The notes beneath the pieces are model-generated. The model ran no database searches. It saw only the letters and a program-made list of their open reading frames with translations, and had not been told where the DNA came from. A stretch of 64,000 nucleotides of DNA from Sphagnum compactum (taxonomy: Eukaryota): positions 2,480,001 through 2,544,000 of the forward strand of contig OZ234493.1 of the NCBI GenBank assembly GCA_965153455.1. Reading direction: 5' to 3'. Below, piece by piece: positions 1 through 64,000 of the stretch; positions within the stretch are counted from its first letter, which is position 1, and the number at the start of each line of letters is the position of its first letter. Position numbers and translations under genes: made by a program.

Positions 1-3000
1 AGGAAATCATTTTGAATCAATACATATTCAACCCATTGTAAAAATGTGATTACTTGAACCAGATGTGTGGAAGAACACTTTTTTTTTTTTGGTACAATAT
101 ATAAACATATGTGAATTTTCACAACCAATGTGAAGGTATTTAGAACTTAATTTTACAAATCAAAGTAAGGGACCCTTCATTGCGTAAATTGGTTACTATT
201 GTTTTTGTGAACTAGACATTCAGGAATTCTACCATTTTTTTTAAAAGAAAAATATTTCAATGTTTTATACAAATATGAAAAACTTGTGGTATTAAACTAT
301 TTGGATTGGAACAAACTAATGCCTTTGTTGCCAAAACAAGGTTATTGTTACATTGGGAGTTAGAAGGGGAGAATGTCCAAATCTCATTTTGCAAGAAAAA
401 ATATATGAATACTTGATTGATTATGGAAAATTAACAAAGCCTATTCACTTGGTTCAATGCAAGGGACATTCATTGGTTGGACTTGGTTACTATTGCTTTT
501 GTGAATTAGACATGGAAATATTGCTACTCTTATTTTGGAACAAAAGAGATTTGAATACTTTCATGTGGATGATTTATAAAACCAAATAAGTCAAAATGAA
601 ACAAATGAACTCGATTGCGTAGTTAAAAGAGGAGGATTCCAACTTTCATTTTGCAACAAAAGAGTTTTGATTATATTTGAATGTACCTGTAAGATTATAT
701 ATTGGGAGCACATCGAAAACAAACTTGATTGCAACTTTTGTAGACTCTAGATGTGTGAACCTAATTTGATGGAAATGAAATTGGATTGATGGATGAAATT
801 GGCCATATACATCTTTTGACCATGTTAACATGAAATTCAACCATGTGGATGACAATCTTGTTCACCTATAAATGCAATATCTACTATGTTGTGAAATTTC
901 ATCATTTTATGACCATGTAGATGTCATATTTATCCACATATGTGTTAGGTTTACCTTTTGTGTTCAATTTCATTTTGAAAAATCAATTTTATCCATGGAA
1001 TTCTTTTCACCTATGTAATACAATGTCATTTGTGTGATCAATTTCATTCATGAACAAAATGTATAGATATGGCCAATAATATTGTACATGCAATTCCATC
1101 GACAAATAATATTATTCATTTGCATCCAAAATCATTTTTATTGAAATGTTCACATTTCAACCATGTATGACAATCACATTTTTGTGATTCGCATTTGTGA
1201 ATAACATTCATCCAACTTCATAGCTTCAATTTTTATGATTTAAAAATAAATTATTTGATTCATTTTAGATTCCATTCATTTGATAACATTTTTTTCTTTC
1301 CTTCCTTCCTTCCTTCCCACCCCCACCTTATCCCTATGCCTTTCCTTCTATTCCCTTGTTTCATTTCCCCCCTTCCTCCTAACCTTTTTCCTTTCTTCCT
1401 TCCACCAATGACCCCACATTGTTCCTTCACAATACTAAAGGATGGCAATTGGCAACTCCTTGTGGAAGGTTTTTTGTCTTTTCTCATTGTAGATCAAGAC
1501 ATTGAAAGAAAACATTTTCTCGATTTGGAGTTTGAACAAACTTATTACCATCTATTGATGTGCTTGTGGAACCTTTGCAAAATTGAAGATTAAACACAAT
1601 TATGAATATAATTAAACATATCCAATGTATGCGTTGAAGAACCACAAATTATTTTATATGTGTGGGGGGGGGGAGGAGGGGCGGGGCGGGGCGGGGGGGA
1701 TATGGAAGGCTTTTTGTGTTTTTAGTAGCACCTATAACCTTCAAAAGATACATGATAATTGAGAAAATTGATAATTTGCAACTACTTCCAAAGAACATGT
1801 AGGTGCAACAATCACTCAATTTGCTTCAGGAAGGAATGAGAAAAATGTTAGAAAATGTTCGATGATAGGTGCATGTTCAATGACGAGCGATTCTAACGTA
1901 TTGTTGTGCGAAAAAGGGGTTAGGGTATGTTAGGTGATTTTTACTTAGAATCAATCAATATACATGTCAACAACAATCACCAATGTGAGGATCTTTGATG
2001 ACATTTTCTAATGGGAACTTTGGGAACAATGATGGATATAAGCACTAGTCGTATTGGGAACTTGGATTTACCCTCCCTTCCCTTAAAGAAGAATATTAAT
2101 TTTTGTCATGTGTGTTTTTTTAAATTAAAAAAATAAAAAGTAATTTTTTAAAAAAAGGTGTGAATGGGAACTTGGAAATTATTACAGGAACGTATTATAA
2201 CACCATTTGGGAACACCACATCGGGTTTGCTCAATTATTGTGGCCCCCAGGACACCATATTATTATTTCGAAGCTTTCTGATTGGTCACATTCTCCGAAA
2301 ATCAGTACATCAGTGCATTATTATTGTTCCGCCCGATGTCAGAATTATTAAATTTGGTGCCTTTTTCCCCATTTTTTATTGTTTATTTTTTCCCTTTAAA
2401 ATTTTTTTCCCCCTTTTTTTCTCCTTGTTTTTTCCCCCTTAATTTTCCCCTTTTTTAGGGGGAGAAAACCGGAGAACGACAGCACTCAGATTTCAAAATC
2501 CAACGGTCCTCAGAGAACCGAAACAAGCTACCATCCTCCGGATAAGACGCGCTTACCTTCCAGTAGCTGGCACAGGTAAGATCCAAAGGATTCAAGGCTT
2601 CCGTCCAGTGGTCGCCAAATCGGTACCCACAGCGTCCGTCGGTCGCCTGACCCGTTGTGACCGTTGAAGCTCTTCGTCGTGGTGGCTATGGCGATGGTGC
2701 GGTTTGCGAAGATCCTTGAGACTAGAGAGATCCGCACTCTTCCTTTCTTTGGTCATCATCTCTCTGGATGCGCTCACACTTGCGTTCCATTCTCCGCTTC
2801 TTTGGTGTGCATGGGTGTCTATTGGCTTTGTGTCTAGAGCTTCGTACAAAACGTTTTCCAGAAGTCTTTTTGTTTTTTCATAGTCTGGTTTGGCAATCCC
2901 CTCTCCCCAGGTGTGTGTCCTGTAGGATCAGAATAGCCTTTTGTTTCTGTTAGTCCGTTTAAGCTTGAGAGCTTGGAAGAGTTTTGTGGGTTGTTGGCAT

Positions 3001-3051
3001 TTCTGGTGATTGTGAAGTTGTTCGTAAGGCAGAATTGTGGTTAGTCTACTC

Positions 3052-3077
3052 TGTTGTTGTTGTTGTTGTTGTTGTTG
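3052..3077 (+). repeat. (TTG)n microsatellite just upstream of the EB1 start codon
   Basis: tgttgttgttgttgttgttgttgttg. Confidence 0.9.
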
Positions 3078-3110
3078 TGTGCCTGTGATTTGGAAAAGTG
3101 AGAAGACGAG

Positions 3111-5260
3111 ATGGGGGCGTCAAATATAGGGATGATGGATTCAGCCTACTTTGTGGGAAGGAATGAGATATTGGCGTGGGTGAACTCCACTTTGCATCTG
3201 GCTCTTTCCAAAGTGGAAGAGGTTGGTAGACCATCCACCTAAAACGCTTTTGATGGTTTCTCTCGTGTGTTTCTCTCGCGGGGATTCCTTGACAAAGCAG
3301 GTTTAAGCCTTAAAACAGAGGTCTTGAGACTCTGAGAAAAAAAGGAGTAATGTGGAATGGAAGTCTCAAGCTTGAGCTCTACTGACTGACGACAATACTC
3401 ATCAAGCAAATCTGTTTTCTTGCATTTCAGGCAGCTTCTGGAGCAGTGTATTGCCAGTTAATGGATGTGGTGCATCCTGGAATGGTGAACATGCACAAGG
3501 TGAACATCCCAACCCTATCATCTGCTCCATATTGCAGTACCCTGTGCATTCATGCAACAGAGGGAGGCTGTTGAGATGAAGTCTTTTGCAATCCACAAAC
3601 AGATCTTTGGGCTTGTAATTTTTTTTTGACGTGGAATTATTATTAACTTGCTTCCATTGACGTTTCAACATGTAGGTGAGCTTTGGGGCAAACACAGAGT
3701 ATGATATGATTCAGAACTACAAGGTGCTGCAGGATATCTTTAACAAGCTCAAGATTGCCAAGGTGCCTCAACTTTTCCTAGGATCCATTGTATTGATTAG
3801 ATCTATTCAAAATGCTGTTACATGGTGCAATGTTTTTCTCTCCAAATGCGCACCTTACCTATTTCCTTATGAGGTGGTATCCAATTCATTGAGAACTTTG
3901 ATCATCTGGCTGCAGCACATAGAGGTCAGCAAACTTGTGAAAGGACGACCGCTCGACAACTTGGAATTCATGCAGTGGATGAAACGCTACTGCGACTCTA
4001 TCAACAACAGCCATATCAATCCCAAGTAAGTAACACTGTACAGATTTGCCACAAATGTTGGAGCTGGCATTTTGTTGTTGACTATATGAAGCAGTAATTG
4101 CTGATGTAAGTAGTGTGGTGATTTCAGGTACAATGCAGCAGAGAGAAGAGAGGGTTGCAAAGGAGGGAAAGAAGTGAATAGAAAAACAGTTATGACTGCA
4201 AACAGTCTCAGTGCACCTCCCATCAAGGCATCATCCAATGCAGGGTCCCGACCAACCACCCCGGGTAACCAGGCTGCACCTCCAGCGTGCCGAACAGAGA
4301 ACACAAATCCCAATAGTAAGCTAAATCTTATTCAATTCTCATTAGAATGAGAACAAAGTGGACTCTCTGTTGAGTGAAGCTCCCATTATTACTTAGTTCA
4401 AGTCACTGAACTTCACTGGTCAGAAAAGTCTATGGATCAGCATGCTGTGGAATTGATCAACCGAGGTGTGTTGCAGTGAGCAGGGCAACAAAGAACCCCA
4501 GTGTGGCTGCATCTCCAGCTCCCAAACAAATCACAGTACTGACTGACCAGGTGATTAAAAAAGAAGCCCTTCTCTGCTGACAGCTACTCTCTTCCAATTT
4601 TTGTTTGGCCTGCCCTGCCTGAAGATTCCCTGTGGTACCAGTTTCAAACTGGGTGTCTCTTGTGGGTGAGCAGAAAGGGAATGTGAAAAGATCTTGTTGC
4701 ATGGATCCATCATAACCTGCAGTGGGTGGTGTTTTCTTCAGATGATGTCTGCAAACCATGAAGACCCACATGCCAAACAGGTTACAGAGCTCAAGCTATC
4801 TGTTGACAGTCTGGAGAAGGAGAGGGACTTCTACTTTGCCAAGCTTCGTGACATTGAGATCCTGTGCCAAGCTCCTGAGCTGAGTCATCTTCCTGCAGTC
4901 ATGGCAGTTCAGCGAATCCTATATGCAGCTGAGGACAGCCCATCGGTGATTGCAGAGGCACAGGCAATGGTGGCAGACTGTGAAGTTGGCAACCATGACC
5001 CACACTCTCATGAGCATCACCACAGCTCTATTTCTGACATAAGTGAGATGGATGATGATGAGGGTCTACTTGGTGGAAGAGATGAAGATGAGCCTCTCTT
5101 TACCAACATGGATGACTCCAGTGAAGTTACGAAAAGAGATGTGCACAAACGGAAGTCCTTACTGGGTTTGGAAGAATCTGAGCTTACATCATCCTTGTCA
5201 CCTCAACAACGGCGACTTAGCTCCTATTCCTCAGACAACCGAGCATTTGCCTCACATTGA
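3111..5260 (+). CDS. EB1: Microtubule end-binding protein EB1 (RP/EB family, EB1c-like C-terminus), 7 coding exons, ~372 aa
   Basis: Exons 3111-3221, 3431-3499, 3676-3762, 3916-4025, 4128-4315, 4477-4550 and 4781-5260 have GT-AG introns and join in frame (1119 nt). CH domain: MMDSAYFVGRNEILAWVN...AASGAVYCQLMD...KGRPLDNLEFMQWMKRYCD. EB-homology domain: LKLSVDSLEKERDFYFAKLRDIEILCQ. Basic KRDVHKRKS in the tail. Confidence 0.95.
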
Positions 5261-5653
5261 AGTCCCTTTCTGTTAGTGAGTGCCCAGTGGTTTTGAGGTA
5301 ACTTTTTCTTTGTGTTCGAATGGACATAGCCTTAATCTGATCAACTCCCCAATACTTGACTTTAGACACAACTAGGCATAAGCCTAAGGGATGGGTCTTC
5401 TTCTTGAGCTCCTCATACTGAGCTGAAATACTTGTGAAGAAAGTTTGCTTCTTTAGGATGTTCTTCAGGTCTGGTTACCACCCTGTACCACTCTGTACAT
5501 TAACAGATGCCAATGACCAAGATCGATTGACTAGCACAAATTTTCTAACTCTTAATGGTCTTTCAACAGTCACATAATGCAAAATTTTGGCAGCATAGCA
5601 TTTTGAATTGTGGGCAAGAAAATTGGAGTGTGAGGGCTGGGCACTTGATAAAA

Positions 5654-5850
5654 CAGTACGAATACAAACTGTGAAAGCAAGGCCTGGCCTATTGATCCTT
5701 TAGTCTTTTGGAATTTGAAGCTAGAGGAGTCAGAAAAGTCACCAAAGGGATAACTTGGCAGCCAAGTGTTCATAGTAATGTTGCCTTCTGATCCTTCGAA
5801 GTTGGCTCTTCCTATCATTGTGAAGCAGAATTCACCCACCAATAGGGAAC
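5654..5850 (+). pseudogene. Degenerate fragment of nuclear 25S/26S LSU rRNA (3' peptidyl-transferase region)
   Basis: Matches the conserved LSU sequence CAGTACGAATAC..GGCCTATCGATCCTTTAG..GAATTTGAAGCTAGAGG..TCAGAAAAG..GGGATAACT..GGCAGCCAAG..TTCATAG..GATCCTTCGA..GGCTCTTCCTATCATTGTGAAGCAGAATTCACC..CACCAATAGGGAAC, with CpG->TpG/CpA changes and small deletions. No further rDNA on either side. Confidence 0.9.
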
Positions 5851-8800
5851 TCAAGCACATGTCTGGCAAGAGGACTAGACTATAGAAGCTTTGCATCGAC
5901 GTTCAATGGAATACAGTGAGAGAGTGAATGGGTGAATGAAAATACAATAACTGGTTCTGCTTGGAGGTGGTGATCTGCTTCCAAGAAGGCCGACACTGAA
6001 ATATGAACTAGATATGTATTGGTGTTACAAATTCCTGAAACTAAGACATAGTTGTTTTACTAACAATAGTTCTACAATATTTCAAATATGATTGAAAATT
6101 GCTTATGTTCACTGGTTTTGGTGTCTCCATGATCTCCCATTATCGAATGATCCCTACTCAAATTGTTGGGGTGTTGATGTTAAAAGTTCAGAGACTATTG
6201 TAGTCAATTTCCAACCCCCTGCGCCCCCAAGCCACCAGATCTGGAGATGACCCACTAATGTCAGTCACCTTTTTTTTCTGATTTGTTTTTTCTCCACACC
6301 AGGATGCTCCACTTTGATGAAAACCACCCTCTCTTCATTGCCCTTCATTTTATCACCCTTCAATTGACCTTCTGTGTGGTTTTTAAAATTAAAAAATCAA
6401 AAAAAAATCTCACGGGTGTTGGGGAAGTGTGTCTTGGCTATTGGGGGAGGGACAACACCTGCCATGGCTATTGTGACCAGCACATTAACGAGTGATCACC
6501 AAAATTATGTTTATATAAGTCGGGGTAGCGTCACATAATCCACCAGCATCACATACCCACTCTCATCAGAATCCAGATAGGTGGAATGGGCCTGGTGTGC
6601 TACCAGCCTAGCAGTGTTCCATTATTCAAAATTCAATGCACTCACATCTCTGAAATTCCCACAATTATGTCCCTCAATTATTCTTTCATTTACTTTAATA
6701 ATGCATATACATTGGTCAATTATAGTTTCATTTACTTAAATAATGGATATATGTGATGAATCATTCCAATCAATATTATAATTTGCAAGCCTTGTTTGGG
6801 CTTTATACCAGTATGTTGGATTGTATACTTCCCACTATACCATTAGCTGTAAGAATACTCAAAATCAAATGTTGGAATTCCCTCAAAAACGTTTCTGCAA
6901 AGCTAATACAACAAATACCAAATCAACATCCAATTTCTTCTGTTTTGGCATTTTGTCAAGTACAATAAGATTGCTCACTTAAACATGGAAGCAAAGTTAT
7001 AAAACCTTCATCACAATAACACTAGCTGTAGTTTGTACAAGCCATTCCGTACAACTTCACAAGCTTTCAACCTAAACCCTCTCCAAGCTAAAAACTTGAC
7101 ACAACATGAACAAGCTTGACAGGAAGCTTATCCTCTTTCTAATGTCAAACTGTCCTTACTACATGGATACCATAATAGGCTCAATCTGAATGGTTATTGG
7201 GCCACTAAACTCTACCATGAGCTAGTAGTACATAAAGGGCCTCAACAGCTATTTTGCCCACTTTGCCAGCCTACCTGGATGCTGGAATTGGCAGCTGGGC
7301 AGAATCAGCCTTCCTGCCAATTTTCTGTTCTCCTGCTGTTCCCACTGCATTTGCTTCTTCCCTTCATGCTAGAAACTGGCAGAGCCTTGCAGAATTCACC
7401 AGGCCCTGCCCATTCTCTAGTACACTATTGTTCAGGTTCACTGGATCCATTGCACATCTACTTGACACACCCACAAACCCAGATTGAACAGAGCAAAGAA
7501 GGCTACATGATTCAGGAATGGCAGTAGAAGAGCAGCAAAATAAAAGAGTGATACCCACTGTCTTTCAGGTGGCTTAGCATTCATAAAGAATGTCAGATAG
7601 GAACAGCACACATATTATGAAGGCAAGAACCCAAATCACAGGCACTAGGAATGTCAGATGATAACAAGATCACAAATTTCTGTCTCCTAGGAAGAAGGCC
7701 ACATTAGAACTTTTTCTGGTCTCTGCAATAAATACATGCATGGTGGCACATGGTTTGCTTGATTCTGATACACATTTGCTGGTCTCAATGCTGAAAAATA
7801 TGATCTGCAGCGTCAGATCTGTCCAATTTCAACGGAACAGACTCACACAAACAATAGAAGAGATGTGTACCCAAATACCACAGTGAAAAGCAAAGACTAG
7901 CAGGGAATGATTGGATGCTCCAGCTGACTAACGTATTCTAAGACAACTAGCCTAAAAGCCCAGCAAGCCATACTAGTTTCCATCTACAAATTGGTGCCAT
8001 TAGAACAAATGATAGAAATGAAAAAGAATCAGCTGCAGGATACGCATCCAATTAACTAAAAACCTATGGATCTTGCAACAAAGACCAGTGCATGATTTGT
8101 TTCTCCTAATCAACCCCAACCTGCAACTGCAGTAGGTTTACAACCTTTTGTGTGATCCACACCTCAGAGCATAATTATAAAGTTGAATTTGCCTCCCCTC
8201 TTTTCAGACTAAGCAGCAACTCCTGGAAAAACACAAGGGAAACAAGTATTAGTAACTTCAACCTATGTTCATGGGTATAATTATAACTGCAACTGAATTC
8301 ATCAGAGAATGTCTGTCTCTTTGACACCCAGCAAAGTATTCAGGTGAGCAATGACTACACAAAAGTTCTCTGCCTCATTCACAACCCATGTCATGATTAA
8401 AAAGGACAACAGCACCAAAGGAACAGAACAAGACAATCTTAATCATAAGTACGTGGCAATGGCAGCCATTCCAGTAAATCTCTGATTAGACTCTGAACTG
8501 ACAAACAATATACCCTTTTGGTCATTGAGAGCCATGGTCTCTAAACAACACTCATTGCAATTGACCAACCATCACTAGTGTGATAAAGAATGAATATGAA
8601 GACATCACTAACCTAGACAAAAGAACTGACACAGACTTACTCCAACAATTACATTGATCATGCCAAGGCTCTAAATAGACAAGCTCTACATGTTTCTTGC
8701 ACAAAAACCACTGACAAACACAGGAAGGATGAATGTGACATCCATCCAGAACTGCACAGAATAACAAAACAAATCACAAGAAACCAGGTGCTAACACATT

Positions 8801-9053
8801 TGATTTGTTTTTCCCCCTGTAAGACAGACTGCAAACCTATTCACTGTTGAAGAAAAGCTTTAAACCATCAACAACTAAAACCACCTCCAGAAATGGATAA
8901 GCTTCAGTTCATTAGGATGCTATCCAGCATGACACAGACTGAGCTTCTACTCAAACCTCTCTGTGCACCACCACAACAACCTTGTTTAATAAGCAGAAGA
9001 CCTTATTAACAAATGGTGCCCCTAAAAGCCTGACCCGTGAACACATGCAGTCA

Positions 9054-10817
9054 CTAGCCAGTTCGGTCACCATCAGCAGGGTAAGGCCTGAAACGTGCAT
9101 CAGAACCTCGCTGTGTCTGTCTGCCTGCTACACCATAGCCCCCGCCGTAGCCTGCAGTCCCAGTGCCTGCACCTTCTGCAACTGCAGCTCCTGCCCCCAT
9201 GCCATAACCCCCACTTGCTGCACCCCCTGATCCAGATGAGCCTGTGTTATAGGCATCAGCTCCTGCTGATCTCCATGTGTTGTCTGCATATCCTGAGGTG
9301 TACATGTCCCCATAAACCCCACCATAGCTCCCACTACCAGTACCTCCTGCAGCAGTTCCATACCCACTGGATCCAGTCCCATAGCCGCTTCCTCGACCTC
9401 CATAGCCTGCAGCGGATCCATAACCACTTTCATTGCTGCCATAGCCATAGCCAGAACTGCCATAGCCTGCACTGCTTCCAGTGGCTTGACCCGCTCCAGC
9501 CCCACCTGAACCCCATGCTGCATTCCCATAGCCAGCCATACTGCCACCACTGCTGCCTCCATAGCCTCCTGAGCTACCTCCTGTGCCATATCCCCCTCCT
9601 CCACTTCCCCATGGGCTACGCCCACCCACAGGGCCACTTCCATAACCTCCACTCCCAGCCCCTGCAGTGCCATATCCACCACCACCATACCCACCCCCTA
9701 CTGGAGTGTTTCCATATCCTGCACCGCCATAGCCACCTCCTCCTGTACTCCCGTAACCCATGCTCCCACCATATCCACTCCCGCCATAACCTCCATTCAT
9801 TCCTCCACCATACCCTGCAGCACTGCCATAACCAGCAGCTGCTCCATATCCTGCTGCGCCATAGCCTGCATAACCTCCCCTACCCACAGGAGAGGGGCCA
9901 TAGCGGCTGTCCGCCCGACCACCATAGCCAGCTCCAACAGGACTTGTGTTGTAAGCTTGGCCAAAGCCAGATCCATAGTTAGTGCCTCGGCCTCCACTGA
10001 AGCCACCGCTGTTGTTGCGCCCAGTGGCAACAGAAAGCTCCTTTGGAACAGCCCGTTTGACCTCCACCATCTTCTCGTTGAGCTCATGGAACGGTTTCAG
10101 CAGAACGTTGTCCACTGCATCCTCAGAATCAAAAGTGATGAAGCCAAACCCACGAGGCCTTTGAGTATTGTGGTCATACATTACAACCACATCTGTAATA
10201 GTACCAAACTGCGCGAAATAGTTTCTGAAGTCATCTTCAGTAACAGTGGAAGCTAAACCTCCCACAAATATCTTCTTTGTCCTAGTGTGAGATGCTGCTG
10301 GCCCTTGGCCCCCGCTGCTGCTCCTAGGCACATTCTGCTGCTGCTCATCCCTGGGCACAGCTTTTTTCGCTTCCACCTAAATATACCAATTAAGAGAAAG
10401 ACAGACTTAAACTAGTTATTACTCCCAGTACATACCCTGCATTGCACCACATCCACACGCACGCAACATCCCACGATCCATCCCATCACAGCAGCAGACA
10501 CGACAACCTTTCCCTATAACCCTTATTAGACACCACATTCAACCCCACTCGCATTCCAGCCCTAAAAATCTCCGCCTTAAGTAACTGAGGCTTACCGTTC
10601 TGCCATCGATGGTGTGCTTCTCGTTTACCACTCGATCAGCCACAGCCGGATCCGCAAAAATGACAAATCCAAAACCTCGCGCCCGTCCGGTCGCTCTGTC
10701 CTTCATGATCACCGTTTCCGTCACTTCCCCGTAAGCCTTGAAATAGTCCCGCAGTTTCTCCTCCGTCGTCTCCCATGATATTCCGCCTATGAACAGCTTC
10801 CCCTGATCGGAATCCAT
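9054..10817 (-). CDS. Two-RRM hnRNP A/B-type RNA-binding protein with Gly/Tyr-rich low-complexity tail (RBGD-like), ~514 aa
   Basis: Exon 1 is 10817-10596 (MDSDQGKLFIGGISWET...RGFGFVIF...HTIDGRT), then a GT-AG intron. Exon 2 is 10376-9054 (VEAKKAVP...KKIFVGGL...RGFGFITF...VEVKRAVPKE), followed by GYG repeats and a C-terminal RFRPYP (PY-NLS-like). Confidence 0.95.
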
Positions 10818-13800
10818 TCCCCCCTATCTCTACTGGATCTAAAACCACCAGTGCGTGCAAAACAAAGAGCAAAACCCCAAGTTCTTCTAACGGAACCAAG
10901 GACACAGATCCCTCCGGATGATTCTTCAACCAAAAAAAAAACTAAAAATTAAAAAAAAAAAACCAAAAAAAAAAGGAAAAAGAAAAAAAAGAAAAAAGAA
11001 AGAAGAGAAGCGAGGTCGGAAGCTCCGAAGTCCTCTCCGTCGGAAGGACAAAACCTCCCGTAGATGGCTAGCCGGGGAGGACAGAAGGACGCACACTCCG
11101 AGGGAGAGAGAGACAGACTGTTACGAAGTGCGCGAAAAGCAAAAAACGAACGAGGCAAACAAACAAGGGGAAAAAAAAAAAGACAAAAAAAAGAAAAAAG
11201 GTGTGTGATACTTACTTGCACCCTTATTCCCGCATCCACGGTTGCAGTATGTTAGAAGCAAGGATGGACGGCACAGATTGGGTCCCCATTTGGGCATAGG
11301 GGGACATCATTTCTATTATCATTATTATTATCATTATTATCATTGTTCATTGCTATTATTGTAACTAGTTGTTATTATTGTTATTATAATTTCATATTAT
11401 TAATCCATGTTCCTGAATTATATATATATATATATATATATATTTTTAATATTTATTTATTTTTCTCATCTCTTGGAAGTACAGGACAAAACTTTTGTCA
11501 TGTAAGTCAAAATGACGCAAGTCAGTCAATTTTCCTTCTCCTTTTTGCTCAGGACTGCCTAGCCTAGTGGAAGTAGTCCCTGTAGAGGATAATGCTCCTG
11601 AGAGCATTCATGAAACAAAGGGGGTTGGTGTGTCCTTTTACACACTGTGGGCTTGCCATTTACATTATTAACAAGCATCTTAAGCCAACAAGAAGAATTA
11701 TGGAAATTCAAATATTTCACAATGCCCCAAAATTATAATCTTCAAAACAATCCCCTAAAAGAAACCAAAATCCTTCAAGATATCATAACTCTATATAACT
11801 CATCTCAAGTTTCAACACAAGCCAAACTATATCATCCTTCAAAAATCCTCGGTAATAAAAATGGACCTATTATTACTACACTAGGGGCCGGGCCAAAATC
11901 CCTTAAGCTACCGTACTCTATAATGAATCTAAACACAATATCCTTCTTGCCTTGGTAGCCAAGGCCAACAAAAGGCAAGGCATAGTTGAGCCTAGCCTCT
12001 CTCATTTCCAAAATGCCTATTAGCTTTGACCCAGGGATGGATGCAAAGTGCAGCCTTTACAATTTTGGTGGATGTAAAAGCTGTATGTAGTGGAGCACCC
12101 TCGGTCAAAATTATACCTCAACAGAAGATGGCCTCCACAGAAGATGGCCTCCTCTAGGGACATCTTATGTGTACTAATAAGCATAAGGTTCCTTCACACT
12201 TGAGAAGGGGTATATATTATTTATGAATATAAGTGGTAGCTCTCTAATATCATGTCTATTGGGCATTGCAATTGGGTACTAACTCTACTAACTTATATCA
12301 TTGAGGTAAGGCTTGAGATTCATTAACATCCTTTTAGACATTCCAATAGGTGGGATATGGTTGCAACATTGACATTAGGACTTATGCTTGAAAGGTGGGC
12401 TCTATAGATAATATGGTCATTGCTTCGATATTATGTGTGGTGGGTAAAACCATATTAAGGTGAAGACATTCACAAAATCAAAGGGCTTAAACCAAGGTGG
12501 TAACCCAAGTTTCACATTTTGGAAATGCCCCCACCCATGGGCCTTACCCACTATAAAAAGCATGAAATGAATCTCACCGTAAGTTTAAACACTTGTAGAT
12601 CATGAGGCGTTTAGAGAAGGAAGGATCTTACACCTAATATTTAGGAGTGGGGAAGCTTTGCTTACTTATGAATGTAAAGGTCTTTCTTACTTTTAAATAG
12701 TACACAAAGATCTTTCATTGTTTCCTAAAGAAATATTTGTGGAAATAAGGTATCTTCAAAATACATTAAGAGTTTTTCAATGTCAGTATGGTATCAAGAG
12801 TTTTGTGTATTAGTTTGGTATTGGTATATAGGTTTTAGCCAAAATGAAATATTAGTCCAACACCAATATTTGAAAAGAAAATTGGAAATCAAGTATCAAT
12901 TTAATATAAGTAACATGTACGATGTGAACAAGTCATGCAATGATATCAATATAGGTATGTTTAGTGTTATACCAATTGGTATATGCAACGACCAATAGTT
13001 TTGATTTAATTTTTTTGTTAATTCATATATATTTTTTGAATTTTTTTCATTTTGTTGTTCAACAACGTATTGTAAACAAAAGTGAAAGGGGAGAAACTTA
13101 GATCCCCTTTCTATCCTATCCTTCTACTGAAAACAAAATTTTCATTTCACAGCTTTAATTTGTTTATTGAAAAGAAAGGAGAAAGGAAACAAGATGAAAG
13201 GTTTTTTCAATTCTTTTCCCTTGTTTATCCTTTCCCTCCATAAGTGAACATCATACTTGAAAAAGCAAAATCAAAGCTTTGATACAAAAGGTGAAAAGTA
13301 AACCTTGTTGATCATCCAACTCCTATCAGCAACTCTTGAGGGAAGATAACATCCACCTATCATGCATGTTGTTCTTTACACCATTTACATACCATGCATG
13401 GATGTTAACAATTCATATTTGCACACATAATTTTAAATACTCCCTAGTATGAATATTGAAACTACTATCAAATTGGTTTGACATTTCTTTTTTTGTCTAG
13501 CATTAATACCAATGTATCATGGTATCAATTTAAGTATTTACATATTAGATATTAGAGTAGTCTAATATTTGATACCAATGTTGATACCAATCAAAAATCA
13601 TATATACAAAACCAACACTATGAAATTTTCCATGTTTGGCTAGTTGTGGCATTTGTTTCCAACTTGTTTCCTTTTAAAAACCGTTTGTTTTCCTTCACAA
13701 TAACTTCTTAGCCTTGGGTGTTTAATTTTAAGGTTCATATTTGGAGTTGTAGGGTATCCATTTAGTTTAGCAACTTATTTTAATATAATTTTTAATTTAT

Positions 13801-14028
13801 TTTTGTTAGTCCAATATCATGAAGTAATAATTATTAACAAATGTTCAAAATGATACATGTTGTTTTTGCAATATATAGCATCATTGGTGATTATTATCAT
13901 TTGAAGTTGCATCATATTTGGGTCAATATAAACACTTTTGGTTGGAAGAAAGAAACAATCATATTTGAATTGGCGATTAACATCAAAATTAATAAAGGTA
14001 ATGGATGGAACCATTATTAACTGGGAAC

Positions 14029-14093
14029 AATGAAATTCCATCTAAATTTATCATTACCTTCAATGAAATCCCATCCAAATTTATCATTACCTT
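14029..14093. repeat. 33-bp tandem duplication
   Basis: aatgaaattccatctaaatttatcattaccttc / aatgaaatcccatccaaatttatcattacctt. Confidence 0.85.
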
Positions 14094-14150
14094 AAGTTGA
14101 AAAATATTTAATAATAAAAATAAGATAGATACCATAATAAAAAAAATTAT

Positions 14151-14762
14151 TAGGGTCCAAACATGATCGAGGTACCCCCTTTGAAACATAAGGACTTACT
14201 CTTAGGACTTTCAAATTCATCTTTTTCTTCAATTTTCGTATGATTTGTCTTAAATTTCCTTTTTGATCTCATGTCAAATGAAATAATTCTGTTCCAAATT
14301 TTATATAAAAATCTAGAATATTTATTGTTTTCACTTATGAAAATAAGAATAATATAATTTATCCAATGTGAACCATGTTTTATCAATGGCCCAAAATTCT
14401 CAAAAATTTCATTTTTGAAATGTTTTACATTGCAATAAGGCATTTGGTTTTTGTCACATTCATACATTTTATGTACATCAGTACCTAAAGTATTTTGGAT
14501 AAGAATCTTGGGCCAATTTTTTTTGTTTAGACATTTTTTATGAATCCTTGAAATGTTTTCTTCTTGGATTTTTTTCTAGGACTTGGTAGGAATCTTGGAA
14601 CTTATTCAAATTTGGCATGCTATGCATAGAATAATACCTTAATAATGTATCTATCCATGAAAAAATCAAACTTTCAATATGAATGTGCCATTAAGTTACA
14701 ACAACAAGTTTAAGTGAGGGGTCCATTAAATATAAAAAGAAACGGTCCTTTTTGGTACCCTA
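14151..14762. mobile_element. Non-autonomous TIR element (MITE-like)
   Basis: Left end TAGGGTCCAAA..GGTACCCCCT is mirrored by right end AGGGGGTCC..TTTGGTACCCTA. The interior is AT-rich and non-coding. TSD not resolved. Confidence 0.45.
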
Positions 14763-15890
14763 ACCATGCTTTGACCCATTATTTTGTTTTTCATCTTAAG
14801 GTAATTTAGGTCCATTGAATGATATGTAGCTTGGGGAAGATGACAAATCTGAAAATAGTTGAATTAAAGGTAAAAATGTGTGAAATGAATGTTAGGGAAT
14901 ATAAGATATGAAAAAATGTTTTATATGTTGAATGTTGCATGGATTGTAAATGTTGAAATCAAAAGAATATTATGGATGTTAAAAAGGTTAAGAAAGATTA
15001 AAGTTTCCAAAATTTTGATATATGATATTAAACTTAATGATAGAAATGAAGGCCAAAGAAAATAAAACCCTGCAAAAAAATGATGGATGAAATGGAAGGT
15101 GGAAAAGATGGATTCAAAAAATTGAAACATCAAAAAATAATGGATGAAAATGTTGCTAGTGAATGATCCATGAGAATTGGATTATGTGTGATTTTTTAAA
15201 TTGTAAATATTAATAAATATATCAAGGAAAGTCTAACCCACAAGTAAAAAGTTGAAAGTTTTCCAAAAAACCTAATGAACAATATGCATTGTTAACAAGC
15301 ACGTCAAGTCAAACAAAAGTTGACATTACAAAAGGAAATCTTACAATTATATTACTTATTAAAACATTGAAAATTTTGAAAATTAATGCACATTAGTGAA
15401 GAGGTAGTGTAATTTCATCATTCACCTAAAAACATTCAATGTCCCACAAACATTATGGGTTTTGTTGTTACTTTACATCTTCATGTATTCAATTTTGACA
15501 AGGTAATCCAATGTTCACTTTATCTTACTTACTTAACTTTTGTGACATGTAAGTGGTATTGTCATTTTACTAATAGCCAAAAAGTCTTGAATTTGGTATT
15601 GACAAATCCTTTACTTTTTATTTGAATGTAAAGTTTTTTGCATGTGTCTTTATCTACATTCTCTTCTTTCATATGTGGTATATTGGAAAAACAAATAAAA
15701 CAACATTGGACAAAATTATGTTAGTCCTTTATTAGTCTTAAGAGTAATTTATTAATTTGTTATTGGTTTTGCCATTTGTTGAAGATAAAATACATATCTA
15801 CAAAACCACAACAAAATAGTTCAATATTTGTTACAATATGTTTAAATGTTACATTTCAAAAGCAATCATCAATGCAAATAAATAAATATA

Positions 15891-15996
15891 TAATTTATTT
15901 ATGATGTCATGTATAATATATATATATATATATAATTTATTTATGATGTCATGTATAATATATATATATATAATTTATTTATGATGTCATGTATAA
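15891..15996. repeat. Three-copy ~40-bp tandem repeat with (TA)n spacers
   Basis: taatttatttatgatgtcatgtataa(ta)n occurs three times. Confidence 0.9.
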
Positions 15997-16270
15997 AGAT
16001 AATTCATAATTATGGAAAGTGCGATGATCCTTTTGTTTCACATGATCATACTCATCCCTGATTGTCATTTTCAAGTTCATCATGAGGTCCATCATATGTA
16101 CATCTTTGGACAATAAGGTTTAGGCAATAAAGATGTCATGAAAACAAGACTACTTCCACACCATACTCAAAAATAATCTATGGATTGCATCTTCTTGTCC
16201 CACATAAATTTTCACAATTTGCGATGATTTGAAATGATGATCTAGTATTATGGCAAGCATTTTGTGAACT

Positions 16271-17688
16271 TGATATGAATAAAAGACTTTTAAAAACCAA
16301 GAGAATAGGTTTTAGAACCTTCACTATTGTAAAAGACAAATGAATCCTACCCTATGAAGTTAGGAAACATATATTTTAATATAGACAAAGTTATATAAGA
16401 ACAAGAAAACTAAGAAACAACAACAAAAGATATACTACTTGCAATTATTAAAAGTTAAATTATGATAAGACCAAGCCATTTAATCACAATTCAAATTACA
16501 CATGATGACCTAGATGCCAATTAATATCAGACTTTAACCTAATATTACAATTTACATGCCCACAAGTATGTTGTGTCATTACTGGACTTTATAATAGATC
16601 ATTTTGTTCTTTAATTTCAACACTCCCACTAAAAATTGATTATTGTGAAAATTTTAATATTCCCACTATTGATCCACAAAACAAGAGAGACAATTGATAA
16701 AAAGATGCTTGCAATTATTTGTTGGCAAAGCTTTTGTAAACACCTCTACAACTTGATCTTGTGTATTGACTTAATTCATTGAAATAAAACTAGCTTGAAT
16801 TTGAAAATCTTTGACCATGTGATATTGTATATCAATGTGTTTTGTCATATGGTGGAATTTTGCATCATGGACAAGTTTGATAGCACTTTAGCTATCCTCC
16901 TTCAACTTAGTTGGTTTTTTATGTGAAAATTATGTGTCATGTAGAAATTATTATAGGCACACTACTAAACCTTAGTTGCAAGACATATAACAATATGTTA
17001 TGCTTCTATTGTAAAGCAAACAACACATTGTTGCTTCATACATATCCAAGGTATTGGTCCCTTGTTGAAGAAATGAAAGTAGTTGCTATGAGATTTTATA
17101 TCATCCAAGTCACTTCCATAATTTGCATTTGCAAAAGCAACAAGTATGTTGTTATGTTCACCACAATAATAAAGCTTATAATGCATTATATTTTTCAAAT
17201 GCTTCAAGATTTTCTAAACAACATTGCAATGAACATGTTTAGGTAATTTATGAAAACTTAATTGCAACTCCAATTGCAAAAGAAAGGTATGAATGTGTGC
17301 CCAACATTGCAAACATGAAGTTGTCCATTATCTCCAAATAAGGAAAATTATGCTCTTCATTGTCAAGTTGATTTGCAAGTTGGAGTTGAACATTAAAATT
17401 CATTCATGTGGCCACAACATGTGCCTCATTAAAATTGAACTTCTACAACATGTAAAATGTATTGTGTCCAATCAAGATAAAGTGTTCATTGAACACAATT
17501 CTCATTGTGTGCAACCCAACATAATGATTTTAGTTGGTTCTATGGTGGTCTCAAAACTTGTCAAGATGTTCCATCACCTTATCAAGTTTGTCAACATCTT
17601 TATAACCTCTACTCCCATCATCAATGAATATAACAAGCAAATGTTTTGGTTAATGTGTATTGAAATCATGTACACATGGATCTTTTGA
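16271..17688 (-). mobile_element. Ty1/Copia retrotransposon 3' half (decayed RT-RNase H, PPT, putative 3' LTR ~16622-16271)
   Basis: Minus-strand translation gives SKDPCV..LLVIFIDD (RT YVDD), MFAMLGT..FAIGV, LVAFANANYGSDLDDIKS..GPIPW..KQQCV, and EDS*SAIKLVHDAKFHHMTKHIDIQYH..DQVVEVFTKAL (Copia RNase H). Then PPT AGTGGGAG directly followed by TGTTG at 16622, a TATA-like CTTATATAA near 16395, and a ...TATCA end near 16271. Confidence 0.85.
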
Positions 17689-18799
17689 AGCAAAAAATTC
17701 AAATATGGAAGAATTGGAAATAAGAGACCTTTTCTTTGTAGATTGTCTCTTTACATTTTTTTCCCTTGATTATTTATTTTTTCTTGAAACCTTTTATAAA
17801 TTATTGAATGATCTGCATCAAGATGTTTCTACAAACATGTTATGCCACTTATTTTATAATATGTTACCAGACCTTTCCTTAATTATTTTCTTGAATTCAC
17901 AAAAACAACGGGTTAAAGATGACACAATAAACAACGCATCATGTGAAGAACATCCAAGTATACTTTCAAGTTATTGTTAACATAATAAAAAGACCAACAA
18001 AGTGCATTTCTATTATGAGTTTTCCATTTTTTTTCTTTGAGTTTGTAATTGTTGCAAAATCTGGTTAGTTTTATTTTCATTAGATTCTCCTAACACTTTA
18101 CTTACTTCAGTTTGTAGACTTGAGTTTTCACTTTCTTCCTTTATTTGATTAATTTCAGTTTCATCATTTATGCATATTATATATTCTTTAGTTTGCATTG
18201 TTTGATTATAAAATTCATTTGACCCTTCCATCTTTCACAATTATTCTACAAGGCCAAATGGTGGAGAAACTAAGAAAACAAATATAAGGTTTTGTTATGT
18301 GATGATAGTGCTCTTATGCACAACTAAATATGATGCAAAACATTTACAAGTAAAAAAAGAATACTGCAAAACAAGTAAGCATAAATAAAATTGTCAAAAG
18401 TACAAGGGTTTATGTTTGTTTCCAAAACAATTTATAACAAGCCTTGCACCACAAACCAAAAGCCAAAAATATTAAACAAAAAGGAACAAAAGACATGAGA
18501 TAAAAAATTAAAAAATAGAAATAAGCAAAGGGAAAAATTCTTACTGAAAAAATACAAGTTTTCGATTCTCGACTCCCGACCACTCCCAATTCTTGTAAGA
18601 AGGAATGCAAGGGGGTTGTACAAGATTCTTCAATGAATAACAACACACCAACAGTAGCACACACAAAAAGGAGAATAACAATGCAAAGAACCTTGTATTT
18701 AAAATAGAAAAACAATAGCGCAAAGAGGAAAGCCAAGTTGTCATGCCCGTATGCATGGCCTCATACATGACGGCCATTTACAGGCATGCCAATCATGCC

Positions 18800-18920
18800 T
18801 TTAGGGTTAATGTACGCTCTTAGGGTTAATGTACATTCTTATGTTACTGTATGCTATTAGGTGTTTTAGGGTTATGGCTTGTTTAGGGTTTCAACTTTGT
18901 TGACGGTTGTATAAAAGGCC
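18800..18920 (+). promoter_or_regulatory. Putative element promoter: four TTAGGGTT (telo-box-like) motifs followed by TATAAAA
   Basis: ttagggtt occurs four times in 18801-18892, two of them within a ~19-bp tandem duplication. TATAAAAGG lies at ~18910. Confidence 0.4.
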
Positions 18921-19721
18921 AAGTTCTTCCCTCTTTTGTTAATTTTTCTAGAATTCCTTTGTTAGGGAGAGTTTCCTCCATAGTTTGACTAGGTTTCTAG
19001 ATGTTCACGATGGGTATTACATGACCACCGTTTACATACACTACGTTCTCTTTCCTTCTTTTCAATTTAATTCTAGAAAAAATGTTCTTTATTACTTAAT
19101 GTCGAAAGCGATAGATTTTTCCTGGCTTTGAGTTTCTTGGGTTTCTTTTGCTTGCTGGTTTCTTGTGTTCTTGAGTTGCTGCCACTTTTTCTTTTTTTTC
19201 TACTCTTGTATTGCAGCTACAACATGAACAATAACAACCATAACTAGTAGCAGCATAAGCGAAGGAGAAGGGACACCAGAAACAAAGCTATAAGCTGTGA
19301 AGTTTTGAGTTTCGAAGCTTCGGAGGGACGAAGGAGCGAGCTGCTCTAAAGCTTGTTTTACTGCCAGCTTTAGGTCTTGGGAGCACGTACACACACACAC
19401 ACACAAGGTTTGATTAGAGTACAAGATCTGCACCAGGTGATGCAACCCCACATACATTTGCTTTCGTTGTACATGGGTTTTGAGGTTAACATTTGGGCTG
19501 TGCACTCTTGTGTGTTTTTTAGCTTGCAGTCATGTAGTGAGTAGCCTTTGTAGCAATTCTAGAAGAAGAAGAAGAGAATTAAAAAAAACACAAAGTAGAA
19601 TTAAAAATTTTCTCTCTTTTCTTCTGCACGCCATCGCTGTAGAGCTCGCGAACGCTGATCGCTTTACAGTGTTGTCATCGGCGTAGTTGCCATCCATTGT
19701 AGTCGCTATTCCGTTTCATTT

Positions 19722-19853
19722 GACGTCCAACCTAGTTCCGTCCGACGTCCATCATAGTTTCGTCCCACGTCCGTCGTAGTTCCATCCGACGTCCATCGCA
19801 ATTTTGTTCGACGTCCATCACAATTTCGTTCGACATCCATCAACGTTCGTCTG
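19722..19853 (+). repeat. CpG-rich 22-bp tandem array (~6 copies) in the retroelement leader
   Basis: Units approximating GACGTCCATCGTAGTTCCGTCC start at 19722, 19744, 19766, 19788, 19810 and 19832. Confidence 0.9.
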
Positions 19854-20006
19854 GCCGTTCATCCCCGTCAATGCATCGTATTGTTCAAATCATATGACTG
19901 CATACATACGTAGTCAATATTTTATTCTTCAAACTGTATGTTTGTGTTAGAATTTTGTAACTAGTGCTCTGTATTGCTACAAAATTTTGGGGCATGGGAC
20001 AACACC

Positions 20007-22300
20007 ATGTCCACAGATGATGAGAGCACTACCGCTCAACTAGAGCCAAGGTATCAGCTATGAAGTAACGCACAATCATTTGAGTCGATTTCTTTGAGCT
20101 CACGATCTTCACGACGATACCATCAAGCGTCTATAGCGCCATCGTCATCTAGTACACTTTCACACCATAATCGTATATTTCGTTGCAAGCTGTTACCTTT
20201 ACACCCATATACACCATGGAGGTCAACAGTTCCTCTGGGAAAATTGAGAAGTTCAGCGAAAGGCTAGGTACCATTTCTTTGAGGAAGTTCAAGGCAACTT
20301 TCTCAACTATGGTTTGTGAATTGGAGTTCAAGTATGACGTTAATTACACCAAGGTGTTCGCATTCAAACAACTGGCACGTTATGTGCACTATGAGGCATT
20401 GGATGTCTACGAGCAACATTCTCCGAAGATTTTGGGCGTCACCTAGATCCCCAATCTAGCTTATGCCACAGCCATCGCCATCGCGTCTCAAGCTGCACTA
20501 CAAGCTGCCATTGCACATCATGGGACTATGCCCAATAGTCCAGATTCGGTACTTACTTTAGTAAACCTTTCTCCTCAACAACTCATTGTTGTTATTGCAA
20601 ACATTCCTCGCACCATCGATGCACTAGTTTTTGCTGATCTAGTGGGGGAATTCTTTCGAGTTCTTGAGCTAGAATTTCTCGTTAAGAGTTCTGAAAAAAT
20701 TCTGTAGCTCGCCACCTTCTCTCGGCAGAAGGATGAAACCCTCAAGATGCTCTATAGGAGGCTTCTCAAGCTTAAAGAGGATACTCAAAGCATCATAGAC
20801 CTGGAAGCTGCCCATTGGTATTTTCGTTCATTGGAAGGTACTCCGACACTCTATGCGTAGGTTTTACAACGGGTTTTTGCAGAAGTTGGAGATTCGTACA
20901 TTTTGCTGGATGTGTACAACATTTCTGAAAAGCTGGAACTAGTTCATGCACACTATGAGGCCAGTGTTATGATGCTTCCATCACGTTCAAGGCCTTAGCC
21001 TCCACCAGCTGCGCCAACCAGATCATCACATTTTTCTTCAAGGGCTAAAGCAGTGCACTAGGCTGCACCCATCCTACTTTCTTGCAACTACTGTGGCAAT
21101 CGTGCCCACTAAGCTAGTGAGTGCAACATTCCTTTTGAGGATCTCTTTTGTGATTATTGTGGAAAAAAGGGACATTATGAAGCTGTTTGTTTTGCCAAGT
21201 TCCTGGAACGGAAGCAACCCCGATTAGCACGGCAAAATCTGCCAGTATCTTCTACTGACCCTCAACTAAAAGCCAAGGCACTTCAGCCTTCCGCTCAGGC
21301 TTTCCCCACCAAGGGTAATTCCAGTAAGAATGCTAAGAAGAAGGAACAAAATGTTAACAAGAGGGAGGTGCTTCAAGCCCATGCCGCTCAAGTTCAAACT
21401 CTACAAATTGAATTCGAATCGTTGAAGGCCCAACTTGCTAATCTAAAAGGCAAGTCTTCCCAACCAGCTAGTCATGCCCAACTTGTATAGGGTTCAGTAT
21501 CACGGGAGGGACCTCTTAGGTCGTTCTATGGCCTCTCACACGATGTAATGGTTGGGGAGTATGTTCTTTCCAGTGCACACAATTTAAGTCTCACACTAAA
21601 ATTTGCCACTTCTTTTTGCCCTTCTTACTTCGCGACACAAGAAGCTAGTGTTGCACCCAGAGTCTCTGCTACTAGGCAGGTAATTCAGATTGATGGACGC
21701 GCATCTGGTTCAAGTCCTATTACCAGGGCTAGAGGAGCTCGAGCAGTCATGCCACAATCTTTTCGTCCTCTCAACATGGAAGAAGGACGCACCTTGTTGG
21801 CAAGGGGGGAGGAGACTACTACACCACAAGCTGCTAGGGCATCAAATTCTCATGTCCCAGGAGTACATGTACATCAGGAAAACACACAATTTTCCACTGA
21901 TCAGCTTATGGAGTGCCAACTTCAAATGCGTGAAGTGGCGCAAAAGCTTGTGAGTACACTGTTGTTTAGTTTTCAAGATTTGAAGCTAAACACCACGGAA
22001 ATAATTGCAGTACTAAAGGATACCCTGAACACTACATCAGGTCTTCTACCAATCCCTGATCCACATGCTATAGGGGTCCCATCCAACACCTTGGAGAGAC
22101 ACTCGAATGGCTCACGTGTTGTAGATGACATTCGTAATTTGGTCACTAGTTCTAGCATGGCTAAATTAGTGGGCTCTCCTACCTCTGATTCTACATTCAC
22201 ATATCACAAAGGAGCTAAGAACACCTCACTTGTGGATTTGTTATTCAGCAAAGGTGTTGTGGATAGTCATTCTTTCCACAAAGTCTTTCACTCATTTTCG
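20007..22300 (+). pseudogene. Retroelement gag with two CCHC zinc knuckles and long linker (disrupted)
   Basis: Starts MSTDDESTTAQLEPRYQL.., then KIEKFSERLGTISLRKFKATF... Knuckles CNYCGNRAH*ASEC and CDYCGKKGHYEAVC lie at ~21083-21190. In-frame TAG/TAA stops. Confidence 0.8.
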
Positions 22301-22369
22301 AAGAACTTCCATTGCCACCGGAGTTGCCATTGTCGACAATACTAAGTCAGCAATCCAGGTGGGAGGACA

Positions 22370-22650
22370 TACACCCAGAGTGGTACTTCTTGATACAGGT
22401 GCTCAACCATTGATTCTTGGAGTTTAATTTGCCAAGAAGATGGGCACGCTAAACTCCAAACTACAAAAATCTATGTGGCAAATTCACACCACGGTGGGAG
22501 TGTAGAGGAAGTACTTAGGGAGAGAGCTTGGATTTGATTACACTTAACTTCAATGAAGGTACAGATCAGGAGCTTTGCCTACAGGTCAGATGTTTAGTCA
22601 CCAATGCCACTAGTTACAATGTGCTCATTGGGCAAGAGGCCCTATTTCCA
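22370..22650 (+). pseudogene. Retroviral-type aspartic protease domain
   Basis: VVLLDTGAQPLILG (DTG at 22392) and downstream YNVLIGQEAL. Confidence 0.85.
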
Positions 22651-22999
22651 CCAGGTTTCACAATTGATGATTGCAGACACAGAAAGAAGTTTTGATTGGA
22701 ACCATAGTCCTATGGCTCACCATTGTATGCTCAAGGAAGCACACACTATTTCCTACATATAACAAGCTAACCACGAGTGGATAGAGGGAGATGAAGAGGA
22801 AATAACTTATGCCCAAGTTACTGAAAGCTTGAGGGTGGTTCCTATTGACATTCAACACGGACCAGAGGTTTTATAGAGGTTCAAAGCAGCCCACGAGCCC
22901 TTGGTCAAAGCTCTGTTTAGTTTTGAAAACATGAAGAGCCATGGCGAACCGATTAAGCCAGTACTTCGTCAGCTAATCACCTGGACACCGCCTAAGGAA

Positions 23000-23935
23000 G
23001 GGATTACATTACTAGAGTTCTTTGGTGGTATTGGTACAAGTCTCGAAGCCCTACTATAGTCAGGGATGGTGGTTCGGAGGTATTTCTACGTAGACATTGA
23101 TCCTATTGTAAGGCAAGTGGCGGCATTGAGAATGATGGAGCTCACGGCCAGATTTCCACAACAGTTTGCAAGCACCGCATGGAAGGCCATTTTCATTTTC
23201 TTGCCCTTTGACATACAACTAATTTAGAAGAAACATTTACTTAGCCCCGTGGACCTCATCATTTCAGGTTAGGAGTGTCAAGGATTTTCAGCAACTAGAC
23301 TTGGAAAAGGCTTGAGTGACACAAGATCCGGTCTCTTCACGGACATGGTACGATTGATCACCTGGGCTTAATCCATTTCTCCTACGCTTGGTTATGTAAT
23401 TGAGAACCCCCCTTCTCAGCTTGACCAGAGGGAGAAAGTCTAGGAGCACTACACGCTGGTCAAACATTACTTTGGAGAGCCGCTCCTACTCGATGTGGTA
23501 CAATGCGATTCCTATGCGCACCGACTTTGTAACTAGTGGACCAACCTTGCACCACTTTCAATTTATAGTTGGCTTTGAGATACACCATCAGAGACCCCAA
23601 CCTGCAAGTTTTTCATATATTGGATGAAAAAAGCTCCTGCCAACTAGTTACAAGGCAAGAGAAACCTCCTTGGTTTCCTGCGAACATAATAGGAAAACCA
23701 AGAGGTGTTTGGCCCACCTTTGTCTCCTTCCCAAGAGCACACGCCTTTCAGGGAGATGGACTAGGTCTGGTGTATTGTCATGCTTTAGCCACTTGGGATG
23801 AACCAAGCCTAGAAGAAAGAGAAAGGGCTATGGGGTTCCAAATTAACACTACTAGTCCCACCAAGGTGACTAGATTGGAACGTAACGCTCTACTGGGGAG
23901 AGGCATGGACCTGAACTCCTTTACATGGTTATTGG
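23000..23935 (+). pseudogene. C5 cytosine DNA methyltransferase domain (DNMT3-like), embedded between protease and RT
   Basis: Motif I ITLLEFFGGIG (23003-23035); II YFYVDID; IV VDLIISG*ECQGFS (Cys 23276-23278); V LSDTRSGLF; VI GYVIEN (EN at 23402); VIII DVVQCDSYAHRLCN*WTNL; IX EPSLEERERAMGF; X RLERNALLGRGMDLN. Motifs are in canonical order, with one frameshift near 23560 and several TAG/TAA stops. Confidence 0.9.
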
Positions 23936-24933
23936 TAACTTGTGTACTCTTTCAAATGTACACAACACCAGCACTGATTCAATCAGCTTGCAGTTCTGGC
24001 GATGCGACTACATGGCACCCCAACCAAGTACACTTGCCTATCTTCAACACTCTACACTTCACTCTTAGTGTTGGGGGGGAGGAGGTACCATGTAATTTGA
24101 CTCAAGTTGTTTCTGATACACCTAGTGGTACATCAGCTTCTGGAGAAACAATTACAACCTTCTACGAATCTGCGCAGTTGGATAGTGGACAACTCAATAC
24201 ACCAAGTTCTTCAAACACACTTTCCAACTCCATTCCATGTGTTTCCAACTACCCTTTCGTTATGGGGAACCAGGTCGTAGACTTGCTAATTAAGTATGAG
24301 AATGTGTTCGCATTCTCAATGAAAGACTTAGGTAGGTGTAAGACCATGCAGTTCTCTATAGACCTTACAGATGAAACACCCATCTATTGGAGGAGGCATA
24401 GGTTGAGCAAGCATGAGTGGGAACTTGTAGATGAAAGATGCAAAGGGCTCCATTAGGCTACAGTAATGCCAGTAAAGAAGGATTCAGTTGGATTACGGAT
24501 TGAGAAAAGGATGTGCGAGGATTATAGATCTTTGAACTAAGTTACACCTCAAGACAGGTACCCCATGCCCATCCCTGAAGAACTGTTTGATAGCATTGGA
24601 GATTCAAACATCTTCACAATTATGGATTTGAGGCAAGGCTTCAACTAGATTGTGCTCGCTGCGAAGGATCGTAAGAAAATGGGATTCCATGGAAGTAACA
24701 AGTTGTGGGAATGGCTTGTGATGCCTTTTGGATTGAAGAATGCACCTGTCTTCTTTCAGCGAGTCATGGACCAAGTTCTCGAAGGGGCATATTTCATAAA
24801 GTGCTACATAAATGACATCCTAGTGCATAATAAGGGACTCCTGCAGCACTTGGCTCATCTTGAGGAGTTACTCAAAAGGCTCCATGAAGTCAATATGAAG
24901 ATCTATCCTAAAAAGTGTGAGTTTGCTATCACC

Positions 24934-27322
24934 CACTACTAGAAATCTTGTCATTTGCAACCAGTCACTATGCAACTGGCATGCAACTGGTTGTCGTTTG
25001 CAACTATCTTGGTCATGTTTGCAACTACAAATTCGGATTTGTATAATTTTTGGGCCATACGGTTGTGTGTGCAACTAACATGCAACTAAATGTGTACAAT
25101 ATGGACACGTGTCATAAAAATAATGGCCTAAACTTATACATACTTAAATACTATGCTTAATATATCTACATAGGTTATATATAATAGTATTATGTACCTC
25201 TAGTACTAAGGTTAACCCCATGCTAACTTAGGCTAGTCTAAACTAACCTAGGTTAAATAAACAAAAAAGTTAAACTAACCATGGCTAAATTTATTAGATT
25301 AAATCGATTATGGCTAATTAAATTAATTTAAATTAACTAGGGCTAAATTAAGTTAGGCCAAACAAATTATGGCTAAATCAAGTTAGGCTAAATTAAATTA
25401 AGTTAAATTAAACTAGCTAGGCTAAAATAAACATGGCTAAATTAAGTTAGGCCAAACTAATTATGGCTAAATTAAATTAGGCTATAATAGTTATGGCTAA
25501 AATAAATTAAACTAAATTAAATTAGGATAAAATAAATATGGTATAAATTAAATTATGCTAAAATAAATATGGCTAAATTAAATTAGGCTAAAATTGACAA
25601 TGGTTAAATTAAGTTAGGTTAAACTAATTATTACTGAATTAAATTATGTTAAAGTAAGTTAAATTAAACCATGGTTTAAATATGTTTGACATTATTTTAT
25701 TTTGGAATATTTTTTCAGAAAATGTACATTTGATTAAACAAAAAATTATTCAGAATCAATTAATATGATAATATTTTAAAAATATTATAAATAATCATAA
25801 TTATTAATTAAATGTTTATTATAATTATAGTGATAATAATTATATATAATTAATCAATAGGTATTATATATTTAAATTTCATTATTTATGTTAAAATATT
25901 AATGTAAATAGGCTACATTAATTAACCTACAAGTATATAAACATCCTAAGCAATTATTAATTTAAACTAGATAATAATATTAAAATCATATTTTCATCAA
26001 GTATTCATAATTATTAAATATCCTATAATCACCTTTGAAGTGTAAAAGAAAAGGAGTAATGAAAAACTAACAAGAAGAAAAATAAGGAAAATAAACTTTC
26101 CAAGTTATAAAACGTTTTGTTTTTTTTCTTAAGACCCCTCTTACTTTCAAAGCTCATAACTTTCTTATTTTTTATTCATTTTAAACGATTTAAAATGTTG
26201 TAGGAGCGCCATCTAAAGTCCTACAAATCACATTGGAACTCTAATAGCAAAAAAACAACATAAATTGAACTTTCTAGGTGTTTAAGAACCGGCCTCAATA
26301 GTTTTTTTTTTGAGTTTTTTGACCCCCTTTACTTTGAGGGGCCATAATTTTCTCATTTCTAATCTGTTTTCAACGATTTTTAGTGTGTTAGATGCGCCAA
26401 GAGGAGGGTTTCAAGTTGTGTTTGGACACCAAAAGCAATAGAGCCCTCCCCTGGCTGTTATACTTTAATACAGTAGTTGCATCTAATGTGCAACTAGGCT
26501 GGTCCATGAGGTTTGCAATGGAATGTTTTAACCCATATCTTTTGACTTCTAATTCTATTTGGTTCAGTATATAAATAGGAGCAATAGTTCTATTGAAACC
26601 AAATATCAAGTGCCATTGGGGATGAGCAAATGAAAAAAACTTGACCTTTATGAAATGGTCAAACCTAAAAATAAAATCAGATTATTTTAAACCTATTTAT
26701 ATAACCTAAACCTAGCTTTTCAACCTACTTACATACCTAAATAAATTTACTTACTTAATAGGGTTTAATTATTATCTACCTACCTAGGCACCACGTGTCA
26801 ACATTTTATTAGCCATAGATTTCATTAGTTAATATTTTAAAAATTAAAAATAGGTGGGCCTTGATTGCCACGTGTCACCATATAATTGGTGTTAAAAATA
26901 TTGAACGCGTGTCAAATAGTCAATGAACGTTCCATGGTGTGCCACGTGTCATCATCTTAATGGCAAAACTTTAATGATTGAGATTAATCCAATGAATTTT
27001 TAATTTTGAAAACAAAAAAAGTTAAATAATGACACGTGTCCACAAGCTAGTTGTCTAATTTTTAAACATGTGTCATGTTTTGATTAGTTGCATGTAGTTA
27101 CAAAGAAAGTTGCACATAAGGTGCAACTATACTGGATTGGTATGTATGTATGAACATGTATACTAACACCGTATATACATGTTGCATACGTAATGTCGCA
27201 TGCAACTGCATGTCATGTGCAACTTCTCTTAGGCAACTGCACAAATTTACAGTTGCATGTGTCGCATGCAACTGAATTTCAATTGCAAACGACAGTTGCA
27301 AAACCCAAAATTTCTAGTAATG
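24934..27322. mobile_element. Non-autonomous CACTA (EnSpm) element, 2389 bp, 3-bp TSD ACC
   Basis: Left TIR CACTACTAGAAATCTTGTCATTTGCAAC; right TIR (reverse complement) CATTACTAGAAATTTTGGGTTTTGCAAC. TSD ACC at 24931-24933 and 27323-27325. TGCAAC subterminal repeats at both ends. Removing it restores the RT frame. Confidence 0.93.
25220..25680. repeat. Degenerate ~15-bp AT-rich tandem repeat (TAGGCTAAATTAAAT-like) inside the CACTA element
   Basis: Repeated ggctaaattaa/gttaggc/tatggctaa units. Confidence 0.8.
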
Positions 27323-28199
27323 ACCTTAGTAGTCTACCTTGGACACAAAATTTTGCCAAATGGTATTATGACTCATTGGGCCAAAGTAGTAACCATTTTG
27401 GAGATGCCCAATCCTACTGATGTTCACACTTTGAGGAGCTTCATCGGACTATGTAATTACTACAAGATTTATGTCCAAGACTTTAGTACTATTGTTCATC
27501 CTCTCTATGCATTGTTAAAGAAGGATGTTGTTTAGACATGGAGTGAAGGGGCAGGAATCTTTCAACACACTCAAGGAAAAGCTTTCAGAGTTCCCCATTC
27601 TGAGAAGACCTGATTTCAGCAAGGTCTTCATTCTACACATTGACTGGAGTGCTCTTGGTATTGGTGTTGTTCTTGGCCAACTTAATGAGGAAGGCAAGGA
27701 ATATGTTATCGCCTATGCATCCCGAAGCAACAACAAGGCTAAGAACAACTACTCTTCATACGAAGGGGAGTGTCTTACTATTGTATGGGCCGTCATACAT
27801 TTCAAGCCTTATCTTTATGGCACCAAGTTCACTTTGTATATCAACCACCAGCCTATCAAGTGGTTGATGACCAACGACAAACTTACTGGTAAGTTAGCTC
27901 GCTGGGTGCTTATATTTTAAGAGTATGAGTTCAAGGTTATTCATCGACCTAGTATTACACATCAGAACGTGGATACAATGTTGCGGAGACCCCTCACTAC
28001 CTTTGAAGATTTCTCAAAAGCTAGGCAAGGCTTCGACCAGATTCTAGCAGTACATGTATATTATGCATCTAGTTATTTTGCATTACTGCAATGTAACCTG
28101 GTTGAGCATCCCATTGTGAATATATGGGAGGATTTGGGCACTCTGAGGTTTCTTGAGCATGGGGAATACCCTCCCCAAATTACATCAAGTCATTAGGGT

Positions 28200-29320
28200 C
28201 GCATACAACAGCGGTCCAAACACTACTCATGGAGGGACAATCACCTCGTTCGATGCTTACCACAAGGCGATAGAATGGTTCCTCCACCACATGAACGGCC
28301 TGGTCTTATTCAGAAGGTACACTCGGAGCTTGGACATTTTGGAGTTAAGCGTACTTATAGCCTTCTCGCTCCTCATTACCATTGGAGAGGTATGTATGCT
28401 CAAGTCCGAGACGTCATTGCTAGGTGTGAACAATGTGATGGAGTGAGATTTCCTTCTCCTCTTGACAGCTCACGCTTTCTCCACTCCCTATTCAGAGCAT
28501 GTTCTATCGCTGGTCATGTGATTTAGCTGGAGAGTTACCACAAATCTCCAAGGGCAATGTCTACATCATGATTATGATTGAGCATTTTTCAAAGTGGGTC
28601 GAACTTGTTACGTTGTCGGACAAGTCATCATACAACACCAGCCAGGCTTTCTTACAATAGGTCCTAAGTAGGTTCGGGGCTTGTGATGAGTGCCTTATTG
28701 ATCAAGGATCTGAATTTAAAGGAGAATTCTAAGACCTACTTGATCATGCTCTCATTGAGCATCGTAGGGATCATCCCCAAGCTGATGGCCTTGCAGAGAG
28801 GATGGTTCAGACATGCAAGAAGGGACTTCGAAATATTTGCCTCACTGGGAACAAAAAGGATTGGGACCTAGCCCTACCTTACATCGCCATGGATTACAGG
28901 ATGTCCAAACATGCCTCTTTGTCTCATTTTGTTCCTTACTTTCTACTTTTTGGGAGACATCCCATTCCACCCTCTTCCATTGCTGCAAAAATGGACCATG
29001 TTGTGGACTTTGACTCCCTAGCCACTTGGGTTACGGTCATCGCAGAGAGGGCTGTTCTATTTAGGAAGGTTATGCCCATGGCCATGGAGAACTTGTCCAT
29101 TGCACAACATCAAGACACCTTATGGCATGCACACACGAGGTGGTAGTTACAAACCTAAGGTGAAACAATTTGATGTTGGTGATTTTGTGTATCTCCAACA
29201 ACAACCTAATGATGCTCTAGACATTTCTTTCGGTCGCACTATCTTGAGGATTAAAGCGATTAGGCTTTTAGGTGTGTTGGAGTTGCAAGGAGTTAACGGA
29301 CGCACAATTTGAGACCACTC
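28200..29320 (+). pseudogene. Ty3/Gypsy DDE integrase
   Basis: HHCC: HSELGHFGVKRT..HWRGM..CEQC. Catalytic core: WSCDLAG (D), LIDQGSEF (D), HPQADGLAERMVQT (E). Also WDLALPY, PYFLLFGR and the C-terminal FDVGDFVYL. Confidence 0.9.
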
Positions 29321-29402
29321 CAAAAACTGTGCGCCCTACCACTTGTTGAACTTGGATCCCACCATCATCACATTGACTTGGATTCCTCCACTTGACTATC
29401 CA

Positions 29403-29537
29403 TGTTAGGTATGTCAGAAGACATATGGTGCTGATCAGATGTTGCTTTGCGATAATTGTAATGGTGGATACCATCTGTTCTGCCTCAAGCTGGAGCTCAC
29501 TCAAGTTCCCGTTGACATTTGGTACTATTCATCATGT
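29403..29537 (+). pseudogene. PHD finger at the integrase C-terminus
   Basis: C*VCQKTYGADQMLLCDNCNGGYHLFCLKLELTQVPVDIWYYSSC fits the C4HC3 spacing and has the conserved Trp. The 7th ligand is decayed (TAT for TGT). Confidence 0.88.
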
Positions 29538-31239
29538 TCTCCTGTAGCACCTTCATTTCTACTCAGACCATGCCACGCTTTTCCCGGCTCAAGTCTGGGG
29601 GGGGATACATGAGAATTTCATCTCAGCCTCCTCTTGTGCATTGTATATATATGTGCGTGCATATCTTTTTGGTTGATTAGTTTCTACCTTTGACTGGTTT
29701 TAGTCTTTTTGTTCAGTAGAGTTTACCATGGATTTACACCCTTACGACATGCATGTCACGACACTACACGTCATGACAAAGTAATGCAAAAAGGAGAGTA
29801 ATAGAGTGAAGAGGAGATCAATAGTGTGAAGAAGAGAGCAATAAGGTGAAGAGGAGAACAACAACACAAAGGAGAACAGAGCGTGAGGAGAGGAAAGCAG
29901 AATGTGAGGAGAAGAAAACAAAGTGCAAGGAGAAGGAGAAAGGAGAAATTGGGGCCGGAGTTGAGCTCGAGCCCCATTTTATTCTAGATTTAGGGTTTTT
30001 GTTTTTTTTAGGTTTAATGGTGACACCCACAACAATTCTTTCCCTTATAATAGCCTACACTGACGCCCACAACTTCTTTTTACGTTATAATGGCTTGCAC
30101 TGGCACCCATAGTTTTGTTTTGATCCCCTTAACAACCTACTCCCTAAACCTAAATCCCTCTCATATCCATATCCGGGCATGGATTTAATATCCGCCCTAA
30201 ATATCATATTTTCAAAAAAAAATCTATCTGAATATTATATGACTGAATATCAATTTTTTTGATATCCAGATGATTTCAAAAGTGATATATTAAGCGATAT
30301 CTAAATTTTCAAGATCTTTGCTCAACACTAGTCTAAACACACTAGACTACCCCTTCCCCCCCTTTTTATAAACTTAAAAAGAATGTGTTTATAATTATTT
30401 ATAACCATTATTTGAAAATTTCAGAATTAAAAAACTTAGTGCTGAAGTTACACTACAACAAAAGGTGTCCCTATATGCCAAGTGATTTCATTGGATTTTG
30501 AGTGAATCCACTGGTTGTAGTGAACGAGGACCAATGAAGAAGCAGTAAATTCATTATTCTAGTGAACGGGGACTAGTGAACTACACCCACATTTTGTAGT
30601 AATGTTAAGATTTGGAATTTAATTAATTATTTGACAGTTTGTTGCCAAATCCAATCAAGGAGTATGATATATCCTTTACCTCATGTTTTATTCCATTGCC
30701 AATTTTTTGTTTGTATTATGAAAAGTTCAATTGACAACTGGCAATATCCAAAAATACTAGCCATCCCAAAATACACATGGCTATAGTTTCTCTATGAAAA
30801 CGTGGCAATAAGAAGCCACCTAGGTAAGTTGATAGAAATGACTAAAAAATCCTTGGATCAAGTATAAGAAAATTAGGTATTGAAAATGCCTATTGATGAA
30901 ACCCTGGCAAACTCCATTAAATAAAACACCTAGTAACGACAAAAAAGAAAAGAAGGAACAAAGAGAGAGGACCCAAGTCCCAACCAAAAGAGCAAAACTT
31001 AGAGTGTGTTACAAAGGGGCACTAAAATAATCATGTTCCAGAGCCCCCCCACCCCCTCCCACCCCCACCAATGGTAAGAAGCATGTCAAAAAAAAAAGGC
31101 AAGAAGTTTCTTATTACTTGTCGAGATTTGGCAATAGTTATCTTTGATGGGTATACATGGCCCTCCCATGTTTCTGCCCATTACTAAATCCAAAACTCTG
31201 AAATTAAGTCCAAAAACCCATTGCATATAACCGCATGTG

Positions 31240-32385
31240 ATCTTCTACCACCCCTAGCCTGTGCGTGTTTTCTTCCATTTGAATAACTCATTGGGCAACA
31301 AATGGTTCAATTTCAAGATTTTAATCATGCCCTTTCCAACATGCTCTCTGATGGGACATTTGAGGTTCATGTGCCCAAATTTTATCATGTTTTGGCCTAG
31401 GGGTAAATGCTTAGCTTATAGTTCGACCAATCTTCCTAGCCTTTCAATTATATTCTCCAGTTTTTTGCACAACATTTCGTATGTGACTTGGATTACCCCA
31501 TTCCTCAATTGCAAGCATCCCTCGATGTGTGTGCACACATCCCATCAACATTATGGGTATCCACCTTTTATGTTGTGCTCATGGTAATGAACGCATTGGA
31601 ACCCATGATGTAATTTGTGACACCTTTTCCACCATTGCATGAAATGTTGGTTTCCACGTGGGACGTGAACAATTACATGCACTTCCTTTAACCACATTCA
31701 ATTCCTTTCGTCGACGAGTTGACATTGTGCTTACCAAAGATGACATTTGCACCTTGGTTGACGTTGTCACTGCTGACCCAACGCGAACGGATTTACTTCC
31801 TCAATCTTGCGCAACTCAAGGATTTGTTGCATCGGATCAAAGAAAGGAACTATTGCAACAAATCCTCGAACCAAGGAAAGAAACTATTGCAACCGACACC
31901 CCCACTGATCAATTCCTCCCCTTAGCAATTGATGTATTCGGTTGCTTACATAAACATGTTGATGTGTTTTTACATGACTATGCGAATGCCATTTGGAGCT
32001 TGAAGGGGACATAAGGCATTCATCTTTCTACCTTGGTCACTTTTCTTTATCAAAAAGTTTCGATCACATTACAAAGGATGCAAGTGTCTTCCATCTTAAA
32101 TCAGGTGATAGCAGTAGGTTTAATTACTTCTTGATTTCCACCCCTTCAAGACACACCTCCCATCATCATGGCTGACCTATTGCGAGCTGTCGATTTTTGA
32201 CATGTAAATATGGCCGACCTTCCACAAGTGGTCAATTATGGACATACATAGATTTTCATAGCAACTTTGAGCCAACTTGGCATCATGTCACTTCTAACTT
32301 TTATTTTATTTTACTCCTCTGTACATTTCCCTAATCTATGATGTGTTTCTTAATAAAGATTTCCAAGTCTTTAATAATAAAGCAT
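31240..32385 (+). mobile_element. 5'-truncated CRE-like non-LTR retrotransposon (zinc knuckle plus restriction-like endonuclease)
   Basis: CVCTHPINIMGIHLLCCAHGNERIGTHD..RRRVDIVL..TLVDVVTADP..FLPLAIDVFGCL, followed by a 3' UTR ending in aataaa-rich sequence at ~32350-32380. Confidence 0.75.
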
Positions 32386-32924
32386 TTAGGCCCACATCCA
32401 TGTAAAAGGGGCCATTGATTTATGCTGCAATTTCAGCTTTGTAACAAGCTTTTCAAGTTTTGGAACTTCCTAGTCCCCAAAAGTCCATAAACCCTAAACC
32501 CTAAAGTCTCTCACCAGTAGACCCTTGATCTGAATGCTGCATTCATTCATGTCACAAGAGAAGTTGTTAACAGTTAAAAATGGAAGATGATGATGATGGA
32601 TGGTGAGACTAATCAAGTCGCAGTGCGATCTAGTTGCTGCCAACTGTAACCCGTGAGACTTACAGCAAATGGCAAGGGTTAGGGTTTAGGGTCCAGTTGT
32701 TCAACTGAAGGACATTGGGTCAAGAGTAAAGCAACCTGAGAACAAGGAAAAACAGTTCGGGGTTCCGCGTTGAAACGACCCTGGCGGCGACGACGACGCT
32801 CTGACGTTGATGTATACTGTGTTGCGCGCCATCACTACCGAGTCCGCGTCAGTTCCTAAATGCCGTCGTGGTGGTGGTGAGTCTTATCAGAATTCCGTTC
32901 TCCCCTCGTCAGGCGGGAGTTTTG

Positions 32925-34386
32925 ATGCGGCGTTGCCCTCAAGGAAACATGACACCACAACTGCAGTTGGTGCTGCTAGTGATTTGGACTCTCCTCTTTT
33001 TCGAAGCCGCATTTCCGCAGCTTCTCAATGCCGCTGCAAGTAAGACTTCAGTTGTAATCCCTGCCTTTACGTTACCATAGTCTACTGGGGTTTTGGCCAC
33101 ATTGTTACTCGGTTTTGCTTTCTCTTATTTGTGAATCTATTTTCCTGCATCCTCGAATTCTGGGATCTCTAGGAGTCCTGTGATTGGGTCCCTGGCATTT
33201 TATTGCTTTGCTTTGACTACTGTGATTTTCCCAGCCCAGTTTTACTGCCTTTCCGGTATGTTTCCTTCACCGCATTTTGGTAGCTCTGAGCCATTCTCAG
33301 TTATATCCCTTCTCTTTCGTTCTGTATGATTTTGGTTTGGCAATAAAATCGCAACTCCTTGTCCTTATTTTATTTTCCGTAGTAGCTCATGCTACAAGCT
33401 TCACCGGAACCCATAACATTTGGACACAGATGCTTGAGAGATCACCCCGCTATGCTGTTTTGGTTTCCTCCCTTTCTCTGAGATGTGTCATGTCTAAACT
33501 CTCCATTGTACACATCCTTTGGATCTGGTCAGATTGGAGCTTGCTCTTTTAGCTGCGTTCCATTGAATAAGTTCGATTTTAATGGCAGTGTCTTGAAGTA
33601 AATATGGTTTCAAGGTCATTGACACTCGGTTGGGAGTTATAGTGATCATTGGGTTTCTAGTTTCAAGTACTTCTGCATGTTGTGTTTCCAGTTATGATCT
33701 ATGGTGAATATGGGACAGGTGAAGAACTAAGTGAGAAGCGCTTGCAAATCTATGAAGGATCAGATATTGGGGCCCGGAAGCTACTCCAAGCAGTTCAACG
33801 TAAGCTTTCTGATTACTAATCTTGAAGGTGAAGCAACACCCATGTGTCCAAAGTGCAATATTTGATTATAGAAGAGCTTAATCTCTCTTAGTGATATCTA
33901 TAAAGCTCAACCAATACCCTAAAGTTGCAATCAGCTATGTGATTGGCCATGTGCAACACTTGCAAAATGACTAATTTGTGTAACCATGGTTTTTGGCTTA
34001 CTTTCTTTGGTCTTTCTGTGACAGAATGCCCAGTGAGTTTCGAGGTGCAAAACTACTCATCTATTACAAGTGTGTGTGTGGCCCCTAACTATGATAGCAC
34101 CCTTTGCTGTCCTCCCTTTGTTGCCTTCGTGTGCAAATTTCTGACCTACTTCAACGATCAATCAACAGATTGTGCAGCCACACTCTTTTCATACCTGAAT
34201 CTTGCGGGACATTATCCAGCAGGCCTGTTTGCAAACGAATGTACAGGTGGACCACAAGGCATTGCATGTCCAATAGTTCCAGCGCCATCTCCTGATCCAT
34301 CAGGTGTTGTTTTGATTAGGCCAAAGCTAAGTTCCTTGGCTTTTATGTCATTGTTTGCACTTCTTTTCAGGGTTTTGATTTTTTAG
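32925..34386 (+). CDS. LLG: LORELEI-like GPI-anchored protein (LLG family), 3 exons, ~185 aa
   Basis: Exons 32925-33039, 33719-33799 and 34025-34386 join in frame (558 nt). Hydrophobic signal peptide, GARKLLQA, the 8-Cys domain CPVSFE.NYS.ITSVC..CC..F.C..CA..LFSYLNL.GHYPAGLFANEC..GI.C, and a hydrophobic GPI-signal C-terminus. Confidence 0.9.
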
Positions 34387-36015
34387 GCCCTATTTCTCTA
34401 ACCTTTCAAAGTATAAGATAGAGCTTGGGAGCTTTTGTCTCCTTTAACACTGGAGGTCCATCTTTGCAGTCTGTGTCTCAGTCTTGGTTCCTTGGAAGAA
34501 GATTTCATAGGTTGGGATGTGTGAAGGTTTGGTTTTCTAGGTTCAAGTGTTGAACTTCAGTGGTGTTAGATGGCAGATGATGTTATCATCCCCCTTAGTA
34601 TCCACTGTCCAAATATTTGTGCAAGGCACAGACACTTGCAATGCCAACAATGATATAATTTTGGAAGCACATGGTGGATGTAAACTGTGATTAAATCCTT
34701 GAAAAGAGAAAGAAGGAAAGATGCAAGACAACTTGTTTCTAATGAACATTTGACTAATACACACAAAGGGATTCTTACATGAACCTAGATCCACCCAATG
34801 ATATTTCTTTGGAGAGTGGCTACTCTATGGAGAGTATCTTTCCAGGACATATGAAGGCAACAATGTGGGCATTTGGCACAAAGCACTTGCTTTCAAAGAC
34901 TGCCTGGCTGTGATGGTGCTCTGCTGCTCAAGTGTAAGCAAAAGCATGAATGAAAGGCTAAAAAATTGTGTCTCTGAGAATCTTGTGGTTGTTTTGTTGC
35001 ATGAGAATTTGCAGCTTTCTTCAGGGAGATGCAGATTTGAGAGGTAGCAACTCTAGTTCCAGTACCTCTTACAACACTTCTGTTTGTTCCCAGATATGCT
35101 TGGTAATCAATACTGGTCTAGAAATTTGTTGTCCAAATGCAGCCAAGAGCCTGAAGTATGCCATCACAACAACTTAATGAGGTTTACCTGACAGCAATTG
35201 TGACATCTTTTTGTTGAATAAGTCATATTTGACAAAGCCTTGGTTGATGATACATTTGTGTAGTCACACTTTTGTGCTTTCAGCCATTTCTACATTGAAC
35301 ATTTGTGATGTTTACTGTAATTTGACATTAGTGTAAGATGTGTCATTACCAAATTCAAGTGTGAAGACCTACTGCTGCAAGTAAGGCCATATTCTGTTGT
35401 GGTGCATTCCTTGCAGCTCTGTTCCCAATGTCCAAATGTTCCTTTGAGCCTGTCCACATTGGTTTGCTTGAAGCCAAGTTAATTGATCTGAGAGTTGTAG
35501 CCCAATAGTGCTGCTGTTCAATTGTTGAAATATAGCTGTTCATTGATCTGCCTAACATCATTAGTTTGTGGAACCATCCAGAAATTCATCAAGAAAAATA
35601 ATGGACGAGTAGTGCTTACAAGAACAGCAAAATGAATGATGACAATGCACTGTAAGGCATATCATAACCAGTAGGCTTCTCCTGCCTAGCCGAGAGTTTT
35701 GGCTAAACTTTCTGCAAAGGCTGCTTGAGGTCCATAGGTGATTGACTTGAATCATGGAGTGACTCAATGAAATTCATGGGGTGCAGCAACTTGGTTACTC
35801 TTATGGTTAACATCCTCTCGAAGGCACCTGCCAATGAGAAGCCACTGTCCAACCACACTTGGTGCTGGTGGAAATTTCATAAATTTTCATCCTGGTATTT
35901 AACCAAGTTCCAGGAATCAATCACTGTACTATTTATGTGGATCTATTTTTGTTGCGCACTTTGATCGAAGGGTTGGCTGGGGTGTGCTTGTGTGCAGGGA
36001 AGGGCGGGTCCATAG

Positions 36016-39000
36016 CAGTGTGGGGTGGGTACCAGAAAAATCTCCAAACCCCCACCGGGTATGAACCCGGGTATACATAGTTAGAACTGGTGGATGTGAA
36101 CTTCTCAAAAACCTGCCCCCACCTCATACCCTAGATTAATCTATGTTAACATACTTGCCCCTGCCTCATACCCATCATCAGGATATAATCTTTATATATA
36201 TACCCATACTTGACACATGAGGTACATAAAGGAAAGGGTATTTGTCTAATACTTGAGTACCTTTGTAGGCATATACCCAACAGTGGTATACTTTAGGGTT
36301 AGGATTAAAAAAGTTGTTGTGTACTTTATGTTTAGGGTTAGGTTAATTTTGTGTTTCATTTGCACCTCCTTGTTCGGCTCGGTTGTTTGTTTGTGGTCTA
36401 TCAAATCTTGTATCTCATCGCCTTCAACAAGCACTTTTGCAACTTGGCGCTTCTGAACATTGCGTGGTGGACATTGCAACGCCATCATGTTGATTGTTCA
36501 AGGTCTTGCAATCATCAATGTGAGTTTATGAGTTTCTTAACAATGAAAAGCAAAAGTTATGGAGCTAGTAGTCAACAACGTAGAAGAAGGTAAGCTTCTC
36601 AACCTTTTTGCTTGCATTCTATAAAGCTTGTGGGATTAATGTAGAGAGTCCCTTTGTCTTGTGAAAGAGCGATCTTTGACTTGCTTTTGTTGTGAAAGAA
36701 TGATCTTCAACTTCCTTCAAGTGTACGTTGGTTGGTCTTTGGTTTTGTGTTTTGTCATTTCATCTTGGTTTCTAGGTCTCTATTAAGGTTACAGTGTGTG
36801 CAACGTGCATAGTGCACCTTTTGTGCTTCACGTTGCATCTATTGCGATTGTGAAAGAGCTTGACAATCTTTTTCAAAGTTGTTGATTTTGTGTTGGTTGT
36901 GGGTTTTGGTTTCCAGGTTGTCAGTTCTTCGCACTTTTCTGTTTCATTTCTAGGTTTTTGCATTATTTGGTTCTAGTTTGTTTGAATTAATTGCATTTGC
37001 ATTTCTTTCCTTAGCTATTACTTATGGCTTCTTCAAGTCAACCTTTCTTCAACACTAAAGATTCCACTCTTAACGTAGACACTCCAGTTTTTGCAAGGTA
37101 TGATAGAACATGATTGTTGAAATGTTGCTAGAAGAAGACATAACGTTGCAAACTCCTAAGAATGTTGTTTTTGGGAATGTTTTTCTTGGGAATGTTGTTG
37201 AGGATGATGTTGAGGATGCTCCTAGTGTTGATGTATATATATCAAAGCTGCATTTGACAAATTTGGAGAAACAACATGCAGCTTGGAAGCCTTACAATTG
37301 TAATTTGTCAACATGGGTTTTTTTTAAAGGTGCACAATAACTTGCCCATAGCCCTTTCTCAAAACCAAATAATGTGGTGCATAGTATGCCATAGCAATGT
37401 TGTTGGTCTTGAAATCTTGGCATTGTGCATTAAATTACAGAAAGGTTTTATTGCTTACCACAAGTCAAATGGCATAATAACCATGGAAAAACATGTAAAG
37501 CTTGAGCACAACGCCTTAGTTAAGAAGTTTCGTAAAAAAAAATGATGTGGCTACTATTATTTCACTATCTTGTGAGCCAACCAAGAAGCAGGCACATGTG
37601 ATTCCAAGTGCCATATCTAGTTTTTTTTCTTTTACAAACCAATTCAAAAAAGATAATGAAACCCAAGTTTGTTTTTTGGAGGATGTGATGTTCTTTGTGA
37701 TCAAGGGTTATTTGCCCATGAGGATTGTTGAGTCCATTTGGTTATAGAGAATGACATATAGGTTATGCCCAAGAGTGATTTTTCCTAACATAAAGATATT
37801 TGTTGATGATGTGCTTTCTGGATTGGTGGAAAAAACCATGCTTACTTTTGTGCATCCTACATTTGCAGATTCTATTTCAGCCATTTGCACCTTTGATTTA
37901 TGGATGTGAAAAGGTGCGCATGATGTGTTTACTGTTGTTAACTTTTTGTTTGGCAAATGGGAGGCCAAGCACATCACTATCAAACTATTCGGAAGTGTTT
38001 GACACTAATGGTGCGGCTATGGTTTTGAGGTTACAGCTTCTGGATAAGTTTTCTTTTACCCAAAAGATCCTTGTTTATGTTAAGGATGAGGGTTCTAATC
38101 TACAAACATGTGCAAGTGCTTTGAACTCTATTGTTTCATGTGCTAGCTTGGCTATGATGGAACCTTTTGGTGGGTTGTGTTTTGGGCATGCCTTATCAAA
38201 GGTTTGCCAATATGCCATTATAGACGAAAAGGTTGCCGAGGGATTGTTTTACGCATTTATAAAAGATTGCCCAAGCTGACATTCAGAAGTGCATTACCTA
38301 GCCAAAAAAGTCTGGGAAAAGAGACTTGCATAGGATAAAACTTGCATGGATTCTAGCTCGAGGTCTAGAAAACTGAATATACCTGTAAAAACAAGGTATG
38401 AAAATTCTTTCATGTGTTACTTTTGTTAATTTCATGGGTTGTAAAAATTGCAGAGATCTAATATCAAAGTATCTAATTTAATTGTGTTGTTGCTTATAAG
38501 TTTGCAAGTTGTGTTTTATTGTTCTAGGATGCATTGACTTTTTGGAGTGCCATTGCACTTTGTTATAGTTGGCAGATTGTTGCATTATAGAATCACATGC
38601 CTTTTCTTTGAACTTGGGTTGTTTGCAAATCTGTTATGAAAGTTTTTTCACCCATTGTGAGAGGGTGTGTTTTGAACTAGAGTCGAGGGCATTGGTTCCT
38701 TGGGGATGCCCTCCATTTTATTTAACTACATGTTAAGAATTTCGTCATGGGCTTTCACACTAGAGGGTGTTCGACAACCTTGCTAAAGAAGAGATAAATG
38801 TATTTGATTATGAACTAGAGGAGCTCATATATTTTATGAAGTGCCAAGTGCTAGAGGTCCTTCTACCCTTTATTTTTTTTATGCATGGTTTTAAAAAAAA
38901 AAAGCCATAACATGTTGGCTCTTATGTTGGATCCCAAGTACAAAAGTATGGGTTTGGTGATTACTTATTTGGGTCATGAAGTTGCTACCATTCTGGTGGT

Positions 39001-40872
39001 AGATCATGACGAATAGTTATTGTTGCCTCTACTATTGGAGGCTTATAGAAGTTTATTGCCAAATAGAGGGGACTGTTTGGATGAGTTTGCCTTACTTGTG
39101 GATTTTGAAGGTTTATTCCAGTAGACTAACACAACTATAGATACCTATAAGGACATTGTATGTCGAAAACTTGGTTCGTTCCGTCGATATCCTGTTGATG
39201 TAAAAACTTGTTCATGTGCTTTGACATGGTGGCGCATAGAAGAGCAAAAGTTTCCAACAGTGGCTACATTTGCAAGATAGATTTTGGGAATCCCATCTAG
39301 CTAGATTGAGACTGAAAGAATCTTTTCCATTTGGAGTCCTCACAACACTTAGGAGATGTCGACTTCAAACTGACAATCTAGACAAGCTAATTTTTGTCCA
39401 CAAGAATTGGCCATTTGATCTTCATGTTGATTGTTTAGAACCATCTGGTTTGGCAATTGTTTGTGAAGCATAATCTAACTTGACAAATGAGTTGGATGCT
39501 GAATTCATGGATGAAGTGGAGCGTGAAGAATATGCAGATGGCGATTTGTAGTTACTAGAAGTCCTTCCTTACATGTGAGAATTAGTTGAATATGAAAATG
39601 ATGAATTAATTACATGTGTTAGGGTTTTGCGTAAAAAGTCTTTTCATATTTTTAGATTTTGAAGTCTTTAATCTTCACTGTGTTTCAATGTGAAACATGG
39701 AAAGTTTGAAGGTTCTGGATTCATGGTCTTTGAAGTTCAGTTTGTGTTGGTTTGCACAATTTATAATTTTTGAATTCCGAACTATTTTGAAGGGCTGTTT
39801 ATGTCTTTGAGGATGTGTTGTCTATTGTCTAATTGTCTTTCTATTTATGTCTTTGTGTTTTTCAAGGTTATTTTGTGTTTGCCTTTTTAGAGTATGTATA
39901 TTTGTGACATTTTGGGTCAGCATTTTGCTTAGATTAATCTTTCAAAGTTTGTATGCAATGTCTGTGAAGGTTTGTTGTCTGTTTTTCTTTTAGGGCTTGC
40001 TAGCTATTTGTCTTTTTGGGTTTGCTATCTACTATTTGTTTATTTTGAGGGCCAACTATCTGTTGATTATTTGTTTGTCTTGAGGGTATATGTATAGTAT
40101 ATGTCTATTGTTTGCTTGTTTGTTTATATTTGTTTTTGAAGGTTTGTTATTTGTCTATTTATTTGTTTATGTTGTTTGGGGTTATAGTTCGTGTTTGTCT
40201 TTGAAAGTTAGTATGTGTCTTTGTTAAGGTGTTAGTCTTTGAGGTCAGTTGGATCAAAATTTTGATCTTTGGAACATGTTAGATGAGAGGAACATGGAAT
40301 AGTTTGATACAAAAAACCATATCTAACAAAACAAACAATCATTTTGATTCATTCATGCTGGCTGGACATTAGGATGAGTTTTTATAATTAGGTTTAGAAT
40401 TTAGAAGTATAAAAAAAGACAATGTTATGCCTTTCCAAAAGTCTTTGTTAATATAAATTCTTTCTTTGAACTTTCGATTGCAGTTTCATAATCCATGAAC
40501 CTTAAACACTAAATGTCAATAGGTTTGTGAAAGTAAAAAAAATTGAATATTTCATTTCTAAGAACCAGGTAAAAAAACAAGAGTGATTGTGAGGGTTTTT
40601 GTCAAAGAATTGGAATAATTTAAAGAACTCAATAGGATATTGGGGAGGGTTTTTGATAAATACCCGAGATTGTATACTCGCTTTCAAATGCATTGAACCC
40701 TTGGACACACCTCACACCCATTGCTCACTTACATTTAAAAAACCCGAACCTGACCTGTTATTTGAGATTTCTAATTTCCATTGACCTGGACCTGTTGTGG
40801 ATTTTTGAAATTTTTTTTTGAAACCTGGACCTGACTATTATCAAAAACAATTTACATATCCGCCCCACACTG
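36016..40872 (+). mobile_element. Full-length but decayed hAT DNA transposon, 4857 bp, 8-bp TSD GTCCATAG
   Basis: TIRs CAGTGTGGGGTGGGTA and (reverse complement) CAGTGTGGGGCGGATA. TSD at 36008-36015 and 40873-40880. Transposase remnants at ~37020-39550: BED finger MWCIVCH..KH..EH, CTFDLWM, YVKDEGSNL, CFGHALS, PVKTR, LDPKYK, and the dimerisation region WWRIEEQKFPTVATFA..IETERIFS. Confidence 0.93.
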
Positions 40873-41060
40873 GTCCATAGTCCATACCAGTGTTGTGTGG
40901 TTATCTGAATTAATAAAGAATGTTTCGATTTGTAAATTATTTCAAAATGAGAGAACTGCCAGTCCTGGTTCTTTGAGAAAATCAGAATCAAAAAACTGTT
41001 GGTCTTGGCTATTCCAAAAACCTTAAAGAACTGACAATGAATTCACAAAGATGAAAGCCC

Positions 41061-41510
41061 CTCTGGACCTTCCCCTCTCTTCAAACTCTGATCTAAGTTT
41101 TTTCTTTTGTATTTGCAGGTACTTCCCTAGGCAGAACTTTCTCATGCACTGGGAGGCATCTTACAAACCTGTAAGGTCCTCCCGGCAGGTCTGTTCCTAA
41201 TGCGAAAGATTCCATACCTAAAATTAGGTCTTTTTTTAGCTGTAGGGGAAGGGTAGGGCCAGTGGGCATTGGTTTGTTTTCAGGCACAGGGAACTCAGGC
41301 TAGGACGGTGGTTGTTTTCCTTGCCTTGAAGCAAACCAATGCCCTCTGGCCCTGCCCTTCCTCTATACCTACAAAAGAGACCTCGACTAACTTTTGGATG
41401 AAAGAACCCTACCGACCTGTCTTGACTTATGACCTTACAAGTATGTAAGATACCTAAGAGGGTGGGATGAAGACACGCCCCTATGAGGTTAGTATAAAGG
41501 GAAAGGCTAG
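41061..41510. repeat. ~450-bp imperfect palindrome (foldback/MITE-like element)
   Basis: Core arms 41226-41295 and ~41312-41383 are near-perfect reverse complements (GGAAGGGTAGGGCCAGTGGGCATTGGTTTG vs CAAACCAATGCCCTCTGGCCCTGCCCTTCC). Pairing extends to ATCTTACAAACCTGTAAGGTC / GACCTTACAAGTATGTAAGAT and more weakly further out. Confidence 0.85.
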
Positions 41511-43553
41511 ATGTAAATGGGAATAAAATCAGGTACCAAAAAAGGTCTTACTAACTTGTGTATTGTGGGTATTACATATGAGCTTCATTACAGACAGACA
41601 AGTAAAGCTCATCCCCGGTGATCTCCAGGAATTTGAGGGATAAATTTCACATGAAGTGTCCAAAGTTCATCACAATGCTTGATTCTGGATGCTCTTTCAG
41701 GTTGCAAGTCTTTATCTCATTTTTATTATCAACAACAAAGCTGCGTTCCTAAGGGTTGCAGATGCATCCTGCAAAGTAAACCTCTTTCAGGTCAGCAAGA
41801 GCTCCTGCAAGGCTCCACACTTTGAATACTGCCCACATGTTTTTGAAATATAGAAGAAATGATACAAGTATTAATGATGGGTTTGGGATGAACCATTGAA
41901 ATTTGTAACATAATATAAGTTATTAGAAGGACAAAGATGAGAGTTGCCACATGTAGCACCAAAATGGTCAGCACTGGATGCAGTCTACAACCTAACTTTG
42001 AGAATCATTATAAGAGAAGAGATAAATCTTTCCTGATGTCCCCACTTCATGCTGCCCTAAAGTCTAACTAGAATGCCTTGCAGTTTGTCACAGTGCAATA
42101 GACCAAGGACTAAAGGATTAGCTCTTCAATCCATGTAGTAACTGAAGTATAGAGTACACCTCTCCACTCCTAAACCTACTTGGCTATGTGGTTTTACCCC
42201 CACCCCCTCAACTTTGAAGATTTGTTCATGTGCACTGATTTTGCCTGTAATCCTTTTTTATGACTGTAACGGAATCTCTAGTAATTGTGGGTTGGAGGTT
42301 TCTAATCCCCAACCACTTGCAATCTTTGTTCTCATCTCTGCATCTTGACAATGTAGGAAAACTTCATATCTACTCCAGGAGTTTTGCCCCATAATCTAGA
42401 AGCACACTGTGATCAGCAATTAGGAGCCAGGACTTATCACAATATTCCTTGCTATCTTTGAAAATCATTCATTGCCAGTCAATTTGCCACTCATCTAACA
42501 AGAAATTCCTCAGAGCTTGTTCTCATTAGAGCATTAATTTAGTTTTCTGTTCATACAAATCTGATGCTGACCTCCTACATGTGATGGCATCCATCAATTG
42601 GCAGTGCATCTGACACAGATTGTGCCACTTTAACAGTCCCTGAGACTGTGCTTTTAAAAGTGGCAACAAGAGGTTGATGACTGGATCACCCTAGTGTGGG
42701 GAGGATGAGAAGAACGGCCAAGGGATCTGAATGATGGTCAAAGATATTTGAAGATTGGACTCAAGATCACCTAATCTTGATTATGGCCAAAATTAGCTTC
42801 TCCTAATTGGTTGGTCACTATTTAAACAATGATATCTCCCACAGTGGCAGAGATTCCTTGCTCACAAATTTCACCTAATGAGTTGAGCATCAGAATCACA
42901 GTTCTACAACAAAAAAAGAAGCTTCACCTTCATAAAAAAGAGTTAATTGGTGATGGGCATCGACATACTCACCACAGTTTGGTGTGTCAACCTGCAATGA
43001 GGAAATAAGAGACTGTCCACAGGTGAGGAGATGCTTAGTCACACTTCTCAGCAAACATGCTAATAACAAGTAATGAGCATCTGGGGGGTTGTGGATACAT
43101 GCACCAGTTGACAACACATTTGGGAAATGTCTCCCACCATTGTCTTTCCATCCCCATTAGTATTCTTGATGCAAGACCAGCTTGATTGTTGCAATTTAGC
43201 ACAAAAAATTCTGTTGATGAAAGCAACCAGCGAAGGCTTGAATTATGTTGGACCAAGCAAGACCTGAAATGGGTTCTAAATTTATCCAAGTGCGACAAAT
43301 CTTTCAACCTTGTAATCTTCATACAAAACGTCACTGGTCAGAAAAGGCTTCAGCATGTTTCTCAACATATGGTCAAATAGAAAGTAGCAGACATTGGATG
43401 ATTGGTATTGAGTTGAAGAGATACAGTTCCTTCCAACCAACTCTAAGAATCTGTTATATACTAAGATCATCCATCCTGACTGCTGACAGCCACTGACAGC
43501 CAAAAGTGCCAGGTGGAGTTGTACAATGCAAGACCTGATCCAAGGCCATGTGG

Positions 43554-46500
43554 TTAAGCAAGTAAGGGATTCCTGCCAGGAGGAATTTCTTCATGGAACA
43601 GTGGCAGCTTATCTCCAGCAAAAAAGTTGCGTTCTGCTCCATGTGCATTGACCTGCTCAAGCCCCAAACAGAAGTATCAGCAATGTCAGAGACATACTGC
43701 TGGCTAAAGTAACACCAAAACTGAATGGAATTGAAAACCCCTGGAATTGCCTGTGTAATCTAGAGACAATATGCATACCATCTGTTTGGCATACATCAAG
43801 GACTACTTTGCATGACTACTCTAGGGAGCAGGATGTGGTTTAAATGGCTTCACTTATTGATGACTCAGGGGTATCAACTTTAACGAGCCTTGAAAGATCA
43901 TGCTCCTACGCTGTTGATACTGCTTACTTTAGACAGAAGCGATCAGCTCCCACTACAACACACTAACACTGCAATACATGAAATACATGTCTCCTCTCTA
44001 TACTTCCCTCCTTTCCATGGGTTTAACATCACAAACCCCTGTTGGCATGTGTCCCTTGGAGGCCTCAAACATCATGTCCTTCTAGGATGCATAGGACATA
44101 TAAAGCAGCACTCTCAAATAGATTTAACAGCAAGGAGACAATCTTAGAAGGATTTTCACCTGTATCCTTGGCTGAATGGGAAAATCCACAAGATTTTTCA
44201 TCTTGCAGTTTGAATTTACTGAAAGAAATTTGAGATACAAAAGGGTGGGGGGCAAGGAATACCACAAGAGGATGATTCAACATGCTTCAACAACTAATGA
44301 GACTTCACTATAACACATTTAGTTGCTAGGGCCTTCCATATTTCCTCCAAAGGACCCAGAAGCATCTCTCTGCTGAATGACTTAGAAATTACACCCAAGC
44401 AAGGCCAGGGCTTTTGGTGCAGTTTTGAGACTTTTCACAACTGGCCTTTGTATGAGCATAGACCTCATTCCTGATGCTTGCAAAGAAAGCCCTTCTCTCA
44501 GACAGATAGCCTACATAATGCACAAATATTCAAACTTCCATCTTTCTGTCTGCACCGCAGGGCTGCAACATCAACACATCTGTTGAGAGGTAGGGAGAGA
44601 AGCAACTCACTGTAACAGTGCGAACAACCCCACCACTTGCTCCATCTCGAGCAATTGCCAAAGCAATCGACTTCACAACAAACCTCTGCACCAATATGAT
44701 TCACTCCCTGTTACTGAATCTCTGACAGGCAGACCATGATTCCTCAAGCCAGCACCATAAGCTCCCAAATGATGGTTACAGATCCCAAATCTTTTCTACA
44801 AATTACTCCAACACCCCTGTCCTAAAGTTGCTCTCCAGAGCTGGAACTGAATTCATAAATGTGTAACATAAAGCTCCTAGTTCAATGGCGAACTTCAGTC
44901 TTTCCCCTATTAATTTGGTTACATTGTCAAAGATGACCTGTTGTTCATTACTGTTGTTTTATGTGACATTTGCATGCCTGTATTCTTGGATTTTGCAAGC
45001 AGTGAAGCCATTGCCCAGTTTAAGGTGAAGTTCACATAGGATAAGAAACAAGCAGTATACCTCTGCTTCATCTTTGCTCATGTTGGGACGCCAAGCTTGA
45101 TCCAAGAACCCATACAGATAACTTGACCCTGACCCTGAATCATCCTCCCACACAGAGCTAAGAAAAATAGAGCCAGTCTGGTGAACAGGATTACCACAAA
45201 TTACTGTTGTGCCATTGAGTGGTTGTAGATGCACAATGATCATGAGTAAAAGTACAGCACAACCTAGCAACTTGAACCTGAAGCAAGCAAAATCCACTCA
45301 ATACTGCATTGGATTCTGCAAGTCCACAATCACTGTCTTTTGAGCAACTCACTAGCTACAGGTGTGGACTTCTCACATATCTCAAACTTGGAGTCTACAC
45401 AAAAGTGGAACCCGCACAGAGGGTGGTGCAGACTACAGACCTCCACTGGAGAATGGAAGGCGCAGCAGGGTGCCTCCCAGAGGAATGCCATAGACACTGC
45501 CTCCATCATATTTATCCCAACCTGCCACTATCATACCAGCCTGCAAGAATGACTGTATCCGGCAAACACAATCCATATCATCAGCCATGTGTTGAACTGT
45601 TGCTGCCATAGCTGAACCCAAAACCAACAAGCAAAAGTGTTTCGAGCCTCACAACTGAATGATTTTAATGGTGAAACCATCTCTTGTGAGATCCATAGAC
45701 TTTGTCCATAAACTAACTTCTGTAATCTGTACAATAAGTTGATTTCAAGTTTGGCAGTGTTAATGGTCAAATCCCTTTTTTTGTACAAAAACAGGCTAAC
45801 CTTGTTCTGATAAGCCAATTCCTTGACAAGATTTGCTGCTGTTTTAACTGTTGCTTCTTTGCCTAGCTGAATACTGCAAATTTCAAAGAATCACTTCCCT
45901 GGGTCAGACTTCCAATCATTCTAGTTCACAACGTACACCAAAGCAGTGTTCCAGAGGCACATGATAAGAATTTCTACTTAGTTATACCAGCACTTCAAAC
46001 CCACATTTGCCCAGCTCCTGTTCTCAACCCACACATGTAAATAGCTTTAAGGTATGGTACATGTGCAAAAGTGAGCCTCACGTATGTTGATTCAGAAAGT
46101 AGCGCACATAGTCAGACACAACTTGTGTATCAGCTGCCTGCAATAGCACATCCAGAAAGATCATCCATAACTTCTTCCACACAGCAATTATGCTTAAGGG
46201 TTTCACCAGAAGCAAACAAAGAATGGGAAGGCATGCCCAAAAAAACCCTGAACAGTGTCCATTTCCATGGACCTGAGAAGAATATACCATCACACTCTTT
46301 CAGGTATGTGGATCATGGCCCAAGTCTGCAAGATCATTTGCAATTTCCTCCCTTCAATTTCTCCAAAGTCTTTAGGCCTAGTCTCTTACAACAACTCCAA
46401 GATTAGAACATCAATAGTCTATAAACTGAGGAATTAAGTAAAAGGAGCAAAGAATACCGAGCCTGATCTGCAAATGTAGACATTGTCAGTAAGTTGAGTA

Positions 46501-47877
46501 ATTTTGTCTGATGCACGATTAGCCACATACACTCCTGGCATTCACAGCCCACAACTACAGTTCATGAATTCTCTGAGCTCTTTAAGGGCTGGGGGATCTC
46601 CATCAAGCCTAAAAGGCTAAAATTCCATCTTTCCTGGCATCTTTGCTGTGTACAATATCTGAATACAAATGGTTGAGGCTGTTCATTTCTTGAACTATCA
46701 GCAAAAAATGTAATGTAAAGAACCCCAAGTTTTTCTGCTCCGTACCAAGAGGTCACTTTTCCCATGCAATTTCACATGATCCCCAACAGTCTGGTCTCTT
46801 AAGATTACTCTTTTTTAGAAATGGGCTGGAATAGTGATTCTTTAAGTAGGAGAAGGATTCCAAAATCTGAACCATGCACAATTCCATCCACCTGTAATTG
46901 CACCAAACATTTGGATTTTGTGTCATTGAAAGTGTTGATTCCAGTTGAGCTGTTACCTGTAGTGGTGCGAGAGTCTGCTCCAAGAATAACACCCTCATCA
47001 TATTCCACTGCCAGAATAGTTGTCTACACAACATATCCAGCTTCAAAAAGTTAAATCTCATATCTATTCTCCTTCAAATTCAACAATCTTCTCAATTGGC
47101 ACATTGCCAGGGAAATTGAAGAAAACAAGAGGAGATATTTGAATTGCAGACCAAAGCAGGTGAAACCCTGACATGACCCTCCTCATCAGCAAAGCTCCAT
47201 GTGAACTGATGGAGTTTACATGGATTTATGCAAATCCACTTTAGGTAGACTGCAGTCTCAACCCTTGAGCCATCCAAACACAAGTCGTAATCAGGTGTAG
47301 GATAGGACAAGACAAATTTCCAGTTTTAGCTGGAGGGTCTCCTGGGAGAAAATGGGGAGGGATGGCGATTCCGTTGGGGTTACAACCTATCTTCAGACTT
47401 AGAAAGCAGAGAAAGAAGAAGAAAAACAGAAGTAGAACAAGGCTTCTTCGGCAAAAGTGTGCCTCAGTGTTCTACAAACCCTTAAGAGCGACTAGCTAAC
47501 TATGAGAAGGGGAAAATCTCTAACAGCACGCGAACACATAACTTATAACCTCCCACATAGTCTGTAACCTCCATGGTGAAGCTCCTAGGTTTGCCACAAT
47601 GTGAATGGGCTACTTGTCACTGCAATCCATCAGAGGCAGGTGCAACTATATGGCCAATACCTCTACCATACCAGCTTGCGCGATTTGAAAGCCCAAAAAC
47701 ACTTGCAAGGTGGCAATGAAACGATCCCCAACCATGCTATTACCTTACCTTGCCTTGCTGCTCAGAAAAGAAAAACCAACCATCCTGGGAGAGGTGAAAA
47801 AAAACTCTGCTTTACATAGAGAAACATACCCCCATGCTATGAGCAGCAGACATCCATCCTCCTGCCATGGGCTCCAT
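43554..47877 (-). CDS. PBA1: 20S proteasome subunit beta type-6 / beta1 (PBA1), 9 coding exons, ~226 aa
   Basis: Exons 47877-47830, 47023-46957, 46534-46458, 46137-46082, 45873-45801, 45552-45441, 45134-45061, 44685-44611 and 43652-43554 total 681 nt. Protein: [67 protein letters not shown]. Confidence 0.95.
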
Positions 47878-48999
47878 GAATCTAGAGAGACAAAGACGCC
47901 AGAAGAAACGTGCTAGAAGCGCGGCGACCCTCAATTCTCATCTCCTGCAGCTGAGAAAGTGAACAGCCCGGACTAGAAAATTCGAGTTTCCTGAAGATCA
48001 TCAGAAATCTACATCCAAAACACTAACCCTAAAGCTTGGAGGGCTCTTTGGTTGAGCATCTTAGGGTTTCTACTTTTTACCCTCATTGTAGTCCTTTCTT
48101 GCTTCAATCCACAAGCTTTCAGTCTTGGGTGAACTAGCACCTACGTTGGTACCATGATAAAAATCCCAAAATTCATTTAAATTATTTCAAAATATTACAA
48201 ATATCCCATGCTTACACTAAATCTGGGTCACTTAGTTAAAATCTAACATTTTTTGGGCTTAATATGGCCACTAAAAGGCCTCACTCAAAAACGTGAAGGT
48301 ACCAACATGGGTGCTGGCTTTTACCAAATTTTTTGGTTGCTTTAAATTTCGCAGTATCGAAATGGATTCAGCAACAAACTGTTGAATAATTAATTAAATC
48401 TCAAATCTTAACTTCAGCAGTTGGTTTTCTTAATTCTGAAAAATCTGTCAGATAATGTTAATAAAAAATAATGAACATGACTTTGTTGTCTTTGTGGGAT
48501 AGTCTACATGTGTTTAGACAATTCCTAAATTCAAAGATTGGTAGGTTTGAAAGTCAAACTTGACAATCGAATATTTTAAAATTTAATTTTATGATAATTA
48601 TTAAAAATTTGGCACAAATAATAAATAGAAATTAAAAAAATTGACAAAATAAAAAAATATTAATTTATGTCAAAACAGTTCGTGTATTATGATAATCATG
48701 TTAATTATATCATCTGAAAACTGAAAACTGAAGCAGGTGTCTAAGTTCAAATTTAACATTTGCACAGTGAAATATATTAAAATAATGAAACCTTGGTAAA
48801 CTTTATTAAACAAAACACCCAACATAAGGGGAAAAGAAGAACAAAGAAAAAGGACCCAAGTTTGAATCATAAATGCAAAAACCTAAAGGGGCAAATGAAG
48901 AAATTATGTTCCAAAAAAGACAAGGAAAGAAACCTAAAAAATTAATAAACCTAGAATAATTCTCATTTGCAATGATGACCCATGTCAAAATAGAAGTAG

Positions 49000-50140
49000 C
49001 TTGTGTTCTTTACAAGGCTATCGACATTTTCTACCTATAAAAACATGTAGAATTGCTAGAGGAAAGTCATCAATGCCTTTTGTTGATCATGCCATGTTAG
49101 CACATTGGTGAAAAAAATCATTTACTTGTTGGTGTAAGCACTCAAAAAAATCTATAACAAGGAGAAGAAATGTGTTTGTTGGGTGTTAATCATGGTAAAG
49201 TCCTTTTTTGCTTGAGTCCCCATTGTTGCAACCACTCCATGACATGAAGTAGTTCGAAAAACCAAATCTATTCAAATGAGATTGGTGATGACTGATGATC
49301 ACGTTAGCAAGGTGCGAATGCCATCAATTGATAACACGATGTCAACCCATTGTTGAAAAATTGAAGGGAAGGTGGTGGAAGGACATGGATTTATTCACGT
49401 TGCATTTTTCACAATGGAGGCAAAAACATTTTGAATCACATTGTGGGATCTAGTTCATTCCGCACCATGGGAGCAACAAAGAAGGTGAGTCCCTATAGGA
49501 TCTCAAGGTTGGTCATAAATGCAATGAGTCACCTTGAGAGTTAAAGGATGGGGGAGGCCAAACTTGGTGCATAATGCAAATAAGCAAATATTGGAGGTTA
49601 GATAGAAAGGTGGAATGATTAGGCAGGCAAATAACCAAGCACAAGACTTCAAACATGCACATTACAAATCAAAAGGCATGTTAGAGATGATGCTAGAGAA
49701 AGAATGGTTGTATAATTTATTTAAAATGTTTTTTTGAAGCCGATCTAATCCCCTTTCAACAAACTGCATGAAAAGGGGAACACGTGTCACTACATCTGGG
49801 GGAAGGAGCTTTCCCACCAACTTCAAATGGACTTGGAAGGGAAGTGGGTCGGAATTACTAGCACCTATCACCTCCAATAAGAACAAGTGATGATTTGATA
49901 AGAATTTGGCATGGATAATACATGTAATAAATGCCCAATTTCCAAAATAGGCCATTGGTGCAATGAAATCTATGGAAATGAAGCCAATCCTACCATGAGA
50001 ATGGGGAGAGAAACTTATCGATGCACTAAAGGGGTTTGTAAGCAATCTTAAAAGCCCGGGCCCAGTAGTTTCCCAAAAACTTGCTTAAGGGCTGAATTAA
50101 AGAAGGCAAACTAACATTGAAAGATTAATAAGGAAAGAAT
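49000..50140 (-). mobile_element. Second CRE-like non-LTR retrotransposon fragment
   Basis: Minus strand: ..SHGRIGFIS..IAPMAYFGNW (post-RT LGGLG..APAAYLGSW-like), GTHLLCCSHG..SHNVIQNVFASI and VDIVLSIDGIRTL. Colinear with the copy at 31.2-32.4 kb. Confidence 0.7.
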
Positions 50141-52675
50141 CATCCTTGTACTTACTTCATTCCTTTATTAATAACTTTTTGTTATCTTTATAATTATTTC
50201 ACCCTTTCCTCACACATCAACATGGATATGAAAAGGCAAATTAACATGTGCCTTTTCATCTCCATGATATTTTATATTAAATGAAATTAAATTTGGCATT
50301 GATTAAATAATGATGAATGATTAACAATCATATGGGAACATAATAAGAAGGAAATTGTCACTGGTAGTGCATAACAACATGAAGCTCGCATTATTATTTA
50401 AAAAAGATTGTTAACCCAAATTTGAAACTAATCAAATCTTTTCAAAATTCATAAGAATAATATTATTTGTGAAATCTCACTTCCATAAAAAAATTCAAAT
50501 GTTGCAAAACAATGTTTACATTTTCAATTTTTGGAGACGTTAATGTGTTTTCACTTGGATTAGTATGTATGAGTCTTGAAGTAGTGTAAGATGGATCTTT
50601 ATAAGATGTTATGCATGATTGGGATTTAAGTTGAATGTAAGCAATCTTTAACCATTATTTAATGGTCTTCAACCTTTGAATTAAGTTATAAATTTTTAAA
50701 TATTGAAATCAATCAGAAAATGAGTATTGAACCCTTGGACTTGCAATGCACAATATCATGCTCACTATTATTTAATTAAACAACATTTTTGAAACTAGTA
50801 TAGTGAACAACAATTATTTACATAAATTTGCGTTTGGACTTCCAGGTGAAAGCACACTACGAATGACTCAAAATTGTTGTTAGAAATTGATTTTTTTGCA
50901 ATTAAAGTTTTTAATAATGTATGGACACCAGATCTTGGATTTTTTTGGTTTGTTTTAAACATATTTGATTAATTTTAAACTTAAGCTAATCAATTATAAA
51001 AAAAAATTGAAAAATTGAACATATGAAATATATTTTCAATAGAATAACACTTGTCACAAAGTATGACAATATATATATATATACTTCAAAACTAGGGTTG
51101 TGGGTGGATTTTTTGGGTGACTTTTGTTGTGGTGAATAACGTTGATATACATCAAATGAATCTAGGACTATTTAGGAGGTTAAAAATTTTGGTTGAATTT
51201 TTTTTTAAATGTGTTTTTTTACACTTGTTAAATAACAAAAGCATAATAATCTTTTTAAACAAAAAACCATTATCACATGGAAAAGAAGGAAGTTTTATAA
51301 GTGAATATTGCATTATTTAATTATTTTTTTTTGTGTAAGTATGTTTCATGAATCACAAACATGAGATCCTATGGCCGTTGAAAAATTTAAGAAAAAAATG
51401 TATATAGTGTACATTGATTTTATTCAATTTTTTTCATCTAACAATTGGATCAAAATGAACTTTAACTCAAAATGAATTTTGGGTTTCAAAATGTTGTTAT
51501 GCACATTCTAAAACTTTTTGTTTATGATTAAGATTGTCAAATAATGTCATCAAAATTTTGACTTCTTGCATAATATGATATTTGTTGTACATCACCTTTT
51601 TGAACAAAGGTGGACCATCCATAATGTGCTTTCATCCTTGGTTTGTGATGTTTTGGTTAAATCCCTTAGTCCTCTAAGTCTTTAAATCCTAAATTCTAAA
51701 ATATAGATATATCAAGTCTTAAGATGTGAGGGTCAATGTCCCCAAACAAGTAATCTTGATCAGTTTGCAATACCTTTTTTAATATATACATGTCCTAAGG
51801 TTTGATTGTAAGACACATTTTCATCATTGTTAAAAAGATTTCCGAAAATAATATAATTAATTGTGGAATCTACCAAGGTAGTAAGGTGGTTCAAAGTCCA
51901 AACCTTGGGGGGGGGGCAGATGTGACCCATTCTGTACTAGAATTGGCTCAGTCCAATTCTATCATTAAGCTCGTCACCAGGGCTTAGTTTAATTCTGTTA
52001 AATATAAGATGAACTGAACTTTGCAACTGTTTCTGCCAGCAGAATTGCGCAACATAGCAAGGACCTCAAATCACGTGACCAATTTTGCAAATAGAAGTTC
52101 TGGCCCAGTCTAATTCTGCCAAATAAAATGACCTGAATTTGTGCAAAATAGGTATCATGATAAGAATTCTTGGCCACAATTTAACTGTATACCAGTATTG
52201 CAGCAGCCATATGACAATGCTTTTTCCCAGAGGATGGCAACCGAGGAGGAAAAAACTCACATGAATGCTTAATCATTGATTCTTTTGCATACAAATTACA
52301 ATTACCTATGCAGGATTTGTGCTGCTCCAAATGAATGATTCAACTTTGTACTTGTGAAAATTCTTGTGAAATTCAAGTTATTGATTGATCGATCATTTGG
52401 ACCAAGCTAAAGTAGCGAGCGGTAGGCCCGACGAACCAAAAGCCGTTGGTGTTGAGACAACCTCGGGAAAGAATGCGTACATGAGCCTTCGGGAAAATGT
52501 TTCGTTCGGAGATGGGAGCATTCTAGGCACACAAGCCGGCATGTTAACACGCGTCGTTTGACCCCCAATTGTGGCTTCCAAGTACTTGGAGCCTCGACGT
52601 AGCTGTATGTGTTCATCGCCCTTTTCGCCAATCACCACAGCGATGATGGTACCGTCTGCATGCAATATCATAGTC

Positions 52676-55600
52676 TCATAAATTACCAACTGCAATGTTT
52701 AAAAGACAGATAGCACCAGAAGTAAGTTATTATGCATTCCATTAAGTTATCATGATGCCGAGTGTCAAATGCAATATATGAGAATCATGTTTAAATTGTG
52801 ATCAGTCTGCTGGGCCGGCGGCTCCAAAAGCAATATAGACAAATGATTGGGTATGATTACTTATTGTTCAAACCTCGCAAACAAGTAGCTCACAAGATTG
52901 ACCAGCAGACAATTCCATTAGCTCGTGAAGAAGTTGATGGAACAGACATGCATGTTTAAGTTACTTGGACTGATACTTGGAAAATCTACAACCGTGAACG
53001 GAGGAGAAACCAGGAGGAAAGATGAAAGCTTATTCAGGTCCGCTTCAACACATAACAGTTACCTGTGTCTCCATACACTACGTCGGATTTCGATTTCCAC
53101 CCTCTCATAAAGTACATTACAACAGGTTTCAAATACGTGATGAAGGGAGCATCCGGCACTGGAATGAGCTTGATCATCATTGCTAATGGCATGCTGCACC
53201 CAAGTTATATATACCACGAATGCCTGTGGTCAACAATCAGTAAATTTCCATGACTTTGCAATCACCATGGTGTAAATCTAGAAGTAGTATGGTGGGTAGT
53301 AGGCGAACCTGAAGAAACCCAGGAAAATGGATACAAGCCACATCTTCCAATCTAACCCTACTGTGGAAGCAAAGTCCCCTGCAAATTCCACGATGAGTGC
53401 CTGCAACCCATGGCGTACAGTCACTACATTTCTTCAAAATATTATCTTGGTTCATCTAGAACCAATCAGTGTTTTATTAAGGAATTCTTGTCTGTAGCCA
53501 AAGTGGCTATCGAATACAGGAAGATGTAAAAGAAGTGAGGGTTATCCCAGGGAAATCAAATAAAAATCTTCAATCATCCTTCTATATCTTTTGCTACACA
53601 ATGAGAACCAAATATATGAATGTGGCGGTTTTCCTTTTTTTCTCCTCGCTTTTGGCAACTAAAAACCTCCAAAATGACTTCTTTTCGGAATTTTTAATTT
53701 TTAATTTTCTCTTTTCGGCGAAAGTTCGCCAGTGTAAAAAAAGGCTGGAACCAATGTCTGGTTGCAAGCACCGGTCAGATAATCATATTTACGAAACTTG
53801 GTTACAGGGCTTAAATCTCATTTTAGCAGATCAGGAGTGGGGAGTATATCTGGACAACGATACGAAAGATAACTCTTGCAAAATTCAATTTTAAAGATAT
53901 CATCATTGATGTTACGTTGATCAAATATTAATTAGTCGGGGGTTCCTTTCAATTACAATTGTTTTTATGCCAATCAAAAAAAGACTCTGAAACTTTTAAG
54001 ACTCCCCAATGTAGAAATGTTTTCTTCAAATATAGAAACAGATAAGTCTAAATATTGGCTCACGTATATAGGTTCAAAGAGGACAACACTGGGCAAAGCA
54101 TATAAGAGAAAGTGAGTCGCCATTAAGAACATGTTGGTGATCATGTTGGGAACCCAATAGGAACTAGATGGAAACACAGTGAAAACTTGATGGGAACACA
54201 TTGAGAACAAAAAAATCTCAAAAATTCACAATGCCCGACCCTCCTCTCTTGAAAAGAAACTAGTTGTGTTTGCCCCATACATGCTTTTTAGAACTTAAAA
54301 TTATACATGCATGTCTACTATCTTAGGGCAATAATAAATTTTTATAACATAAAACTGCAATAACAATACAAAAAAAAAATCAATTAAAATTAATTTTATT
54401 ATGATTTTTGTTATTAAATCTTCATCAAAACCTTATTGAAGTTTTTAATATAACATCAAATTAATTTAAAAAATTATATCTCAAAACGAATTTTATATTA
54501 TAACTGTAATTTATTTTAAAATTGACATGCTTTTATTTTAATCAATTTTTGTATAATCTTTCAAATAAAAAATTTAAAAATCTCATTTTAATAAGATTTA
54601 GAAGAATTGAAGCTAATTATTTGTATGTTTATCAAAAAAAATTCATTTTAAAAACTAGTCATAGGAATTGTTTTTCATATTTCATAGTGATATGAAACCT
54701 CGTGATACAACAAGGCAAGTGACAACCCCAAAAAAAAATGATATAAAGGCATAATTAAATCAATTACCCCATATTTTGAGAAGTTCTAAACCCAACAAGT
54801 AGATGAGTAGAGTTCAAAACAACCCATCAATCGGATGGGTGCACCCAAAATCTACACATGCGCATCCATTAGCTTGGGGCAATAAGAAAACTAGGTCTAT
54901 TGGGTGCATGCTGCAATTCCTAATTGGCTGCACAAAATTTATATTCCCAATTGTGTTGATCACCTATAAATTGTATTCCTCAAATTGGCTGTCACTATTT
55001 TTGGCCTGGACTAATAGCCCTTCCTAAAAACGCCCTAGCTATTAATTCTTGTCTACTAAAACCTCAACTTGTGGTGGCCCTCTTTGACAAACCGAAGGAT
55101 AAGCCCAGTGAAGGGAATAGTAGCTGCTATATAAAGGCAAATTAATACCTATCGATTAGGAATTTCTATTTGTTGCTGTGTGGAAAGTGTGTGCACTTTT
55201 GCTGGGTGGATATAGACTGCAAACGTCTCATACATAACATGTAGATTTCCAATCTATGCTATATCTTGTCAGTTAGTTACTGGGACAGGGACAAAAAATT
55301 TCATCTTGTATTGGAGAATCAGGATTTGTATATCATTGGGCAATGCTGTGCTAGGGAGGTAAGACTTCTAACCTGTACAACAACAGTGAAGGTAATGACA
55401 GCAAGAAAGAGAGAATTGCCGAGCAAGCCCGTCAAGACATTCAGATCATCAGGCTTCCTTGAATTTATTTCATTGAAGACCTGCTCTAATGTCATGTGCC
55501 AATGGCTGGGATAAGTCTTTGCGGTTGCAATAATCCTCAAATAAAAATTTTACACAACTCCAGAATTGGTTAGGAGCACATCTGAATATGATATTTCAAG

Positions 55601-58600
55601 CATGCACAAGCTCACTATCAAAGATTATGTCAAGTGGTGAAAAGGACCTGGCAGAAGACAAAAACATTGAAAATAACAGTACCGAGCGTCAAATCGCGAT
55701 TGGTTGTCACTCCATCTGCTGTCAACTATGACATGATCATGCCCCTTTTCTCAGTACAAAAACCTTTGGAATCAAGTGAAATATTTCCCATCTTAAATAC
55801 CCGGTCATTTCACAAACCGAAATTTTCCATGAATTACATGTGTGGATCTCTACATGCCATGTGTATAGACGTACACAGAAACGTACCGTTGTATCATGAA
55901 GGCCAAGAATAACGAAGCCTTTGAAATGCAGCACAAGCAACAGAGCCAATTGGTAACAAGCCTGCAGGCAACATTAATCATTCTTCTCATTTTGCAACAG
56001 GGGGCATTCTTCTGTGTCCAATTAGAGAATGTAAATCATTTTCGTAGAAAAATTTCCCCTTGTGACTTACACTTAAAAAAGGGAAGTGTGCTGGGAATGT
56101 CAGGGAATTGGTGGTTTCTGGTCAGAGAACAAGGTTTGACACAGGCCTTCGCCAACAAGAAAGGTTTCCCTCATAGCTAATAACATATTTCTTGAGCTGG
56201 ATAGCCTACATAAATGCAATGGAAGGATATATATTGAAAAATTGACCGCATATTGTGGGGTTTTCTACATGGAGAATAGTGGGAACTTGAAAGCAAGCAA
56301 GAATAATGAATTATTTGAGCCGGGCTTCTTGCTTATGATGGATGTTCACATCGACTTATTCAATCTTCTCTGATGAACTTATAAAGAAGGGAAGGGCCTG
56401 GCATTCGCCATCAATATTGGCATTACGACAAGAACCTCAAGCTATAGTGGAGCATATGCATAAACCAAAAACGCACCTGACCAGCAATGTTGCGCCACAT
56501 AACGTTTGTAATCAACGGCTCCCTATAGACGACCCGCCATGACACGATACCCAAACTCAATCAAGAAATAGTTCCTTTAACCAGCAGCGTTTCAGGATTC
56601 TTCAAGTTACATTGTCACCGCCTAGCAATTAATCGCCTTAATTCACCCTACCCGAGATGTCAAATCGTTTGGACGAACACAACTCTTGATCATGATTTGG
56701 AACTAAAGGACTTTCTTGTCGATAATTAGTTTTGAGACTTAGGGACCTTACTTTCCTCCAATGGGTGGTCTTTGCATGAGAGATTCTGTGGGTGCTTCTG
56801 TGGCCAATGCAAGAGCGCCCATTGTATCCATTATTAGATTGACCCAGAGCAACTGTATCATCAGACATCCAATCAGGCCTTCCCAGATAGTGAGTAATCG
56901 AACGATGGAGGCGACAATTGTGTCAAGGCAAGCAACCATTGCCCTGGAACCCGACTAAGTGTAAACCAGATGCATAAGAAACTTACAGTGCCTAATGCCT
57001 AGGCAATTTTGTCGGTGAGAATGGGATTGAACAGACCTGAACAGCTGTTAGAGGAGCATAACCGCTGGAAACAGCAGTAATGAAGTTGAGACTAAGTGCC
57101 ACTGCATTCACTGTTGTTTGAAATTGTATAAATTTTTGGATGTTACAGTACACAGCTCTTCCCCACCTTACGACCTGCAACAGACCAAGTGATAACTACA
57201 TTTTGTATGATGCAGGGTAATTCAATGCTGCAAAAGTTTGATATAGCTTCTATGAATGAGGTTTCTCAGAGCTCTAAATGTCGAATACAATCTGACTGCG
57301 TTCAAGCTGGGGTGGTTAATCCTGCATAAAATATAAGAAAAAAAAATTGTTTCCTAAACTCTGGCGTCCCATATCCTACGTACCTTGACAATAGAGGAAA
57401 AGTTGTCATCCAATATTATAATATCTGAGCTTTCCTTTGCCACCTCAGTGCCCGCAATTCCCATTGCCAGTCCAATTGAAGCCTATGTTTGACACATATA
57501 CACTCACGCATGTCAAACAATTTGAGCACATTAGAAATTGAGAGGGTCTCTAGAGCAATATGTCTTTTCCATGGGGCACATACACGTACTTCATGGAGAG
57601 CTGGGGCATCATTGGTTCCATCACCTGTTACACCCACAATCTCACCCATCTCCAACAGTCGCTTCACGAGTGTGTGCTTATCCATTGGAGAAGAGCGTGC
57701 CATCACCTATACCACAACTTTAAGAGAACTTTCATGGACACTCCATTGTACTGTATCCTTTGATAATTAGCAGATGATAGGCGCCTCACAACTCTTTTAA
57801 CATCAGCATCAACATTACAAAAAGGCCTGTATTCTCTACTCGATTTGCACTATCGTGTGCAATACACATGGGCAAGAGAGTGTGACGCTCAAAAGAGGAG
57901 TGCAGAGGTGAAGTTGTACATCAATCGAGGGGATGACTTTGTATTGTTGCACGACAGTCATAGCCCGAAATTCTTTCCCTTCGATAGCACTTCCACCTTC
58001 AGTCAGTATGCCACATTCCGCTGCAATAGCTTTTGCAGTTTGTATGTTGTCTCCGGTCACCATCCGCACCTGCACAGGGATAACTTTGGACCACACAAAC
58101 TTTGAGCACGCATACACATGTTGACATTACCATCTGCATGGTGCTGATTTCCTTTCACTTAGGCTGGGACGGGTATATAAGACGTCTCTAATATATGTAG
58201 TAGCTCTTCACTTGCACAATGTAGTCCTAACTTAGCATACAGAAATTGACAGTGAGTGTGTATATACTTTAATGCCTGCTTGTTGACACCTTGCAACAGC
58301 CTCAGGCACGCCAGGCCGACAAGGATCTTTGATTCCTACTATGGCCACACAAATAAGATCTTTATCAGGCATTCCCGCAGCTTTAATATATTCAGGAGAC
58401 ATATCTGCAGCCTCGCTTGAAGAAAGTTCTCGATATGCAAAGCATAGTGTTCGTAGTGCAGCATTAGCAAAGCTGGATATTATCAATTGAAGTTCCTCAA
58501 CCTGTGCAGGCCTCACCATTCCGCCTCTATGAGTACTAGAACAACCTCCTAGTGTTACTGGTCATTGAGAAAATAATAATTACCTCAATTTATAAGTTGA

Positions 58601-61600
58601 ATTTTATCATTGAGGCGATGAGCCATTATGACAATCATCAACTTGAAAGTCCTTATTAAAAGTCTCTCTAAAGTTTTGCACGCAGATTCCTCTTGGTTAT
58701 CATCTGTGAGGAAAGATATTGGTTATAAATGCAGACTACTGTACATAGGAATTGTTTTTGTTGTGTACTACAGAATGGTCAAGTCCCTGCCAATTATGTT
58801 GGGTGCATTGCCTCGTGAGCACTAACATTATGAGTGGCTGGAACACAGCCAGCATAATGGGCAAGTGTGCTCGACCATTCCATGACATTAAGTGGTCGGG
58901 TGGCAGATTGAACAATTTCAATAAAAATTCATGTTCAACACAGATTTTGGTCATTGTTATGAGCATATGATCAACATGGGAAGATTATATCGTATAATGT
59001 GGTCAAGAAATTGACATAATCTGCCACCCCAGACCTTAATTATGTAGTCTTATGTATTCATGAAAACACCATAGACTTCACCCTGGCTCCATGTCTGCCC
59101 GGCAACGTATTTAGCTGCCATGCTGTGTAGTTGGGAAGAGTGATTATGTACCCTTTCTGGGGTGAGATCAGAGAAGGAGCCATCAGGTTGAAGTATTCGA
59201 GTGCAAGCATTCAAGATTATTTCCGCTGCACCTTTCCAATGCACAACTGTTTTGCCATCTGGAGTCTGTGCATCACTTCCCCCAAAATCCTATTTTAATC
59301 ACTACAAGAGTGTGAAGGGCAGCCAAACTAATCACCTACTGCTACAAAATTTGTTAACGTCATACGTTCCTACCCAACCGTAATTCCAGTTGAATTTAAG
59401 TTGAGATTGAAGTAGAAAAAGTTATCAGTTTGAATGGTCCAGCCCTAAGTTTGTACTTGCTTCCTTACAATGTTCACAAGAACTAATTTTGTCATTCCCT
59501 GTAGGGAAAAATCTGAAAGATAAGATGATTGAACAAAGCACTGGGAAACCTGGGAGGTATCGTGAGACCTACCATTGTGTCTTCTGAGGGTTAGGATGGA
59601 GAGGGTACTTAGGTGTATACTCCTTAAGGGTGGAAAGGATATTATGGACAGGCTAAGCAGGTGTAAGATCCTCTCAAACTTAAGTATTTGAGGAGCAGGT
59701 GACAGTAAGGTCCCACCTCTAAATAACTAGGGAATTTCTCCTAGTGTTTTATGTAAATGATAATGGCAGCCCTAGAGGTTCTTCCATGTTTTGAGGTCCC
59801 ATCATGAGGGTGGGAACCTGATTGCTGGGACCTAAAAGCATGGAAGACCCAAGAGGGCTGCCATTATGTGGTAATAAAGAGTGGGCAATTCTTTCATTCA
59901 TATGAACAGATTGGAAAGAAAACCTGGCAATGAAAAAATCAGACACAAACTTAAACATAGTAATAATTCTTGGACACTTTGGAACATCTATGCCTGGCAA
60001 ATATTCTACTTGACAAGGGACCTCCAAATAAAAAGGAAATTCAAAATTACCCATTATTTATGGTTATGAAGACCTAAGTTCTATGGGTGACGATTATTCT
60101 TACAACTACTCCTTAAGATAGGGGGAGCTATCATGTATTTGGAAGGCACGTGTCAATATCCCTCCTAAAAAAGAGGAAGGATCTTGCACCTACTCCTTAA
60201 GATTGGGAGGGATCTTATTCCTAGAAGGAGTAGGACTGAAGGAATTTAGGTTTCACATTTAGCTTCTCTTTTCTAGGAGGGATACACGAGGGATATTCAC
60301 ATATATAAGGTGCCTTCGAAATACACTAGAAAATTCCTGGGAATGCTTTACTAACACAGCAAATTACAAAACACTTATAATCCTTGAAACGTGGCGGTAC
60401 AATCCAGAAAACGAACTCTGAAACAAATGGCCATTCTTTTCTTAGTTGAATTGAACGTCTCCACGCCAATGATGGTTACAGCTTTTCTGACTTCATCGAA
60501 CTTCGCACCCAGCTGCACATAAACACTAGCACGAAAGATATCAATCAGTATACAACGTATCATCGACGCCATTACATTTGTGAACAAAAAACTTCAGTCA
60601 AGAAGAGGATTACATAAAAAGCTCAACCATGAAAATCAGTAGCAAACAAGGGCAATTCATGAGCTCTGAGCGTGCAAGCGGGTTGCAATCAGAGTACCTT
60701 GACACCCCAACCAAGGACAGCCTGTTCTGTTGGGCTCCCTGTAACCTCTGGCGCGCCGTGCTACAATATGTAGACCATCCCCAAAAATAAATTTTACCAG
60801 AGAGAGATGTGTAATTGATATGGGCATGAATTCTGAACCGACTAGACATAAGCTAGAATACCCAGGTGATAAATTTCAATATACGAAGCTTGGAATATTT
60901 GAAGTCTCAGAAAGAAAAGGAAAGAGTTCATCATGACTTCGACCATATCCACTGAAATCTTGAAATCATATTAATTGAGACAATGCGCCTGTATTCAGGT
61001 AGTTCAACATGGACGAGATGATCTGTTTGAGTTCGAAGTACAACGCGCCAAGACTAGACTTGTACGGTAAACATTTAAAATATGACAATATACACCTGCA
61101 GGTTACTACTCATGAGTCACTTCACGCCGTGGGCCCACAGGACTTTGATGTACCTTAGGGAAGTGAACATTCCCATTACTATTGAGGCAGATACTTTGAT
61201 AGAGTGTCTGCAAGCAGACACAAAATTTAGTCGTTAATGTAGTGCACGAACTTGCAACGCTGATTAAAGGTAGGAACAAAAAAAAGTAGCGTACAATTCA
61301 GTGGATGCATGATGCTAGAAGAGGACGTAGATTGTGAGATTCATACTTGAATGACAGGTGCAGTGAGATCCTCATCAAAATCAAGTGTCTTCCTTAACCT
61401 TCCACAAGACCAATTGTTCACGACTGTCATCTGGAAGTACATGATGAAACAACGAATAAGGAATAAAAAAAGCAGAATAGAATTTCTTTACGGTTGGTAA
61501 AGAAATGATTCACTGAGGCATACAACAGCAAGCGAGGTTTAGGGTTTATGGCATGCAGAGTTTTAGGACAACTTTATGGTTACATGATTCATATACAATC

Positions 61601-63797
61601 CAAGGAAGATGGAGGCGCACCATGTTCATGGTGAGGGTGCCTGTTTTATCACTACAAATTGTTGTAGCGGAGCCCATTGTTTCGCATGCTGATAAGTGTC
61701 TAACCTGCATCAATTTACGACACTCAGAGCACTTCGTTCACAAATATTACAATTTCAAGAAAACTACTAAATGGTGATTCTTGCACTTTGCAATTTTCAA
61801 CACGTTGTAGCTTACCAGTGCACGATCATCCATCATCTTTGCCATTGAGTACGCCAACCTGTGCAAAGCCACGTGGTGCATTCCTTCAATGCCAATTGCT
61901 ACCGAAAGTCTGCACCGTTATAAGTTGTTTCAAGAAGCTTAGAAAGCTTACGTTAAGGTAACAGCAAGTGGCAAACCCTCTGGAACGGCTACCACCACGA
62001 TGGTAACCTGCAATCAGTACTCCGCTATTCATATCAACTAAATGAGTGGCTTCCAGAGATTGAACAACAATTTTACCCAAAGACAAAGAGTGAGCGCAAG
62101 GCTGTAGTCCTATCTTGAACCAAAAAGTTGTACATAAACTCCAATCTACACTGGTCTTTGTTCATATAGTAACGAAGAAACGGATGTAAAGAAGGTGCAC
62201 TTATGGTCGCAAGGAGATATGTAGAGAATCCAGATAGAGAATCCAAATACTTAGTGTGAATATCATGTATTTGTATGTGGGAAGAGGATGAAAATGGTCT
62301 CACAGCAATAGCAAAATAGTCAACGAGAGTCTTCCCATCAGCTCCAGTAAAGTGTTTAAAATCAACTTGTGCCAGAAATCTACAACCACATTTGTACCCA
62401 AAGACAAAGAATAAACACAATGCCTGTGGTCCTAACTTGAACCAAAAAGTTGTACATAAATTCCATCTCTCACAACATAAGTATCAAATTCAGTCGTGGA
62501 GAGAGGAGTATTCCTGTGAAATGTTCAAAAAATCAATTGAGAATATTGGAAGGACTTTCAAGAACTTAGACTGGGCCCCGGGGTAGTGACTTCAAATTTC
62601 AATCACAAAATTTTGGCAAGATTCCAGCCGTATTGTGCTTTGTGAGCAGTGAAAAAAGCAGTTTTCATGCGTAGAATTCTTTCGACTATGATCACAGGAG
62701 ACAGGAGGAAACCAAAGGACAAAAGAGAATGTTGGGCAATTAAAATTTCCAATTGCTAAAAACAGACCATGCACCTGATGACAAGAATACAGAAGACAAG
62801 GACAGCAACAGCAAGGCCGATTTGGCCAATTGTTGTCGCCAGGGAATTGAGGCGCTCTTGCAACGGTGTCTCCTCGTCATTTTCCTCACTGATATTTGCC
62901 ATCAATCTTCCCCACTCGGTCCTCATGCCTACTGCCGTTACCTGCAGTTGTTCCTTATTCAAAATCACATCAAGCACTTCCATTCCTCCATTCCACTTTT
63001 CTTAGAACTACTCTATTTTCACGAGCTCGGGAAAAAAAGGAAGGAATCATTTCGTTCTCCATCCTGCTCCACCCTTAAAAAATTCTCGTCATTCCTACTC
63101 CTACTTGCATGGCTTAGAAAATTATAAAAACTCGGTAGGTCTTCCTCCTCTCAATTGATACATTGGTGTGGACTTATGCTGAGAGTCTGAGACATTTTCC
63201 TCAGATAGTTATAGATAGCTGACAGAGGACATGCTTGAGCAGACCGAAACTAATTACCATCATGTCACCGTATCCATCCATCACTTTGCACCCGGAGAGT
63301 AAAAACGGATGCTCTATTTCGTCCTTTTCCATCTGCACATCAAGGAGGCCACATATATCATCTTCCCTTAGTGTAAATTTGAGGCCTAGAACGTTGACAA
63401 CTCGACTGAAACTTTCTTGGTGTCTTCATCTTCGTTTGGAGAAACAACCATTGAGAAAAAGTCAAATTTTGTCCGCAAACGATCATCTAGCCCAAGTACG
63501 ACTGCCTCCAATTACGGTGTGATGTAAGATCTCAAGAGTCGTTCTTGGTAATACATACGTCTCATGACTCCTTTTCTTTATCTTGTAACATTATCCACAA
63601 TTCAAAGTAATACGTGCTTCCAATGTCTCATTTCGCTTGAAACCTTTCCAAATACGTGTTTATACTCAAGGTAATAAAATAGGGAAAGTAAAATTCAGAG
63701 AAGGAAGATTGGAACACACAGGTTCACTTTCTCCAGTCATGCTGGACTCGTCCACAAGCATCGAATGCCCTACTACAAGCAATCCATCTGCTGGGAT
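52676..63797 (-). CDS. ACA: P2B-type (autoinhibited, PMCA-like) Ca2+-transporting ATPase; 5' part lies outside the window
   Basis: More than 20 small exons: [61 protein letters not shown] (DKTGT 61650-61636), [78 protein letters not shown] and KLIPVP. The stop is inferred at 52676 (..GDTVGNL*), or at ~53034 if the last intron is not spliced. Confidence 0.93.
59662..60356. mobile_element. Possible solo-LTR-like insertion in a Ca2+-ATPase intron
   Basis: Begins TGTAAGATCC and ends ..TAACA, with internal direct repeats (ctactccttaagat) and TATATAA near 60302. The same TGTAAGATCC terminus occurs in reverse at 12623-12632. TSD is imperfect (CAGG/CAGC). Confidence 0.35.
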
Positions 63798-64000
63798 CTG
63801 CACACACAAAACCACAAGTATATGGGAACCGAAACAGGACACTAAAGAACAAGAAACTGGAGAAGAACGATTGATTCTATAAAGGAGAGAACACATTTTG
63901 CGTAGCTGTCTTGTGCAAATCAATTTTGGACTGAAAATAGAGAAATAGATTCATGGAGAACGTGCATGATTTCATGACCCACAAATTTAGTTGAACAGAC

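What the first reader, a model, noticed from the sequence alone, without database searches (positions are those of the whole stretch)
29403..29537. PHD finger on the integrase: a chromatin reader in the same polyprotein as a DNA methylation writer
Seen: a C4HC3 PHD finger sits where chromoviruses carry a chromodomain. Established: PHD fingers commonly read the histone H3 tail (H3K4 state), host DNMT3 enzymes use a PHD-like ADD domain, and PHD modules are known in some algal Gypsy elements such as Chlamydomonas REM1. Inference: the element may couple histone-guided target selection with self-methylation, giving a mobile reader/writer module.
Basis: partly seen in the sequence, partly recalled or inferred. 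Interest (0 to 1): 0.7.

Follow-up and report, generated by a model that had tools for sequence, protein, structure and literature searches.

The report
PHD-tipped integrase of methyltransferase-carrying moss retrotransposon
A dead copy of a moss Gypsy retrotransposon whose intact relatives end their integrase with a histone-reader-type zinc finger and also carry a DNA methyltransferase, a pairing shared with many green-algal elements that also seem to insert by cutting inside their own terminal repeat.

Summary
The PHD finger is real, but this copy is dead: a stop inside it, one zinc ligand lost, and a frameshift separating it from the integrase core. In the family it is intact: 21 of 40 copies read open from integrase to PHD, and six have one 2,483-codon Gag-protease-DNMT3-like-RT-RNaseH-integrase-PHD frame. 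The pairing is old: 110 of 120 integrase-selected relatives (including Chlamydomonas and Haematococcus) carry both. The finger resembles readers of unmethylated H3K4 and lacks the K4me3 cage. Binding and targeting are not shown. PHD persists in DNMT-less relatives, so ADD-like reader/writer coupling is doubtful. PHD-bearing and DNMT-bearing retrotransposons are each published. Stranger are the ends: B...PPT-A(-gc-B-A) with 4-bp target duplications, self-priming, and a CA-gc-TG palindrome inside the reverse-transcription-defined LTR. That palindrome recurs in distant relatives and in the Chlamydomonas repeat library, suggesting integration by internal cleavage or via circles. This scan had already noted the permuted repeats, self-priming and DNMT in this genome.

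The parts
18735..18738 (+). 5' target-site duplication AAGT
   Evidence: same 4 bases at 29779-29782
18739..19071 (+). Repeat B: begins TGTCATG; TATA-like box at 18910-18916; predicted transcript 5' end/self-primer near 18941-18952
19072..19083 (+). Non-tRNA primer-binding site, complementary to the stretch about 30 nt after the TATA box (Tf1-like self-priming, inferred)
   Evidence: 13-nt complement here, 15-16 nt in young copies; shuffles reach at most 11
19722..19842 (+). 22-bp tandem array in the 5' leader
20007..21500 (+). gag remnant with Cys/His knuckle; broken by stops and a deletion of about 100 bp near 20156
22302..22700 (+). Aspartic protease remnant (DTG motif)
22998..23960 (+). 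DNMT3-like C5 cytosine methyltransferase remnant; motif IV reads W-E-C in intact copies
24220..24933 (+). Reverse transcriptase, 5' part
   Evidence: RVT_1 E 1.3e-22
24934..27322 (.). Later non-coding insertion with CACTA-type ends and 3-bp ACC duplication; absent from the other copies
27323..28000 (+). RT 3' part and RNase H
   Evidence: RT_RNaseH E 1.1e-33
28280..29099 (+). Integrase H2C2 finger and DDE core (stops at 28658, 28730)
29100..29402 (+). Integrase C-terminal helix and SH3/Tudor-like barrel (GPY/F-module position); frameshift near 29128-29136, stop at 29310
29403..29537 (+). PHD finger, decayed in this copy (stop at 29406, seventh ligand Tyr); C4HC3 and C-terminal in intact copies
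29593..29604 (+). Polypurine tract (G run 29597-29604), directly before repeat A and not before a TG
29605..29778 (+). Repeat A, ending CATGACA; this copy is the short B...A form without the trailing gc-B-A
29779..29782 (+). 3' target-site duplication AAGT

Best explanation
The PHD is the ancestral C-terminal module of the integrase in a green-lineage Ty3/Gypsy clade that usually also carries a DNMT3-like domain (shown). It most likely stays on the processed integrase and binds the free, K4-unmethylated N-terminus of histone H3, tethering the integration complex to nucleosomes without the active-promoter mark H3K4me3 and so steering insertions away from active genes (inferred). It works in place of a chromodomain, independently of the DNMT, which more likely acts on the element's own cDNA in the particle (inferred). 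The same integrase appears to use a CA-gc-TG palindrome inside the LTR as its attachment site and leaves 4-bp duplications (ends shown; cleavage route inferred).
For: In frame with integrase in 21 of 40 copies. Variants shared by 4 or more copies give dN/dS 0.21 in the PHD against 0.75 for private variants and about 1.1 in a linker. Seven ligands are invariant in 141 of 141 relatives and the eighth is Cys in 136. PHD is present in 117 of 120 integrase-selected relatives, DNMT in 112. The 60 best PDB matches are led by KMT2D/C, WSTF, CHD4, KDM5 PHD1, ATXR5, BAZ2A/B, DPF, UHRF1, AIRE and PHF21A; none is an ING, BPTF or PHF2 finger. BAZ2A residues that bind the H3 N-terminus (L1692, P1714, G1716) map by equal spacing to L2447, P2469 and G2471, kept in 113, 134 and 106 of 141. 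The Asp after Cys3 is kept in 132. The position two before the His, Trp in K4me3 cages (recalled), is Gly in 129 and never Trp among the residues listed. Insertion flanks are CHG-depleted compared with evenly picked windows: median obs/exp 0.52 vs 0.74, p 0.016; above 1.0 in 1 of 29 vs 7 of 20, p 0.005.
Against: No binding or ChIP data. The flank bias is equally explained by selection against genic insertions in a haploid-dominant plant, and CHG depletion is only a proxy. The PHD dN/dS contrast rests on few sites (12:10 vs 6:18, Fisher p 0.07). The BAZ2A K4-contacting acid (D1688) maps to Ala in the moss finger and is acidic in only 83 of 141 relatives. Target duplications show no sequence preference. 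Protease cleavage sites were not mapped. The relative sample was limited to proteins of 1,365-4,346 residues, which favours DNMT-bearing forms.
Confidence: 0.55

Rival explanations
1. ADD-like reader/writer coupling: the PHD brings or activates the DNMT3-like domain at H3K4me0 nucleosomes, so that the new insertion or its surroundings are methylated.
For: Both domains in 110 of 120 relatives, and PHD in 41 of 43 DNMT-selected proteins that reach the integrase. In most algal-type members the DNMT lies directly before integrase and could stay fused to it. Both are under purifying selection (DNMT 0.21 vs 0.75, p 1e-6). Host DNMT3 ADD also reads H3K4me0 (own knowledge).
Against: PHD is kept without DNMT in P0070, P0071, P0088, P0102, P0106 and P0113, on several branches. 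DNMT lies before RT in the moss form. L034 is an in-frame DNMT-less young copy. K. nitens DNMT showed no activity in yeast. Motif IV is W-E-C rather than P-C in 70 of 148 scored DNMT regions, with 46 unscored.
Confidence: 0.15
2. The PHD has a structural or non-histone role in the integration complex, for example holding or sensing the long DNA arms left when integrase cuts inside the LTR, or binding a host repair factor for the B|A junction.
For: PHD and internal palindrome occur together in relatives whose contigs show no DNMT (L218, L219). Ordinary Gypsy controls lack the PHD, and L217 has its tract directly before TG.
Against: The surface residues that are conserved are those of the H3 N-terminal pocket. 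PHD fingers were gained by unrelated element classes with other end structures.
Confidence: 0.18
3. The PHD acts after or apart from target choice, as a general nucleosome tether that raises integration efficiency or shapes chromatin at the new site, without mark-specific targeting.
For: Copies are spread over nearly all large contigs with no clear positional bias (KS p 0.18). H3K4me0 covers most of a genome (own knowledge).
Against: Flanks are non-genic by proxy. A PHD-bearing C. reinhardtii Gypsy inserts between genes 2.6 times more often than expected, though its authors allow selection as the cause.
Confidence: 0.12

Closest known systems
KnitGypsy-Dnmt3 of Klebsormidium nitens (de Mendoza et al. 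2018, PMC5890265)
   Same: DNMT3-like domain inside a Gypsy Pol frame; DIRS-like split repeats with Gypsy domains.
   Different: The text and text supplements I could search name no PHD (Fig. 4c not visible), present it as a K. nitens-lineage acquisition and give no mechanism for the repeats. Here it is in a moss, with relatives in chlorophytes.
PHD-bearing Gypsy families of Chlamydomonas reinhardtii (Craig et al. 2023, PMC9940879): Gypsy-7a_cRei, Gypsy-21_cRei
   Same: PHD in Gag-Pol, with a targeting role already suggested. Gypsy-21 has this clade's integrase-PHD end (read by eye). Several library records end PPT + short repeat + CA-gc before a TG-starting LTR; the Gypsy-7a left LTR lacks the last 8 bp of the right one.
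   Different: No DNMT link or mechanism in the passages read. Gypsy-7a has a TGG-type primer site and a different integrase tail by eye, so it is not shown to be in this clade.
Chromoviruses (Tf1/sushi, Tcn1, Chlamyvir)
   Same: Reader module at the integrase C-terminus; self-priming as predicted for Tcn1 and Tf1/sushi.
   Different: PHD instead of chromodomain; attachment site displaced 175 bp into the LTR; DNMT present.
REM1 of C. reinhardtii
   Same: Algal Gypsy with a PHD.
   Different: Its integrase part is truncated and antisense. The original paper was not available.
EpiLTRs (bioRxiv 10.64898/2026.05.21.726589)
   Same: Chromatin reader and DNA methyltransferases in one retrotransposon.
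   Different: Chromodomain, adenine methyltransferase and a DNMT4-sister enzyme; stated there to be distinct from Gypsy-DNMT3.
H3K4me0-reading PHD fingers (BAZ2A/B, KDM5 PHD1, ATXR5, CHD4, UHRF1)
   Same: Best sequence and fold matches; pocket residues kept.
   Different: Binding not measured; the K4-contacting acid is variable.

Membership tests
PHD finger | C4HC3 ligands, this copy | tested here: not met
   7 of 8 ligands and an internal stop
PHD finger | C4HC3 ligands, family | tested here: met
   28 of 40 copies; 7 ligands in 141 of 141 relatives, the last in 136
PHD finger | Pfam PF00628 above cut-off | tested here: met
   35.4 bits in the window, 44.4 in an intact copy; cut-off 24
H3K4me3-reading PHD | aromatic cage | tested here: not met
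   Gly at the recalled cage-Trp position in 129 of 141; no ING, BPTF or PHF2 finger among 60 of 85 PDB matches shown
H3K4me0-reading PHD | H3 N-terminal pocket residues | tested here: met
   L2447, D2450, P2469, G2471 conserved
H3K4me0-reading PHD | measured, methylation-sensitive H3 binding | not testable with these tools
   needs a peptide assay
DNMT3 ADD domain | ADD profile, next to the catalytic domain | tested here: not met
   no ADD family; about 1,000 residues between DNMT and PHD
Chromovirus | chromodomain at the integrase C-terminus | tested here: not met
   no Chromo match
Chromovirus | RT/IN phylogeny with named chromoviruses | not tested
   the tree held no named reference elements
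Ty3/Gypsy | PR-RT-RH-IN order, DDE triad, PPT, short TSD | tested here: met
Ty3/Gypsy | full LTR at both ends with TG next to the PPT | tested here: not met
   the PPT precedes repeat A; TG lies 177 bp further on
KnitGypsy-Dnmt3 type | DNMT3-like domain in the Pol frame | tested here: met
KnitGypsy-Dnmt3 type | split direct repeats | tested here: met
   B...A-B-A in 19 of 34 copies with both ends
KnitGypsy-Dnmt3 type | direct sequence relationship to the K. nitens element | tested here: inconclusive
   the only K. nitens hit (P0125) is partial, falls in the clade and shows no DNMT
KnitGypsy-Dnmt3 type | methyltransferase activity | not testable with these tools
   catalytic Cys in all 32 copies that cover it, of 40; activity unmeasured
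DIRS/PAT (tyrosine recombinase) | tyrosine recombinase and no TSD | tested here: not met
   no recombinase family in the polyprotein; 4-bp TSDs

The most novel reading that the evidence does not exclude
An old, still active Gypsy clade spanning chlorophyte algae to mosses has moved its integrase attachment site to a palindrome inside the LTR, so that it inserts as an opened one- or two-LTR circle (or by internal cleavage followed by end joining) and always opens the 5' site. It aims this with an H3K4me0-reading PHD. In the boldest version its own DNMT3-like enzyme marks the cDNA, possibly shielding one of the two palindromes. This would be a DDE retroelement that routinely uses the circle-junction route long set aside for retroviruses.
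Probability: 0.35. Interest if true: 0.8.

Novelty: new variant of a known kind. Interest (0 to 1): 0.52.

Why it matters
The PHD alone is ordinary: retrotransposon PHD fingers are described as widespread, but I found no measured ligand for one in the papers read. This family offers natural intact fingers and a sharp prediction (unmodified H3, blocked by K4me3). The survey widens Gypsy-DNMT3 from one charophyte to a clade reaching Chlamydomonas, where chromatin maps and genetics exist. The end structure matters more: it would explain the DIRS-like repeats noted without explanation in K. nitens, and LTR finders that expect two full LTRs would miss or misdate these elements.

Tried and rejected
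Complex prediction of the PHD with host H3 residues 1-35 gave no verdict (score 0.29, mark 0.34; alignment not used); not used either way. RNA-library contigs from four moss or plant metatranscriptomes cover all 30 bins of an intact copy, but they are short, mostly diverged and rich in C>T/G>A changes, and may be DNA; not taken as expression. The AlphaFold model of the integrase tail is of modest quality (pLDDT 64.7, pTM 0.33, 7 sequences); its top Tudor-PHD matches have 12-17 A rmsd, so only the separate domains are read from it. DIRS membership rejected (no recombinase, TSDs). Random opening of a two-LTR circle at either palindrome rejected: 0 of 30 fetched A-gc-B junctions (of 31 found) are followed by the primer site. 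No target sequence preference. A lean toward contig ends (11 of 36 within 1.5 Mb, 5.9 expected, p 0.04 after the fact; KS p 0.18) is not relied on. IMG/VR gave one ordinary Gypsy. The careful tree did not finish; the quick one is cited. Self-primer check: 16 nt in L200, 12 nt of doubtful position in L219, none in L218. No palindrome was seen in L135, L220 or L221, whose contigs end within about 160 bp of the frame's end. Literature searches listed no title or abstract describing DNMT3 with PHD in this clade or an internal attachment site; subscription papers, the REM1 paper, Craig's thesis and figure panels were not visible.

Full report
Observation. The interval 29403-29537 (+) encodes a PHD finger from first to last Cys, scoring 35.4 bits on Pfam PHD against a cut-off of 24 when stops are read as X. 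It ends a decayed Ty3/Gypsy element at 18739-29778 with gag, protease, a C5 methyltransferase, RT (split by a 2.4-kb CACTA-type insertion at 24934-27322), RNase H and integrase. In this copy the finger is dead: a stop at 29406, Tyr at the seventh ligand, a 2-bp deletion near 29128-29136 and three more stops after the first catalytic Asp.

Family in this genome. The genome has 382 Mb in 702 contigs; runs holding the family include moss metagenomes. A DNA search scored 40 of 128 candidates, and I fetched the 39 other than the window. Six have one 2,483-codon frame, differing from each other by 3-59 bases, so the family moved recently. Pfam gives protease, DNA_methylase, RT, RNase H, H2C2, rve and PHD in that order, the PHD ending five residues before the stop. 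Of 40 copies, 21 are open from integrase core to PHD end, 28 keep all eight ligands and 31 have over 80% of the DNMT within the stretch fetched. Variants shared by four or more copies give dN/dS 0.21 for the PHD, 0.21 for the DNMT and 1.08 for a linker, against 0.75, 0.75 and 1.13 for private variants. The contrast is strong for the DNMT (p 1e-6) and borderline for the short PHD (p 0.07). These copies were the best matches to the PHD region and are not a random sample.

Relatives. A search with the DNMT region found 53 long proteins; 41 of the 43 that reach integrase have the PHD. A search with the integrase region, PHD left out, found 150, of which 120 were listed: 117 have a PHD, 112 a DNMT, 110 both. 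Named members come from Chlamydomonas reinhardtii, Haematococcus, Tetrabaena, Scenedesmus and Monoraphidium, plus a partial Klebsormidium nitens protein without detectable DNMT. Of the three without PHD, one is partial and one ends in a degenerate Cys pattern. Six long proteins have the PHD but no DNMT. The DNMT lies between RNase H and integrase in most algal-type members and before RT in the moss-type ones. A quick integrase tree of 78 rows puts 65 in one clade (SH-aLRT 98) apart from ordinary Gypsy controls, with the moss family in a DNMT-before-RT subgroup (93). The length window of the searches favours long, DNMT-bearing forms.

What the finger is. Among 141 relatives seven ligands are invariant and the eighth is Cys in 136. 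The best solved relatives are KMT2D/C, WSTF, CHD4, KDM5 PHD1, ATXR5, BAZ2A/B, DPF/MOZ, UHRF1, AIRE and PHF21A fingers (60 of 85 shown). That most of these read unmodified H3 is my own knowledge, supported for BAZ2A/B by passages of PMC4291147 and by PDB titles. BAZ2A L1692, P1714 and G1716 map by equal spacing to L2447, P2469 and G2471 (113, 134, 106 of 141). The K4-contacting D1688 maps to Ala here and is acidic in 83 of 141. The recalled cage-Trp position is Gly in 129 of 141. A modest model shows helix, five-strand barrel, then PHD. So it works like an H3K4me0 reader by sequence; binding is not shown.

Targeting. Flanks of 29 insertions have lower CHG obs/exp than 20 evenly picked 5-kb windows (0.52 vs 0.74, p 0.016; 13 young copies 0.46, p 0.031; CG p 0.055), and gene-like values above 1.0 occur in 1 of 29 against 7 of 20. 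This fits avoidance of genes but cannot separate targeting from selection.

Reader/writer coupling. The DNMT is DNMT3-like (best PDB matches DNMT3A) and keeps its catalytic Cys in all 32 copies that cover it, although the residue before it is Glu and not Pro. Coupling is doubtful: the PHD outlasts the DNMT on several branches, the DNMT changes place, and a young copy with 99% identical repeats lacks it in frame (L034). In de Mendoza 2018 the K. nitens DNMT gave no methylation in yeast, called inconclusive.

The ends. Of 34 copies with both ends, 14 (including the window) read B...A, 19 read B...A-gc-B-A and one has a further unit. All start TGTCATG and end at the CA of A (two are mutated there). 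A 4-bp target duplication is exact in 29 as scored, exact in 2 more after a one-base boundary correction by eye, and has one mismatch in 3. The polypurine tract precedes A, not TG. The 5' B is followed by a stretch complementary to the bases about 30 nt after a TATA box (15-16 nt in young copies; 200 shuffles reach at most 11), the Tf1-type self-priming layout. Reverse transcription should therefore define the LTR as A-gc-B, while integrase cuts at the palindrome GACA-GC-TGTC inside it. The spacer is 2 nt in all 19 own copies listed, whereas the B|A joint, where the blunt cDNA ends would meet, is exact in 11 of 18 scorable copies and off by -3 to +1 nt in 7; one joint holds about 135 extra bases (L123). 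None of 30 fetched A-gc-B junctions is followed by the primer site, so the 5' palindrome is the one opened. Close relatives from metagenomes repeat the pattern. Distant ones at 42-47% identity (L200, L218, L219, L222) have a G tract and, 50-110 bp later, the same palindrome (cut by the contig end in L222), whereas control L217 has TG right after its tract. L200 has a 16-nt self-primer match of different sequence. In the C. reinhardtii repeat library 9 of 11 hits to the 10-mer lie within about 60 nt of a G tract on one strand (read by eye), Gypsy-3, -6 and -7a internal records end tract, short repeat, CA-gc, and the paper notes only that the left LTR of Gypsy-7a lacks 8 bp. Inferred routes: one- and two-LTR circles opened at the palindrome, or internal cleavage of linear cDNA with end joining afterwards. 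The short form could also arise by recombination between the two A copies. I cannot separate these.

What is known. KnitGypsy-Dnmt3 has the DNMT3 and DIRS-like repeats (PMC5890265: passages, sections 10 and 11, supplement search; figure not visible). Retrotransposon PHDs are called widespread (PMC6673714, bioRxiv 2021.11.30.470311, PMC8557442: passages), and a targeting role was suggested for Gypsy-7a (PMC9940879: passages, supplement searches, parts 283 and 297). Reader plus writers in one element is described for EpiLTRs (bioRxiv 2026.05.21.726589: passages and section 8). I also read passages of PMC12344493, PMC6317226, PMC2774666 and PMC8166343. The REM1 paper was not held. Searches listed no paper describing the DNMT3-plus-PHD clade or the internal site; unseen figures, bioRxiv supplements and a thesis may cover it.

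Earlier scan notes. After reaching this reading I found that the scan had noted the permuted repeats, the self-priming and the DNMT in this genome. They agree and are not independent support.

Verdict. A real PHD in a dead copy of a live family; most likely an integrase-borne reader of unmodified H3 (0.55), not coupled to the DNMT. New variant of a known kind; interest 0.52, carried mainly by the breadth of the clade and its end structure.

Noticed in passing
window 24934-27322: Non-coding insertion in RT with CACTA...TAATG ends, a 3-bp ACC duplication and a 15-bp AT-rich tandem array: a non-autonomous CACTA-type DNA transposon.
   Followed up: partly
L034 (G000:C17, about 5.89-5.90 Mb): Young copy with 99% identical repeats and a single 2,074-codon frame from which the whole DNMT is deleted in frame; L067 and L036 have partial DNMT deletions.
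   Followed up: partly
P0047, P0032, P0050, P0033 after the PHD: Algal-type members extend beyond the PHD (median 327 residues): a PTM/DIR17-like Tudor match below cut-off and, in 15 of 74 long tails, motifs recalling amino-methyltransferases (motif recalled). A possible second reader and second methylase.
   Followed up: partly
L123 about 1790-1920: About 135 bases of other sequence between B and A at the joint, as expected from end joining.
   Followed up: no
L062 (G000:C1, about 1.359 Mb): Copy with two gc-B-A units at the 3' end, 99.7% identical.
   Followed up: partly
G000:C19 (4.9 Mb): 3 of the 40 scored copies lie on this smallest numbered chromosome-scale contig seen, against about 0.5 expected by length.
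   Followed up: no
L218-L223: Clade members sit in contigs filed under bacterial or archaeal metagenome-assembled genomes; most likely algal contamination.
   Followed up: no
PMC9940879 supplement, Gypsy-7a_cRei: A lab-active element that looks unrelated in its primer site shows the same displaced end with an 8-bp A segment, so the layout may extend beyond this clade.
   Followed up: partly
P0053: A Closterium protein with Copia-type RT (PF07727) matches part of the DNMT region (E 5e-20, 38% coverage).
   Followed up: no
window 4670-5257 (+) and 9057-10376 (-): Host gene exons: an EB1-like C-terminal motif and an RRM protein in a GC-rich frame.
   Followed up: no
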